Shown here: positions 1-56,632 of the stretch, piece after piece
How positions within the stretch are numbered: the stretch's first letter is position 1
Layout: each line of letters opens with the position of its first letter
Assembly (NCBI GenBank): GCA_041663745.1
Contig: JBAYMB010000001.1
Location: 1 to 56,632, forward strand
Source of the DNA: Minisyncoccota bacterium
GTDB taxonomy: Bacteria; Patescibacteriota; Minisyncoccia; Phycocordibacterales; GWA1-40-21
Reading direction: 5' to 3'
Length of the DNA: 56,632 bases
Program-made: the position numbers and the translations under genes
Notes under the pieces: model-generated
The model's database searches: none
Told to the model about the DNA's origin: nothing
What the model saw: only the letters and a program-made list of their open reading frames with translations

Positions 1-1
1 G

Positions 2-430
2 AACTGTGCAGTGAGCGTAGGGACGACCAACCAAGTCTTGGCATACAACGATACCAACCCTCTCTCAGCCGTATACCTCTCAGACCTCCCATATACAGGA
101 GCTGGAGATACAGAAAAGATGATCCTCTTTGTCACAACCCTCATACTCTGGTCAGCTGCAGTATCCCTCTACTTCCTCAAGAAGAAGCAGACAGAACTGA
201 CACCAGTCTTGGTATCAACACAATCAACAGAAACACCAAAGACCAGCTCAGACTCACAGCTTCTCTCTGATATAGAGGCATATGCCAGATCACAGAAGGT
301 CCTTCTCTCATCAGAGGCCATCATGAAGCTTGCCAAACAGAAGAAACTCAACAATGTGAATCCGAACACTGTGATATCAAAGATATCTACAGGTGAATGG
401 GTAGCAGTCGGAGAGGGACAAATACAGTAA
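2..430 (+). CDS. 5'-truncated envelope protein with an LPYTG sortase-like motif, TM helix, KKK, then an ~80-aa tail
   Basis: The frame of track ORF 11..430 stays open to the window edge, so the true start is probably upstream. Contains SDLPYTGAGDTEKMILFVTTLILWSAAVSLYFLKKK. Confidence 0.5.
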   Translation, partial: NCAVSVGTTNQVLAYNDTNPLSAVYLSDLPYTGAGDTEKMILFVTTLILWSAAVSLYFLKKKQTELTPVLVSTQSTETPKTSSDSQLLSDIEAYARSQKVLLSSEAIMKLAKQKKLNNVNPNTVISKISTGEWVAVGEGQIQ

Positions 431-435
431 TCAAC

Positions 436-461
436 AAAACCCCGCTAAAAAGCGGGGTTTT
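436..461 (+). terminator. Rho-independent terminator
   Basis: CCCCGC (440-445) pairs with GCGGGG (452-457). Flanked by A4 and T4, a few nt after the stop at 430. Confidence 0.7.
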
Positions 462-512
462 GTATTGTCAAAACAAGGCTTAAAACAAGGGTATTATAAT
501 TCCTAAAAGGTA

Positions 513-540
513 TTGACAAATATTTATTATCGTGTATAAT
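513..540 (+). promoter_or_regulatory. Sigma70-type promoter
   Basis: TTGACA (513-518), 16-nt spacer, TATAAT (535-540). Downstream SD AAGGAGAG (578-585) sits 6 nt before ATG-592. Confidence 0.55.
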
Positions 541-591
541 TGTTGGTAGAGGTACCCCTTTACTGGGGATCACAAACAAGGAGAGTCCTAC

Positions 592-1185
592 ATGTTGGAC
601 TTCTTTTTCTTTCACGTGTCGGGTTGGGGTTTGGTTTGGTTCTTGGTGGGAGTTCTCACTTTCATCAATGTCCTGGTGATTCTGTACGAAGTGCAGAACC
701 CGCCGGCGACGCGCAGAGCCGCTGCCAGTTTCTGGAGGCGGATGTGGAATGTGGCGAAGGTCTCTATCGTGACCTTAGCCGTTATCTTTCTCGTCGTCGG
801 CATCATTGCGACGATTCGGGGAGGAAGCCTCAATGTTGGCTATGGTGCGGGTACGATGACGAAGTCATCGTCCGCTCCTGACCAAACAGCGCCGAACAAA
901 ACGGTGCAGCAACGCCCAATCGACTATGGGGATCTAAACCTCCCTTGCATGTCGATTCAGAATTCGGCTGGTTTACCGGCCGAGGTCGTGGACTCAAACG
1001 GCGCCAAATATACTTTGGCATCGGGTGAACTTCACGGGTTCTGTTCTCACTCCGGTGGGATATTCAGCGTTACTGTTTCGTACGGGGGCAAAACCCTCAC
1101 CCAAAGCATGGACACAAGTCTCGGAAGGCACTTGTGGACGCTTGTCCCCGAAGGCAATGGGGATTTCAGGCGGCTAAAGAAGTAA
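592..1185 (+). CDS. Hypothetical membrane protein in a G+C-rich islet
   Basis: 197-aa ORF with two N-terminal hydrophobic helices and a strong SD. Codons are visibly richer in G/C than neighbours. Overlapping alternative-frame ORFs are typical of a G+C-rich insert. Confidence 0.6.
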   Translation: MLDFFFFHVSGWGLVWFLVGVLTFINVLVILYEVQNPPATRRAAASFWRRMWNVAKVSIVTLAVIFLVVGIIATIRGGSLNVGYGAGTMTKSSSAPDQTAPNKTVQQRPIDYGDLNLPCMSIQNSAGLPAEVVDSNGAKYTLASGELHGFCSHSGGIFSVTVSYGGKTLTQSMDTSLGRHLWTLVPEGNGDFRRLKK

Positions 1186-1206
1186 GCCACCTGATGGTCG
1201 TAACGG

Positions 1207-1245
1207 GCCCTCTGTTTAGCGAAAGCTAAGCAGAGGGCTTTTTTT
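1207..1245 (+). terminator. Rho-independent terminator
   Basis: GCCCTCTG (1207-1214) pairs with CAGAGGGC (1231-1238), with inner TTAGC/GCTAA pairing, followed by T7. Confidence 0.75.
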
Positions 1246-1275
1246 ATTCCCCCTTTTTGTGCTAACATCCCCCAT

Positions 1276-1731
1276 ATGATAAGCAAAAGCTTGAAGGAAA
1301 CAGAGAACATAGCAAAAGATTTCATAAAAAACATAAAGAGCTCAAAAGGAGCTTTGGTAGTTGGCTTGTACGGCGATCTAGGTTCAGCCAAAACCACCTT
1401 CACTCAATTTGTCGCAAAGACACTAGGCATCAAGGAAGACATCACCAGCCCGACATTCGTCATTGAGAAGATATACGATATAAAGCACAAAGATCTCAAG
1501 AGGTTCATACATATAGATGCATACAGATTGAACTCCGCAAAAGAACTTTCTGTTCTTGGTTGGCAAACAACAGTTTCAGATCCAACAAACATTGTCTTCA
1601 TAGAATGGCCGGAGAGAGTCGTGGATATACTACCCAAGGATCATATAAAGATCAATTTTAAGTTCATCTCGGAGAATGAGAGGGAAATTACCATATGTTT
1701 AGGAAAAATAAGGTTGAAAATAGAATCGTAA
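1276..1731 (+). CDS. tsaE: tRNA t6A biosynthesis ATPase TsaE (YjeE)
   Basis: P-loop GDLGSAKTTF plus SPTFVI and IHIDAYRL motifs; ~150 aa. TGcTAACAT (1260-1268) lies 7 nt before the ATG. Confidence 0.8.
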   Translation: MISKSLKETENIAKDFIKNIKSSKGALVVGLYGDLGSAKTTFTQFVAKTLGIKEDITSPTFVIEKIYDIKHKDLKRFIHIDAYRLNSAKELSVLGWQTTVSDPTNIVFIEWPERVVDILPKDHIKINFKFISENEREITICLGKIRLKIES

Positions 1732-1780
1732 GGTGAAAATATGATACAATGTTTATATTATTAGTTAAATTTTAATAAAT

Positions 1781-2083
1781 ATGAAAGGATTCATTGATTT
1801 TGTAAGAGAACAGGGGGTTATCGGTTTGGCTGTCGGTTTTATTTTAGGCGGAGCAGTATCAAAAGTCGTTTCGGCTCTCGTTACAGATATTATCAATCCT
1901 CTTTTAGGGCTTGCTCTTGGTTCGGCAACAGGATTAAAGATGGCAGCGGTAAACGTCGGCTCGACCCAAATACTTTACGGTGATCTAATCAGCGTAATAA
2001 TCGACTTTATTGTCGTTGCTCTTGTAGTTTACTTCGGAGTAAAGATGCTTGGTCTCAACAAACTCGACAAGCCAAAAGTTTAA
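1781..2083 (+). CDS. mscL: Large-conductance mechanosensitive channel MscL (short form)
   Basis: MKGFIDFVREQGVIGLAVGFILGGA...DIINPLLG is the MscL N-terminal/TM1 signature. At only 100 aa the C-terminal cytoplasmic helix is reduced. Confidence 0.8.
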   Translation: MKGFIDFVREQGVIGLAVGFILGGAVSKVVSALVTDIINPLLGLALGSATGLKMAAVNVGSTQILYGDLISVIIDFIVVALVVYFGVKMLGLNKLDKPKV

Positions 2084-2106
2084 TCAAAAAATCTCAGAAA
2101 TTTCCA

Positions 2107-2142
2107 ATATCACTTCCGGAGTATCTCGGAAGTGATATTTTT
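2107..2142 (+). terminator. Rho-independent terminator
   Basis: 12-bp stem ATATCACTTCCG (2107-2118) / CGGAAGTGATAT (2127-2138) followed by a T-run. Confidence 0.8.
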
Positions 2143-2369
2143 CTATTTTTGCGTTGCACAACATCCTTTTACGACACTAGTGCGCAGAGGCAATCATTGG
2201 CTTTTTGAACGTTTCTCTGAGCTCAAATAGAGAATAAGTTTGAAAAGATATTTAGATAGTTTGGACAATATCGGATTGGAATCCCTTTCGTATGGATGTA
2301 GCAATAATAACAAAGTCAAGATGGGGATTTCACAAAGCGGAAATCCATCTTTTTTGATATAATAAACTT

Positions 2370-3197
2370 ATGAAACAAAGAGCTTTTACTCTCATAGAGC
2401 TTCTCGTAGTCATTGCCATCGTGGGCATTCTTTCTTCAGTCATCTACACGAATATCACAGGGCTCAGGGACAGAGCAAGGATAACTGCTGGAATACGGTT
2501 TGATTCCAGCTTGTACCATTCCATAGGAGATCAGCTTGTGGGAAAATATGACCTTGAGGAAGGAACTGGTGGATCGGGAACTGTCATAAAAGATGCAAGC
2601 GGATTGGGGAATAATGGAACGATAAACACTGCAGGTACGTCTTGGAGTACAGATACATATAATCAAACGCAATCAAGATATTCTATTTCTTTCAGCGGAG
2701 CTGACTACTTCACCCCTTCAAGGGGATTTGGCATATCAAACAGCAATTTCACATTCACCGAATGGATCAAGACTACGAGCACGAACGGTCAAATGTATAC
2801 CATAGCGAATGCAGGCGGCGGAGATGGATATAGGTTTGGACTGGCTGACGGGAAAATAGCTTTTCTAATCGGAAATAGCGGAGGCTTGAACGAATCTTTC
2901 GGCGCAGGTTGCACATCCAGATCCGTAAATGATGGTTCATGGCATCATATTGCAGGTGTCTTTGACCGGGTCAATGGCATATTTTCCTGCTATGTCGATG
3001 GGAACAAGGTCGGAACAAGATCAATCACATATTTTGCGAACATGAATGATTCTGCTCCAAGAATAGGCAAGGGGATTTGCTGCACCAATTTTGTAGGCTC
3101 GCTTGATGATGTGAGGATATACAGCTCAAGTCTTGATGGTCTGAGCATACGATCAATATACGAGGAAGAGAAGAATAAATATCTGGTCTCAAATTGA
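2370..3197 (+). CDS. Prepilin-type N-terminal domain protein with LamG/concanavalin-like domain (pseudopilin paralog 1)
   Basis: MKQRA|FTLIELLVVIAIVGILSS class-III signal, and a C-terminal ...LDDVRIYSSSL motif typical of LamG pilin-like proteins. TGaTATAAT (2355-2363) lies 6 nt before the ATG. Confidence 0.8.
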   Translation: MKQRAFTLIELLVVIAIVGILSSVIYTNITGLRDRARITAGIRFDSSLYHSIGDQLVGKYDLEEGTGGSGTVIKDASGLGNNGTINTAGTSWSTDTYNQTQSRYSISFSGADYFTPSRGFGISNSNFTFTEWIKTTSTNGQMYTIANAGGGDGYRFGLADGKIAFLIGNSGGLNESFGAGCTSRSVNDGSWHHIAGVFDRVNGIFSCYVDGNKVGTRSITYFANMNDSAPRIGKGICCTNFVGSLDDVRIYSSSLDGLSIRSIYEEEKNKYLVSN

Positions 3198-3226
3198 TCC
3201 TATGCAACCATGATATAATGGGTCCA

Positions 3227-5608
3227 ATGACGAAAGAGAATAAAAACAAGGTTCTGGTCCTTCTTGATGTCCATGCCATAATCCATCGCGCATATCATGC
3301 GCTTCCAGAATTTGCCACAAGCAAGGGCGTGCCGACAGGCGCTCTATACGGCCTCTCCACGATGCTTTTGAAGATCATAGGAGATCTCAAGCCGGACTAC
3401 ATCATCGCCTGCTACGATCTTCCCAAACCGACATACAGACATGAGGCATACAAAGAATACAAAGCCGGCAGAGCCAAAGCTGATGAAGAGCTTGTCATAC
3501 AATTGAAGAGGTCATACGACATCTTCAATGCTTTCAATATCCCTCTGTATTCAAAGGAAGGATTTGAGGCTGATGACATGATAGGGACAATAGTGGAGAA
3601 GATGAAGAAGGAAAAAGATATTGATATAGTCATCGCTTCCGGGGACATGGACACCCTTCAGCTCGTGGATGATGACAGGGTCAGAGTGTATACCCTTAAA
3701 AAAGGCATCAAAGACACCATCATATACAACGAAAAAGCGGTCTTGGAGAGATACGGCTTCGGACCGGAGCTTCTTCCGGACTACAAAGGCCTTCGCGGAG
3801 ACCCGTCTGACAATATAATAGGCATAAAAGGCATAGGGGAGAAGACTGCAACTGATCTAATAATCAATTTCGGCAGCATTGAGGATATATATAAGAAGCT
3901 AAAGAAGGACAAGACACAATTTGAGAAAGCGGGAATAAAGGAAAGGATAATAGGATTGCTTCTCGAGGGGGAGGAGGAGGCTAAGTTCTCCAAAATGCTC
4001 GGTACTGTGAACAGGAATGCTCCCATAGATTTCTCATTGCCTGAAAAGACATGGAAGGAAGCGATCGATGTCGAGAAGGTCAATGCTGTATGGAACGATT
4101 TCGAGTTTCGGACTCTGGGACAGAGGCTCAAGGATGTTTTGCATGGCAAAGCATCCGCTGTGAAGGAGGAAAAGGTTGAAACTGCATCCGATGAGACATA
4201 CGAGGACATCCCGGAGCTTTCTGTCATGCTTTGGCTCATAAACTCGAACATGACAAGTCCGACTTCCGAGGATGTTTTCAATTTCACAAAGACGAGAGAT
4301 GCAAAGGAAGCGAAGAAGGTCCTTTCCGAGGAGATAAAGAAAAGAGAGCTTCAAAAAGTATGGGAGACCATAGAAAAACCTTTGATACCCGTCATAGTCA
4401 AGATGCAAAATAACGGAGTGAAGATAGACAAGGAAGAGCTCAATGCCCTATCCAAGAAATATCACAAGGAGCTGTCCTCTCTTGAGGAAAAGATATGGAA
4501 GCTTGCCGGGGAGAATTTCAATATCAATTCACCTAAACAATTGGGAGAGATTCTTTTTGTTAAGCTTGGCCTAAAACCCAAGAATCAGAAAAAGACTGGT
4601 TCCGGTGCATTATCTACTAAAGAATCAGAGCTCGAAAAGATGAGAGATATGCATCCGATAGTTCCTCTCATATTTGAATACAGAGAATTTCAAAAACTTC
4701 TCTCCACATATATTGATGTCATCCCAACTATGCTCGATGCAAATGACAGGCTTCATGCCAAGTTCCTCCAAGCAGGGACGACGACAGGAAGACTTGCATC
4801 TTCCGATCCGAATCTGCAGAACATTCCGAACTCAAGCGAGCTCGGAAGGAACATCCGGGAGGCGTTCATAACGGAAAAAGGCAAAAAGCTCCTGACCTTT
4901 GACTATTCTCAAGCAGAGCTCAGGATCGCCGCACTCCTTTCAAACGATCAAAAGCTCATCGATATCTTCAAAAAAGGGGAGGATGTCCACACCGTCGTTG
5001 CTTCAGAGGTATTCAATGTCCCTCCAAAGGATGTGGACAAGGAGATGAGGCGAAGGGCAAAGGTCATCAACTTCGGCATCATGTACGGAATGGGAGTGAA
5101 TTCCTTGAAAGGCAATCTAGGCTCTACGAGGGAGGAGGCGCAGAAATATCTGGATGAGTATTTCACGAAATTCCACGGCTTGGCGAAATATCTTGAATTT
5201 GTCAAAGCCGATGCAAAGGAAAAAGGATACACAGAGACGCTTTTCGGCAGGAGGAGATATTTTGAAGGCCTTAGATCAAAAGTTCCATTCATTAAGGCCA
5301 TGGCAGAGAGAATGGCCATCAATGCTCCGATACAGGGCACGGAAGCTGATGTCATTAAGCTTGCAATGGTCAAGATAGATGAATACATCACGAAAGAAAA
5401 TCTAGAAGAGAAGGTGAAAATGACCCTTCAGGTCCATGATGAGCTTGTCTTTGAGGTGGACGAGAAGCTTCCGAAGGAGATAGTCCTTGAAATAAAGGGA
5501 ATAATGGAGAATATAGTGTCCAAGGATATGTCAAAGGGGATTGTCATGAAGGTTGACGCTTCGGAAGGGAGGAATTGGAAAGAGATGGAAAAGATCAAGT
5601 TTTCTTGA
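3227..5608 (+). CDS. polA: DNA polymerase I
   Basis: 5'-nuclease motifs (LLDVHAIIHRAYHA, GDPSDNIIGIKGIGEKTA) and polymerase motifs (DYSQAELRI, RRRAKVINFGIMYGM, QVHDELVFEV). Start moved from track TTG-3194 to in-frame ATG-3227, which lies 7 nt after TGaTATAAT (3211-3219). Confidence 0.9.
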   Translation: MTKENKNKVLVLLDVHAIIHRAYHALPEFATSKGVPTGALYGLSTMLLKIIGDLKPDYIIACYDLPKPTYRHEAYKEYKAGRAKADEELVIQLKRSYDIFNAFNIPLYSKEGFEADDMIGTIVEKMKKEKDIDIVIASGDMDTLQLVDDDRVRVYTLKKGIKDTIIYNEKAVLERYGFGPELLPDYKGLRGDPSDNIIGIKGIGEKTATDLIINFGSIEDIYKKLKKDKTQFEKAGIKERIIGLLLEGEEEAKFSKMLGTVNRNAPIDFSLPEKTWKEAIDVEKVNAVWNDFEFRTLGQRLKDVLHGKASAVKEEKVETASDETYEDIPELSVMLWLINSNMTSPTSEDVFNFTKTRDAKEAKKVLSEEIKKRELQKVWETIEKPLIPVIVKMQNNGVKIDKEELNALSKKYHKELSSLEEKIWKLAGENFNINSPKQLGEILFVKLGLKPKNQKKTGSGALSTKESELEKMRDMHPIVPLIFEYREFQKLLSTYIDVIPTMLDANDRLHAKFLQAGTTTGRLASSDPNLQNIPNSSELGRNIREAFITEKGKKLLTFDYSQAELRIAALLSNDQKLIDIFKKGEDVHTVVASEVFNVPPKDVDKEMRRRAKVINFGIMYGMGVNSLKGNLGSTREEAQKYLDEYFTKFHGLAKYLEFVKADAKEKGYTETLFGRRRYFEGLRSKVPFIKAMAERMAINAPIQGTEADVIKLAMVKIDEYITKENLEEKVKMTLQVHDELVFEVDEKLPKEIVLEIKGIMENIVSKDMSKGIVMKVDASEGRNWKEMEKIKFS

Positions 5609-5655
5609 CAAAAATCAGGCATTTTGATAAGATGCAGGGGTAATAAGGACATGTA

Positions 5656-5684
5656 AGTTCGCTTCAGGGCGAACTCATTTTTTT
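5656..5684 (+). terminator. Rho-independent terminator
   Basis: AGTTCGC (5656-5662) pairs with GCGAACT (5669-5675), then T7. Confidence 0.7.
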
Positions 5685-5705
5685 AAATAATAATCAAATA
5701 AAACC

Positions 5706-6905
5706 ATGATAGATCTAAAAGTCATAAATTCGGTCATAGAGCAGATGGAGGCTGAGAAGGGAATACCAAAAGCCAAGATGATAGAGGCCATAGAGCTGGC
5801 TCTTGCAACTGCATACAAGAAGGAATACGGAAAGAGAGGCCAGATCATAAAAGCAAAGATAGACTTGGGTTCCGGAAAGATGGAATTCGTCCAGCTCAAG
5901 ACCGTTGTCGACAAAGACAGCGTTGTTTTGCGTGAGGACAAGAAGGAGGACAAGGAGGCTGAGGAACGGTTCAGAAGAAGCAGAAGAATGGAGGAAGAGA
6001 AGGAGGAGCTCAATGAAAAGGGAGAGAAGGTCACATACTACAATTCCGAACATCATATCTTTTTGGCTGATGCGAAGAAGATAAAGAAGGACGCAAAGGT
6101 GGGCGATGAGCTCGTATTTCCTCTTGAAGAGAAATCAGACTACGGCAGGATCGCCGCTCAGACCGCAAAGCAGGTCATCGTCCAGAAGATAAGGGAAGCT
6201 GAAAAAGTTTCCGTGTTCAACGAATACGGGGAAAAGGAGGGCACCATAGTCACGGGCACAGTACAGAGGCTTGAAAGGGGAAATCTTTTTGTTGATATGG
6301 GAAGAGCCACTGCAATATTGCCTTTTGAGGAGCAGATACCAGGCGAGAAATACAAGCCGGGAGAGAGGATCAGAGCATATCTATACAGAGTGGAAGAGAC
6401 CCCGAAGGGGATCTTCTTGAGGCTCTCACGTTCTCATCCGAAATTCCTCGAAGAGCTTTTCAAGTCTGAATCTCCGGAACTCGGGTCAGGCGCAGTTCTC
6501 GTGAAGTCAATCGCAAGGGAAGCAGGTTCAAGATCGAAGATAGCGGTCGCTTCGATAGATGAGCATATAGATCCTGTGGGATCGCTTGTCGGACAGAGAG
6601 GCGTGCGCGTTGCGACAGTCATGTCCGAGCTCGGAGGGGAGAAGATAGATATCATAGAATGGTCTCCTGATCCGAAAAAATTCATAGAAGAAGCATTGTC
6701 TCCGGCAAGAGTCCTTTCCGTCTCAGTTGATGATTTGGAGAAGAAAGCCACCATAGAGGTCGCTGAGGACCAGCAATCTCTGGCCATCGGAAAGGGAGGA
6801 CAGAACGTCAGACTTGCCGCCAAGCTCACAGGATGGAAGATAGACATAGTTTCCGTGGAGGGGGAATATGTAGAGGAAGATGAGGTGGAGGAAAAAGCTA
6901 AATAA
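5706..6905 (+). CDS. nusA: Transcription termination/antitermination factor NusA
   Basis: NusA NTD, S1 domain (GTVQRLERGNLFVDMG) and two KH domains (LAIGKGGQNVRLAAKLTGWKIDI). Carries a ~40-aa highly charged insertion between NTD and S1. Confidence 0.9.
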   Translation: MIDLKVINSVIEQMEAEKGIPKAKMIEAIELALATAYKKEYGKRGQIIKAKIDLGSGKMEFVQLKTVVDKDSVVLREDKKEDKEAEERFRRSRRMEEEKEELNEKGEKVTYYNSEHHIFLADAKKIKKDAKVGDELVFPLEEKSDYGRIAAQTAKQVIVQKIREAEKVSVFNEYGEKEGTIVTGTVQRLERGNLFVDMGRATAILPFEEQIPGEKYKPGERIRAYLYRVEETPKGIFLRLSRSHPKFLEELFKSESPELGSGAVLVKSIAREAGSRSKIAVASIDEHIDPVGSLVGQRGVRVATVMSELGGEKIDIIEWSPDPKKFIEEALSPARVLSVSVDDLEKKATIEVAEDQQSLAIGKGGQNVRLAAKLTGWKIDIVSVEGEYVEEDEVEEKAK

Positions 6906-6960
6906 ACTAATGACCGGGCTCATATGTGGCTCGGTTATTCGTTTATGGTCGTTTGATATG

Positions 6961-6988
6961 TTGAACTTTTGAATGTGTTTGATACAAT
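6961..6988 (+). promoter_or_regulatory. Promoter with extended -10
   Basis: TTGAAC (6961-6966), 16 nt, TGaTACAAT (6980-6988). ATG-6999 follows 10 nt later. Confidence 0.5.
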
Positions 6989-7027
6989 ACCTGACATAAT
7001 GAACTTAACTAATCACAGAGCATTACT

Positions 7028-7050
7028 GAGAGAGAGAGAGAGAGAGAGAG
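7028..7050. repeat. (GA)11.5 dinucleotide simple-sequence repeat
   Basis: An uninterrupted 23-nt GAGAGA...G run. It lies between ATG-6999 and the pilin reading frame. Confidence 0.95.
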
Positions 7051-7057
7051 TAACCGC

Positions 7058-7918
7058 TTGCTTCCGAATTATCATTCTAGTGCAAAGATAAGAGCCTTTA
7101 CGCTCATAGAACTTCTTGTCGTCATAGCCATTGTTGGCATACTCTCTTCTGTCATATATACAAATATCACAGGACTTCGGGACAGAGCAAAGATAACTGC
7201 AGGGATTAGATTTGATTCTTCCACTCTTCACTCAATTGGGGATCAGTTGGTAGGAGAGTGGACGTTTGATTCTCCCAACTTGCCTCTCATAGACACTTCG
7301 GGATTTGGAAATACAGGAACTTGCACAGCTTGTCCTACATACGCCACTACTTCTGGATATAACAATAAAGGAGCATATAGTTTTGATGGAATAAATGATT
7401 ACATAAGAATCGCTGATTCGGATATTTTAAGAATGAACGGCACGTCAAATTTAACTATGTCTGCTTGGATAAAGATTTCTAATTTGGCAGATTCTGACGA
7501 ACAATTTATTGTTAGTAAATATGGTTATGTTGCTAATACAGGATATTCTTTGGAGGTTTTGAGCACTGGAGCCGTAAGGATGAATATAAATGGTGGGGCA
7601 AATTCAAAAACAACTGCTACGAAACCTATTATCGCCGGTGTCTGGAGCCATATTGTCGGAGAATTTTCCAATGGAAATACAATAAAAGTATATGTTAATG
7701 GCTCATTAATTCAAACATGGCCTATAACACAGACTACGCTGATAAGTAATAATGGTATTTTGGCAATAGGTAGTCCTTCAGACAATGCTGGAATTGATAA
7801 TTATTCTTTATCCGGTTTAATTGATGATGTTCGCATTTATTCCTCAGCCCTCTCTTCTTCTGACATCCAAAAACTATATGCTGAAGGGAAGGCAAGCCAC
7901 GAAGTAGTGGTAAAATAA
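7058..7918 (+). CDS. Prepilin-type N-terminal domain protein with LamG-like domain (pseudopilin paralog 2)
   Basis: ...AKIRA|FTLIELLVVIAIVGILSS and C-terminal LIDDVRIYSSALSSSDIQKLYAEGK. The track start is TTG-7058 with no ATG. The frame stays open upstream through the GA repeat to 7013. Confidence 0.75.
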   Translation: MLPNYHSSAKIRAFTLIELLVVIAIVGILSSVIYTNITGLRDRAKITAGIRFDSSTLHSIGDQLVGEWTFDSPNLPLIDTSGFGNTGTCTACPTYATTSGYNNKGAYSFDGINDYIRIADSDILRMNGTSNLTMSAWIKISNLADSDEQFIVSKYGYVANTGYSLEVLSTGAVRMNINGGANSKTTATKPIIAGVWSHIVGEFSNGNTIKVYVNGSLIQTWPITQTTLISNNGILAIGSPSDNAGIDNYSLSGLIDDVRIYSSALSSSDIQKLYAEGKASHEVVVK

Positions 7919-7971
7919 GGATATGTTTGACGGGCAAAAATGGTCTGATACACTGAATATGTATCAATATG

Positions 7972-8012
7972 AAAAACACCTCTTAGGGTTCCGTCCTTAA
8001 GCGGTGTTTTTT
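7972..8012. terminator. Bidirectional-looking terminator hairpin (copy of a shared element)
   Basis: AAAAACACC-TC-TTAGGG / CCTTAA-GC-GGTGTTTTTT: A-run, stem and T-run. Related in inverted orientation to the hairpin at 16581..16620. Confidence 0.7.
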
Positions 8013-8093
8013 CTGTAAGTGATCACCAAAAACTGTTTTGTCCACAATACCCTTTATAATATTGTCAGATCGTGTTATCATATAGTCAATAAC

Positions 8094-8594
8094 ATGGTCA
8101 AAGAAACTTGCCAAAAAATTGACGAGAAGGCCTATAAAAATGCGGTTTTATACTTCATCAAATACTGCAATAATCAGTATCTGCATGCTACAAAGCTGAA
8201 TAAGCTGTTGTATTACCTTGATTTTATCTTTTTTAGAGATCATGGAAGACCTGTCACTGGTGACGTGTACATACACCAGGGTTACGGTCCTGTTCCATCA
8301 ACGATCGATGAGGTTCTTACAAAATTGAAGTCGGATAAGATAATTGATACAGAAGCGAAGCCGTATAATGGCGAGGAAATGATCAATTTTTTACTGAAAG
8401 ATGATTCTAAGTTTGACGAGTCGGTTTTCTCCTTGGAACAGAAAAAATTGTTGAAACAAATATGTGATGAGTTCTCTGGTTGGTCCACTGAAAAAATTGT
8501 CGCTCAAACACATCTTGAGGCGCCGTGGTTCTATTCAAAACCATATGAGATCGTAGACTATGCATATGCCCGCGATATAGATTTTTTTAAGTAA
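8094..8594 (+). CDS. Panacea-domain (DUF4065, SocA/PanA-like) putative antitoxin
   Basis: KLNKLLYYLDFIFFRDHGRPVTGDVYIHQGYGPVP matches the DUF4065 core as I remember it. Start taken at ATG-8094 rather than track GTG-8019. TGtTATCAT lies at 8073-8081. Confidence 0.65.
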   Translation: MVKETCQKIDEKAYKNAVLYFIKYCNNQYLHATKLNKLLYYLDFIFFRDHGRPVTGDVYIHQGYGPVPSTIDEVLTKLKSDKIIDTEAKPYNGEEMINFLLKDDSKFDESVFSLEQKKLLKQICDEFSGWSTEKIVAQTHLEAPWFYSKPYEIVDYAYARDIDFFK

Positions 8595-8606
8595 CGTTTC
8601 ATTTAT

Positions 8607-8987
8607 ATGGCATGGATCTACGTTGAAAGAGAAAGTTTTGTCCGCATGAGCGAAAATATTGGGATATCTAATCAAGTCCGCGAGGCTGTAAAGGTATGGG
8701 CTCCTACGGTCAGCAGATGCATACTTCCTCGTCAAAAGCTCATATATCGTTCTCCTAAAAATAGGTATGAAGCATGGTCCGCTGGAATCCCGAATCCTGA
8801 CAGCAATAAAGGTAAAAGTGGAGGGTACAGGATAGTCTATTTCCTTGATCTGACCGAAAGAACCATAAATCTCGATTTCATAGAAGTAAGAAAGGAATTG
8901 GGTTTCCATGATGAACATCGCAAAAAAGACCGATATAATGATTATACTAGAGGTTTGAAGGAATATTTGAAGAATCTGGATAATTAA
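8607..8987 (+). CDS. RelE-superfamily-like toxin (GKSGGYR type)
   Basis: The KGKSGGYRIVYFLD motif is characteristic of RelE/HigB-like (COG4737-type) toxins. Lies 12 nt downstream of the Panacea gene. Confidence 0.55.
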   Translation: MAWIYVERESFVRMSENIGISNQVREAVKVWAPTVSRCILPRQKLIYRSPKNRYEAWSAGIPNPDSNKGKSGGYRIVYFLDLTERTINLDFIEVRKELGFHDEHRKKDRYNDYTRGLKEYLKNLDN

Positions 8988-9059
8988 AGGTAATCCACAG
9001 CCTCATTTAACAAAATCTCCAAAGATGTATAATACAGGCATATCAATAACCACACTCAT

Positions 9060-9896
9060 ATGAAAAAGACATATCTCATATCATCAATTCTTCTTCTTTC
9101 GGTCCTCTTGTCAGGGTCTGCTCGCGCAGAGGATGAGAATATAATCACGCCGGCACCGACGACCACAAGCGCAAGCGTAGTCAGGATAGAGCAGATAAAG
9201 AAGACCTTGGACACGATACAGCAGAATGTCTTTTTGCAGAGGCAGAACATGGAAGCTCTCAGGGCTTCTGCGACTGCAGCCCTTGAATTGAAGAAAGAGC
9301 TGATACAAAATGCTCTTTTGCAGGAGAAGGAGATTTCAAAGACGTTGATTGCTTCGACAACAGAGGCGTTTAAAGAGCAAAAGGAAGCGTTGCAAGCGAA
9401 GCTGATGCAAGAAAAGCAGAACTTGGCCTCAAGCACGGCCGCACTGAAGGAGCTCAAGCAGGAATTCAAAGATGAGATCGAGAAGAGGGTCGGAAAGAAT
9501 CTTGACGAGAAAAGAACGGCGATAGCGAATGGTTTTGAGCAGGCCATAAAGCAGCTTGATGATCTTGCAAGCAAGGTGGAGACGAGGATAGGGAAGATGG
9601 AAAGCGCGGGGGCGGACGTTTCCTCGGCGAGAACTGCGCTGAATGCGGCAAGAGAGAAGATAGTTCTTGCCAATGAGGGCATAACGGCGCTTGAGAACAA
9701 GCTTGCCGAGACCATTTCCACAAGCACCAGAAAGACGATGGTTTCTGACATCAAGAAACTCGGCGAAGATATCAAATCGAACATGAAGGCGGCCCACAGG
9801 TCCATCACCGATGCCATAAACGCCATGCACTCAGTTGAAAAACAAAAGAACAATGAACAGGTCGAGTCATCTACTACAAGCACCATGGGGATGTAA
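9060..9896 (+). CDS. Secreted coiled-coil protein
   Basis: Signal peptide MKKTYLISSILLLSVLLSGSARA, followed by Ala/Glu/Lys/Gln-rich heptad-like sequence. The equally long antisense ORF has no such features. Confidence 0.65.
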   Translation: MKKTYLISSILLLSVLLSGSARAEDENIITPAPTTTSASVVRIEQIKKTLDTIQQNVFLQRQNMEALRASATAALELKKELIQNALLQEKEISKTLIASTTEAFKEQKEALQAKLMQEKQNLASSTAALKELKQEFKDEIEKRVGKNLDEKRTAIANGFEQAIKQLDDLASKVETRIGKMESAGADVSSARTALNAAREKIVLANEGITALENKLAETISTSTRKTMVSDIKKLGEDIKSNMKAAHRSITDAINAMHSVEKQKNNEQVESSTTSTMGM

Positions 9897-9908
9897 TAAA
9901 TAAAAAAT

Positions 9909-10175
9909 ATGAAAGAAAACAATCAAGATGGGGAAGTCGGGGTCGTCGCAGGGATAGTGATCGTTGTCATCGTCCTTGTGGTCGGAGCCGTCTACTTTTT
10001 CGGACAAAGGCTTGAAAAGCAGAAGCAGATAGAGTCTCTATTGAACGGCTCCACGGAGATTTCTACAACCTCCTCAAATACCATATCAACCTCATCGGAT
10101 GATATAGGCAGTTTGCAAAAGGAAGCAAGTTCCGTGAACTTTGATGATCTTGGAAAAGGCATAGATAGCCTGTAA
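9909..10175 (+). CDS. Small single-pass membrane protein
   Basis: 88 aa with TM helix VVAGIVIVVIVLVVGAVYFF. Lies 12 nt after the preceding gene. Confidence 0.5.
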   Translation: MKENNQDGEVGVVAGIVIVVIVLVVGAVYFFGQRLEKQKQIESLLNGSTEISTTSSNTISTSSDDIGSLQKEASSVNFDDLGKGIDSL

Positions 10176-10190
10176 CATTTGGCTTTGAGA

Positions 10191-10217
10191 CTGGACGGAC
10201 AATATCCGCCCAGTTTT
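10191..10217 (+). terminator. Rho-independent terminator
   Basis: CTGGACGGA (10191-10199) pairs with TCCGCCCAG (10205-10213) with one mismatch, then TTTT. Confidence 0.55.
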
Positions 10218-10253
10218 GCATTTTGTCCGATTTTCGGTTAGACTGCACCTACC

Positions 10254-11306
10254 ATGAAAATTTTCAAGATAAAAGAGACGAAAAACCTGCCTGATTGCCA
10301 GGTGGAGATAACAGCTGAGATCCCGAGCGAGTCTCTGGGGTCATACAAGGACAAGGCCTTTAAAAAGATAAAGGATGTGGCCGAGATGCCCGGTTTCAGG
10401 AAGGGCCATGTTCCGGATGCAGTGCTTCGGGAGAAGATCGGCGAGCTCGGTCTTCTTGAGGATGCCGGAGAGATGGCCATACAGGATTCTGTCATAGAGA
10501 TCCTCATTGAGGCAAAGATCAATTTCCTTGGCAGGCCGGAGATCAGTATAACGAAGATCGCCATAGGCTCTCCGCTTGAATTCAAGATAAAGGTCACGAC
10601 CATGCCGGAAGTGAAGCTTCCCGACTACAAGAAGGTTGCAAGCAAGGAGAACAAGAAGGAAGAGAAGATAGAGGAAGTCACGGAAAAACAGATCGAAGAG
10701 ACCATAGAGCAGATCAGAAAGATGTATGCGGAGCAGAACCATACCCATAAGGAAGGGGAGATTCATAAGCATGATGAGGTCCTTCCATTGCCTGAAGTGA
10801 ACGATGAGTTTGTGAAGAAGCTAGGCGATTTCAAGGACGTACCAGATTTCAGGATGAAATTGAAGGGAAATATCGCTAAAGAAAAGGAAATGAAGGCACA
10901 AGAGAAGAAGAGGATAGCCATAATCGAGAAGATCATCGCTGATTCGAAGATAGACATGCCGAAGGTTCTGATTGAAAGCGAACTTGATAAGATGGAAGGG
11001 CAGATGAAGGCGGATATCGCCGGAATGGGACTTCAGCCGGATGATTACTTGAAGCATATAAAGAAGACATGGGCGGATCTCAGGAAAGAGTGGATACCTG
11101 ATGCCGAGAAGAGGGCAAAGGTGCAGATAGTCTTGCAAAAGATATCCCTTGAAGAGAAGCTTGAACCGAAAAAGGAGGATGTGGAGAAGGAATCAAAGCA
11201 TCTCATGGAACAGTACAAAGATGCTGATCCGGAAAGGATTCGCGCTTATGTGGAAATGATCCTTTCGAATGAGGCGGTCATCAAGTTTCTGGAGGGGCAG
11301 AGATAG
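10254..11306 (+). CDS. tig: Trigger factor lacking the PPIase domain
   Basis: N-terminal ribosome-binding domain with GFRKGHVP motif and a C-terminal arm domain. At 350 aa, the N and C domains are joined by a short His-rich linker where the FKBP domain normally sits. Confidence 0.8.
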   Translation: MKIFKIKETKNLPDCQVEITAEIPSESLGSYKDKAFKKIKDVAEMPGFRKGHVPDAVLREKIGELGLLEDAGEMAIQDSVIEILIEAKINFLGRPEISITKIAIGSPLEFKIKVTTMPEVKLPDYKKVASKENKKEEKIEEVTEKQIEETIEQIRKMYAEQNHTHKEGEIHKHDEVLPLPEVNDEFVKKLGDFKDVPDFRMKLKGNIAKEKEMKAQEKKRIAIIEKIIADSKIDMPKVLIESELDKMEGQMKADIAGMGLQPDDYLKHIKKTWADLRKEWIPDAEKRAKVQIVLQKISLEEKLEPKKEDVEKESKHLMEQYKDADPERIRAYVEMILSNEAVIKFLEGQR

Positions 11307-11384
11307 GGACAAACTCTTGACAGATAATTCTAAAAGCTGTACAATCCAAAACAGTAATAAAGCTCTTTTAAATACTTGCGAAGC

Positions 11385-11433
11385 GGTCATAGCCAAAAGT
11401 TTCTGAAAAAATCGGAAGTTTTTGGCTATGACC
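11385..11433. other. Perfect 14-bp inverted repeat (stem-loop) at the left edge of a G+C-rich islet
   Basis: GGTCATAGCCAAAA (11385-11398) and TTTTGGCTATGACC (11420-11433) with a 21-nt loop and no T-run. Confidence 0.6.
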
Positions 11434-11523
11434 ATGAGTCCTAGCCCTTTGTTCCTATCAGGAACAAAGAAAAAGTTTCGGCTAACAGCCGAGAAGGATA
11501 GGTGCAGCAGGAAGTATCCGAAC

Positions 11524-12123
11524 ATGCAGTGGGGAAAGATGGAAGCAGTCATCAACAAGCTCGGCGGGGAAGACGGTGTAGACCGTTTCCTCCGTGACGA
11601 ACTCGTGGTCTCTGTCCCCGTCCGCAGCTGGCGCGAAGAAGACGGCGTAATCTACTTCACCGTCACTTCAAACGGGAAGTCGGGCAAGGAGTGGATCAAA
11701 CACTTCGAGTCCAGGAAGATCAAGATCAGCGACTATGCCAAACAGCTCTTGCTGTCGAAAGACTTCAAGCCAAGCAAAAAGGGCACGGTCTCGCAGATTG
11801 CGCTCATCAAGGGAGAATCCTTTTCCGATGATGACCGCATCACGTCAAAGATTCGGAGAGAGGCCGACCGTCACAAGATGGAAAAGTCGAATGCCGAAGT
11901 TGCTTGCCTCATCCGCGACTTGTTCACGGACGAGGAGATCAAGGCAATGGGTCTTTACTGGATCATAACGATGCACGAACCCATCAAGGATTCTGACGGC
12001 GCTCCTCGCTTGCTCAGTATGAATCGGGACGGTGGTGGGCCGTGGTTCGACACGTACTACGACAGGTCTGGTTTCGGGTGGGGTCGTGAGAGCGGTTTTG
12101 CCTTCGTTGCTCCGCAAGTATAG
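11524..12123 (+). CDS. Hypothetical protein in a G+C-rich islet
   Basis: In-frame ATG-11524 preceded by AGGAAG. Track start TTG-11422 lies inside the stem-loop. Composition is markedly G+C-rich: the 60-nt line at 11581 has 38 G+C. Confidence 0.55.
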   Translation: MQWGKMEAVINKLGGEDGVDRFLRDELVVSVPVRSWREEDGVIYFTVTSNGKSGKEWIKHFESRKIKISDYAKQLLLSKDFKPSKKGTVSQIALIKGESFSDDDRITSKIRREADRHKMEKSNAEVACLIRDLFTDEEIKAMGLYWIITMHEPIKDSDGAPRLLSMNRDGGGPWFDTYYDRSGFGWGRESGFAFVAPQV

Positions 12124-12130
12124 TTAGTTC

Positions 12131-12169
12131 TTAACCCCATTCCGATTTATCGGAATGGGGTTAATTTTT
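12131..12169 (+). terminator. Strong rho-independent terminator
   Basis: 16-bp stem TTAACCCCATTCCGAT (12131-12146) / ATCGGAATGGGGTTAA (12149-12164), then T5. Confidence 0.8.
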
Positions 12170-12195
12170 GCATAAAAAATGATATAATGGCAGAA

Positions 12196-13872
12196 ATGCA
12201 TTTAGACACCAAACAGCTCAAAGACTTCCTCATAGACTCAGGGGTCATCACGCGAAGTGGATTCTCTGAGATAGAGGGAGATATAAAGAAAGGCAGATAC
12301 AAAGACTCTGCCGAAAAGGTGTTGGTGAGCCTCGGGAAGATCACGGAAGACGATCTGCGCAAAGCGGAATCATACTCTTTTGGGATTCCTTTTGTCGAGC
12401 TTAAAGGACATAAAATAGATCTTTCGATACTCTCGATCATCCCAGAGCCTATTTCCCGAAAGCATAATGTCATAGCTTTCAGCAGAATGAACGATTCAGT
12501 TGAAGTGGCTTTTCTTGATGTGAAAGATATTTCCTCAATTGAATTTTTGAAGGATAAGGGAATAAAGATCCTGCCGAGACTTACCGACACGGAGTCTATG
12601 CGATATGCACTTTTGCAATATCAGAAGCATTTGAAGACGGAGTTCGGGGATTTCATACAGAAGAACTCCTTGGAAGAGGGGGAGATAATAAAAGTAGTGG
12701 AGATGCTTGTGAAGCATGCACTTCTGCAGAACTCATCGGATATACATATAGAGTGCATGGAGGACAAGGTGGTCGTGAGATACAGGATAGCCGGGGTCTT
12801 GCATGATGCCATGATATTGCCCAAAGCCGCTGCGGCGAACATTGTCTCGAAGATAAGGTCACTGTCCAATTTGAAGACTACTGATATGCCTCAGGAAGGC
12901 AAGCTCAAGACGAAGATAGATGGGGAGGAGCTTTCTCTCCGAGTTTCGATCACACCTACGTATTTCGGGGAGAAGACCGTCATGAAGTTCTTGAAGGACA
13001 ATGTCGGAGGATATTCATTCCAATCACTCGGTCTTTTCGGAGAGAATCTTGAGAAGGTCCATGAGGTCATATCGGAAAGGAACGGAATGGTCCTTGTTGC
13101 AGGACCCAAGGGGTCCGGAAAGACCTCCACTTTGTATGCAATGCTTGAATCCCTGAACAATCCGAGCATTAGCATAGGGACAATTGAAGATCCAATAGAA
13201 TATCAGATGCCGAGAGTGAACCAGATGCAGGTCAAGGAGAAGGCAGGTTTGACCTTTGCTCATGGCTTGCGCTCCCTCGTCAAGCAGGATTCGGATGTGA
13301 TCATGGTTGGAGATATAGCCGACAGCGAGACTGCATCTTTGAGCGTCAGCGCCGCTTTAACAGGTCACTTCGTCCTTTCCGCCATAAATGCAAATTCGGC
13401 GCTCGGCGCCATTCAGAAGCTTTCCCAGATGAAGGTTGAGCCGTTCGCAGCCGCTTCAGCGGTGAAGCTTGTCGTGAGCCAGCGCCTTGTCAGGAGACTT
13501 TCCGATTCAAAGCAAAAGTACATTCTGTCCAAGTCGGAACTAGGAACGCTCTCAAAGATAGTTGACATGGAAAGGGTCCTGAAGATCCTGAAGGAGGAGA
13601 ACATCGTGGGGCAAAAGGACGATTGGTCCAAGATCCACTTTTTCAAGCCGAAGTCAGATAATGCGCACGACGCATATTCCGGAAAAGTCGCTATACACGA
13701 GGTAGTGAGGATTACTCCTGCCATAAGGGAGCTTTTGGTAAAGGGGGCTGGGCATAAGGAGATAGAGGCTGAGTCGAAAATGGAGGGGAACAGGTCTGCT
13801 ATCGAGGATGGCATGGTCAAATGCGCCATGGGCCTCACGACAGTCGATGAGGTCTTGAAATCGGAGTTCTAG
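12196..13872 (+). CDS. pilB: Type II secretion/type IV pilus assembly ATPase (GspE/PilB family)
   Basis: Walker A GPKGSGKTST, GspE-type Asp/His boxes and an N-terminal GSPII-like domain. The first ATG (12187) overlaps the -10 of TGaTATAAT (12180-12188), so ATG-12196, 7 nt after the -10, is preferred. Confidence 0.85.
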   Translation: MHLDTKQLKDFLIDSGVITRSGFSEIEGDIKKGRYKDSAEKVLVSLGKITEDDLRKAESYSFGIPFVELKGHKIDLSILSIIPEPISRKHNVIAFSRMNDSVEVAFLDVKDISSIEFLKDKGIKILPRLTDTESMRYALLQYQKHLKTEFGDFIQKNSLEEGEIIKVVEMLVKHALLQNSSDIHIECMEDKVVVRYRIAGVLHDAMILPKAAAANIVSKIRSLSNLKTTDMPQEGKLKTKIDGEELSLRVSITPTYFGEKTVMKFLKDNVGGYSFQSLGLFGENLEKVHEVISERNGMVLVAGPKGSGKTSTLYAMLESLNNPSISIGTIEDPIEYQMPRVNQMQVKEKAGLTFAHGLRSLVKQDSDVIMVGDIADSETASLSVSAALTGHFVLSAINANSALGAIQKLSQMKVEPFAAASAVKLVVSQRLVRRLSDSKQKYILSKSELGTLSKIVDMERVLKILKEENIVGQKDDWSKIHFFKPKSDNAHDAYSGKVAIHEVVRITPAIRELLVKGAGHKEIEAESKMEGNRSAIEDGMVKCAMGLTTVDEVLKSEF

Positions 13873-13911
13873 CTTTTAAAAAGTTTTATTAGGTGCTATC
13901 ATTCCCTTCAT

Positions 13912-15081
13912 ATGGAAAAGGACACCAACAAACTGACGATAAATATCACCCCCGGATCATTTTTGAAGGGTATTCTCATAATCCTGCTCTTTTGGTTCCT
14001 GTTTTACATAAAAGATGTCGTGCTTGTCGTCCTTACAGCGGTCATCATAGCTTCCGGACTTGAGCCTTTCATAAACTGGTTCAAGAGATTCAGGATAAAA
14101 AGGCTTCCGGCTGCTATCATCTCTTACGTTCTGATTTTCTCTGTGTTCACAGGGCTCATGTTCACTTTCATCCCGGCAGTCCTTGATGAAGCGTCAACTT
14201 TCCTTTCAACCTTGCCGAAATATCTCGATTCCGCCACTTTGTGGAATCCTCTCAATGTCACAAGCAAGGACATAGTCGTCCCCCAGACTGTCATCAACAG
14301 CCTTTCCGAGGGAGTGAACAATCCGGAACAACTGGTGAAGGATGTCTCAGCGAGCCAATTGAAAGTTACGACAGCACCGACGAATTTCGGGATAAGCGAT
14401 CTCGTCAAAGGCGTTCAGGAGATAACTTCCAATGTCACGGACGGTTTCGTGAAGGTTCTGAGTGTCGTATTCGGAGGTCTCCTATCATTCATATTGATCG
14501 TCGTCCTTTCTTTCTATCTCATCGTCCAAGAAAACGGGGTCACCAAATTCCTAGGCCTCATCACTCCCATAAAGCATGAAAAATATGTCATTGACTTGTG
14601 GAAAAGGTCCCAGGTGAAGATAGGCCAGTGGATGCAGGGACAATTGCTGCTTGGCGTCCTTGTTGGCGTCCTTATATACCTAGGTCTTGTCATTCTCGGC
14701 GTAAGAAATGCCCTGCTTTTTGCCGTAGTTGCCGCTGCTCTTGAGATCATCCCGGTCTTTGGTCCCGTCATCTCGGCAATTCCTCCGATCCTCCTTGCCT
14801 TCATAGACGGAGGCACGACATCCGCCCTTTTGGTGACTGGCCTTTTCGTCATAGTCCAGCAATTTGAGAGCCATTTGATATATCCTCTCGTCGTCAAGAA
14901 GATCGTGGGCGTTTCCCCTATAATCGTCATCCTTGCCCTCATCATAGGGGCAAAACTGGCAGGATTTCTGGGCATAGTCCTTTCCGTGCCGATAGTCTCC
15001 GCCATGATGGAATTCTTTGATGACATAGAGAGGAAGAAGACCTTGTTCTGGAAGAAGGCCGAAGAGCTAGAGAAAATCTAA
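13912..15081 (+). CDS. AI-2E family transporter (PerM/UPF0118)
   Basis: Multi-TM protein with the ...AALEIIPVFGPVISAIPPILLAF... signature region. Confidence 0.75.
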   Translation: MEKDTNKLTINITPGSFLKGILIILLFWFLFYIKDVVLVVLTAVIIASGLEPFINWFKRFRIKRLPAAIISYVLIFSVFTGLMFTFIPAVLDEASTFLSTLPKYLDSATLWNPLNVTSKDIVVPQTVINSLSEGVNNPEQLVKDVSASQLKVTTAPTNFGISDLVKGVQEITSNVTDGFVKVLSVVFGGLLSFILIVVLSFYLIVQENGVTKFLGLITPIKHEKYVIDLWKRSQVKIGQWMQGQLLLGVLVGVLIYLGLVILGVRNALLFAVVAAALEIIPVFGPVISAIPPILLAFIDGGTTSALLVTGLFVIVQQFESHLIYPLVVKKIVGVSPIIVILALIIGAKLAGFLGIVLSVPIVSAMMEFFDDIERKKTLFWKKAEELEKI

Positions 15082-16535
15082 TGTCCAATCCAAACTCCAA
15101 AAAGTTCTACATAACAACGACCTTGCCGTATGTGAATTCCGATCCTCACATTGGCTTTGCCATGGAGCTCATCAGGGCGGATATGATAGCCAGATACAAA
15201 AAACTTCAAGGTTTTGATGTTTTTTTCAATACGGGCACGGATGAGCACGGGGCGAAGATCTTCAAGAAAGCGGAAGAAAGGAAGATAACCCCTCAGGAAT
15301 ATGTGGATGAATATGCGGAAAAGTTCAAAGCACTCATTCCACTTCTTGGGATCTCAAAAGACATTGTCTTCACGAGAACTACCGACAAACATCATATTGA
15401 GGCGGCAAAGGAGTTTTGGAAGCTCTGCGACAAGAATGGGTTCATATACAAGAAGAACTATATGATCAACTATTGTGTTGGTTGTGAATTGGAAAAATCA
15501 AATTCCGAGCTTGTGAACGGTAAATGTCCGGATCATCCGAATCTTGATATAGAATGCAGGGAAGAGGAGAATTACTTCTTCAAGTTCTCCGTTTTTCAGT
15601 TCAAGCTCTCGGAGCTATACAAGAACAATCCTGAATTCGTCATACCGAACCACAGATTGAATGAGATAAAGGCTTTTGTTGATAGAGGCTTGCAAGATTT
15701 CAGCATCTCAAGATTGAAGTCAAAGATGCCCTGGGGCATAGAAGTGCCGGGAGATCCGACTCAGGTCATGTACGTCTGGTTCGATGCTCTTGTAAACTAT
15801 ATTTCCGCCATTGGTTGGCCGGACGACATGAAGAAATTCAACACTTGGCACAACAAGGACAATGGGATGGTCCAATACTGCGGAAAGGACAATCTTCGCC
15901 AGCAGGCTTCAATGTGGCAGGCAATGCTTTTGGCTGCAGACCTTCCTGTCTCAAAGACCATCGTCATAGACGGTTTTGTCACAGGAGCCGGAGGGGTGAA
16001 GATGAGCAAATCACTCGGGAATACCATAGACCCGGCGGATATAGTCTCTGAATACGGCACTGATGCTCTCCGATATTACGTTGCCCGAGAAATCTCTCCT
16101 TTTGAGGATACTCCTTTCACCAAAGAGATGTTCAAGGATGCATATAATGCCAATCTTGCGAATGGGATTGGGAATTTGGTGAGCAGAGTGATGACAATGG
16201 CGCAGAATAATCTTGAGAAGCCCGTTTCTCTCGGAAAGATTGAACTTGATGAAGATATAAAAAGGGAAATAGAGAAATATGATCTTCAGAAAGCAGTAAA
16301 TATCATTTGGAAGAAGATAGGCGAACTTGACCTTCGGATACAGACATCCGAGCCTTTCAAGCTTGTGAAGACGGACAAGGAGAAAGCAAAGGAGATAATA
16401 AAAGAGCTTGTACAGGGCGTATATGAGGTTGCGGTATGTCTTGAAGTGATACTCCCAGAGACCTCAGAAAGAATCAAAAAATTGGTCAAAGAGAACAAAA
16501 AACCGGAAGTCCCTTTGTTTGTAAGAAAAGATTAA
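15081..16535 (+). CDS. metG: Methionyl-tRNA synthetase
   Basis: YVNSDPHIGF (HIGH-type) and KMSKSLGN motifs, plus a CxxC...C zinc knuckle. The start overlaps the upstream stop (TAATG). Confidence 0.9.
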   Translation: MSNPNSKKFYITTTLPYVNSDPHIGFAMELIRADMIARYKKLQGFDVFFNTGTDEHGAKIFKKAEERKITPQEYVDEYAEKFKALIPLLGISKDIVFTRTTDKHHIEAAKEFWKLCDKNGFIYKKNYMINYCVGCELEKSNSELVNGKCPDHPNLDIECREEENYFFKFSVFQFKLSELYKNNPEFVIPNHRLNEIKAFVDRGLQDFSISRLKSKMPWGIEVPGDPTQVMYVWFDALVNYISAIGWPDDMKKFNTWHNKDNGMVQYCGKDNLRQQASMWQAMLLAADLPVSKTIVIDGFVTGAGGVKMSKSLGNTIDPADIVSEYGTDALRYYVAREISPFEDTPFTKEMFKDAYNANLANGIGNLVSRVMTMAQNNLEKPVSLGKIELDEDIKREIEKYDLQKAVNIIWKKIGELDLRIQTSEPFKLVKTDKEKAKEIIKELVQGVYEVAVCLEVILPETSERIKKLVKENKKPEVPLFVRKD

Positions 16536-16580
16536 TAATTTATATGAATAAATTATTTCAAAAGATCGGAAAAAAGAAAA

Positions 16581-16620
16581 ACACCGCGTAGGGACGGAAC
16601 CGCTACGAGGTGTATTTTCA
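16581..16620. terminator. Terminator hairpin (inverted copy of the 7972 element)
   Basis: ACACCGCGTAG (16581-16591) pairs with CTACGAGGTGT (16603-16613), then ATTTT. The loop GGACGGAACCG contains the reverse complement (GACGGAAC) of the GTTCCGTC core in the 7972 hairpin. Confidence 0.6.
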
Positions 16621-16692
16621 TGTGAATGTGGACATTGTATACCCCATATTATCATCTGTCAAGCAAAAAATACGTTGTAAAATAAGGCTACA

Positions 16693-17466
16693 ATGAATAT
16701 CAAATACATAGACATCCATTCTCACTTAGGCTTTGGCGACTATGCCAAAGATCTTGACGATGTCCTCGAAAGGATGAGGGATCTTGGAGTTGCCACGGTT
16801 ACGGTCGGAACCGACCTTGAAAGTTCCAAAGAAGCTGTCAAGATCGCCAACAAGTTCGATAATGTCTGGGCCTGCATCGGGGCGCATCCGGAGGATGACA
16901 GAACCTTTGTTTTTGAAGAGAAGGATTTTGCTGAGCTTGTCAAAGATCCGAAGGTTGTGGCCATAGGGGAGTGCGGGTTGGACTATTTCAGATTGAAAGA
17001 GAACATTGAAGAAGAAAAGGCTAGACAGAAGAGGGAATTCATAAAACAGATAGAATTCTCCATCAAGTATGACAAGCCTTTGATGCTCCATATACGCGAA
17101 GCATATGAGGATGCATATGAGATCTTGAAAAAATATCCAAAAGCTCGTGGAAATATGCATTTTTTCACTGGAAGCTCGGAAACTGCAAAGAAGTTCATTG
17201 AACTTGGATTCACGATATCTTTCCCAGGTGTCATCACTTTTGCAAAAGAGACAGAGGAGGCTGTGAAGAACATCCCGCTTGAAATGATGCATGCAGAGAC
17301 GGATTCTCCGTTTGCAACGCCCGTGCCGTATAGAGGGAAGAGGAATGAGCCGGTGTATGTTATAGAGGTGGTGAAAAAGATAGCTCTTATACGAGGGGAT
17401 GATCTTGAGAAGGTGAGAATACAGCTTTTGGATAATGCTAAGAGGGTGTTTGGTCTCACGTTTTAA
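16693..17466 (+). CDS. tatD: TatD-family metal-dependent hydrolase
   Basis: IDIHSHL..., GECGLDY and HAETDSP motifs; ~257 aa. Confidence 0.85.
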   Translation: MNIKYIDIHSHLGFGDYAKDLDDVLERMRDLGVATVTVGTDLESSKEAVKIANKFDNVWACIGAHPEDDRTFVFEEKDFAELVKDPKVVAIGECGLDYFRLKENIEEEKARQKREFIKQIEFSIKYDKPLMLHIREAYEDAYEILKKYPKARGNMHFFTGSSETAKKFIELGFTISFPGVITFAKETEEAVKNIPLEMMHAETDSPFATPVPYRGKRNEPVYVIEVVKKIALIRGDDLEKVRIQLLDNAKRVFGLTF

Positions 17467-17484
17467 TATGCTATATTTCTACAT

Positions 17485-18360
17485 ATGATAGAACCCAAGA
17501 CCCTCATCACCAAGCCAAGCGCCGAGTACGAGCTGATAGACTCTGGAAACGAAGAGAAGCTTGAGCGATATGGAAAATACGTCCTTAGAAGGCCAGATCC
17601 CCAAGCTCTGTGGAACAAGACTCTGCCAGAGAAGGAGTGGAAGAATGCAGATGCATTCTTCTTCAGAGAGGATGATAAAAAAGGCTGGAAGAAGAAAAAT
17701 GAGAGCATGCAGAACGAATGGCAGATATCTTTCGGGAAACTGAGATTCAACATAAAACCGACAGCTTTCAAGCACACAGGGGTCTTTCCGGAACAGGAGC
17801 AGAATTGGAAGTGGACGATGGAGAGGATAGAGAAGGCGGGCAGGCCTGTGAAGATACTGAATCTCTTCGGATATACAGGCGGAGCTACGCTTGCAGCGCT
17901 TTCTGCTGGAGCCGAGGTCACGCATGTGGACGGTTCAAAGTCCGCTGTTACTTGGGCAAAGGAGAATGCCGAACTATCAGGTCTTTCCAAGAAGCCTGTG
18001 AGATGGATCATAGATGATGCAAAGAAGTTCGTCATGAGGGAGATAAAGAGGGGGGTCAAATATGACGGCATCATCATGGACCCGCCATCCTTCGGTAGGG
18101 GGGCAAAAGGCGAGATCTGGAAGATAGAGGATGACCTTCCTGCACTTATCGAGGAGTGTTCAAAGATCCTCTCTTCTGACCCGATCCTGTTTTTGATAAA
18201 CGGATACGCGGCGGGATACTCATCCATTGCATACTACAATACCCTTGAACCTAAGATGAAGAAATACTGGGGACAGTTCGAGATAGGCGAGCTTACAATA
18301 CAGGAATCAAAGGGGGGCAGACTGCTCCCTTGCGGGATATTCGTCCGCTGGTCCCGTTAA
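17485..18360 (+). CDS. Class I SAM-dependent methyltransferase (RlmI/RlmK-like catalytic domain)
   Basis: LNLFGYTGGATLAAL (SAM motif I) and IIMDPPSF (motif IV). TGcTATATT (17469-17477) lies 7 nt before the ATG. Confidence 0.7.
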   Translation: MIEPKTLITKPSAEYELIDSGNEEKLERYGKYVLRRPDPQALWNKTLPEKEWKNADAFFFREDDKKGWKKKNESMQNEWQISFGKLRFNIKPTAFKHTGVFPEQEQNWKWTMERIEKAGRPVKILNLFGYTGGATLAALSAGAEVTHVDGSKSAVTWAKENAELSGLSKKPVRWIIDDAKKFVMREIKRGVKYDGIIMDPPSFGRGAKGEIWKIEDDLPALIEECSKILSSDPILFLINGYAAGYSSIAYYNTLEPKMKKYWGQFEIGELTIQESKGGRLLPCGIFVRWSR

Positions 18361-18419
18361 AATGACACCTGTGATATAATGTCTGCTGTAAGGTTTATCA
18401 ATTTTAATCTTTAAACAAT

Positions 18420-19217
18420 ATGATGGAAGGAGAAAATAGCTGTAATTGCAAGATGTGCGATTGCATGAAAAATCACCCGAGATGCAAGAAATTCCTCAGG
18501 ATCGTGCTGGCGATCATCATCGCTATCATAGTCGTTGAGGCATTTGATTGCGACAGAAGAGACACTGAACAAAAAGATACCATAGTCGTTGCCGGAAAAG
18601 GCGAGCTAACGGTCAAGCCTGACATAGCAACGATCTCTTTCTCTGTGATGGAGGAGAATATGGATGTCTCAAAGGCATCTGATGCTGTTAACAAGAAGAT
18701 CGCGAAGATAATGGATGTCTTGAAAGCGGACAGTGTCGATGAGAAGGATATAAAGACTACCGATTACAACATCTACCCGAGATATGACTATACTAGCGCG
18801 CAAATATATCCATACAGGGGCACACAGGTGCTTGCCGGATACGATGTTACGCAAAGCATAACAGTCAAGATAAGGGATCTTTCAAAGGCAGGGAAGATAA
18901 TCACTGATCTTGGAACCCTAGGAGTCACAAATATGAGCGGACTTTCGTTCACCGAGGACAAATATGACGAATTGGTGAAGGAGGCGAGAGACCAAGCCAT
19001 AGCTCAGGCCAGGACGGAAGCAAAGAAGCTTGCAAAGGCCCTTGGCGTAAGGCTTGGCAAGATAGTCGGATATTCCGAGGGTGCAAACTATCCTACCTAC
19101 TACAAATCCGCAGTGATGGATTCTTCAATGGGAATGGGCGGCGCGACAGAGGCTGTCATCCCTACAGGAGAGAACAAGATCACTTCAAGCGTCAGTGTCA
19201 CGTATGAGATAAAATAA
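18420..19217 (+). CDS. SIMPL-domain (DUF541) membrane-anchored protein
   Basis: GELTVKPDIATISFSV... with a C-terminal ...ITSSVSVTYEI pattern typical of SIMPL/26-kDa periplasmic protein. N-terminal Cys-rich tail followed by a TM helix. Confidence 0.7.
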   Translation: MMEGENSCNCKMCDCMKNHPRCKKFLRIVLAIIIAIIVVEAFDCDRRDTEQKDTIVVAGKGELTVKPDIATISFSVMEENMDVSKASDAVNKKIAKIMDVLKADSVDEKDIKTTDYNIYPRYDYTSAQIYPYRGTQVLAGYDVTQSITVKIRDLSKAGKIITDLGTLGVTNMSGLSFTEDKYDELVKEARDQAIAQARTEAKKLAKALGVRLGKIVGYSEGANYPTYYKSAVMDSSMGMGGATEAVIPTGENKITSSVSVTYEIK

Positions 19218-19230
19218 CGGATAGGAGCTG

Positions 19231-19265
19231 AAAAAGACCATTCCGCAAGGCGGAATGGTCTTTTG
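19231..19265 (+). terminator. Rho-independent terminator
   Basis: GACCATTCCGC (19236-19246) pairs with GCGGAATGGTC (19250-19260), flanked by A5 and T4. Confidence 0.8.
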
Positions 19266-19298
19266 TTTTGTATTTACATATAGTAGAATATTTCCAGA

Positions 19299-19682
19299 AT
19301 GCACAAAGATTTTGACAAATGGAACACAGAAAAGAAAAACCTCGAGATTCGAGAGAAGAAGATCAGATTTCATGAAAGGGAGATATGGTGGTGCTCAATC
19401 GGTACAAATATCGGCGATGAACAGGATGGAAAGAATCTTTTGTTTGAAAGGCCAGTGCTTGTTTTGAGAAAATTCAATGATAAGTTGCTTTGGGCGGTTC
19501 CCATGACTACAAAGGTAAAAGAAGGGACATATTATCGAATGCTTGATCACGATGGGGTCACTTTTTCCGTCATTCTTTCCCAGATACGCCTGTTAAGCGT
19601 CAAACGGCTACAAAGAAGAATACGAAAAATAAATGAAAACGACTTTCAAACAATAATAGACGGAATAAAAGGTCTGTTTTAG
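19299..19682 (+). CDS. PemK/MazF-like toxin-fold protein with no adjacent antitoxin gene
   Basis: REIWWCSIGTNIGDEQDGKNLLFERPVLVLRKF and SQIRLLSVKRL resemble the MazF/PemK core motifs. Confidence 0.55.
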   Translation: MHKDFDKWNTEKKNLEIREKKIRFHEREIWWCSIGTNIGDEQDGKNLLFERPVLVLRKFNDKLLWAVPMTTKVKEGTYYRMLDHDGVTFSVILSQIRLLSVKRLQRRIRKINENDFQTIIDGIKGLF

Positions 19683-19871
19683 GGAACGAACAAAGCCCCT
19701 TTCGGGGCTTCTCGGGGGCCTTACGGCCATTTGTGCTCTCAGTGTATACCTTTGTTGGGGAGAAGTCAAGTTGAATTTTGACAACACCACCCCTTGCATT
19801 TTTTGGGGCTTTTGTGGTACTATATATTTAGCCCCCGAAGGGGGTTTTAAAATACAAATTAACAAAAAACC

Positions 19872-20051
19872 ATGTCTAAAATATCAAACTATCTTTCAGA
19901 GACCAAAGAGGAGATGAAGCATGTCTCTTGGCCTACGAAAAAGCAGACCATGACCTTTACGATCTTGGTGATCGCAATTTCAATTTTTGTCGCCGCATAT
20001 CTCGGTCTCTTTGATTATATATTCTCTATCGGTCTCAAGAATTTGATCTAA
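19872..20051 (+). CDS. secE: Preprotein translocase subunit SecE (59 aa, absent from the ORF track)
   Basis: My translation is MSKISNYLSETKEEMKHVSWPTKKQTMTFTILVIAISIFVAAYLGLFDYIFSIGLKNLI*. It has the K-V-x-W-P motif and a single TM helix, and sits immediately upstream of nusG. Confidence 0.8.
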   Translation: MSKISNYLSETKEEMKHVSWPTKKQTMTFTILVIAISIFVAAYLGLFDYIFSIGLKNLI

Positions 20052-20066
20052 CTTTAAAATAAAATC

Positions 20067-20612
20067 ATGGCCAAACAAACAATAGAGGAAGGGCGAAATT
20101 GGTACGCTATACACACATATGCAGGATATGAGAATGCCGTTGCAAGGAATTTGAAGCAAAGGATCGATTCTTTGAACATGAATGATAAGATATTCAATGT
20201 CGTCGTTCCTGTCGAGAAGAAGATAAAGATAAAAGGGAACAAGAGAGTGGAGGAGGAAGAGAAGATATATCCCGGGTACATCCTTGTCGATATGATAGTC
20301 ACTGATGAATCATGGTTCGTGGTCAGGAACACCCCTCGCGTCACTGGTTTTGTCGGGGCCGGAGTATATCCAGTTCCGCTTACGCAGAAAGAAGTTGATT
20401 TCTTCCTCGGGAACATGAACAAGAACACTGTCACCCATGCCGTTGATTTCTCGGTGGGGGAATCCGTGAAGATCATAGACGGTCCGTTCAAAGACCTTGA
20501 TGGGAAGATAAGCGAGATAGACGCGGAGAAGGGAAAGGCGAGGGTCATGGTCCTCATGTTCGGAAGGGAGACATCCGTCGAGCTCGATCTCTTGCAGATA
20601 AGGAAATCATAA
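20067..20612 (+). CDS. nusG: Transcription antitermination factor NusG
   Basis: NWYAIHTYAGYENAV (NGN domain) and a C-terminal KOW (GESVKIIDGPFKDLDGKI). Confidence 0.9.
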   Translation: MAKQTIEEGRNWYAIHTYAGYENAVARNLKQRIDSLNMNDKIFNVVVPVEKKIKIKGNKRVEEEEKIYPGYILVDMIVTDESWFVVRNTPRVTGFVGAGVYPVPLTQKEVDFFLGNMNKNTVTHAVDFSVGESVKIIDGPFKDLDGKISEIDAEKGKARVMVLMFGRETSVELDLLQIRKS

Positions 20613-20679
20613 CAGCTTGATAAATCCGGCTTTTTGAGCTAGTATCTCTAAGCCTCTAAATTAACCAATACAAAAACAA

Positions 20680-21102
20680 ATGGCAAAGAAAATATTAAAA
20701 AAATTGAAGCTTCAGATACCGGCAGGAAAGGCCAATCCGGCGCCACCTATAGGCCCGGCCCTCGGTCAGGCGGGCATCAATATCGGGGATTTCGTCAATA
20801 AATTCAACACCGCTACGAAGGACAAGATAGGGAGCATCCTTCCTGTCGTCATAACAGTATACGAGGACAGATCATACGATTTCATCTTGAAGACCCCCCC
20901 GACGGTAAGCATGATACTCAAAGCTTTAGGGCGGGAGAAGGGTTCGGGAAAGCCGAACACGAACAAGATTGGCACTCTCTCAAAAGCCCAGGTCAAAGAG
21001 ATTGCGGAACAGAAGATGGTGGATATGAATGCAAATGATATAAACGCCGCCATGAGAATGGTGGAAGGGGCCGCTAGGTCCATGGGAGTTGAGGTCAAAT
21101 AA
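20680..21102 (+). CDS. rplK: 50S ribosomal protein L11
   Basis: [26 protein letters not shown] signature. Confidence 0.95.
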
Positions 21103-21105
21103 ATG

Positions 21106-21140
21106 GGAAAAACAGCTTGCAATGCGAGCTGTTTTTTTTT
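21106..21140 (+). terminator. Rho-independent terminator directly after rplK
   Basis: AACAGCT (21111-21117) pairs with AGCTGTT (21127-21133) with inner GC pairs, then T9. Confidence 0.75.
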
Positions 21141-21210
21141 GTTGACTTTTAATTTCATCTTTGTTAATACTTAGATTAGAAGTTTGAGAAAAGACAGGAA
21201 GGAGCGGAAC

Positions 21211-21804
21211 ATGAAAGTGTCAGAGAGCGCATTTGCGATGAGTTACGAAGACATCAGAACAAGCCTTACTGTCATAGCAGCGGAACGCGAGTGGGGAGAC
21301 TGCGCCGGGACGAAGTCTTTGGAAGAGCTCATCTCGGAAGTGGAAAAAGGCGAAAGTTTCGTGGCAAAGGTCGAGGGGCTCGGTATTGTCCGCGTCATCA
21401 TGTCCGTTCGGGTCAAAGTCCTTCATCAAGACCTGATCTTGTGGGAGTTGTTCCGCAAAAAGGAAGGCAAGATATCGTCTAGATATCTCAATTCTTCTTT
21501 GGGGGAAAAGATGTTTGTCGATGAGAAGCCCAAGGATGCCGCTTTGCGGGGCCTTCTTGAGGAATTGGGCGTGACCGTGGACAGGAATGACCTATCGGCC
21601 ACAGTCGTGGATCCCAAAAGGGAGGTGAAGGATTCGGGAAGCTTTCCCGGGCTCAAGACGGTATATTATTTCTACCCCTTTGCAGTCACTTTCGACTCTC
21701 GCGCCTACAAATCAGAATACATCACTGAAGAGAATGGGCGCAAGACCTGTTTTGTCTGGATACCGGTCGAATCATGGATAAAGATCCAAGAACTGATCTC
21801 CTGA
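21211..21804 (+). CDS. Nudix-like protein with a degenerate Nudix box, in a G+C-rich islet
   Basis: GEKMFVDEKPKDAALRGLLEELGV compares with GX5EX7REUXEEXGU: the second half RGLLEELGV fits, the first half is off by one residue. Start taken at ATG-21211, 6 nt after GGAAGGAG. Confidence 0.4.
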   Translation: MKVSESAFAMSYEDIRTSLTVIAAEREWGDCAGTKSLEELISEVEKGESFVAKVEGLGIVRVIMSVRVKVLHQDLILWELFRKKEGKISSRYLNSSLGEKMFVDEKPKDAALRGLLEELGVTVDRNDLSATVVDPKREVKDSGSFPGLKTVYYFYPFAVTFDSRAYKSEYITEENGRKTCFVWIPVESWIKIQELIS

Positions 21805-21820
21805 GATTCGATCGTTTGGA

Positions 21821-21852
21821 GGGTGGCGTGCCATTAGGGCGCCACCTTTTTT
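21821..21852. terminator. Bidirectional terminator between convergent genes
   Basis: GGTGGCG (21822-21828) pairs with CGCCACC (21840-21846), then T6. It overlaps the stop of the minus-strand HAD gene. Confidence 0.65.
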
Positions 21853-22537
21853 ATATCAAATACTTCTCTATTTCTACGAGCAAAGACAGCTGAGGACAAT
21901 CAACATCAAGATTTTTTTCTTTCTGGTTCACCAAGATCGAATTTATTCCCAATTTCTTCGGTTCCATGTGATCTGACATCACTCTGTCTCCGATATACAA
22001 GAACTGGTCAGGTTTGAGACTAGGATATTTTTTCATCCATATCTTATATGCCGAACCGTCCGATTTTGAGACATCATCTTGAGTGAAAATATTATTGAAT
22101 AGACGGAGATCGAACCCAAGATGTCCAAGTTTTTCCTTTGTTATCTTCAGGTTTGAGCCGGTTATGATATCCAGATTGCCATACCTTTCCTTCAGTTTTT
22201 TGACGATGCTCAGTGTTTTTTCGTCAGGGCTCAAGAACTTCGCTATATCGGCCTTTTCAAGGGCCATTTGAACGACCTCTTTGGCATTTGGAACGCCAAG
22301 AACCTCCAGACTTTTGCTGCCGCTCAGTCCAGCCCCGTCCTTATACAGGTCTTTGAACATTTTTTTGGATTCCTCTATGGTCGTGTGCCTTTGCTCCGAT
22401 ATCTTCCTATATATGTATTCTTGTATAGTCTCATCGATCTCCGGAGATTTCGGAAAGAGCGTCTGGTCCAGATCGAAGCCTATGACCTTTATGTTTTTTT
22501 TATAGTCAAAATTCATATTAGTTTGATCTTCCGACAT
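21851..22537 (-). CDS. HAD-superfamily (subfamily IA-like) phosphatase, possible nucleotidase
   Basis: Motif I VIGFDLDQTLF, with motif III/IV ...YIGDRVMSD. Overlaps the upstream gene by 20 nt. Confidence 0.75.
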   Translation of the reverse strand: MSEDQTNMNFDYKKNIKVIGFDLDQTLFPKSPEIDETIQEYIYRKISEQRHTTIEESKKMFKDLYKDGAGLSGSKSLEVLGVPNAKEVVQMALEKADIAKFLSPDEKTLSIVKKLKERYGNLDIITGSNLKITKEKLGHLGFDLRLFNNIFTQDDVSKSDGSAYKIWMKKYPSLKPDQFLYIGDRVMSDHMEPKKLGINSILVNQKEKNLDVDCPQLSLLVEIEKYLI

Positions 22538-24926
22538 ATATTATCACGGATTCACCGAGATCGTTCCCCAGCTCTTTCTTGTATTGCGTCACGAGATAGT
22601 TCACAAGCCCTCTGTCTTTTTCCAGATTTTTTATGGAATGGTTCATGAACACTGCTGTGGCGTATATCTTTTCGCCATACACATTCGCTTGGAAGAATGC
22701 CAGCATGTCGGATTGCGGGTCGGTCTTGCCCGGAATATATTCGCCTATTATCGGGTTATTGTGCTTGCCGCCCTTTTTGACTAGATATTCTATGGCTTTA
22801 TTGAGTATGTTGACGCTGTTGTAATTTTCCAGGACGTCCAAAGTCCTGCTTTTCGGCCTCTCGTCGCTCTCCTTCGCCTGTTCTTGGAATATAGCGACGA
22901 TATTTTTCGGCCTTATTCCGCCTTTTCCTTTCAGATCATACGGTCCGCTGTCCATATTCACCTCACCGCAAGGTTTGGACGGTTCTGCGAGGATCTTCTT
23001 CGTCCTCTGCTCTTCGGACAGAAGCAGAATGTTTGCCCTGTTTGAGAGCATGAACATATCGCCGGATCTCAATCCCAAAGCTTCCCGAAGGGGAGCGACA
23101 TATGCATCATGCAGTCCGAAGATGTTTTCCGGATATGCATTCACCGCGTTATGCGCTCTTGCTATGTGGAAAGAATGTAATTTCCCGTTCTCAACGAAAA
23201 ATATGTCGTGGGTCAGGCAGGGGTCATGGGAAAATTTGAGCTTCTTGGTCGCGGTATCGATGTAGAAGGACATGTCCTTCACGGGATCGAACCTTTGGAC
23301 TATGGTCGCCAGATCCTTGTTCTTCAACAAGGTCTTTTTGGTCGTTTCCATCTGATCAAAGCCGAAATATGCCCTTGTCCTCTCGCCGTATGTATATGTC
23401 CCGTCGTTGTCCTTCCTCATCAATTGGCTCTTATATGCTTCCCTTATTTCTTCTCCCGTTTGATTTCCCTGCCTGTATATTTCCGGGAATATCTTCAATG
23501 CGGAATCCACATCCCTGTATATGGCAAGCACGGAAGCGGACCTCGCCAGTCCTTTCCACTCATCCCCGTGATTTTCCGTTATGCCCTCGGTGTATATCTT
23601 CCTCAATACGGATTTATGGGTATCCAAGAACGAATCGCTCTCCGAAACGAGGAAGGGGAGCTTTGTCTTGTTTATCTTGAATATGGGGATGAAGTCCTGA
23701 ATGAAGGAATAGCCGAATTTTGCCGCTATCCCGGCCCTGCTTGTCTGGGTTCCGACATCCAGCCTGTGCAGGAAATCCATCTCATATCTCTCAAATCTGT
23801 CCAATTCGGCTATCTTCTCAAGGACAACGGTGACGCTCTCTGATATGAGCTCAAAAATCTCCTCGCAGGCGTCAAAAGCCATGCACATGACGCGCACGCC
23901 TTCCTTGCCATTGTTTATCTTGTAGTAGTATTTTTTGTCTATTATGGTCTTAATCTGGTTTTCCACGGGAATCTCTCTCGTACCAAGAATATTATTTTCT
24001 TTCACGAAAGGCTTCGTCTCAATGCTGTTTGAGAGCTCGATGCTTGCTCGTCCGAGCTCTGCGCCGAGCACGAGCTGTTCAATATGGGAGAAGGAATCTT
24101 TTTCTTTGCCCAAGAATTTCAAAAGGGTGTATCCGACAATGAAAGGATTCTCCGATTTTATGAAAACATCCCCCTTTTTTGTCCTTATATCGAGCCTTAT
24201 GTACTTTCCTTCGGCGACCGATGCTTTGAACGGGCAGTCGAAAGTCTCGTCTTTTCCGGAGAGTATGATCTTCGGGGGCTCAAGATGCCTGTATTCCTTC
24301 GGGTCTATGTTTATCGCGGTCTTTTTCTCCGTCTTAATCGAAGCTACCAATGAAATGAGCTTGTTCAGGGAGTCATAGTATATCTTGTCTTTTTTGTTAA
24401 TCTCCTCAAGGAGAGCTATGATCTTCGGATCGGTTTTCGGCTTGAGCCAGTTCAGGTAGTTTTCTATTATCTTTTGACTGGCCGCATTTTTGTGCATGAA
24501 CACAGGCAGAACTATGATCTCATCCTTGAAAATATTGAATATGTTCTTGCTCAGGTTGGGGTAATATGGCGAGGCGGCGATACCTTCTTTGATGTAATTT
24601 CCTTCCTTGTTCTCCACGAATCCGTTCTGCATGGCCTGCAGAAGGTTCGTGCTCGGGGCGAAGGTCACGGTCTCCTCGGAGAAAAGTATGAGGTATCTTT
24701 GGGTCGGATGGGCGAGGCAGTTCAATATCATCCTTTCAACGCCATCTCGGCTTACGATGAGCGACCCGAGGACCGCCACATTCTTCCTGTTGTTCTCCTC
24801 TATGCTGCTCAAAACCTCACCGGCCGACGTGGTGTTCGTGCATATGCCGATAATCCCTTGCGCTCCTTCCTCGGGCGTCAGGAGTATCGCTTCTACCAAT
24901 GGAAATTTTGTTTTTATGTCCTTCAT
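22518..24926 (-). CDS. 802-aa fusion: MtrA/DUF4346-like N-terminal domain + unknown middle region + thymidylate-synthase (ThyA)-fold domain
   Basis: Residues ~50-140 (GVERMILNCLAHPTQRYLILFSEE...LLQAMQNG...) parallel MtrA [24 protein letters not shown]...IEALHQNG. Residues ~510-635 (YGERTRAYFGFDQ...DPCLTHDIFFVENGKLHSFHIARAHNAVNAYPENIFGL...GDMFML) parallel ThyA YGKQWR...DQ...[38 protein letters not shown]...GDFVWT. Confidence 0.7.
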   Translation of the reverse strand: MKDIKTKFPLVEAILLTPEEGAQGIIGICTNTTSAGEVLSSIEENNRKNVAVLGSLIVSRDGVERMILNCLAHPTQRYLILFSEETVTFAPSTNLLQAMQNGFVENKEGNYIKEGIAASPYYPNLSKNIFNIFKDEIIVLPVFMHKNAASQKIIENYLNWLKPKTDPKIIALLEEINKKDKIYYDSLNKLISLVASIKTEKKTAINIDPKEYRHLEPPKIILSGKDETFDCPFKASVAEGKYIRLDIRTKKGDVFIKSENPFIVGYTLLKFLGKEKDSFSHIEQLVLGAELGRASIELSNSIETKPFVKENNILGTREIPVENQIKTIIDKKYYYKINNGKEGVRVMCMAFDACEEIFELISESVTVVLEKIAELDRFERYEMDFLHRLDVGTQTSRAGIAAKFGYSFIQDFIPIFKINKTKLPFLVSESDSFLDTHKSVLRKIYTEGITENHGDEWKGLARSASVLAIYRDVDSALKIFPEIYRQGNQTGEEIREAYKSQLMRKDNDGTYTYGERTRAYFGFDQMETTKKTLLKNKDLATIVQRFDPVKDMSFYIDTATKKLKFSHDPCLTHDIFFVENGKLHSFHIARAHNAVNAYPENIFGLHDAYVAPLREALGLRSGDMFMLSNRANILLLSEEQRTKKILAEPSKPCGEVNMDSGPYDLKGKGGIRPKNIVAIFQEQAKESDERPKSRTLDVLENYNSVNILNKAIEYLVKKGGKHNNPIIGEYIPGKTDPQSDMLAFFQANVYGEKIYATAVFMNHSIKNLEKDRGLVNYLVTQYKKELGNDLGESVIIYVGRSN

Positions 24927-24930
24927 TGTT

Positions 24931-25809
24931 TTATTTCCAGTTCTTGCTACTCCAGGAATTCGGCAGATATTCCGATATTGAGTGTTTGTCCATTTTTTCA
25001 GAATCCATGGAGAAACAATGTATGTTCGGGTTCAAATTGAATTTTGCCGATATCTCAGCGATGAATTGGCGGCAGATTCCGCACATATTGCAAGGCTCAT
25101 CCGCATACTTTGTTGAAACGAGAGCGATATCAGTCATCTCCGCATTCCCATCCATCATCGCAGACAGCATTGCGCACATCTCCGAGTGTAGGCCAAGCCT
25201 TTTGTCCGGAGTGGAGTATTGCCCGGCAAAATACAGAGTGCCGTTTTTTGTGAGCACTGCCGTGCCGTATCCAGAAGCTTTGTCGGATGTCGGGAAGTTC
25301 CTCGTCACTCCTTCGATCGCATATTTTTTCAGAGTTCTCGTCTTATCTTCCTCGTCTCTGACCTTGACCGCGATCTTGTTCTTTGAAACTTCAGAATCGT
25401 TCGTCATGGAAAGGATGTTCATCTTCGGGTCATAGTATTTTGAAAGCTCCGTGACATCCTTTACAGATAGCAGGGTCTTTCCTTCAGAATCTATCACCTC
25501 GTATGATATCGGCACTCCGGTTCTTTTATAGTGATCGATCATTATCTCAACGGTCTGAGGCAAGACTGAGACACTGTCTTCCACAAGCGTTATCACTTTG
25601 TTTATTTTGTAGTCTCTTGAAGCTGAGGCCAATGCCAAGGATGCCTGTTCTGAGCTTATGTTCAAAAGATGCGTATCGGAATCAACCGAGCCTGCAATAT
25701 ATGAGTTTCCCTTTTCCGATATGGCAATAGAGGATGTCTTTTTACCTTCCTTTTTTTTGCTGACGCACAGATCCAAGGCCTCTTTTAGGGTTTTTGCGTG
25801 ATTTTGCAT
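24931..25809 (-). CDS. cdd: Two-domain cytidine deaminase (degenerate N-terminal domain, catalytic C-terminal domain)
   Basis: C-terminal half has HSEMCAM (H-A-E type) and PCNMCGICRQFIAE (PCxxC) zinc motifs. The N-terminal half has SEQASLA and LPQTVEIM at the equivalent positions, with no ligands. Confidence 0.75.
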   Translation of the reverse strand: MQNHAKTLKEALDLCVSKKKEGKKTSSIAISEKGNSYIAGSVDSDTHLLNISSEQASLALASASRDYKINKVITLVEDSVSVLPQTVEIMIDHYKRTGVPISYEVIDSEGKTLLSVKDVTELSKYYDPKMNILSMTNDSEVSKNKIAVKVRDEEDKTRTLKKYAIEGVTRNFPTSDKASGYGTAVLTKNGTLYFAGQYSTPDKRLGLHSEMCAMLSAMMDGNAEMTDIALVSTKYADEPCNMCGICRQFIAEISAKFNLNPNIHCFSMDSEKMDKHSISEYLPNSWSSKNWK

Positions 25810-25812
25810 ATC

Positions 25813-26718
25813 CTAGAATATGTCTATATTGCTCCTTAATCTGCTGATGTTCAATTTCGTATTTGACCAGTCATAGTGCAGAACCTTTTTCAAAAAGTCG
25901 TTGAAAAGATGGATCTTGTCCCTCTCAAGCCTCGGGTACATTTTCTCTGATCTCTTGCTTGAAAGCCGTATGGTAGGTCTGAAAGGCATGGGGAAGGCGT
26001 AATACGGCACCAGGCTGGTATTTTTTTGAGGTTCGACAAGTATCACATTTATCGGTTCATTCAAATACTCGGTGGCGTAATCTATCCTGTGGCTTCCATC
26101 GCAGACTATGTAGAAATCATGCGGGCCGTTGTATTGCACGCCGTAATTTATGATGGGTGCGTTTGAATTGAAGATGTCCAAGTGCCTTATGGCGCTCACC
26201 TCGTCTATGTTGAAGTTCTGAAGATACCTGTTTGATATCTTGTGCAGATATTCCTGAGCGTCCTTCACGCAGTATCCTTCGAACTTTTCCACGAGCTTAT
26301 CAAGATCGACATAGCCGTTCTTTAGGTCATACGTATGTTTTTCCACTATTGGTGGTATCATGTGATACGAGTCTCTACCTTCCCAGTCGTATCCTATGCC
26401 TCCTTCAAGCTGATGGACTCTCATCTTCTCTCCCTTGAGGAACTCATCCACTGTTTTTATTATATCAAGCTGGTTCAGATATATCGTCGGCTGGGGAGAG
26501 AACAAAGTCTCCTTCTTTTTGCCGGAAAGTATGGTCGGGGAATCGCACATCGATTTCGGGGGATAGACGGTGGTCAAAGTGAACTTGGCATTCTCATACG
26601 GCTTCAATTTTTCCCCCTTTTTGTCATATATACCTCTAAAGGTGAGTGTTCTTAACACCTTTTTCAATTCCTCAAAGTCTATTTTGGATTTTAACGTCAG
26701 TTTGTGGTTCATGGCCAA
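25813..26718 (-). CDS. ParB/sulfiredoxin-fold (DGxHR) domain protein of unknown function
   Basis: HDFYIVCDGSHRIDYATEYLNEPINVILV matches the ParB N-terminal/Srx core (x-DG-x-HR). First gene of the minus-strand operon. Confidence 0.55.
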   Translation of the reverse strand: MAMNHKLTLKSKIDFEELKKVLRTLTFRGIYDKKGEKLKPYENAKFTLTTVYPPKSMCDSPTILSGKKKETLFSPQPTIYLNQLDIIKTVDEFLKGEKMRVHQLEGGIGYDWEGRDSYHMIPPIVEKHTYDLKNGYVDLDKLVEKFEGYCVKDAQEYLHKISNRYLQNFNIDEVSAIRHLDIFNSNAPIINYGVQYNGPHDFYIVCDGSHRIDYATEYLNEPINVILVEPQKNTSLVPYYAFPMPFRPTIRLSSKRSEKMYPRLERDKIHLFNDFLKKVLHYDWSNTKLNISRLRSNIDIF

Positions 26719-26821
26719 AAAATTATCCTAGCAACCTGCCTTTGAAATTCATACTATAATTATATCACTTATTAATCAATAGTGCAGATGTTCGATTTTG
26801 ATGATATTCTAGGCACCATAT

Positions 26822-27292
26822 ATGGGAAATATCGATCAAAAACAGGTGAAATACGTCCTAGAGACGGACAAGTTCATGAAACTGGCCAGGGAATATGCTG
26901 AAAGGTATTCGACCGACCGACTGCAGCCTGTCGGTTCTGTCATTGTCAAGAACGGAGAGGTCGTGGGGGGAGGGGCGAACAAGATGCCCATAAACAACCA
27001 CAGGTTCCAATTGATGCATGCTCGGGGATTTTGTATACGTCGAATTCTACATATTCCATCTGGAAAGCTATACTGGCTCTGTCCCGGATGCGGCCAGCCG
27101 AGAAATCATTCGGAAAGAAGGGCTATTAGAGATGCTGTGAAGAGGGGTATGGATATAGATGGAGCGGACCTATACCTTTGGGGACATTTTCAAGTGTGCG
27201 AGACATGTCGGGATGCTATAATGAAGGCTCGGATAAAGAATGTCTTCTTGCTTGAGAATAGCAATGTTCTGTTTAAAAGGAAAAATACATAA
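26822..27292 (+). CDS. dCMP (deoxycytidylate) deaminase-family zinc deaminase
   Basis: HSERRAIRDA (HxE) and QVCETCRDAIMKA (CxxC) motifs; ~156 aa, ComEB/dCMP-deaminase-like. Confidence 0.75.
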   Translation: MGNIDQKQVKYVLETDKFMKLAREYAERYSTDRLQPVGSVIVKNGEVVGGGANKMPINNHRFQLMHARGFCIRRILHIPSGKLYWLCPGCGQPRNHSERRAIRDAVKRGMDIDGADLYLWGHFQVCETCRDAIMKARIKNVFLLENSNVLFKRKNT

Positions 27293-27294
27293 CA

Positions 27295-27717
27295 ATGAAA
27301 CTAAAGATCAAAAAACTTCATTCTGATGCAAAGATTCCTCACTATGCTCACCCGGGCGATGTGGGTTTAGATCTTTTTTCGTTGGAAGATTACAATTTGA
27401 AACCAATGGAAAGAAAAGTTTTTGATATCGGATTTGCTTTGGAGTTTGAGATTGGCTATGCGGCAATAGTAAAAGACAAGAGCTCTTTGCCAAATAAGGC
27501 TGGGATACATACGATGGGCGGGGTATATGATGCGGGCTATCGCGGGGAATATAATGTCCAACTCATAAATCTCGGACAGGAAACATATCATATATCAAAA
27601 GGGGATAAGATAGCGCAACTCGTCATATATCCTGTTATCATAGCCGAGCTTGAGGAAACTGACGATCTGTCTGATTCCAGCCGAGGCCACGGAAGATTTG
27701 GAAGCACGGGGAAATGA
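27295..27717 (+). CDS. dut: dUTP diphosphatase
   Basis: AHPGDVGLDL, GVYDAGYRGE, IAQLVIYPV and SSRGHGRFGSTGK dUTPase motifs. Lies 2 nt after the deaminase gene. Confidence 0.9.
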   Translation: MKLKIKKLHSDAKIPHYAHPGDVGLDLFSLEDYNLKPMERKVFDIGFALEFEIGYAAIVKDKSSLPNKAGIHTMGGVYDAGYRGEYNVQLINLGQETYHISKGDKIAQLVIYPVIIAELEETDDLSDSSRGHGRFGSTGK

Positions 27718-27726
27718 GGTTGACTT

Positions 27727-27750
27727 TAAGTTTAACTTAAGTTAAACTTA
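27727..27750. promoter_or_regulatory. Perfect 24-bp palindrome, likely TA operator overlapping the -10
   Basis: TAAGTTTAACTTAAGTTAAACTTA; I checked every pair. The TAAACT -10-like hexamer (27743-27748) lies 7 nt before ATG-27756. Confidence 0.6.
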
Positions 27751-27755
27751 CTCGT

Positions 27756-28028
27756 ATGAATACAATAACAAAAACGAGCATTAACAACATCATCCCTTTC
27801 AAGGATTTTCGTGTGAATTCCGAAAAATATATAAAAGCCATTTCTAACGGAATGTCCTTTGTAGTGGTTAAGAGATCAAAGCCGATCTTTCGTCTTGAAC
27901 CTATGGGGGAGAGCTGGGAGACCCTGATAGATTTCACTGATGGGGGCAAGAAGAGAGGAATTCCAGTAGACGAGCTTTTGGAACATATCAAGAATTTTAA
28001 GAAAAAACAAAAGATAAATGACAGATAA
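27756..28028 (+). CDS. Phd/YefM-like antitoxin
   Basis: 90 aa. The N-terminal IPFKDFRVNSEKYIKAISNGMSFVVVKRSKPIFRL pattern is typical of Phd/YefM. Overlaps the toxin gene by 11 nt. Confidence 0.6.
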   Translation: MNTITKTSINNIIPFKDFRVNSEKYIKAISNGMSFVVVKRSKPIFRLEPMGESWETLIDFTDGGKKRGIPVDELLEHIKNFKKKQKINDR

Positions 28029-28263
28029 GATTGAGAAATTTCTTTTCAAACTATCTGCCAAAGAACTGGAATTTGTAGAGAATGTTCTTTTAAAGATAAG
28101 TAGTGGTAACCATATAGGGCTGAATGTCAAAAAACTGGAAGGACAATCAGATATCTTTAGGGTGAAAAAAGGGAGATTTAGGATAATTTTTGAGATGGAT
28201 AAATCTCACATTGAGATCATCGATGTCGGTAGAAGGAATGAAAAGACATACAGAGATTTTTAA
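28018..28263 (+). CDS. RelE/ParE-family toxin
   Basis: KKLEGQSDIFRVKKGRFRIIFEMDKSHIEIIDVGRRNEKTY matches the RelE/StbE C-terminal pattern. Confidence 0.7.
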   Translation: MTDKIEKFLFKLSAKELEFVENVLLKISSGNHIGLNVKKLEGQSDIFRVKKGRFRIIFEMDKSHIEIIDVGRRNEKTYRDF

Positions 28264-28362
28264 TTTGACTAAACCTGACTATTCAGATATATTCGAGCTT
28301 GAAGGCTTTTTAAAAAAATCCTACTTTGCTTCAAGGCAAATAGGTAGAAAAGGAAGCTGGTC

Positions 28363-28704
28363 ATGAAAAAGGCGAAAGACTCTGTTCCAAGAATCAAGGA
28401 TACGATCCCTCATTCACAACGCATTGCCGATCTCAAGAAATACAGGCCGGAAAGTTACGATGCCTTGAAAAACCCGCCAGCCGATGCTCTTTTGGCCTAC
28501 AATGTCATTGATCTGCGGAAGAAGAAGAAAATGTCGGAGCAAGATCTGGCAGAGAAAGCAGGCGTCTCTGTCCGCAAGATCAAGAAACTTGAACGTCTGG
28601 GTCTAAGGAAGGGCCCGACTGTTCAGGAAATCGGTCTGCTTGCAGGAGCTTTGAAAGTTCCTTGCGCCAGACTTTTCAAGCATATCGACATGACGAAAAA
28701 GTAA
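28363..28704 (+). CDS. XRE-family HTH regulator (paralog A)
   Basis: KKMSEQDLAEKAGVSVRKIKKLERL is an HTH_3 motif. SD AGGAAG lies 6 nt upstream. The N-terminal LKKYRPESY module is shared with paralogs. Confidence 0.75.
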   Translation: MKKAKDSVPRIKDTIPHSQRIADLKKYRPESYDALKNPPADALLAYNVIDLRKKKKMSEQDLAEKAGVSVRKIKKLERLGLRKGPTVQEIGLLAGALKVPCARLFKHIDMTKK

Positions 28705-28718
28705 TTGATAAGTCTGCC

Positions 28719-28748
28719 AAACCTCCGGGATATTCCGGAGGTTTTTTT
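28719..28748 (+). terminator. Rho-independent terminator
   Basis: AAACCTCCGG (28719-28728) pairs with CCGGAGGTTT (28735-28744), then a T-run. Confidence 0.8.
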
Positions 28749-28790
28749 AAATTCGCTTTTTCATTGCTTTTGACATAGTATGTCTATGAC

Positions 28791-30068
28791 ATGAGAAAAA
28801 CGAAAGAAAATACCAATATATGGGATGTCGTGGTCATCGGCGGAGGCCCGGCAGGCCTCATGGCCGCCTCCACAGCAGGGAAATTCGGGGCCAAGGCGCT
28901 TCTTCTCGAGAAGAACGAGATCATGGGCAAGAAGCTCCTCATATCAGGCGGAGGCAGGTGCAACATGACCAATACTGAGCCTGAAAATGTGTTCATGTCG
29001 AAATTCGGCAAGAAAGGGAACTTCCTTTTCACGCCCTTTTCCATATTTGATGTCGGGGACAGCATACGATTCTTTGAGAGTCTTGGAGTGAAGACGAAAG
29101 TGGAACCCGTGTTTCGTGTTTTTCCTGTGTCTGACAAGTCTATGGATGTGCTCGGCGCCCTTGTGAGGTCTGCAGAGAAGAACAAGGTGGAATTCAAGCT
29201 TGGAGTGGGGGTATCGCATATCAAAAAAGCAAAAGACAAGATCGAATCTGTAATTCTTGAGAATGGGGAGGAGATAAAGGCAAAGAGCTTCATATTGGCG
29301 ACAGGCGGGAAGTCACATCCAGAGACCGGATCGACCGGCGATGGTCTCAAGTGGCTCAAGGAAATAGGTCACAAGGTAGCGGAATCCAATCCTTCGCTCG
29401 TACCGGTACAGACAAAGGAGAAGTGGGTGTCCGAGCTTGCCGGTATAACGCTAACGGACGTCGGTATATCTTTGTGGCAGGGAGGCAAGAAGGTCTTGAG
29501 CAAGAAGGGAAGGATGCTCTTCACCCACAACGGACTTTCCGGTCCTACGATCATAAATATGAGCAAGACCATCGGGGAATTGCTCAAAGGGGGCGAGGTG
29601 AAAATCGCCATAGATTTCTTTCCGGGAGTCGGGCTTGATGTGATGCATGAGAATTTCAAGAATTTATTTGAAAAGAATCCGAGGAAGATGATAAAGAATC
29701 TTCCGTTCAAGGAAGTGCCTGATAAAGTGTATGCGAAGCTGCTTGAGCTTATGGGAATGGACGGCGATTGGTATGCAAATGAGGTAAGAAGGCCGGAAAG
29801 ATTCGCCATAATAGAGAAAATGAAGAAATTCGAGCTTACAGCAGACAAGCTCCTCGGATTTGATAAGGCGATTGTCTCAAGTGGCGGAATAGATCTTTCC
29901 GAAGTTGATTTCAAGGAGATGAGGTCCAAGATATATGACAATTTGTTTTTTGTGGGGGATATTTTGGACTTTGACAGACCAAGCGGGGGATATTCGCTCC
30001 AGCTTTGCTGGACCACAGGCTACGTGGCGGGGAAGAGCGCAGCCCAGAGATCAAAGCTGGACAAATAA
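28791..30068 (+). CDS. HI0933/YhiN (BaiN)-family FAD-dependent flavoprotein
   Basis: DVVVIGGGPAGLMAA dinucleotide fold and the family hallmark SGGGRCNMTN. Confidence 0.8.
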   Translation: MRKTKENTNIWDVVVIGGGPAGLMAASTAGKFGAKALLLEKNEIMGKKLLISGGGRCNMTNTEPENVFMSKFGKKGNFLFTPFSIFDVGDSIRFFESLGVKTKVEPVFRVFPVSDKSMDVLGALVRSAEKNKVEFKLGVGVSHIKKAKDKIESVILENGEEIKAKSFILATGGKSHPETGSTGDGLKWLKEIGHKVAESNPSLVPVQTKEKWVSELAGITLTDVGISLWQGGKKVLSKKGRMLFTHNGLSGPTIINMSKTIGELLKGGEVKIAIDFFPGVGLDVMHENFKNLFEKNPRKMIKNLPFKEVPDKVYAKLLELMGMDGDWYANEVRRPERFAIIEKMKKFELTADKLLGFDKAIVSSGGIDLSEVDFKEMRSKIYDNLFFVGDILDFDRPSGGYSLQLCWTTGYVAGKSAAQRSKLDK

Positions 30069-30107
30069 GCTGTTTGGGGTTATAAACACATACAGAGGAA
30101 ACCGTCT

Positions 30108-30407
30108 TTGAAAGGGATGGCCATGAAAAAGAATCACTCAGCACAACTGCTGAAAAATGTGGTTGCAGCCAACCTTAAAAATCTTTGCGAAAAGCGAGGA
30201 TTAAACCCGTTTCTTTTAGGCGGAGAAATGGAGAAAAAAGGCGAAAAAATCGGCCGAAATTTGAAGATCACCTACAGCATTCTTGTGAAAATCTTTGATT
30301 GCGAGACCACTTACGAGGTTACGGTCTCTGACATTGAGAAGCTTGCATTTTTTTTCAACAAGAAACCAGCTTGCTTTTTCAGTCCAATCAGACAGAAAAG
30401 GAATTAA
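30108..30407 (+). CDS. XRE-like small HTH protein (paralog B, divergent)
   Basis: AANLKNLCEKRGLNPFLL... and ...VTVSDIEKLAFFFNKKPACFF resemble the HTH_3 layout. Start is uncertain: TTG-30108, ATG-30117 or ATG-30123. Confidence 0.45.
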   Translation: MKGMAMKKNHSAQLLKNVVAANLKNLCEKRGLNPFLLGGEMEKKGEKIGRNLKITYSILVKIFDCETTYEVTVSDIEKLAFFFNKKPACFFSPIRQKRN

Positions 30408-30447
30408 AAAATCCAACCTGCTTTTGGCAGATGAGGAGGTGGTAGAC

Positions 30448-30756
30448 ATGCCCAAACGTTTTTTGTCAAAGAGAACTCTTGAAAAGCATCATGCCGATCT
30501 CTGCGCCAGCTTGAAAAGCTGTTCGCCTATGGACAGGATCGCTTTGAATGTTCACAAGTTGAGATTGAAGAAGAAACTGACCCAGTGTGAACTGGCAGAA
30601 AAAGCCGGGATTTCCCCCCGAACTTTTCAAAGGATCGAAAATCTTTCAGACCCAAAACGCAATACTTCAATCGATGTTCTTACAAAGCTGGCAGAAGTTC
30701 TTGAAGTGGACATAGTTGAGATCGTAAAGTCGGCAAGTTTTTTGGAAAGAGAGTGA
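30448..30756 (+). CDS. XRE-family HTH regulator (paralog C)
   Basis: KKLTQCELAEKAGISPRTFQRIENL is an HTH_3 motif. ATG-30448 lies 7 nt after GAGGAGG. The track ORF 30295 start is rejected. Confidence 0.7.
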   Translation: MPKRFLSKRTLEKHHADLCASLKSCSPMDRIALNVHKLRLKKKLTQCELAEKAGISPRTFQRIENLSDPKRNTSIDVLTKLAEVLEVDIVEIVKSASFLERE

Positions 30757-30761
30757 AAAAC

Positions 30762-30795
30762 AAGCCCTTGGTTAAAAATACCTAGGGCTTTTTTG
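30762..30795 (+). terminator. Rho-independent terminator
   Basis: AAGCCCTTGG pairs with CCTAGGGCTT with one mismatch, then T6. Confidence 0.7.
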
Positions 30796-30867
30796 TAATC
30801 TTGATTTAATCAATTCAGTCGGATACACTAAAGATTGTTATCTTGCAAAAAAGAAAGGAGGTTAGCT

Positions 30868-31035
30868 ATGAGAAAGAAAGCATTAGATGTTCTTTCACGA
30901 GCACAAGATGGTGTCAAGAGGCGTCGTTGGTCGGGAATGCCTTTTTCAAAAAGAGAGTCTATCAGACGGCTCAAAAAGCATCGTCCCGAACTTTACAAAG
31001 TAGTATTAAGGGACGAAGCAAGGTCAAGGAAGTAA
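30868..31035 (+). CDS. 55-aa basic protein: the N-terminal module of the XRE paralogs without an HTH
   Basis: ATG-30868 lies 6 nt after AAGGAGG. PFSKRESIRRLKKHRPELYKVVL aligns with PHSQRIADLKKYRPESYDALK of paralog A. Confidence 0.5.
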   Translation: MRKKALDVLSRAQDGVKRRRWSGMPFSKRESIRRLKKHRPELYKVVLRDEARSRK

Positions 31036-31055
31036 GGCTTCCCTGGAGATGACAC

Positions 31056-31084
31056 AAAGCCCTTGGATTTTCCAAGGGCTTTTA
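31056..31084. terminator. Bidirectional terminator between convergent genes
   Basis: AAGCCCTTGG (31057-31066) pairs with CCAAGGGCTT (31072-31081). Shares the AAGCCCTTGG arm with the 30762 terminator. Confidence 0.75.
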
Positions 31085-31085
31085 T

Positions 31086-32033
31086 CTATTTTGCCGTTTT
31101 GTTTATCGGATACAGCTTCTCATCTATGGTTCTCGTAAAGCATGTTCTTCCTATGCCATGCTGCCAGTTCTCATTCGTCAATTCATACGGGTACGGTGAA
31201 GAGATATGCTTTCCCGTTATAGAGTTTATGGTCGTCGTCCCGACCTCAGTCTTGAATGTGGCGCAAAGCTCGAAGCTGTTTTTTGAGATCTTTTTGTACT
31301 CATAGCTTTCTTTGGTCTCAGGATCTGTAGGGACGATATAGTTGCTTATAGGCTCTCTCAGGGCATCAAGGGTTTCCGGAACCACACCTTTATTTTCCCA
31401 CTGGCTATATACTATCTGGCTTTGAATGCTGTTCAAGTCGCTCACTCTTGTCTCATCCATCATTCTCGCCCTTTGTGTGGCAGGGGAGCCGATCATGATG
31501 ACCCCATACACGATGGCGGCAAGCATGACCAATGACACAATGATCGTGCCTGTTCTCTCTTTTCTTCCATATGAAAAATCTGTCCTTCGAAGGTCGGCAA
31601 GAGACGTCCTGAAGACCGTGACGGCTACTGCGAAGACGAAGAATACTTTGAGGAAGAATCGGAGTGTAAGATCTTCTGCACCAAGGAATCTGTATACAAG
31701 AGTGACAAGGTCTACGGCCATGGCAAGTCCTGTCGAAAAGAGGGTAAGGAAGATCATCCACTTTCTCATCCAATACTCCCTCTTTTCCGGATGAGCCTGG
31801 AGATCTTTGCTGAGAAGCTTCAATAGATAGATGAAGGTTGGGAAGAAAACTATGATCGCAGCTATGGTAGAGCGTATGGTCTGATCAGGCCCTGCAGCAT
31901 ATTCTCCGGCAAGCGGCAGCGCTTTGTTTATTATCGCGAAGACGAGCATGAGGAAGCTCACGACGCTGACATACAGGCTGATAATGGTGCCCAAATACAT
32001 GAAGAAGTCCTTTGCTGTCGTTTTTGGTTGCAT
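31086..32033 (-). CDS. Multi-pass membrane protein (DUF5671-like N-terminus) with extracytoplasmic C-terminal domain
   Basis: N-terminal KDFFMYLGTIISLYVSVVSFLMLVFAIINK and ~6 TM helices, an architecture common in CPR genomes. Confidence 0.65.
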   Translation of the reverse strand: MQPKTTAKDFFMYLGTIISLYVSVVSFLMLVFAIINKALPLAGEYAAGPDQTIRSTIAAIIVFFPTFIYLLKLLSKDLQAHPEKREYWMRKWMIFLTLFSTGLAMAVDLVTLVYRFLGAEDLTLRFFLKVFFVFAVAVTVFRTSLADLRRTDFSYGRKERTGTIIVSLVMLAAIVYGVIMIGSPATQRARMMDETRVSDLNSIQSQIVYSQWENKGVVPETLDALREPISNYIVPTDPETKESYEYKKISKNSFELCATFKTEVGTTTINSITGKHISSPYPYELTNENWQHGIGRTCFTRTIDEKLYPINKTAK

Positions 32034-32102
32034 GTTATTAGGTTAAATTGATAATATTGGCATTATACTATAAAAATAGACAAATTGTGATATCATCCAG
32101 AT

Positions 32103-33839
32103 ATGAACATCACTGATATATTGGAAAACTCAATAAAAACGGCCCTTAAAGGGCTCAAACTGGAGGAATCCAAGGTAGTCTTGGAGCATCCGGAAGACCT
32201 GACACATGGAGACTATTCCACGAATATCGCCATGTCTATGGCAAAGAAAGCGGCACAGAATCCGAAAGCTCTTGCAGAAAAGATCGTCTTGGAAATAAAC
32301 AAGAATAAACCAAAGGAAGTTTCAAGGGTGGAAGTTGCTGGAACAGGCTTCATAAATTTCTATTTGTCCCCCGAATTCTTTGTGATGCAGAGCGGGGAGA
32401 TATTGAAGGCAGGTAAAGGATTCGGTATTAATGGGAATCTGAAAGGAGAAAAGACGATCATTGAATATACGGACCCGAATCCTTTCAAAGAATTTCACAT
32501 TGGTCACTTAATGAGCAATGCCATAGGGGAATCGATCTCAAGGATTATAGAAGCTAATGGCGCGATGGTCACTCGTGCCAACTACCAAGGCGATGTGGGG
32601 CTTCATGTAGCCAAGACTATTTGGGGAGTGCAGAGGATGATGGAAAAAGACCAGAAAACAAAGAATGAATTCTTCGGCGGTCTTTTTGGTATAGGCAAAA
32701 ATCCGAGGATCTGGGGCAAAGCATATGCATTTGGCGCAAAAGCATATGAAGAGGATGAAAAGGCCAAAAAAGAGATAGTGGAGATCAATAAGAAGGTATA
32801 TGGAAGGACCGATCATGAGATAAATGAGATATATGATGTCGGCAGAAAAGTTTCTTTGGCGGAATTTGAAAAAATATACAAGCTTTTGGATACTTATTTT
32901 GACGAATATTTCTTTGAGAGCGAGACAAATGAATTCGGAAAGAATCTGGTATTGGATAACATCAAAACGGGAGTTTTTGAAAAGAGCGACGGAGCGGTCA
33001 TTTTCAAAGGCGAGAACTACGGTCTGCATACAAGGGTGTTCATAAACAGCGAAGGTCTGCCAACATATGAAGCGAAAGATCTCGGCCTTGCCAAGATAAA
33101 ATACGACAGGACCCAATACGATAGATCTATTGTAGTGACCGGCAATGATATAAATGAGTATTTCAAAGTGCTTTTGAAGGCTCTAAGCTTTATATATCCG
33201 GACCTTTCAAAGAAGACCGTCCATATACCGCATGGAATGCTTCGGATGCCTGAAGGCAAAATGTCATCAAGAACTGGAGATGTAATCACAGCAATTTCTT
33301 TGATTGAAGATGTAAAAGAGAAGGTTCTCCAAAAGATGGATGATAGAGGGATGGGCCGAAAGGAGCAAGGTGAAGTGGCGGAAAAAGTGACCATCGGGGC
33401 TCTCAAGTATTCCATCCTCAAACAAGTCACCGGGAAAGATATCATCTTTGACTTTGAAAAATCCCTTTCTTTTGAAGGTGACTCCGGACCATATCTGCAG
33501 TATTCATATGCAAGAGCAAGGTCCATATTGAGAAAAGCAAAAGATGAAAAGATAAAATTAAATTCTAAAAAAGTTGGTAAAGAAATAAATACGCTTGAGA
33601 AGATGCTCTACAGATTCCCGGAAGTAGTGGAGCGGGCAGGGAATGAGTATTCGCCTCACTACATCGCAACGTATCTCATAGAGCTTTCCTCGTCTTTTAA
33701 TAATTTCTATGCCCACAACAAGATCGTGGACAAGGACAATGCCGATTCTTCGTATAATATCTCTCTTACGGAAGCTTTTTCCATCGTTTTGAGGAACGGA
33801 CTCGACCTCCTTGGGATCCAAGCTCCGGAGAGAATGTGA
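32103..33839 (+). CDS. argS: Arginyl-tRNA synthetase
   Basis: NPFKEFHIGHLMSNAIGESI (HIGH) and an ArgRS anticodon-binding C-terminus ending in M. TGaTATCAT (32088-32096) lies 6 nt before the ATG. Confidence 0.9.
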   Translation: MNITDILENSIKTALKGLKLEESKVVLEHPEDLTHGDYSTNIAMSMAKKAAQNPKALAEKIVLEINKNKPKEVSRVEVAGTGFINFYLSPEFFVMQSGEILKAGKGFGINGNLKGEKTIIEYTDPNPFKEFHIGHLMSNAIGESISRIIEANGAMVTRANYQGDVGLHVAKTIWGVQRMMEKDQKTKNEFFGGLFGIGKNPRIWGKAYAFGAKAYEEDEKAKKEIVEINKKVYGRTDHEINEIYDVGRKVSLAEFEKIYKLLDTYFDEYFFESETNEFGKNLVLDNIKTGVFEKSDGAVIFKGENYGLHTRVFINSEGLPTYEAKDLGLAKIKYDRTQYDRSIVVTGNDINEYFKVLLKALSFIYPDLSKKTVHIPHGMLRMPEGKMSSRTGDVITAISLIEDVKEKVLQKMDDRGMGRKEQGEVAEKVTIGALKYSILKQVTGKDIIFDFEKSLSFEGDSGPYLQYSYARARSILRKAKDEKIKLNSKKVGKEINTLEKMLYRFPEVVERAGNEYSPHYIATYLIELSSSFNNFYAHNKIVDKDNADSSYNISLTEAFSIVLRNGLDLLGIQAPERM

Positions 33840-33915
33840 TCACGTATTGTAATAATAATCCATTGGTGTAGTATTCCATCCAGAAATACAGTACCAGGCA
33901 TGAAAGGAGTCTAAA

Positions 33916-34404
33916 TTGGCAACTAAGACCAAGACTCTTGAGTTTTTGATGGATGTGCATATCCCCTCGGTCACAAAAGAGTTTGTGGTAGGGGATAATT
34001 TCAAGGAAATGCCCCTCGGGATATTCTCGTACATCAGTCAGGCCTCCAAGAAATTCTTGGCGGAGAACCCGATGGTCTTGCCGCGCAAAAGCTACACCGT
34101 ATCCGTTCATCAGCCTCGCATCTTTTGCACGACGAGAGACATATTGGAAGAGCTCGGCCAGGGCGAAATGGACCTTGCTGCCATCCGTTTCATCTTGAAC
34201 AAGCAAGAAGGAGGCAGAAGGGGACCGCTTCTCACGAACAACAGGCCAAATGTCTTTCGTGTGCTGACGGCGACCGTTTATTTCGTTTGGGACGAGGGTA
34301 GGGGATGGATCATGGATGTGAGCTACCCTTCGCCCGAAACCTATTTATGGAACGAGGAAGACAGGATCTTCTCCAGAAAGGCCAAGGTCGAGCAGAAGAA
34401 GTGA
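33916..34404 (+). CDS. Hypothetical protein in a G+C-rich islet
   Basis: TTG start 6 nt after AAGGAG (33904-33909). 162 aa with G/C-ending codons. Confidence 0.5.
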   Translation: MATKTKTLEFLMDVHIPSVTKEFVVGDNFKEMPLGIFSYISQASKKFLAENPMVLPRKSYTVSVHQPRIFCTTRDILEELGQGEMDLAAIRFILNKQEGGRRGPLLTNNRPNVFRVLTATVYFVWDEGRGWIMDVSYPSPETYLWNEEDRIFSRKAKVEQKK

Positions 34405-34416
34405 GGAATGGTGCAA

Positions 34417-34448
34417 GGTCCCGAGCTGTATGGCTTGGGACTTTTTTT
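34417..34448 (+). terminator. Rho-independent terminator
   Basis: GTCCCGAG (34418-34425) pairs with CTTGGGAC (34434-34441) including one G-U, then T7. Confidence 0.7.
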
Positions 34449-34468
34449 GCATATGATATAATTGGCAT

Positions 34469-34792
34469 ATGAACATGGAAATGCCACCAACAGAAGAAGG
34501 TAATATAGAAAAAGGAAAAGTCCTTGAGATGTTGAGAACGAATGGTTTTGATCATCCAGAAACTAGAGAATTAGTGATCAAATGGACAGAGCAACAAGAA
34601 GCCCTGGTCGTCACAAGCCGTGATGCCATTGTTTTAAATATTGAACGAACAGACCTGTATCTTGCTGCAGGAGATAAAGACGGAGCTATAGAATGCCTTG
34701 AAGACGCTTTGACGCAGGCGGACCAGGAAAATGAGAAAGAACTTCAAGATCAAATTGTAGAAAAGATAAAACAAATAAAGGGCCAAAGTTGA
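34469..34792 (+). CDS. Hypothetical acidic helical protein
   Basis: 107-aa ORF. TGaTATAAT (34454-34462) lies 6 nt before the ATG. Confidence 0.5.
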   Translation: MNMEMPPTEEGNIEKGKVLEMLRTNGFDHPETRELVIKWTEQQEALVVTSRDAIVLNIERTDLYLAAGDKDGAIECLEDALTQADQENEKELQDQIVEKIKQIKGQS

Positions 34793-34871
34793 TTTAAGAT
34801 ATGAGTTTGAGCGAGACTTGCCTCGCCCTTTTTTTCCATTAAAAATCTGATACAATGGAAACTCATATATT

Positions 34872-37800
34872 ATGACCGAAAAACAGCAAAAACCGGTGAC
34901 AAAAAGCAAATTTGCCGAAAGGGAGGAGGAGATATTGCAATTCTGGCAAGAGAGGGAGATATTCAAGAAAACTTTGGAAAAACCTTCAAAGGGCGAGTTT
35001 GTCTTCTATGACGGACCTCCTTTCGCGACAGGTCTTCCTCACTACGGCCATATCCTTGCCGGCACAATGAAGGATTACATCGGCAGATATCAGACGATGA
35101 AGGGCAAGCACGTTCCTCGCCGATGGGGCTGGGACACCCACGGAATTCCCGTGGAAGTCATTGTTGAAAAGGAGATCGGGCTCAAATCAAAAAAGGACGT
35201 TGAAGATTTTGGCTTGGAAAAGTTCAATGACATAGCCAGGTCAAAGGTCATGACATACGCCGATGATTGGAAGAAAATAATCCCTAGGCTCGGGAGATTT
35301 GTGGACATGGAGAACGACTACAAGACGATGAACTCGGCCTTCACCGAAAGCGTCTGGTGGGTCTTCAAGGAATTGCACAAGAAAGGCCTGGTATATGAAG
35401 GCTTCAAATCAATGCACATATGCCCTCATTGCGGTACGACCCTATCAAATTTTGAAGTAGGTCAGGGATATAAAGACATTACAGATCTGTCTGTCACGGT
35501 AAAATTCGAGCTTGTGGATGAGCCTAATACATTTGTCTTGGCTTGGACGACGACCCCATGGACCCTTCCAGGGAACGTGGCTCTTGCAGTGAACCCAAAA
35601 TTCGACTATGTGGAAATAGAGAGGAAGGATGAAGGAAGGTTCATACTGGCGAAAGATCTCTTGAAAAAGGTTTTCAAGGATGAAAAGTATTCCATAGTCA
35701 AGGAGATGAAGGGCGCTGAGCTTGTAGGCAGATCATACAATCCGCTTTTCTCATACTATGACAAGATAGACATCAAAAACAAGGAAAACGGCTTCAAGAT
35801 ATATCCGGCTGATTTCGTCACAATGGAAGACGGCACCGGAGTGGTGCATATCGCCCCTGCATTCGGCGAGGACGATCTGAAGCTTGGAAATGAGAAGAAG
35901 CTTCCCTTCATCCAGCATGTCGGGATGGACGGAAGGTTCAGGCCAGAGGTCACGGATTTTGCCGGCCAAAAGGTCAAACCAATAGAAGATCCCCAAGCTG
36001 CGGACATTGAGATCATAAAATTCTTGGCCAAGAAGGGGACTTTGTTTGAAAAGGAGAAGTTCATCCACTCATATCCTCATTGCTACAGATGCGACACCCC
36101 GCTTTTGAACTACGCCACGAGCTCATGGTTCGTTGAGATAGCGAAATTCAAGGACAAGCTCATTGCGGCCAACAAAAAGATAAGATGGGTCCCAAGCGAT
36201 CTTGGGGAAGGCAGATTCGGAAAGCTTCTGGAGTCTGCTCCTGATTGGTCCATCTCAAGAACGAGATTTTGGGGCGCATCGATGCCAATATGGAGATGCC
36301 AGAACGAGAAATGCAATGAGAAGGAGTTCATCGGATCGGTCGGGGAGATAAAGGAAAGGACGAAAAGCAAGAACAAGTTCCTGGTCGTCAGGCACGGAGA
36401 GTCGGAGAGCAATCTCACGGGAATTCTGAGCTCCGATCCGAAGTCAGTTAACCATCTGACTGACAAAGGCAGGGAACAAGCTGTCCTTGCCGCAAAGAAC
36501 CTCATGCACAAGGTGGATGTCATATACTGCTCTCCTTTCATGAGGACAAAAGAGACCGCCGAGATCATCGCAGAAACAATCGGATATCCGAAGGACAAGA
36601 TCGTATACGATGAAAGGCTTCATGAGATATATGGGGGGGAATTTGACGGCAAGAACGACAAGGAATATCAGGCATTCTTCGGGAACAGGGAGGAAAAGTT
36701 CACAAAAACCCCTAAAGGAGGGGAGAACTACCAAGTAGTCATCAAAAGGATGACCGAGTTCGTATATGAGACTGACGCAAAAAATGAAGGAAAGAACATC
36801 CTGATCGTCTCCCACAATACCCCTATCTGGCTCATGTTCTGCGGAACTGCGGGGCTTGATAAGAAACAGGCTTTGAAGACAAGGAAGCAGGGAGAGGCTT
36901 TTATAGAGAATTCCGAGATCAAAGAGCTTGATTTTGCCCCCATTCCGCACAACAGGAACTATGAGCTTGACCTCCATCGCCCGTTCATCGATGAGATAAA
37001 TCTCAAATGCAAATGTGGCGGTGTGATGAAGCGCATCCCCGAGGTCTTTGATTGCTGGTTCGAGTCCGGGTCCATGCCATACGGTGAGATGCACTATCCT
37101 TTCGAGAATACGGACATATTCGACCCGAAGAAGCATCTCAGATTTCCTGCAGACTTCATTGCCGAGGGAATAGACCAGACTCGCGGATGGTTCTACTCCA
37201 TGCTTGTCGTCTCAGTCGCGCTTTTCGGCGAGTCTTCATACAAGAATGTCATTGCAAACGGGATTGTCCTTGCGGAAGACGGGTTGAAAATGGCAAAGAG
37301 ACTGAAAAATTACACCGATCCTGTCATGCTTGCCGAGAAATACAGCGCTGATGCCATGCGATACTATCTTTTGTCATCTCCAGGCGTGCGGGCGGAAGAC
37401 CTGAAATTCTCCGATCGTGGAGTCGATGAGACATTGAAAAAAGTGATCATGAGGCTCCAAAACGTCTTCTCTTTCTTTGAGATGTATGGCGGATTTGATG
37501 TGGCAGTGAAGGAGAATGCCTCAAAGAACATTTTGGACAAGTGGATTCTCGCAAGACTAGAAGAGACTGCTTTTCAAATAACAAAAGCGACTGATAACTA
37601 TGAACTGGACAGGGCGACAAGGCCGATAGCGGACCTTGTGGACGACATCTCTACGTGGTTCCTGAGGAGATCGAGAGACAGATTTAAGTCCGAGGACGCG
37701 GAGGACAGGCACTCGGCTATGCTGACGACTCGAACCGTGATACTCGAGCTTTCCAAGCTCATGGCCCCTTCGATGCCTTTTCTTGCCGAGGACCTATACT

Positions 37801-38375
37801 TGAAAATAACGGGCGGGATGGGGAAGGAGAGCGTTCATTTGGAAGATTGGCCGGACCATCTTGTGAAAGAGCTTTCGGATGAAAAGACCAAGATGATAGA
37901 AACGATGAATGAAGTGAGGAAGATCGTATCTTTGGGACTTGAGGCAAGGGTGAAGGCGGGTATAAAAGTCAGACAGCCCCTGTCCAGTTTGAAGGTCAAA
38001 AGCGAGAAGTTCGAAGGAAAGAAGGAATACCTAGATCTCATCAGGGACGAGGTCAATGTAAAAGAGGTCGTATGCGATGCATCGATTGCAAACGAGATCG
38101 AGCTTGATGTGAACATCACGCCTATATTAAAAGATGAGGGGATCATGCGTGATATCGTCAGAGCCATTCAGGACTTGAGGAAGAACAAGAAGCTCAATCC
38201 GAGTGACCTTGTAGATCTTGTAGTGGATACCGATGATGCAGGTAAGAGGATATTCGAGAAATTCACAGAAGAGATATCAAAGACGACTGGTCTCAAAGAA
38301 ATAAGTTTTGAACATCTTGATAGCGGGGAGATCTTGGAGCTTGAGGGGATGAGAGCTAGGGTGGAGATAGCATAG
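34872..38375 (+). CDS. ileS: Isoleucyl-tRNA synthetase (type 2-like) with an inserted histidine-phosphatase (PGAM-like) domain
   Basis: PHYGHILAG (HIGH), CP1 editing domain (TTTPWTLPGN), GLKMAKRLKNY (KMSKS-like). Residues ~498-697 form an insertion carrying LVVRHGESESN and ILIVSHNTPIW. Confidence 0.9.
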   Translation: MTEKQQKPVTKSKFAEREEEILQFWQEREIFKKTLEKPSKGEFVFYDGPPFATGLPHYGHILAGTMKDYIGRYQTMKGKHVPRRWGWDTHGIPVEVIVEKEIGLKSKKDVEDFGLEKFNDIARSKVMTYADDWKKIIPRLGRFVDMENDYKTMNSAFTESVWWVFKELHKKGLVYEGFKSMHICPHCGTTLSNFEVGQGYKDITDLSVTVKFELVDEPNTFVLAWTTTPWTLPGNVALAVNPKFDYVEIERKDEGRFILAKDLLKKVFKDEKYSIVKEMKGAELVGRSYNPLFSYYDKIDIKNKENGFKIYPADFVTMEDGTGVVHIAPAFGEDDLKLGNEKKLPFIQHVGMDGRFRPEVTDFAGQKVKPIEDPQAADIEIIKFLAKKGTLFEKEKFIHSYPHCYRCDTPLLNYATSSWFVEIAKFKDKLIAANKKIRWVPSDLGEGRFGKLLESAPDWSISRTRFWGASMPIWRCQNEKCNEKEFIGSVGEIKERTKSKNKFLVVRHGESESNLTGILSSDPKSVNHLTDKGREQAVLAAKNLMHKVDVIYCSPFMRTKETAEIIAETIGYPKDKIVYDERLHEIYGGEFDGKNDKEYQAFFGNREEKFTKTPKGGENYQVVIKRMTEFVYETDAKNEGKNILIVSHNTPIWLMFCGTAGLDKKQALKTRKQGEAFIENSEIKELDFAPIPHNRNYELDLHRPFIDEINLKCKCGGVMKRIPEVFDCWFESGSMPYGEMHYPFENTDIFDPKKHLRFPADFIAEGIDQTRGWFYSMLVVSVALFGESSYKNVIANGIVLAEDGLKMAKRLKNYTDPVMLAEKYSADAMRYYLLSSPGVRAEDLKFSDRGVDETLKKVIMRLQNVFSFFEMYGGFDVAVKENASKNILDKWILARLEETAFQITKATDNYELDRATRPIADLVDDISTWFLRRSRDRFKSEDAEDRHSAMLTTRTVILELSKLMAPSMPFLAEDLYLKITGGMGKESVHLEDWPDHLVKELSDEKTKMIETMNEVRKIVSLGLEARVKAGIKVRQPLSSLKVKSEKFEGKKEYLDLIRDEVNVKEVVCDASIANEIELDVNITPILKDEGIMRDIVRAIQDLRKNKKLNPSDLVDLVVDTDDAGKRIFEKFTEEISKTTGLKEISFEHLDSGEILELEGMRARVEIA

Positions 38376-38402
38376 AACAGACAACAAAAGTTGTCTGTTT
38401 TA
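38376..38402 (+). terminator. Rho-independent terminator
   Basis: AACAGACAA (38376-38384) pairs with TTGTCTGTT (38391-38399), then a T-run. Confidence 0.75.
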
Positions 38403-38424
38403 TTGTGATATCATTATCTTTATC

Positions 38425-39009
38425 ATGCACCAGATATACACCACAAAAGCAATAATAATAAAAAGCATACCGGTGGGCGAAGCCAACAAGCTCTATTTTC
38501 TGCTCACCAAAGATCTCGGTTTCATAAAGGCAAGCGCCCAAGGAGTGAGAAAATCAGCCTCCAAGCTCAAAAGCCATTTGCAGGACCTTTGTCTTGTGAA
38601 CATCTCCGTGGTCAAGGGCAGGGAGATCTGGAGGATCGTTGGGGTGGAGACTATAAGCCAGAGGCCTTTCATAAAGGATAAAGAAAAGATTCTTGTCGCA
38701 AAGAACATATTTTCCTTGCTCTTAAGGCTTCTCCATGGCGAAGAGAAGAACGAGGCGCTCTTTGACAATATCCTCTCACTCTATGATTTTCTCTCTGAAA
38801 GCTCTCTGTCAAAGGACGATCTTGCGAATCTTGAGACCATAATCGTCCTCAGGATCTTGTATCATCTAGGCTATTTCAAACGATCCTTCGACCTGTCGTC
38901 ATTTGCCGAGGGGAATGAACTTTCCTTGGATCTTCTCAATTCATTCAATGACAAGAGAAGGCTGGCCATAAAGGAGATAAACGAGGCTTTGAGCGAAACG
39001 CATTTGTGA
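38425..39009 (+). CDS. recO: DNA repair protein RecO
   Basis: N-terminal OB-fold pattern TKAIIIKSIPVGEANKLYFLLTKDLGFIKASAQGVRKSASKL; ~194 aa. Confidence 0.75.
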   Translation: MHQIYTTKAIIIKSIPVGEANKLYFLLTKDLGFIKASAQGVRKSASKLKSHLQDLCLVNISVVKGREIWRIVGVETISQRPFIKDKEKILVAKNIFSLLLRLLHGEEKNEALFDNILSLYDFLSESSLSKDDLANLETIIVLRILYHLGYFKRSFDLSSFAEGNELSLDLLNSFNDKRRLAIKEINEALSETHL

Positions 39010-39023
39010 TATAATTTCCCCAT

Positions 39024-40946
39024 ATGTACGTACCGGACGAGAAGAAAAACAAAATAGAGGGGGTCAAGGACGTTCTATACTCAAAGAGCGCTGATGGCAT
39101 CTTCGTAAAGAAAAGACACTCTCTTCCAAGCCAGAACAGTCCTGAAAAGACTCCTTCATCATGGAGCGTTGAGGAGGAAGGGCCTGAGAGCAAGGTCACT
39201 GTGCCATATGCAAAGATACTCATCGGAGCGTTCATATTCTTCCTTTTGGCCGCCGGTTTTGCCTTCTATAAATTCTTCGGAGGTTCCAATATGGTGTCAG
39301 GCAACAATATAGACATCCTTGTGAGCGGTCCGACATCGATTGCCGGAGGCGAGGTTCTCCCGCTTGATATAGAGGTGAAGAACAACAATGTCACCGATCT
39401 GCAGACGGTTGAATTGCGCGTTGAATACCCGGACGGCACCAAAAAGCCCGATGACCTTTCGGCTGACATGAAAAGATCAAGTGAAGTACTAGGTGACATA
39501 AAAGTCGGACAGAGCGAGAAGCGTCTCGTGAAATCAGTGCTCTTTGGGCAGGAGAATACAGAGCAAACGGTCAAAATAACAGTTGAATACAGATTGGCTG
39601 GCTCAAATGCCATATTCAGCAAAGAAAAAGACTACACTGTCCTTCTGAGCTCTTCGCCGGTGAACATAAGCGTGAGCGGGGCCGATGAGGTTACGGCAAA
39701 CCAGCAGACCGACTTTGCATTGAACATCACCTCGAACTCTTTGAGCACGCTCAAAGGCTTGATACTTAAAGTGGACTATCCTTTCGGGTTCAATCTCATC
39801 TCCTCAAATCCCCAATCAACCTCTGCTGACGGTTCCGTCTTCTACTTGGGCGACTTGGCTCCGGGAGCGCAAAGACTGATACGCATCACAGGAATGCTTC
39901 AGGGGCAGGATGGCGAACAGAGGGTTCTTAAGTTCACTGTCGGGACTCCGAGCGCAAGCAACAAGAACTCAATGGGAACCGCTTTCGCATTGCTTTCTCA
40001 GACCGTGTCCATCAAGAAGCCTTTCGTCAATCTTTCAATGCTTCTGAACCAGGAAGAAGACAGCGAGGTTGCCATTGATGCGGGAGGGAAGGTGAACGGG
40101 CATATCGTATGGAAGAACAATCTGACGGAAAAGATATACAACATGAGCATAAAGGTGAAATTCACCGGAAGCGCGCTTGACAAGACGACGGTTCGCGCGG
40201 ATGACGGCTTCTATAATTCTTTCGATAACTCGCTCGTCTTTGACAGGAATAATATCCCTGATCTTGCCACTGTGGGAATCGATAGCGAAGGCGATATGGA
40301 TTTTGACTTCAGTTCATTTTACCCGTCTTCGCAGTCAAGCGTCTCTTTCAGTAATGCTTCCATAATCCTTGATATCAGTGTTCTTGGGACGAGAGTCGGA
40401 GGAGGCGGAAATACCGAGGAAGTCCTATATTCCGGAAAGAAGACCGTGAGAATATCCTCGAATCTCAAGCTCTTGGCCAGAAGCTTCAGGACAGTTGGAC
40501 CGTTTGAGAACAGCGGACCGTTCCCTCCGAAGGCTGATAACAAAACGACATATACAATCACGTGGACCGCCACGAATTCGTTCAATAATGTGAACAATGC
40601 CAGAGTCTCTGCCATCCTCCCTCCGAATGTCTCATGGGAAGGCTTTACGAGTCCGGGGACCGAGCATATAACGTACGATCAAGGCAGTGGAGAGGTTGTT
40701 TGGGATATCGGGAGCATACGATCTGGATCCGGTACGACATACCAGCCTAGAGACGTGTCATTCCAAGTTTCCATAACTCCAAGTGTCACTCAGGTCGGAC
40801 ATGAGGTCAATCTTCTGAATGAATCGACCATAAGCGGCACGGACGTGTTCTCCGGAGCAAGGATAGGTGAGGTCAAAGCTCCAGTCACCACAAGTATCAT
40901 TTTTGATCCGGCGTATACGGAGAACATAGGCAAGGTGGTGCAGTGA
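39024..40946 (+). CDS. Membrane-anchored extracellular protein with beta-sandwich repeats (hypothetical)
   Basis: Cytoplasmic N-terminus, one TM helix (ILIGAFIFFLLAAGFAFY), then ~560 aa of Ser/Thr/Asn-rich beta-type sequence. TGaTATAAT (39007-39015) lies 8 nt before the ATG. Confidence 0.6.
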   Translation: MYVPDEKKNKIEGVKDVLYSKSADGIFVKKRHSLPSQNSPEKTPSSWSVEEEGPESKVTVPYAKILIGAFIFFLLAAGFAFYKFFGGSNMVSGNNIDILVSGPTSIAGGEVLPLDIEVKNNNVTDLQTVELRVEYPDGTKKPDDLSADMKRSSEVLGDIKVGQSEKRLVKSVLFGQENTEQTVKITVEYRLAGSNAIFSKEKDYTVLLSSSPVNISVSGADEVTANQQTDFALNITSNSLSTLKGLILKVDYPFGFNLISSNPQSTSADGSVFYLGDLAPGAQRLIRITGMLQGQDGEQRVLKFTVGTPSASNKNSMGTAFALLSQTVSIKKPFVNLSMLLNQEEDSEVAIDAGGKVNGHIVWKNNLTEKIYNMSIKVKFTGSALDKTTVRADDGFYNSFDNSLVFDRNNIPDLATVGIDSEGDMDFDFSSFYPSSQSSVSFSNASIILDISVLGTRVGGGGNTEEVLYSGKKTVRISSNLKLLARSFRTVGPFENSGPFPPKADNKTTYTITWTATNSFNNVNNARVSAILPPNVSWEGFTSPGTEHITYDQGSGEVVWDIGSIRSGSGTTYQPRDVSFQVSITPSVTQVGHEVNLLNESTISGTDVFSGARIGEVKAPVTTSIIFDPAYTENIGKVVQ

Positions 40947-40992
40947 TGAAATGGCTGGTAAAAAACCGATTTTTAATGTAAATTGACCTCAT

Positions 40993-42318
40993 ATGGCGAA
41001 CAAGCAGGAAACCAACAAAAGGATGGAAGATATAATCTCTCTTTGCAAAAGGAGGGGGTTCATATACCAAGGTTCAGAGATATACGGGGGGCTTGCCGGC
41101 ACTTGGGACTATGCTCATCTCGGAGTCGCACTGAAGAACAACATACGGAATCACTGGTGGAAGAAATTCGTCACTGACAGGGAGGACATGTACGGAGTGG
41201 ATGCTGCCATACTCATGAATCAAGAGGTTTGGAAGGCCACGGGACATGTGGGAGGATTTTCCGACCCGCTTTCCGAATGCAAGAAATGCAAGAAGAGATT
41301 TAGGACCGACCAGATAGAGAATGCAAAGAAATGTCCTGATTGCGGAGGGGAGATGGCGGAACCGAAGCAGTTCAACATGATGTTCCAAACCCATGTCGGT
41401 GCCACGCAAGATGACACCTCGGTCTCATATCTTCGACCTGAGACGGCCCAAGGAATGTTCGTGAACTACAAGAACGTCATGGACTCATATCATCCCAAGC
41501 TTCCTTTCGGCATGGCACAAGTCGGAAAAGCTTTCAGGAATGAGATCGCTCCAAGGGATTTCACTTTCAGATCGAGGGAATTTGAGCAGATGGAGATAGA
41601 ATATCTGGTCCATCCGAACGATTGGGAAAAGACCTTTGAGCATTTCAGGAAGGAGATGCTTGATTTCACCAAAGAGATAGGTTTGAGGAAGGATCATGTG
41701 TATGAGCATGAGATAGGGGACGGGGACAGAGCCTTCTATTCAAAAAGAACAATAGATTTCGAGTTTGAATTTCCTTTTGGAAGGAATGAGCTGTACGGCC
41801 TTGCATACAGGACCGACTATGACCTCAGTCGCCATTCAAAGGCGAGCGGAGTGGATTTGAACTATCTTGATGAGGAGACCAAGGAAAGATTCACCCCTCA
41901 CTGTATAGAACCGTCCTTTGGTTTGGACAGAAGCGTCCTTGCCGTCCTAACCGACGCCTACATGGAAGATGATATGGGAGGAGAAAAGAGGGTATATATG
42001 AAGTTCACTTCAAATGTTGCTCCTGTGAAGATAGCGGTATTTCCTCTTTTGAAGAACAAACCACAATTGGTTGAAAAGGCAAAAGGAATATACAAAGAGC
42101 TCAAGAAAGAGTTCGGAGCCGTCATGTTTGATGACAATGGCAATGTCGGAAAGAGATACAGAAGGCAAGATGAGATCGGCACCCCGTATTGCGTCACTGT
42201 TGATTTTGACACCATAGAGAAAGACGATACTGTCACGGTGAGGGATAGGGATACGGGAAAGCAGGAGAGGGTGAAGGTGGAGGAATTGATTAATTATTTT
42301 AAAAAAGTTTTAAATTAA
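40993..42318 (+). CDS. glyQS: Glycyl-tRNA synthetase (class II, alpha2 type)
   Basis: RRGFIYQGSEIYGGLAGTWDYAHLG, FRNEIAPR and GLDRSVLA motifs, plus a C-terminal anticodon-binding domain. Confidence 0.9.
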   Translation: MANKQETNKRMEDIISLCKRRGFIYQGSEIYGGLAGTWDYAHLGVALKNNIRNHWWKKFVTDREDMYGVDAAILMNQEVWKATGHVGGFSDPLSECKKCKKRFRTDQIENAKKCPDCGGEMAEPKQFNMMFQTHVGATQDDTSVSYLRPETAQGMFVNYKNVMDSYHPKLPFGMAQVGKAFRNEIAPRDFTFRSREFEQMEIEYLVHPNDWEKTFEHFRKEMLDFTKEIGLRKDHVYEHEIGDGDRAFYSKRTIDFEFEFPFGRNELYGLAYRTDYDLSRHSKASGVDLNYLDEETKERFTPHCIEPSFGLDRSVLAVLTDAYMEDDMGGEKRVYMKFTSNVAPVKIAVFPLLKNKPQLVEKAKGIYKELKKEFGAVMFDDNGNVGKRYRRQDEIGTPYCVTVDFDTIEKDDTVTVRDRDTGKQERVKVEELINYFKKVLN

Positions 42319-42320
42319 AA

Positions 42321-42533
42321 ATGGGGAATAGTATAAAATTTAATGACGGATGGTGTTTTGCAGTAGTGAACAATCGTTTGGCAGAAATATATTTTAGGAA
42401 AAATTTTAATATTTTGGCTCATTGTTATATAAAAAGAAATGAATTTTCTAAAAAAGAACAAAATCTAATTGATAGAGATATCAAAAAATATGTTTTTTCT
42501 TATCAAAATGGTTTTTACAAAAAACTAATTTAG
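42321..42533 (+). CDS. Hypothetical 70-aa protein in an A+T-rich islet
   Basis: ORF begins 2 nt after the glyQS stop. Its composition is much more A+T-rich than flanking genes. Confidence 0.35.
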   Translation: MGNSIKFNDGWCFAVVNNRLAEIYFRKNFNILAHCYIKRNEFSKKEQNLIDRDIKKYVFSYQNGFYKKLI

Positions 42534-42717
42534 TTGAAATCTAATAAACAAAATCCATTTTTTGATTACCAAATTTTTTCTTTCATTCCAAAAATAAGCC
42601 TTGAAATGAGGCTAATTTTGGGAATTAAGGGAAGAAAACGGAAAAACTAGTTGACAGATATTTTAATACATGTTACTCTTCTAAAAGATTACGGATTCCA
42701 TCAACTGGAGAACGACC

Positions 42718-42951
42718 ATGTCTATGATATGCAAGAAGTGCAACAGAGTTTCTTTAGATTCTCATTGCAGCCAATGCGGAAGCGAGAATGTTCTTACGCC
42801 CACCTGTAATACGTGGTGGTGCTGGAAAGAAATTTGGCCACATGAGAATTATTGCAGTGGATGCGGTAAATCTCGTGAGGAGGCCCTCAAGCCAGGACAA
42901 AGTTTCTGGTCCTGGTTGCAGGGGAAGTTTCATGCACCTGTGAGACAATGA
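42718..42951 (+). CDS. Small double zinc-ribbon protein
   Basis: CKKC...CSQC and C..C...CSGC cysteine pairs. SD-like GGAGA upstream. Confidence 0.5.
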   Translation: MSMICKKCNRVSLDSHCSQCGSENVLTPTCNTWWCWKEIWPHENYCSGCGKSREEALKPGQSFWSWLQGKFHAPVRQ

Positions 42952-42968
42952 ATCCTTCGGTTAACTGT

Positions 42969-43001
42969 GCCCCGGCTGAATTTTCAGTCGGGGCTATTTT
43001 T
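42969..43001 (+). terminator. Rho-independent terminator
   Basis: GCCCCGGCTGAA (42969-42980) pairs with TTCAGTCGGGGC (42983-42994), then a T-run. Confidence 0.75.
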
Positions 43002-43037
43002 TATTAAATTTTCATTTTTTATGCTATATTCTATTGT

Positions 43038-44306
43038 ATGCAATACACCAAAAAGATATTAAAGAACGGCCTGCGTATAATCACAGTGCCCATGAAGAGC
43101 AATCCGACTGTCACTGTATTGGTATTGGTTGAAGCAGGATCAAAATATGAGAACAAGGAGAACAATGGCATATCGCACTTTCTTGAGCACATGTGCTTCA
43201 AAGGTACGGAAAAGCGCCTGACATCAGCAGATATCTCAAAGGAACTTGATGGCATAGGGGCGATTCACAATGCCTTTACAGGACATGAATATACCGGATA
43301 TTATGCAAAAGCGGATTACAAGAACATCGATACAATGCTCAATGTCGTCTCGGACATATATTTGAACTCCACATTGCCGGAGAAAGAAATGGAGAAGGAG
43401 AAGGGTGTGGTCATAGAGGAAATAAACATGAACAAAGATCTGCCAAGGCATATCGTGGCCGAGGAATTTTTCAAGCTCCTATACGGAGACCAGCCGGCAG
43501 GCTGGGCCATAATCGGACCCAAGGAAAATATCCAAAAGATGCAAAGAAGGGATTTCATTGACTACAGGCACAAGCACTATGTCGCAAGCGCGACTACTGT
43601 GATTGTTGCTGGGAAGATAGACGAAAAGGATGTTCTGAAGAAGATCCAAGTCCTTTTCAAGGATGCAAGCAAATGGAAGAAGGAGGAGAAGAAGAAGGTC
43701 ATTGAATCCCAAAAGATTCCACAATTGAAGCTGTATTACAAAGATACCGACCAAACTCATTTGATAATAGGCAATAGGTCATTCAACATCTACAACAAAT
43801 ATAATCCCATCATCAGAGTATTGAGGGGCGTCCTTTCCGGAGGAATGAGCTCAAGATTGTTCCAGAAGATGAGGGAAGAGCTAGGTATCTGCTACTACGT
43901 CGGGGCGGACAATGATACGTTCACGGATCATGGTGCTTTCGCTGTATTTGCCGGAGTTGATAGCTCCAGGGTCAAAGAAGGCGTCACAGCCATTTTGTCT
44001 GAATTGAAAAAGCTCAAGACTGAACTTGTCGGAAAGGATGAACTGCAGAAGGTGAAGAAATATCTCATAGGGATTTTGAATCTCGGCCTTGAATCATCGG
44101 ATTCGGTCGCTGAGTTCTTCGGAGGCCAGGAAATATTGAAGGAAACTTTGAAAACACCGGAGGATATCATAAAAGAGATAGAAAAGGTCACGGCGGAGGA
44201 AATAAAATTCATGGCAGAGAGGATCTTCAAGGACGAGACATTGAACTTGGCCATAGTGGGGAAGTTCAAGGATGAAAAGGAGTTCAAAGACGTCCTGCAT
44301 TTCTAG
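43038..44306 (+). CDS. M16-family (insulinase/pitrilysin-like) zinc peptidase
   Basis: HFLEHMCFKGT inverted zinc motif (HxxEH). TGcTATATT (43022-43030) lies 7 nt before the ATG. Confidence 0.85.
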   Translation: MQYTKKILKNGLRIITVPMKSNPTVTVLVLVEAGSKYENKENNGISHFLEHMCFKGTEKRLTSADISKELDGIGAIHNAFTGHEYTGYYAKADYKNIDTMLNVVSDIYLNSTLPEKEMEKEKGVVIEEINMNKDLPRHIVAEEFFKLLYGDQPAGWAIIGPKENIQKMQRRDFIDYRHKHYVASATTVIVAGKIDEKDVLKKIQVLFKDASKWKKEEKKKVIESQKIPQLKLYYKDTDQTHLIIGNRSFNIYNKYNPIIRVLRGVLSGGMSSRLFQKMREELGICYYVGADNDTFTDHGAFAVFAGVDSSRVKEGVTAILSELKKLKTELVGKDELQKVKKYLIGILNLGLESSDSVAEFFGGQEILKETLKTPEDIIKEIEKVTAEEIKFMAERIFKDETLNLAIVGKFKDEKEFKDVLHF

Positions 44307-44350
44307 CTTTTAAGTTGCCTTTTATGGCTCATTATGCTAATCTAGGGCCC

Positions 44351-44857
44351 ATGAGCAAAAAGCCAACAGTCGCAAAAAACAACGAAGAGAAGGTATACGA
44401 AGTCGGATACCATCTTCTTTCCTCTGTCGCAGAAGAGAATATTTCAGAGGAAGCGGCCAAGATAAAGGCGTATTTGAGCAAGGAAAAAGCGGAGATAATC
44501 TCCGAGGAAGCTCCAAAACTCCGACCCCTCGCATATCCTATAAAGAAAGCATTCGGCGGAGTATACAAGACGTTTGACAAGGCATATTTCGGCTTCATCA
44601 AATTCGCCCTGACCGAGGGGGGAGATATAACAAAGATAGACCAGGCGATGAAAGCCAATGAATCGATATTGAGATACATCGTCGTAAAGACCGTAAGGGA
44701 GAACACCATGTACTCTCCTAAGATAACCATCTTCTCAGACAAGGAAAGCAAGATAAAGATCCCGACAACTAAAGCTGAGATAATAGGAAAACCGGCTTCA
44801 GTCGAGGAGATAGACAAGTCCATAGACGAGCTTCTGACAAGCGAAGTGAAGGTATAA
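44351..44857 (+). CDS. rpsF: 30S ribosomal protein S6 with N- and C-terminal extensions
   Basis: S6-like core (YEVGYHLL..., LRPLAYPIKK, ILRYIVVK) and a position upstream of ssb-rpsR. ATG-44351 is preferred because TGcTAATCT (44335-44343) lies 7 nt upstream. The track start is TTG-44315. Confidence 0.75.
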   Translation: MSKKPTVAKNNEEKVYEVGYHLLSSVAEENISEEAAKIKAYLSKEKAEIISEEAPKLRPLAYPIKKAFGGVYKTFDKAYFGFIKFALTEGGDITKIDQAMKANESILRYIVVKTVRENTMYSPKITIFSDKESKIKIPTTKAEIIGKPASVEEIDKSIDELLTSEVKV

Positions 44858-44865
44858 CTGATACG

Positions 44866-44900
44866 ACAAACCCTGTTCAAGAGAACAGGGTTTGTTTTTT
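44866..44900 (+). terminator. Rho-independent terminator/attenuator
   Basis: ACAAACCCTGTTC (44866-44878) pairs with GAACAGGGTTTGT (44883-44895), then T6. Confidence 0.75.
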
Positions 44901-44953
44901 GTCCCTCGATGGTCTATAATAGCCTCATAATCATTTTATAAACATTTAAAAAC

Positions 44954-45412
44954 ATGAACATAAACAAAGCATTCCTTTTCGGCAATTTGACCAAAGATCC
45001 TGAATTGAAAGCTCTTCCTTCTGGAACGAAAGTCGCTTCTTTTGGCGTGGCCACAAACAGGACATGGAAGGACAAGAATGGGACCAAGCAGGAAGACGTC
45101 ACATTTCACAATGTAGTGGCTTTTGGAAAGCAGGCTGAGGTTATATCCCAATACTTGAAGAAGGGAAGAAGCATCTTTGTCGAAGGGAGGATTGCCAACA
45201 GGTCATGGGATGACAAGGAGGGGGTGAAGAAATACAGATCAGAGGTGATCCTTGAGAATTTCCAGTTCGGTCCAAGTGCAGGCGGACCAGTATCATCGGG
45301 TTCATTCAAGTCTGAAAAAAGCGAGAGTGCGCCGGCAAAAGGAAAGGCGCCGGAGATGGACACCATAGAATATCCGACAGAGGAGATCAATCCGGAGGAC
45401 ATACCGTTCTAA
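44954..45412 (+). CDS. ssb: Single-stranded DNA-binding protein
   Basis: OB-fold NKAFLFGNLTKDPELK...TFHNVVAFGKQAE with an acidic C-terminal tip ...EDIPF. Confidence 0.9.
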   Translation: MNINKAFLFGNLTKDPELKALPSGTKVASFGVATNRTWKDKNGTKQEDVTFHNVVAFGKQAEVISQYLKKGRSIFVEGRIANRSWDDKEGVKKYRSEVILENFQFGPSAGGPVSSGSFKSEKSESAPAKGKAPEMDTIEYPTEEINPEDIPF

Positions 45413-45467
45413 GGTTGCATATTTCATCTAAAAATGCTAAATTCATCTTCTAACAAATAGAACATAA

Positions 45468-45668
45468 ATGAAACAGTGCTTCTTTTCGCAAAACAACATA
45501 AAGTACGTGGATTACAAGGATATTGAGCTTTTGAAGAAGTTCGTGAATCCTCATGCCAGAATTCAGGGCAAGAAGAAGACCTTTGTCCGCGCCAAGAGCC
45601 AAAGACAGCTTGCCGAGGCCATAAAGAGGGCAAGATTCATGGCCCTTCTTCCTTTCGTGGCAAGATAA
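45468..45668 (+). CDS. rpsR: 30S ribosomal protein S18
   Basis: IKYVDYKDIELLKKFV...RQLAEAIKRARFMALLPF signature. Confidence 0.9.
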   Translation: MKQCFFSQNNIKYVDYKDIELLKKFVNPHARIQGKKKTFVRAKSQRQLAEAIKRARFMALLPFVAR

Positions 45669-45747
45669 CCACTATCCACTTTTCCCTTTACTGCAGAATA
45701 TCTCGTGATATAATTGTAGCAGTTATTAATTCATTAATTATAAAAAT

Positions 45748-45894
45748 ATGGGGGATCAAAACAAATCAAGCATGGTGAATTTTCTCAAGAAGCTCGGGGT
45801 GCCTGAACAGTATGGAAATACAGTTTTGGTCATCTTTGCCATCGTCCTCTATATCATCACAGCCATTATCCTGTACAGAGGGCTCACAAGCTAA
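45748..45894 (+). CDS. 48-aa single-pass membrane peptide (absent from the ORF track)
   Basis: My translation is MGDQNKSSMVNFLKKLGVPEQYGNTVLVIFAIVLYIITAIILYRGLTS*. A strong terminator follows it. Confidence 0.4.
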   Translation: MGDQNKSSMVNFLKKLGVPEQYGNTVLVIFAIVLYIITAIILYRGLTS

Positions 45895-45906
45895 CATAAA
45901 AAATTC

Positions 45907-45936
45907 AAGACCGGGGAAACCCGGTCTTGTTTTTTG
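45907..45936 (+). terminator. Rho-independent terminator
   Basis: AGACCGGG (45908-45915) pairs with CCCGGTCT (45920-45927), with GAAA loop, then a T-run. Confidence 0.8.
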
Positions 45937-45970
45937 TTTGAATTTTGTGTAGAGTGTCTAGACAAATAAT

Positions 45971-46546
45971 ATGTCAAAACTGGATTACAACGAAATAAAG
46001 GAGAGGAAGTACATCATATATGACGGCGCCCCGTATGAGGTCATGTCGAGCAAGATAGGCTCAAAGGGAGGATACAAGGCCGTGAATGTCGCCAAACTGA
46101 AAAACATGATCACAGGCAAAGTCGTCGAGATATCATTCCATCAGTCTGAGAGGGTTGAGGAGGCAGATATAGAGTACAAGGATGCTAAATTCATATATAA
46201 GGACAACAAGGGCATGTATTGGTTCTCTGACCCAAAGAATCCTGCGGATAGGTTCCAGCTCATCGAGGATGTCATCGGCACTCCGGCAAAGTTCATGAAA
46301 GCCAACTCAATCGTCGGAACGATGATCTTTGAGGATAAGATCATTGGCGTATCCATACCGATAAAGGTGGATCTCTTGGTCAAGGAAGCTCCGCCAGCAG
46401 TAAAAGGAGACACCTCAAGCGGAGCGACCAAGCAGATAGTGCTTGAGACCGGAGCTACCATAAACGCACCGCTATTCATCGTTGAAGGGGAACTTGTCAG
46501 TGTTAACACAGTGGATGGGCAATATGTTGGAAGGGGAGGGAAATAA
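45971..46546 (+). CDS. efp: Elongation factor P
   Basis: Three-domain EF-P layout (YIIYDGAPYEV..., KLKNMITGKV, ...GATINAPLFI). Confidence 0.85.
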   Translation: MSKLDYNEIKERKYIIYDGAPYEVMSSKIGSKGGYKAVNVAKLKNMITGKVVEISFHQSERVEEADIEYKDAKFIYKDNKGMYWFSDPKNPADRFQLIEDVIGTPAKFMKANSIVGTMIFEDKIIGVSIPIKVDLLVKEAPPAVKGDTSSGATKQIVLETGATINAPLFIVEGELVSVNTVDGQYVGRGGK

Positions 46547-46587
46547 CCTGTGATATAATAGTTGTATATTATTAATCAATTAAAATC

Positions 46588-47340
46588 ATGGAATCAACCT
46601 TTTTGAATGTTCTAGCGGCCATATTCGTAGTCATAATAATTTCGATCAAGCAGATAAATCAATATGAGAGAGGCGTCAGGTTCACTCTTGGAAAATATAC
46701 TGGAGTGATGGAGCCGGGATGGAGGCTTGTCTTTCCCATCTTCCAAACATATCAGAAAGTGGATGTAAGGGTGAAGGCAGTGGATGTCCCGGATCAAAAT
46801 GCCATCACAAGGGACAACGTCACTGTAAAAGTAAATGCCGTCATATACTATAAAGTATCCGATGCGAACAAAGCCATCATAGAAGTGGAAGACTTCAGAT
46901 ATGCCATTTCCCAATATGCTCAGACGACGATGAGAAATATAGTCGGGGAGGTCACTCTTGATGAGCTACTTTCAAGCAGGGACAAGATCGCGGAGAGAAT
47001 AAGGGAGATCGTGGACAAGGAGACCGACGCATGGGGCCTAAAGGTCCAGAATGTGGAACTTAAGGATGTGAGCCTTCCTGCAGAGATGGAGAGGACCATA
47101 GGCAAGCAGGCGGAAGCGGAAAGGGAAAAGAGAGCTGTCATCATCAATTCGCAGGGAGAGCTTGCCGCATCGGAGAACATCTCCAAAGCTGCGGCTATGC
47201 TTGCAAAGACCCCTGGGGCACTTCATTTGAGGACGCTCCAGTCAATAAACGACATGTCATCAGATCAATCAAATACCGTCGTATATATGGTGCCTGTGGA
47301 AGCTCTGAAGGCGCTTGAAGGGTTTGTTAATAAAAAATAA
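46588..47340 (+). CDS. SPFH/band-7 (stomatin-like) membrane protein
   Basis: N-terminal TM helix, then QYERGVRFTLGKY..., and the RDNV..V.AV.YYKV pattern of SPFH domains. Confidence 0.85.
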   Translation: MESTFLNVLAAIFVVIIISIKQINQYERGVRFTLGKYTGVMEPGWRLVFPIFQTYQKVDVRVKAVDVPDQNAITRDNVTVKVNAVIYYKVSDANKAIIEVEDFRYAISQYAQTTMRNIVGEVTLDELLSSRDKIAERIREIVDKETDAWGLKVQNVELKDVSLPAEMERTIGKQAEAEREKRAVIINSQGELAASENISKAAAMLAKTPGALHLRTLQSINDMSSDQSNTVVYMVPVEALKALEGFVNKK

Positions 47341-47372
47341 AAGACGGGGCAATTGCCCCGTCTTTTATTTTT
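47341..47372 (+). terminator. Rho-independent terminator
   Basis: AGACGGGGC (47342-47350) pairs with GCCCCGTCT (47355-47363), with AATT loop, then a T-run. Confidence 0.85.
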
Positions 47373-47390
47373 TAGTATAATGCTAAGGTA

Positions 47391-48197
47391 ATGAAAAATA
47401 AGGCTTTCACTCTCATTGAACTTTTGGTTGTCATTGCCATCATAGGCATACTCTCTTCCGTTATCTATTCAAATATCACAGGACTCCGGGACAGAGCAAA
47501 GGTGACGGCAGGAATAAGGTTTGATTCTTCCGCACTTCATTCCATTGGAGATCAATTGGTTGGAGAATGGACCTTTGATATACCGACAAATCCTTTGGTT
47601 GACACTTCAGGATTCAATAATAACGCAGCCACCGCTACTGTCGGGACATCCCCAACCTATTCATCTATCGGAGGATATAACAACAAAGGGAATCTCAGTT
47701 TTGACGGAGGAGATTATGTGACAGTCCAGAATTCCAGCAGTATGGGCATAAGCGGGGATATCACCATAAGTGTATGGGTGTATCGCAACTCATCCTCAGG
47801 ATCCGTTCTTGTTCACAAAGATGCCAATTATTCGATATATATAACAGTGGTTGATCAAATCACTTGGGCGGATAGCAGCAATTGGAGCTATCTGAATTTT
47901 GGATATCACGGCAATGTATCCAATGGCGCTTGGCATAATGTGGCCGCTACCAAGTCTGGTTCAAAAGTCACGATCTATTTGGACGGTTCTGTCGTCATAA
48001 GTAAAGCTTTCGGCAGTGCGATAGTTTCTAACAGCAATATCACAGCTTTTGGATGTTTTTCATCCGGGGGCGGTTGCACCACTTTTTTAGATGGCAAGCT
48101 TGATGATATCCGTATTTATTCTAGCGTTCTTTCTTCTTCTGACATCCAAAAACTGTATGCAGAAGGAAAAGATTCACATAATTTAGCAAACAAATGA
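47391..48197 (+). CDS. Prepilin-type N-terminal domain protein with LamG-like domain (pseudopilin paralog 3)
   Basis: MKNKA|FTLIELLVVIAIIGILSS and C-terminal KLDDIRIYSSVLSSSDIQKLYAEGK. TATAAT (47376-47381) lies 9 nt before the ATG. Confidence 0.8.
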   Translation: MKNKAFTLIELLVVIAIIGILSSVIYSNITGLRDRAKVTAGIRFDSSALHSIGDQLVGEWTFDIPTNPLVDTSGFNNNAATATVGTSPTYSSIGGYNNKGNLSFDGGDYVTVQNSSSMGISGDITISVWVYRNSSSGSVLVHKDANYSIYITVVDQITWADSSNWSYLNFGYHGNVSNGAWHNVAATKSGSKVTIYLDGSVVISKAFGSAIVSNSNITAFGCFSSGGGCTTFLDGKLDDIRIYSSVLSSSDIQKLYAEGKDSHNLANK

Positions 48198-48988
48198 GAA
48201 ACAAAGCCTTTACATTGATTGAATTGCTTGTGGTCATTGCCATCATCGGTATTCTCTCTTCCGTTATCTATACCAATATCACAGGAATTAGAGACAGGGC
48301 AAGGATTACTGCAGGTATCAGATTTGATTCTTCCACTCTACACTCAATAGGAGATCAATTGGTGGGAGAGTGGACTTTTGATTCTCCCAACTTACCCCTC
48401 ATAGACACTTCTGGGTTTGGAAACGTCGGAACTTGCACGACTTGTCCGACATATGCCACCACTTCAGGATACAACAACAAAGGGGCATACGATTTTACTT
48501 CTGGCACCACGATATCTTGCGGAAGCAATGCTATTTTGAACAGCACAAGCTATACATTGTCTGCATGGTTCAATACAACAGCAGAAAGCCCCGATGATAC
48601 ATCAGGACGTCGTTTATTCGTCCTTTATGAAACTGTTGGTTCTACGAAAATAACCCTGATGCTCAGAAATAATCGTCCAGAAGTTTTATGGAAAACTCCC
48701 GGTGGATCAGCGGTGGAATTGTCAACAAATATAGTGGCAAATGACGGTGCATGGCATAATCTCACCGCGACAACGGACGGGACGGTTTTTAAGGTTTATT
48801 TGGATGGAGTGTTAAAAAACACGAATTTAAGCAGTTCAATGAAAACAACATTCAATAGTTGTTATATCGGCATGTTGCATATCGGTTTGATAGATGATGT
48901 TCGTATTTATCAAAGTATTCTTTCCTCTTCAGACATCCAAAAACTTTATGCTGATGGAAAGACGAGCCATGAAGTAGCAGCTAATTGA
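48194..48988 (+). CDS. Prepilin-type N-terminal domain protein with LamG-like domain (pseudopilin paralog 4)
   Basis: MRNKA|FTLIELLVVIAIIGILSS and C-terminal LIDDVRIYQSILSSSDIQKLYADGK. ATGA overlap with paralog 3. Confidence 0.8.
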   Translation: MRNKAFTLIELLVVIAIIGILSSVIYTNITGIRDRARITAGIRFDSSTLHSIGDQLVGEWTFDSPNLPLIDTSGFGNVGTCTTCPTYATTSGYNNKGAYDFTSGTTISCGSNAILNSTSYTLSAWFNTTAESPDDTSGRRLFVLYETVGSTKITLMLRNNRPEVLWKTPGGSAVELSTNIVANDGAWHNLTATTDGTVFKVYLDGVLKNTNLSSSMKTTFNSCYIGMLHIGLIDDVRIYQSILSSSDIQKLYADGKTSHEVAAN

Positions 48989-49127
48989 AGATATTCTTTG
49001 CCAGTCCGAATACTCCGAGAATAAGAACTATCATTCCAAGAGAGAGGGAAACAGTGAAGTTCAGCCTCGGCACATAGACCATGACAATTCCTAGTATTAT
49101 GAGCACGAACCAATAGAAGGTTTTCAT
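48981..49127 (-). CDS. 48-aa two-helix membrane peptide coupled to recA (absent from the ORF track)
   Basis: My translation is [48 protein letters not shown]. Its ATG overlaps the recA TGA (ATGA). Confidence 0.4.
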
Positions 49128-50179
49128 ATTTCTTTTAGTTTTTCCCTGATAATCTTCAATATATCATTTGCCACTTTCGGGTTCTCTTTCAAATATGTCC
49201 TTGCAGAATCATATCCGCGCCCGATCTTCTCTCCGTTGTATTCATATGAATTACCGGATTTCTTGATGATGTCCATCTTCTCCCCGAGAGCGAGCATCTC
49301 GCCTTCTTTTGAGATTCCTTCGTTGTACATGAGGTCGAACTCTGTCTGCTTGAACGGTGCGGCAACTTTGTTCTTTACGACCTTCACTCTGACTCTTCCT
49401 CCCATTATCTCCTCGCCTTTCTTTATTTGGGCGATTCTTCGTATATCAAGCCTTACGGAAGTGTAGAATTTCAGGGCTTTTCCTCCAGGAGTGGTTTCGG
49501 GATTTCCGAACATCACGCCTATCTGCATTCTGATCTGATTTATGAAAATGACGATAGTCTTTGATTTGGCAACAATGGCAGTGAGCTTTCTGAGCGCCTG
49601 TGACATGAGCCTAGCCTGTTTTCCTACATGGTATGCTCCCATATCTCCCTCTATCTCATCCTTTGGGGTGAGGGCAGCCACCGAGTCTATGACAATGACA
49701 TCCATCTTTCCGCTTCTGACAAGGGAATCGACAATATCAAGGCCTTGCTCACCGGTATCAGGCTGAGAGATCAAAAGCTGGTCTATCTTCACCCCAAGCC
49801 TCTTTGCATATTCAGGGTCCATGGCATGTTCTGCATCTATGTATGCGGCAATACCTCCCATTTTCTGAGCTTCAGCCACTACATGAAGGGCCAAAGTGGT
49901 CTTTCCGCTTGACTCTGGACCGAATATCTCCACTATCCTTCCGCGGGGAAGTCCGCCTACGCCAAGCGCAGCATCAAGACCTATGGAACCGGTTGGCACG
50001 ACATTCACGTTCACCCTCGGCTTCTCTCCGAGCATCATGATGGACTCATCGCCGAACTTAGTCTGGATGGCTTTCATGGCAGTCGCTATGGTGTCCATGC
50101 TTGATTTCGATGGATTGTGCTCGCTTCCATCATGCACGTCCGCTGTTTCAGTTTTCTTCTCTTTTGTTTTTTTGATCAT
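49124..50179 (-). CDS. recA: Recombinase RecA
   Basis: [13 protein letters not shown] Walker A, IDAEHA and the VVIDSVAAL motif. Confidence 0.95.
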
Positions 50180-50206
50180 GATATTTATAAATTAATATTT
50201 ATTTCA

Positions 50207-50572
50207 TTATATCACAGGTGATTTATAAATCACCTCGATTATCCTCTCGATCTTCCTGTCAAATTTATCGCTCGCTTTGATCGAGAATACATTGTATCCG
50301 TGAGATATGAGCATCTCCTCCTTGAAATTCCCAGCCTCATCTATGAATATCTTCCTGTCATCAAGGCTTATTTCCTTTATGTTCTTTGCCACTCCGGATA
50401 TGAGAATCAGTGGATCGGATACCGTGGCGCCGTTCTTCGGAGACAATATCTCTATTCTCGGTCCGAACATGACCTTCTGTATCTCATATCCAGTGTATCC
50501 GAAAAGAAGCAATACCAAAAGGGTTATAGTTACGATCTTGAGGATTTTTCTGGTCTTGTGCCTGTCGGTCAT
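50207..50572 (-). CDS. Membrane-anchored small beta-sandwich protein (hypothetical)
   Basis: N-terminal TM helix ILKIVTITLLVLLLFGY, then ~85 aa of Ig-like sequence. Sits between ftsK and recA in the same orientation. Confidence 0.5.
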   Translation of the reverse strand: MTDRHKTRKILKIVTITLLVLLLFGYTGYEIQKVMFGPRIEILSPKNGATVSDPLILISGVAKNIKEISLDDRKIFIDEAGNFKEEMLISHGYNVFSIKASDKFDRKIERIIEVIYKSPVI

Positions 50573-50578
50573 TGTGAT

Positions 50579-52900
50579 TTAGAGGTAGTCTCCCTCATCC
50601 CTCATTTCCTTGAGCTGTTTGGTCGCTTCGGGATCTATTTTTGGCTCTTCTTCTTCCCCCTCTTCTGCTTCCACGGCGTTTCCCCCTATGACCTCTCTGG
50701 CCTTTGCTCCGTCTCCTGGGCCGACCACGCCTCTCTGTTCAAGCAGATCTACGAGTCTGGCTGCTCTTGCATATCCGACCCTCAATCTTCTTTGTATGTA
50801 TGAAGTTGAGGCTTTTCCTGCTTTCAAAACCTCTTCCTTTGCTTGCTCGTACAGGTCATCATCATCGCCTTCGTCATCGAACATTCCTCCTACGACGTCG
50901 CTTCCCCCTGAGCTTTCCGCACCGCCAAGGTCTATCTCTCCGCCAATTAGTTCATTCTTGTACGAATTGACCAGGTATTTGACGATATCCTTCACTTCTT
51001 TCTCCGATACGAATGCAGATTGGATTCTCACAGGTTTGGACATCTCTCCGCCGATGTATAGCATGTCTCCGGCTCCGAGAAGCTTTTCTGCGCCCATTGT
51101 GTCCAAAATAGTCCTTGAGTCGACTTGGGAGACGACTTGAAGGGCGATTCTTGCAGGGACGTTCGCTTTGATGAGACCGGTTATGACATTGACCGACGGT
51201 CTTTGGGTCGAGAGGATGAGATGAATACCGACGGCTCGGCTCATCTGGGCCAAGCGGACTATACCCGCCTCAAGCTCTCTAGGGTATGCCATCATGATGT
51301 CCGCAAGCTCGTCTATCACTATTATAATGTACGGCATTGGTTCTGGGACAGGGTTCTTCTCAGGATTATACGCACCTTTCTTCTTCAACTCCTCGATCTT
51401 TGCAAGACCTGAGGCAAGGATGTTCTTGTGGTATGAATCTATATCCTTCACTGAGTTTGATTCAAGCACGTCATATCTGCGGTCCATTTCTTTTGTTGCC
51501 CACTTGAGGGCAAGAATCGTTTTCTTGGCATCTGTGATGACAGGCGTCAGAAGATGGGGAATCTTGTTGTATAGGGTGAGCTCTACGCGCTTCGGGTCTA
51601 TCATTATGAATTTCAGATTCTCCGGAGAGTTCCTGTACAATAGGGAAGTGATGATGGCGTGGATGGTGACCGATTTTCCTGAACCGGTCGCTCCTGCCAC
51701 AAGGACATGGGGCATCTTTGCCAAGTTGGCATAATGGGATTTCCCGGAAATGCCCTTTCCAAGCGTGATGAGCAGTGGTTTATCTGATTTCTGGAATTCC
51801 TCGGAACCTATGAGCGATGCGAGGCCTACGGTGGATTTTACCGAGTTCGGTATCTCAATACCTACAAGCGATTTTCCTGGGATCGGAGCTTCTATTCGAA
51901 GGGGATGGGCGGCAAGGGCGAGGGAGAGGTCGTTCTGCAGGCCGAGTATCCTTGATATCTTCATTCCTTCCGCCGGCTTCAAAGCATATCTTGTCACGGA
52001 CGGGCCTATGGATACCTCATCCATCTCAACGTCTATGCCGAAGTTCTGCAAAGTCCTTTTTATGATATTCGCATTTGCTTTGACGTCTCCGCTCACCACT
52101 CTGCCTTTGTCATCCTCAAGGAGTGATAATGGAGGCGGGACATATTTCATATTGCTCATGGAATGAGCCGAGACCTTGAGCTCATCCTCATCCTTCTTCA
52201 CAAAGACGCCTTTTGCAGGTTTCTTCTTTTCTTCCTCCTCCTTCTCTTCTTCAACCTCAACCCTCACCTTCTTTTTCTTTTCAGGGATCTCCTCATTTAT
52301 TTTCATATTCTCCAAGTCATCATCCTCTTCCTCCTCATCATCAAAATAGTTCTTTTTATCTTTCTTTCTCCAGAACAAGATCGATTCAACTGTTATCTTC
52401 GTCTCAAAAAGTATCAGGCATGATATGACGAACACTGCGAACAAGATGATCGCGCTTGAATAGAAACTGAACATGCTTGAGAGGGGAGTGGAAATGAGCC
52501 ACCCTATCTTTCCTCCTTGAACTTTCCATTCATATGTCCTTGCGAAGAGATCTATGAGCCCGAGGCCTGATATGAAGAAGAGTATTCCTCCGAAGACCTT
52601 CAACTTGTTGAAATCCTTCTCCTCCGCTTTGAAGAACGAGATGGAGAGCATGAGAAAGAACGCAGGTATGAGGAAGTATCCGATGCCGAGAAGTGTCCAG
52701 AGCAGATTGAACGCTTCCTTGCCGACAGGTCCTGCATAGTATGTCTCATTTCCGGCAGAGCCTGAGTGTATTGATGCGAGGGTGAATATAATCGCAAGGA
52801 CAAAAAAAACGACAGCAAGTATCGCCTGCTTCGTTTCATCTTTTATGTTTCTCCAGAATGAAGATCTCTTCCCGTTCTTTTCTTTTTGTTTTGAAGCCAT
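50579..52900 (-). CDS. ftsK: DNA translocase FtsK/SpoIIIE
   Basis: 4-5 N-terminal TM helices, an acidic linker, Walker A GATGSGKS, and a gamma winged-helix STSYIQRRLRVGYARAARLVDLLEQRGVVGP. Confidence 0.9.
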   Translation of the reverse strand: MASKQKEKNGKRSSFWRNIKDETKQAILAVVFFVLAIIFTLASIHSGSAGNETYYAGPVGKEAFNLLWTLLGIGYFLIPAFFLMLSISFFKAEEKDFNKLKVFGGILFFISGLGLIDLFARTYEWKVQGGKIGWLISTPLSSMFSFYSSAIILFAVFVISCLILFETKITVESILFWRKKDKKNYFDDEEEEDDDLENMKINEEIPEKKKKVRVEVEEEKEEEEKKKPAKGVFVKKDEDELKVSAHSMSNMKYVPPPLSLLEDDKGRVVSGDVKANANIIKRTLQNFGIDVEMDEVSIGPSVTRYALKPAEGMKISRILGLQNDLSLALAAHPLRIEAPIPGKSLVGIEIPNSVKSTVGLASLIGSEEFQKSDKPLLITLGKGISGKSHYANLAKMPHVLVAGATGSGKSVTIHAIITSLLYRNSPENLKFIMIDPKRVELTLYNKIPHLLTPVITDAKKTILALKWATKEMDRRYDVLESNSVKDIDSYHKNILASGLAKIEELKKKGAYNPEKNPVPEPMPYIIIVIDELADIMMAYPRELEAGIVRLAQMSRAVGIHLILSTQRPSVNVITGLIKANVPARIALQVVSQVDSRTILDTMGAEKLLGAGDMLYIGGEMSKPVRIQSAFVSEKEVKDIVKYLVNSYKNELIGGEIDLGGAESSGGSDVVGGMFDDEGDDDDLYEQAKEEVLKAGKASTSYIQRRLRVGYARAARLVDLLEQRGVVGPGDGAKAREVIGGNAVEAEEGEEEEPKIDPEATKQLKEMRDEGDYL

Positions 52901-53046
52901 ATGTACATGAGATTATATCAAATTTTTTTGGATATTTCTCCTGAAAATAGGGGATTGTCCGCTTAAAAAACGAATTCAAGATCCAAAATTGACCATTTTC
53001 AACATATGCTCAAAAAGCCTGTATCTTAGCCTCAATACTTGTCTTC

Positions 53047-53075
53047 TTGACAAAAATGTGCTGTAGTAGTATAAT
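53047..53075 (+). promoter_or_regulatory. Consensus sigma70 promoter
   Basis: TTGACA (53047-53052), 17 nt, TATAAT (53070-53075). Implies a ~135-nt leader before ATG-53216. Confidence 0.6.
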
Positions 53076-53215
53076 ACTCTTTACATGCGATATCGGACAT
53101 ATTATCATGGACAGTGAATTCAGAACTCGTCCGAAAAAATTTAAAGGACAAATCATAAAAGACACGTTAATTCTAAAGGACTTAATACCAATAAGACATT
53201 AATAGGACAATCAAT

Positions 53216-54022
53216 ATGAGCGATACAAATCAGAACAATCAAGTGAATACGGAAAACCAAAATGGCCTTGTTGTAAGGGCTGATGTCGAGTCATTGTTCT
53301 CGGGGGACTCATATGGTCTCTTTGTGTTCAAAAAGACAGAGAAGATCGTGACCGCCATATATCTTTTGACTGGCGTCATGTCCGAAAAGGAACCGATGAA
53401 AGAAAGGATGAGAACAATCGCTACCGATATGCTGGCGACCGCTTTTGCGATGTCCGATAGAATATGGGGAGAGGAAGTGTTCCAAAAAAATCTTTCAGGT
53501 TCCATACATGAGATCGTGACTCTTTTTGACATTGCCGAGAAGACGAAGATGGTCTCAAAGATGAACCACGATATCATAACCACAGAGCTCAAGAAGATGC
53601 TTGATTTCCTCGTAACTTCGGCATTGAACTACTCCTCGGCCAAGATCGCAATTGAACCTGGTCTTTTTGACGGCGATTACAATTACGTCTCAGAAAAGAG
53701 ATATCAGAACCAGCCAGTGGAACAGAAGGTTGCCGCAAGCAATGAGCATAAAGGACAAGTTATTCTAAAGGACATGAGACAGAATAATGTAGAGAAAATT
53801 GCAAAGGCTCCAGCGGTGGCCAGAGCTCCAAAAGACAACAACAGGCAGGAGGTCATAACAGGAATGCTGAAAGACGGGTCAAAGCTCACCATAAAGGATT
53901 TCGCCAAGAATATAAAAGGATGCAGTGAAAAGACCATCCAGAGGGAATTGATCACCATGGTATCAAAAGGCCTATTGAAGAAGGAGGGGGAGCGCAGATG
54001 GTCAAAATACTTCATCGCATAA
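53216..54022 (+). CDS. Hypothetical protein with C-terminal winged-helix DNA-binding domain
   Basis: The C-terminus TIKDFAKNIKGCSEKTIQRELITMVSKGLLKKEGERRWSKY resembles DeoR/MarR-type wHTH. The N-terminal ~190 aa are unassigned. Confidence 0.55.
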   Translation: MSDTNQNNQVNTENQNGLVVRADVESLFSGDSYGLFVFKKTEKIVTAIYLLTGVMSEKEPMKERMRTIATDMLATAFAMSDRIWGEEVFQKNLSGSIHEIVTLFDIAEKTKMVSKMNHDIITTELKKMLDFLVTSALNYSSAKIAIEPGLFDGDYNYVSEKRYQNQPVEQKVAASNEHKGQVILKDMRQNNVEKIAKAPAVARAPKDNNRQEVITGMLKDGSKLTIKDFAKNIKGCSEKTIQRELITMVSKGLLKKEGERRWSKYFIA

Positions 54023-54044
54023 AGGACATTTCATAATATCAGCT

Positions 54045-54080
54045 AAAAACACCGGATCCTTCGCAGGACCCGGTGTTTTT
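54045..54080 (+). terminator. Rho-independent terminator
   Basis: CACCGG-A-TCCT (54050-54060) pairs with AGGA-C-CCGGTG (54065-54075), flanked by A5 and T5. Confidence 0.8.
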
Positions 54081-54275
54081 GTATTGGGCAGAGGCCTAAT
54101 ATCTAACATCCTATGAGCACCTGTCTAGTCTTGTTTCCCGTAGGGTTATATGCAACAATGGCCTGCATGTGGTTTTGACCATTTATGGGTTGCGATCTGC
54201 CTGTTTCTCAGCTTCTTTAAAAGAGCCAAGAAACTGCGGGATACAACCTGTTTTAGTTATCCACAGTTTCCTATT

Positions 54276-54304
54276 TTGCTTGTTTTTTAACAAGATTATA
54301 TAAT
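54276..54304 (+). promoter_or_regulatory. Sigma70-type promoter inside the long ORF-free region
   Basis: TTGCTT (54276-54281), 17 nt, TATAAT (54299-54304). The next long ORF starts about 550 nt downstream. Confidence 0.45.
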
Positions 54305-54854
54305 AGGGGAACGAGATATGAGTTGCACCCAAAAAGGCTTTTCATGTCTCAGGGAACAGACAATTTTAGATTGTCTGCTTTCTGGCGATTCGCAAGGATT
54401 GCCGAGATTCCAGTAACACTGTTTCGGGCGAAAACAAAGCCCTGTTGTCAGTGGTCGAGAACTTTGACAATTGAATATTCGGAATTCGGAAAGTCAGTTT
54501 AGTTTATGACAGCTAATCCGTCTTTCTTGTGTCGAACTCGAGCGCAAAAAAGCGATCACCTTCTCAAGATGATTGCGCGCTTGGGAATATGAGAAGGAGG
54601 GAATAGTAGTAAAAGTCGCATGAGCAATTTGTCGGCCATGTGTTATCTCGAAATTTTTGGATGGTCATTCTGAAAATTTCAATGAGAGCAGAGACGATCA
54701 TCAGATCTAGATGGAAAGTTTTTAGTCGAAACAATTTATCTTGCTTCTAAATAATGAAGTTCACTGGTGAACAGACAGAGGATCTTTCCAAAGTTATTAG
54801 CTTTTATTAGTTAGTGTTAGGGAAAGTTCTCTTAAGTTAAAAATCACATTTAAT

Positions 54855-56632
54855 ATGTTATCAAGAAAATTAAGATCAATGTTCGGAACAGTTGTCGGTT
54901 TGGCAATGGTTCTATCATTGGTAGGAGGTAGCGTTGCGCAAGCAGCTGCACTTTCACAGACACAGATCAATGCAATCGTCTCATTACTCCAATCATTTGG
55001 AGCTGATGCAGGAACAGTTGCAAACGTTACTGCGTCTTTGAACGGTCAGCCAACAACTGGCGGAACGACAACCACAACATCAGGATCAGGTTACAACTTC
55101 GCAACCGATCTTACAGTCGGAAGCAAAGGCGCTGATGTCACAGCATTACAACAGGTTCTTGTTAGCGGAGGATACCTAACTATGCCAGCAGGCGTAGCAT
55201 ACGGTTACTTCGGATCGATCACGAAAGCAGCAGTCATCAAATATCAGTTGGCAAAGGGCATCGCCCCAGCCGCCGGATACTTTGGTCCTAAGACAAGAGC
55301 TTCAATGAGCGGTTCATCAGTAACAACAACCACCACGACAACTTCAACTGGTACAGACTTGGCAGTCTCACTCGCCGCCACATCACCTGTAGCAGGAGCA
55401 GTCATCAACGGTCAGGCAGCAGCAAATTTGGCTGAATACACATTCACGAACAAATCATCTGCACCTGCACTTGTTACCAACGTAACATTGATGAGAGGTG
55501 GAGTTTCAGCAGACACAACATTGAACAATGTATATCTTTTCAGCGGTGCAACAAGACTGACAGAGTCAGCAACAGTTTCATCAGGAAAGATCACATTCAA
55601 CGCAGGAGCAGGATTGTTCACAGTCCCAGCTGGCGGTTCAGTCACGGTGGCTGTTAAAGCAGACATCTTGAGCACAGCAGCAGCAGGTCAGACAGTTAAC
55701 GTTTCTCTTACGGGAGTGACGTCAAATGTCGCCGTTGCAGCAGTCTACCCAATCTCAGGTTCTACGATGACAGTAGCTACAGCTTCAGACTTGGCTACGG
55801 TCACTCTTGCTTCAACCTCAGTCTCTACGACTTTGGAAGCAGGTTCGATAAACCAGACGATATGGGGTTCATCATTCACGCAAGCAGGAAGAGCAGTCTA
55901 TCTTAAGAGCTTGGCCGTCAAGGTCATAGGTTCAGTACCAGCAGATTCATTCCAGAACTTGAAACTTTTTGTTTCAGGAGTTCAAGTCGCAACAGCGACC
56001 GGAGTTGATGCAAACGGTATGATAACCTTCGATCTTACGAGCAATCCTTACAAGATCGATTCCTCAAGAAATCTCGAGATCAGAGCAGATATCGTCAACG
56101 GTTCAACAAGAACCTTCTCAGTATCTCTCCAGAACGTAGCTGACATCCAGGTTATAGACTCAAACTACAACATTGGCATCTCAGTCGCCGGAACACTTCC
56201 TACGACAAATACGATCACAGTCTCAGGAGGTACTCTCGCGATTTCTCTTGATTCAACGCTTGGTTCAAGCGATGTCGTCCTCGGTTCAACCGGAGTTTCT
56301 TTGGCGAAATACACAGTCAAAGCATACGGTGAGAACATGAAGACATCTTACTTGAAAGTTGCAGCTAGCCAGGATTTGACGAACGTCACTTTGTACTTGA
56401 ATGGTTCATCCATCTCAAGCTCACAGAACGTTTCTTCAACGACAGCTACGACATTCAGCTTAGGTTCATCGATGATCATCAACGCTGGCACAACAGCCAC
56501 TCTTGAGATCAGAGGTGACTTGAAGAATGCCGCAGGTACAAGCATAGCTACAAGCTCGACGGTCATAGTCACATTGCAGAGCTACACGAACAACACACAA
56601 GGTTCGTACTCTTCAGCATTGACGACATACCC
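54855..56632 (+). CDS. 3'-truncated large surface (S-layer-like) protein: signal peptide + peptidoglycan-binding domain + tandem beta-sandwich repeats (absent from the ORF track)
   Basis: I translated from ATG-54855 to the window end (592 codons) without a stop: MLSRKLRSMFGTVVGLAMVLSLVGGSVAQAAA.... PG_binding_1-like GSKGADVTALQQVL...GYFGSITKAAVIKYQ...GYFGPKTRA. Thr-rich linkers and strongly biased codons (tca/aca/gca/ggt). Confidence 0.8.
   Translation, partial: MLSRKLRSMFGTVVGLAMVLSLVGGSVAQAAALSQTQINAIVSLLQSFGADAGTVANVTASLNGQPTTGGTTTTTSGSGYNFATDLTVGSKGADVTALQQVLVSGGYLTMPAGVAYGYFGSITKAAVIKYQLAKGIAPAAGYFGPKTRASMSGSSVTTTTTTTSTGTDLAVSLAATSPVAGAVINGQAAANLAEYTFTNKSSAPALVTNVTLMRGGVSADTTLNNVYLFSGATRLTESATVSSGKITFNAGAGLFTVPAGGSVTVAVKADILSTAAAGQTVNVSLTGVTSNVAVAAVYPISGSTMTVATASDLATVTLASTSVSTTLEAGSINQTIWGSSFTQAGRAVYLKSLAVKVIGSVPADSFQNLKLFVSGVQVATATGVDANGMITFDLTSNPYKIDSSRNLEIRADIVNGSTRTFSVSLQNVADIQVIDSNYNIGISVAGTLPTTNTITVSGGTLAISLDSTLGSSDVVLGSTGVSLAKYTVKAYGENMKTSYLKVAASQDLTNVTLYLNGSSISSSQNVSSTTATTFSLGSSMIINAGTTATLEIRGDLKNAAGTSIATSSTVIVTLQSYTNNTQGSYSSALTTY

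What the first reader, a model, noticed from the sequence alone, without database searches (positions are those of the whole stretch)
36363..36962. Histidine-phosphatase (PGAM-like, RHG) domain inserted inside isoleucyl-tRNA synthetase
IleRS normally goes within a few dozen residues from ...PIW-x-C...(I/V)GS..E(L/I)... to ...DLHRP(Y/F)IDE...C.CG....R..EV.DCWF.SG. Here ~200 residues (about aa 498-697) are intercalated between these two motifs.

The insert begins KFLVVRHGESESNLTG, which is the RHGE-x-x-N catalytic motif of histidine phosphatase superfamily branch 1. It continues with CSPFMRTKETAEII and ends with ILIVSHNTPIW, the second catalytic His. The flanking IleRS sequence is intact and in frame, so this is one polypeptide of 1167 aa.

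I am not aware of a phosphatase domain embedded in an aminoacyl-tRNA synthetase. Three speculative roles are possible:
- Healing of 3'-phosphate or 2',3'-cyclic-phosphate tRNA ends before charging.
- Hydrolysis of a phosphorylated metabolite or alarmone made by the synthetase (Ap4A-type).
- A moonlighting metabolic phosphatase in a reduced genome.
Basis: partly seen in the sequence, partly recalled or inferred. Interest (0 to 1): 0.8.

Follow-up and report, generated by a model that had tools for sequence, protein, structure and literature searches.

The report
Phosphatase domain nested inside IleRS
The isoleucyl-tRNA synthetase of this candidate-phyla-radiation bacterium, and of hundreds of its relatives, carries a complete and apparently active histidine-phosphatase enzyme inserted into one of its surface loops; no searchable paper describes this two-enzyme arrangement, and its purpose is unknown.

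Summary
ORF 34872..38375(+) encodes one 1167-aa type-2 IleRS. Residues ~498-697 (nt 36363-36962) are a PF00300 histidine-phosphatase domain (E 2e-34). It replaces a ~7-residue loop between the two halves of the CP3 zinc knuckle.

It is not an assembly artefact. The identical protein is in NCBI, JGI, ENA and Logan (a Paceibacterota MAG). There are 205 50%-identity clusters with E<=1e-30, and 71 species-level genomes carry the same nested architecture (Paceibacterota/Minisyncoccia and Peribacteria).

Catalytic residues R507, H508, R558, E585 and H648 are 98-100% conserved in 175 full-length homologs. AlphaFold gives a confident autonomous domain (insert pLDDT mostly >90; whole model pTM 0.80). 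Some relatives carry a second His_Phos copy, in tandem or at other IleRS sites.

The domain resembles ~200-aa small-molecule phosphatases (PspA, PhoE, CobC) but reaches no equivalog threshold, including dPGM.

Best reading: a bifunctional housekeeping IleRS plus an active phosphomonoesterase, substrate unknown and most likely a small molecule. A tRNA-3'-end role is not excluded.

No paper describing it was found. Verdict: real, widespread and uncharacterised; a new variant of a known kind. Interest 0.62.

The parts
34872..38375 (+). Complete ileS ORF (1167 aa plus stop): type-2 (eukaryote-like) isoleucyl-tRNA synthetase with a nested phosphatase domain
   Evidence: TIGR00392 scores 860 bits. 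The best PDB relatives are P. megaterium IleRS2 (8C8U) and T. thermophilus 1ILE.
35040..35051 (+). HIGH signature (HYGH, aa 57-60) of the class I catalytic domain
   Evidence: H57, G59 and H60 are each conserved in at least 90% of 114 homologs.
35544..35849 (+). CP1 editing-domain signature motifs WTTTPWT (aa 225-231) and GTGVVH (aa 321-326)
   Evidence: Both are invariant in alignment A1.
36243..36275 (+). CP2-CP3 linker DWSISRTRFWG (aa 458-468), homologous to the yeast IleRS segment that lines the tRNA CCA-end / reveromycin pocket
   Evidence: PMC7955072.
36297..36314 (+). First half of the CP3 zinc knuckle, CQNEKC (C476, C481), equivalent to T. thermophilus C461/C464
   Evidence: conserved in 91% and 89%; PMC7191050.
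36363..36962 (+). Inserted histidine-phosphatase (His_Phos_1, PF00300) domain with its linkers, aa 498-697
   Evidence: E 2e-34; pLDDT mostly >90; fold matches PspA, PhoE and CobC.
36390..36398 (+). RHG motif: R507, the nucleophile H508, and G509
   Evidence: R in 175/175, H in 174/175.
36543..36545 (+). R558, second phosphate-binding arginine (SPFMRT motif)
   Evidence: 175/175.
36624..36626 (+). E585, predicted general acid (RLHE motif)
   Evidence: E in 172/175, D in 3. The role is assigned by alignment to PspA and general knowledge of the family.
36723..36725 (+). E618 of the GGE(S/N) cap motif typical of PhoE/CobC-type members
   Evidence: 175/175.
36813..36815 (+). H648, second catalytic histidine (VSHN motif)
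   Evidence: 175/175.
36969..37016 (+). Return to IleRS: DLHRPFIDE followed by the second half of the zinc knuckle, CKC (C713, C715), equivalent to T. thermophilus C502/C504
37287..37301 (+). KMSKS signature (KMAKR, aa 806-810)
   Evidence: K806 and K809 are invariant.
37536..38369 (+). Anticodon-binding domain and type-2 C-terminal domain (Anticodon_1 aa 889-1038; DUF5915 aa 1037-1166)

Best explanation
This is the housekeeping type-2 isoleucyl-tRNA synthetase of a Paceibacterota (CPR/Patescibacteria) bacterium. In an ancestor of a large CPR clade, a ~190-residue branch-1 histidine phosphatase of the small PhoE/PspA/CobC type was inserted into the tip loop of the CP3 zinc knuckle.

Shown: the protein is one polypeptide. 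The IleRS part keeps every signature it needs (HIGH, KMSKS, editing motifs, anticodon-binding domain). The insert is a confidently folded autonomous domain. Its catalytic set is essentially invariant.

Inferred: the insert is a working phosphomonoesterase using the canonical mechanism. The phosphoryl group is transferred to H508. R507, R558 and H648 hold the phosphate and E585 acts as the acid. The phospho-histidine is then hydrolysed. Its substrate is most probably a low-molecular-weight phosphomonoester, such as a phosphorylated metabolite or a nucleotide.

Further His_Phos domains were recruited into IleRS repeatedly, in tandem at CP3, inside the C-x-C knuckle, and at the boundary with the anticodon-binding domain. 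This suggests that attachment to IleRS is itself selected. The reason could be stoichiometric co-expression or local coupling to aminoacylation chemistry, and I cannot tell which.
For: - Architecture.
- Not an artefact: the identical protein P0262 occurs on two contigs and in four source collections. All 120 best full-length homologs (58-77% identity) carry PF00133 plus PF00300.
- Breadth: 205 representative clusters have E<=1e-30, most of them full length and matching insert plus both flanks at aa ~450-750.
- Genomes: 71 genome loci, including contigs of 0.6-1.1 Mb and a complete chromosome, have the phosphatase nested between the IleRS halves.
- Fragmented calls: the split genes in long-read assemblies are collinear frameshifted pieces of one gene.
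- Catalytic residues: R507 and R558 175/175, H508 174/175, E585 172/175, E618 and H648 175/175, R626 173/175.
- Constraint: the insert evolves at about the same rate as the anticodon-binding and C-terminal region (47% versus 46% mean pairwise identity).
- Structure: AlphaFold full length gives pLDDT 88, pTM 0.80, and the insert mostly >90.
- Nearest relatives: by sequence and fold these are ~200-aa small-molecule phosphatases, namely PspA 4IJ5, PhoE 1H2E/1EBB, CobC 6NRU/6E4B, GpgP and HFP 9MMH.
- Charge: the insert is about neutral (mean -0.9, pI 6.9), with no basic signature expected of an RNA binder.
- Repeated recruitment: P0225 and P0257 have a second copy after Q880, and P0260 has one after Q713. 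L068, L069, L072 and L073 have tandem copies from two different His_Phos lineages. All keep the catalytic residues.
- Specificity to IleRS: MetRS, ArgRS and ProRS in the same window carry no extra domain.
Against: - No enzymatic activity has been measured, and the substrate is unknown.
- No NCBIfam equivalog model reaches its cut-off: dPGM_arch 101/225, PspA 70/350, CobC 70/163, SixA 33/74.5. The specificity class is therefore inferred from loose resemblance only.
- If the phosphatase were unrelated to IleRS, one would not expect repeated independent recruitment into this one enzyme.
- The insertion site is ~30 residues downstream of the linker that lines the tRNA CCA pocket, which is compatible with a tRNA-directed role.
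- I could not read model coordinates, so the distance and orientation of H508 relative to the synthetic site, the editing site and the tRNA path are unknown.
- I could not examine whole genomes for missing stand-alone phosphatases or mutases.
Confidence: 0.55

Rival explanations
1. tRNA-end (or RNA-end) phosphatase. The inserted domain removes a 2'- or 3'-terminal phosphate from tRNAIle, for example after nuclease damage, so that the same enzyme can heal and then charge the tRNA. It would be a third, repair-type active site alongside synthesis and editing.
For: - The insertion sits in CP3, directly after the CP2-CP3 linker that lines the CCA-end pocket in yeast IleRS.
- His_Phos domains were recruited into IleRS repeatedly at several sites.
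- One relative (P0259) also carries a P-loop kinase-like segment in the neighbouring loop. It scores AAA_18 32.7 bits and AAA_33 27.6 bits, and has a weak PDB hit to Pnkp1 at E 0.056. That pairing recalls kinase/phosphatase end-healing enzymes.
- In one other lineage, free-standing relatives lie inside the gatC-gatA operon, another aminoacyl-tRNA machine.
Against: - To my knowledge no member of the histidine-phosphatase superfamily is known as a polynucleotide 3'-phosphatase.
- The insert is not basic.
- All of its nearest relatives act on small molecules.
- The kinase insertion is a singleton.
- The gat-operon proteins come from one lineage and are no closer to the insert than unrelated Clostridia proteins.
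- The geometry could not be measured.
Confidence: 0.15
2. Moonlighting glycolytic enzyme. The insert is the cell's cofactor-dependent phosphoglycerate mutase, or another core metabolic phosphatase, fused to an essential and constitutively expressed gene in a reduced genome. It would have no mechanistic link to aminoacylation.
For: - The best NCBIfam match is the archaeal-type short dPGM model NF038349 (E 9e-29).
- The monomeric S. pombe PGM 1FZT is among the top sequence and fold hits.
- CPR genomes are small, and the related contigs span 0.6-1.1 Mb.
Against: - Every dPGM model scores far below its cut-off: NF038349 101/225 and TIGR01258 33.6/81.7.
- From my knowledge of E. coli GpmA, the dPGM substrate-binding residues equivalent to Y92, K100 and R116/R117 are not conserved. 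The columns after E585 are variable and the cap carries the PhoE-type GGE motif.
- This reading does not explain two or three copies in a single IleRS.
Confidence: 0.1
3. Non-catalytic role. The domain works as a ligand sensor, allosteric regulator or dimerisation module. Histidine phosphatases commonly dimerise, and tandem copies could form a pseudo-dimer. It would not act as a turnover enzyme.
For: Tandem copies occur in Peribacteria IleRS, and free-standing tandem His_Phos-His_Phos proteins exist (P0045, P0049). The conserved return linker PxPHNxxYELDLHRP suggests a fixed orientation on the IleRS body.
Against: All catalytic residues are nearly invariant over sequences as divergent as ~30% identity. 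That pattern is typical of active enzymes, not pseudo-enzymes.
Confidence: 0.08
4. Protein phosphatase acting in cis or on partners. It would resemble the PGAM5, Sts and SixA members of the superfamily, for example by reversing inhibitory phosphorylation of the synthetase by HipA-type kinase toxins.
For: There is only a family precedent, which I recall rather than tested. SixA is a weak hit (33 bits against a cut-off of 74.5).
Against: There is no specific similarity to the protein-phosphatase members, no kinase gene in the neighbourhood, and no supporting data.
Confidence: 0.05
5. Assembly chimera or two adjacent genes mis-joined.
For: Some public gene calls are fragments.
Against: Those fragments are contig-truncated or frameshifted pieces of collinear genes. 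The same nested architecture occurs in hundreds of independent assemblies, including complete chromosomes.
Confidence: 0.01

Closest known systems
Type-2 (eukaryote-like) isoleucyl-tRNA synthetase, e.g. Priestia megaterium IleRS2 (PDB 8C8U/8C9D) and Thermus thermophilus IleRS (1ILE)
   Same: It has the same overall domain order: Rossmann fold, CP core, CP1 editing, CP2, CP3, KMSKS, anticodon-binding domain and type-2 C-terminal domain. It has HIGH and KMSKS signatures and a CP3 zinc knuckle like T. thermophilus. The AlphaFold model superposes on 8C9D with TM 0.81 normalised to the target.
   Different: About 200 extra residues forming a complete enzyme domain sit in the CP3 tip loop, where T. 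thermophilus has ~7 residues. The published IleRS domain schemes I read (PMC7191050, PMC7955072) and a 2026 survey of ~96,000 IleRS sequences (10.64898/2026.02.03.703510) do not mention it. In that 2026 survey, text searches for 'phosphatase', 'Patescibacteria' and 'CPR' returned nothing.
Small branch-1 histidine phosphatases: PspA (novel-type phosphoserine phosphatase, 4IJ5), PhoE/YhfR (1H2E, 1EBB), CobC alpha-ribazole phosphatase (6NRU, 6E4B)
   Same: It has the same fold, a size of ~190-200 aa, the RHG...R...E...H catalytic set and the GGE(S) cap motif.
   Different: These are free-standing and often dimeric proteins. Here the domain is nested in a loop of another enzyme. It is only 21-30% identical to them and below every equivalog cut-off. 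It has an unusual SH-N-T-P motif after the second His, where I recall SHGG in typical PhoE/CobC members.
Bifunctional RNase H / acid phosphatase of actinobacteria (Rv2228c type; NCBIfam NF005567)
   Same: A nucleic-acid-processing enzyme is covalently joined to a CobC/PhoE-like histidine phosphatase. NF005567 hits the insert at E 6e-23.
   Different: That protein is an end-to-end fusion, not a nested insertion, and its partner enzyme is different. The score of 82 bits is below the 326-bit cut-off, so this protein is not a member.
aaRSs with extra catalytic domains, e.g. the CP1 editing domain itself and NCBIfam NF040702 'isoleucine--tRNA ligase, N-acetyltransferase domain-containing'
   Same: They set a precedent for catalytic modules inserted into or appended to class Ia synthetases. 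NF040702 exists as a named family, and one relative (P0160) has a GNAT segment.
   Different: The domain type is different (a phosphatase) and so is the location (CP3). NF040702 scores 324 bits against a cut-off of 1999, so it is not that family.
Polynucleotide kinase-phosphatase end-healing enzymes (T4 Pnk, bacterial Pnkp)
   Same: It is only a possible functional analogy: a phosphatase, and in P0259 a P-loop kinase-like segment as well, on a tRNA-handling enzyme.
   Different: From my knowledge, the phosphatase modules of Pnk and Pnkp have HAD or metallophosphoesterase folds, not the histidine-phosphatase fold. No activity data exist.

Membership tests
Isoleucyl-tRNA synthetase (TIGR00392 ileS) | Whole-protein score above the curated equivalog cut-off | tested here: met
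   860.3 bits against a cut-off of 621.4, matched in two stretches split by the insert.
Isoleucyl-tRNA synthetase (TIGR00392 ileS) | Class I signatures HIGH and KMSKS, CP1 editing motifs and an anticodon-binding domain | tested here: met
   HYGH 57-60, KMAKR 806-810, WTTTPWT 225-231, GTGVVH 321-326 and Anticodon_1 889-1038. These are invariant or nearly so in 114 homologs.
Isoleucyl-tRNA synthetase (TIGR00392 ileS) | Isoleucine activation and tRNAIle charging activity | not testable with these tools
   This needs an enzymatic assay.
Type-2 IleRS (IleRS2) | Type-2 C-terminal organisation without the IleRS1 zinc-binding domain, and closest similarity to IleRS2 and eukaryote-like enzymes | tested here: met
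   A DUF5915 C-terminal domain is present. The best PDB hits are PmIleRS2, yeast and T. thermophilus IleRS at E ~1e-225 to 1e-210. IleRS1 entries score only 1e-94 or weaker, and the fold TM values agree.
Histidine phosphatase superfamily, branch 1 (PF00300) | Profile score above the Pfam gathering threshold | tested here: met
   119-122 bits against a cut-off of 21.7, E 2e-34.
Histidine phosphatase superfamily, branch 1 (PF00300) | Catalytic core: RHG nucleophile His, two Arg, second His and an acidic proton donor | tested here: met
   R507, H508, R558, H648 and E585 are present and 98-100% conserved in 175 homologs.
Histidine phosphatase superfamily, branch 1 (PF00300) | alpha/beta fold of the family | tested here: met
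   The AlphaFold domain model has pLDDT 81 alone and >90 in the full-length model. Foldseek probability is 1.00 to PspA, PhoE and CobC, with TM 0.6-0.7.
Histidine phosphatase superfamily, branch 1 (PF00300) | Phosphatase or mutase activity through a phospho-histidine intermediate | not testable with these tools
   This needs a biochemical assay.
Cofactor-dependent phosphoglycerate mutase (dPGM) | Score above the equivalog or subfamily cut-offs (NF038349, TIGR01258 and others) | tested here: not met
   NF038349 scores 100.7-104.7 against 225, TIGR01258 33.6 against 81.7, and all PRK dPGM models are far below their cut-offs.
Phosphoserine phosphatase PspA / alpha-ribazole phosphatase CobC / SixA | Score above the equivalog cut-off | tested here: not met
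   PspA 70-75 against 350, CobC TIGR03162 70-74 against 162.9, and SixA 33 against 74.5.
Pnkp-type RNA end-healing system | Polynucleotide 5'-kinase together with a 2',3'-phosphatase module acting on RNA ends | tested here: not met
   The window protein has no kinase module. A P-loop segment occurs only in the single relative P0259. The phosphatase fold differs from the HAD/MPE modules, which I recall rather than tested.

The most novel reading that the evidence does not exclude
The inserted histidine phosphatase is a new aminoacylation-coupled active site. It would be a third catalytic centre of IleRS, working on the tRNAIle acceptor end by removing a blocking 2'/3'-phosphate, or on a phosphorylated compound generated or bound at the synthetic site. 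IleRS in much of the CPR would then be a combined repair/quality-control and charging enzyme. Repeated independent recruitment of His_Phos domains into IleRS at several sites, and the location next to the CCA-pocket linker, are compatible with this reading and do not exclude it.
Probability: 0.15. Interest if true: 0.85.

Novelty: new variant of a known kind. Interest (0 to 1): 0.62.

Why it matters
Aminoacyl-tRNA synthetases gain new functions mainly by acquiring domains, and the CP1 editing domain is the classic example. This is a complete second enzyme, with a conserved active site, nested inside the catalytic body of an essential synthetase. It is maintained across at least two major CPR lineages and has been recruited repeatedly.

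If the phosphatase is mechanistically coupled to aminoacylation, it would define a new kind of synthetase-associated activity.

If it is an unrelated metabolic enzyme, it is still a striking case of domain nesting in minimal genomes, and it marks the CP3 tip loop of class Ia synthetases as a site that tolerates large insertions.

It also has a practical use. The insert is a clean sequence marker for a large CPR IleRS clade. It explains why NCBI names these proteins only 'class I tRNA ligase family protein', and why gene callers label fragments 'PhoE' or 'phosphoglycerate mutase'.

Tried and rejected
1. Assembly chimera: rejected.
2. Literature: seven searches for any description of IleRS or other aaRSs with a histidine phosphatase, and for the CP3 nomenclature. 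None described the feature. A 2026 IleRS survey of ~96,000 sequences does not mention it.
I repeated it with a tighter alignment. The patterns used were narrow, so the taxon list is a lower bound.
4. The P-loop kinase-like insertion in P0259 as evidence for an end-healing pair: the last homolog search found only IleRS flank matches. It is a singleton and was set aside as anecdotal.
5. The gatC-[His_Phos x2-3]-gatA operon of free-standing relatives: the contigs belong to one lineage (GatA 83-89% identical). Their phosphatases are no closer to the insert than Clostridia or Parasutterella singles with unrelated neighbours. I did not use it as support.
6. Origin of second copies, internal duplication versus independent capture: HMM scores do not discriminate. 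For the Peribacteria tandems, copy 2 is clearly a different lineage.
7. RNA-binding signature: the net charge is about neutral, which gives no support.
8. Rfam and tRNA scans of the window found nothing relevant.
9. Geometry of the phosphatase site relative to the tRNA path: not obtainable, because model coordinates are not exposed.
10. Whole-genome presence or absence of PGM, SerB and PPase genes in carrier genomes: not obtainable, because only +/-10 kb around a hit can be fetched.
Full report
**1. What is in the sequence**

ORF 34872..38375 on the + strand is uninterrupted and encodes 1167 aa.
- Pfam finds the class I synthetase catalytic domain (PF00133) split into two stretches.
- Between them is His_Phos_1 (PF00300) at aa 504-669, with E 2.3e-34 and 119 bits against a gathering score of 21.7.
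- The anticodon-binding domain and the type-2 C-terminal domain DUF5915 follow.
- NCBIfam's ileS equivalog model TIGR00392 scores 860 bits (cut-off 621), also in two stretches.

The IleRS signatures are all present and invariant or nearly so among homologs: HYGH at 57-60, KMAKR at 806-810, and the editing motifs WTTTPWT and GTGVVH. GC content shows no discontinuity across the insert.

**2. Exactly where the insert sits**

Alignment to T. thermophilus IleRS (1ILE) matches our flanks to residues 412-480 and 488-558. About 200 residues therefore replace a loop of ~7.
- The flanks contain C476/C481 (CQNEKC) and C713/C715 (CKC).
- These align with T. thermophilus C461/C464 and C502/C504.
- They are ~90% conserved among 175 homologs.

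Published domain schemes place this segment in the CP3 subdomain (Candida IleRS 473-534, yeast 459-526) and state that T. thermophilus CP3 carries a zinc motif (PMC7191050; PMC7955072). The CP2-CP3 linker immediately upstream is ARDWNVSRNRYWG in yeast and APDWSISRTRFWG (456-468) here. It contributes to the pocket that binds reveromycin A, which that paper says partially mimics the tRNA CCA end.

In my sequence pool, the spacing between the WxISRxRxWG and DLHRP motifs is cleanly bimodal: 31-53 residues in 39 ordinary IleRS2 sequences and 200-250 in 214 insert-bearing ones.

**3. It is real and widespread**

- The identical protein (P0262) is held by NCBI, JGI, Logan and ENA. NCBI names it 'class I tRNA ligase family protein [Candidatus Paceibacterota bacterium]'.
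- All 120 best full-length homologs (58-77% identity) have PF00133 plus PF00300.
- An exhaustive HMMER search of 1.84 billion 50%-identity representatives, using the insert plus flanks, gave 205 proteins at E<=1e-30. Most full-length ones (~1150-1200 aa) match query positions 2-280 at aa ~450-750.
- A scan of GTDB species-representative genomes used deliberately narrow patterns and returned 79 loci. In 71 of them (L003-L073) the phosphatase is nested between the N- and C-terminal parts of an IleRS.
- The labels include Paceibacterota, Minisyncoccia, Taylorbacteria, Harrisonbacteria, Parcubacteria, Patescibacteria and Peribacteria/Peregrinibacteria. There is also one 'Kiritimatiellales' contig of 10.8 kb, which is 91% identical in the insert to a Patescibacteria locus and may be mis-binned.
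- Many loci are labelled 'uncultured Candidatus Saccharibacteria' in third-party assemblies. I regard that label as doubtful.
- Fragmentary gene calls in long-read assemblies (L001, L002) are collinear, frame-shifted pieces of the same gene. They share the synteny ArgRS-IleRS-RecO.

An assembly chimera is excluded.

**4. Is the phosphatase likely to be active?**

Across 175 full-length homologs, some only ~30% identical in the insert, the conservation is:

| Residue | Conservation |
|---|---|
| R507 | 175/175 |
| H508 | 174/175 |
| R558 | 175/175 |
| E585 | 172/175 (remaining 3 are D) |
| E618 | 175/175 |
| R626 | 173/175 |
| H648 | 175/175 |

Mean pairwise identity is 47.6% for the insert, 61.7% for the catalytic core and 46.4% for the anticodon-binding and C-terminal part. 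The insert is therefore under ordinary purifying selection.

AlphaFold2 on a 114-sequence alignment gives mean pLDDT 88 and pTM 0.80. The insert blocks are mostly above 90, and the secondary structure is a typical alpha/beta His_Phos pattern. The whole model superposes on P. megaterium IleRS2.

This pattern is what an active enzyme shows, but activity itself is inferred.

**5. What kind of histidine phosphatase?**

By sequence, the closest solved proteins are:
- Hydrogenobacter PspA (4IJ5, E 4e-14)
- S. pombe monomeric PGM (1FZT)
- PhoE/YhfR (1H2E, 1EBB)
- CobC (6E4B, 6NRU)

By fold the same set appears, plus mycobacterial hydrolases, GpgP and a riboflavin-pathway phosphatase, all at TM 0.6-0.7. 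These are ~200-aa enzymes acting on small phosphomonoesters.

No NCBIfam equivalog is reached: dPGM_arch 101/225, PspA 70/350, CobC 70/163, SixA 33/74.5. From my knowledge of E. coli GpmA, the positions that bind the distal groups of bisphosphoglycerate are not conserved here. I therefore do not file it as a dPGM.

The domain is about neutral (mean net charge -0.9, pI 6.9). That gives no sign of an RNA-binding surface.

**6. Variants that bear on function**

IleRS in these lineages has acquired His_Phos domains more than once.
- P0225 and P0257 have a second copy after position ~880, at the boundary with the anticodon-binding domain.
- P0260 has one inside the C-x-C knuckle.
- P0252 has a duplicated CP3 plus phosphatase.
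- Four Peribacteria/Peregrinibacteria-type loci carry two domains in tandem at the CP3 site.
 - Copy 1 is orthologous to our insert.
 - Copy 2 belongs to a different RHGETxWN lineage, only 24-31% identical to copy 1.
 - Both keep the catalytic residues.
 - A 91%-identical relative lacks copy 2, so it was gained or lost recently.

One representative (P0259) also has a P-loop kinase-like segment in the neighbouring loop. It scores AAA_18 32.7 bits and AAA_33 27.6 bits, with a weak hit to Pnkp1. No second example was found. In the window itself, MetRS, ArgRS and ProRS have no extra domains.

Repeated recruitment into this one enzyme suggests that attachment to IleRS is selected. It does not show why. 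A permissive loop, combined with a domain whose termini lie close together, is an alternative explanation.

**7. Context of free-standing relatives**

- A Patescibacteria homolog (P0042) sits beside a weak NUDIX gene and a GDPD gene.
- A 221-aa family always occurs as 2-3 overlapping genes between gatC and gatA. Those contigs are one lineage (GatA 83-89% identical). Their proteins score no better against an insert HMM (98-122 bits) than Clostridia or Parasutterella singletons (102-132 bits), whose neighbours are unrelated.

I treat this as an anecdote, not as evidence.

**8. Explanation and alternatives**

Best supported is a bifunctional protein: the housekeeping IleRS2 plus an active PhoE/PspA/CobC-like phosphomonoesterase nested in CP3. 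Its substrate is most likely a small molecule (overall confidence 0.55). The architectural part is near certain, and the substrate class is about even odds.

Rivals:

| Reading | Confidence |
|---|---|
| tRNA-end phosphatase coupled to charging | 0.15 |
| Moonlighting dPGM | 0.10 |
| Non-catalytic sensor or dimerisation module | 0.08 |
| Protein phosphatase | 0.05 |
| Artefact | 0.01 |

The decisive data are enzymatic assays with an H508A control, kinetics of an insert-deleted enzyme, the distance from H508 to the tRNA acceptor path in a structure, and gene-content comparison of complete carrier genomes.

**9. Novelty and score**

The sequences are abundant in public databases but only automatically annotated. 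In the open-access and bioRxiv library, none of the seven searches turned up a description of this architecture, and a 2026 large-scale IleRS domain survey does not mention it. Subscription-only literature was not searchable.

I rate it a new variant of a known kind: an aaRS with an additional catalytic domain. Interest is 0.62, because it is well supported and surprising to a synthetase specialist but has no function yet. The most novel reading not excluded is a third, aminoacylation-coupled active site. I give that probability ~0.15 and interest 0.85 if true.

Noticed in passing
window 33840-34871 (ORFs 33916..34404 and 34469..34792, + strand): About 1 kb with two small ORFs (162 and 107 aa, no Pfam hit) and locally raised GC (0.48-0.53) separates argS from ileS. 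In the close relative L001, ArgRS and IleRS are only ~94 nt apart, so this looks like a lineage-specific insertion of unknown nature.
   Followed up: partly
proteins P0225, P0257, P0260, P0252; loci L068, L069, L072, L073 (ORFs covering ~2300-6800): These IleRS variants have two histidine-phosphatase domains. Some are in tandem in CP3, with two different His_Phos lineages. Others have the second copy inside the C-x-C knuckle, or after Q position ~880 at the boundary with the anticodon-binding domain. All copies keep the catalytic residues.
   Followed up: yes
protein P0259, aa ~735-910: One IleRS+His_Phos relative also has a Walker-A P-loop kinase-like segment (GACGAGKTT; AAA_18 and AAA_33 above Pfam cut-offs when scanned alone; weak PDB hit to Pnkp1). 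It is inserted in the loop after the DCWFESGSMPY motif. No second example was found.
   Followed up: partly
protein P0160 (1066 aa): This IleRS+His_Phos has an IS200-like Y1 transposase segment inside the editing domain (after Q296) and a C-terminal GNAT domain in place of the anticodon-binding domain. It may be a pseudogene, a chimera or a paralog. NCBIfam has a named family 'ileS_w_GNAT' (NF040702).
   Followed up: no
loci L084-L088 (e.g. L084 5724-9740): In one uncultured lineage, two or three overlapping free-standing His_Phos genes are wedged between gatC and gatA of the tRNA-dependent amidotransferase operon. Ham1 (ITPase), a YfbR-like HD nucleotidase and MurT/GatD lie upstream.
   Followed up: partly
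locus L079 3995-5017: A Clostridia MAG encodes a His_Phos-CinA (competence-damage / PncC-like) fusion protein of 340 aa.
   Followed up: no
window 22518-24926 (- strand): This large 802-aa ORF has only a marginal Pfam hit (MtrA, 24.7 bits, below cut-off). Two cytidine/dCMP-deaminase-like ORFs lie nearby (24931-25809 on the - strand; 26822-27292 on the + strand).
   Followed up: no
window 1-56632: There are no tRNA genes (ARAGORN) and no Rfam family at gathering threshold anywhere in the 56.6 kb, although it is a dense housekeeping region (PolA, NusA, trigger factor, MetRS, ArgRS, IleRS, RecO, ProRS, FtsK).
   Followed up: no
locus L067 (JAIPIN010000037.1, labelled Kiritimatiellales, 10.8 kb contig): Its IleRS insert is 91% identical to that of a marine Patescibacteria MAG (L068 copy 1). 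The contig is probably mis-binned rather than evidence of transfer outside the CPR.
   Followed up: partly
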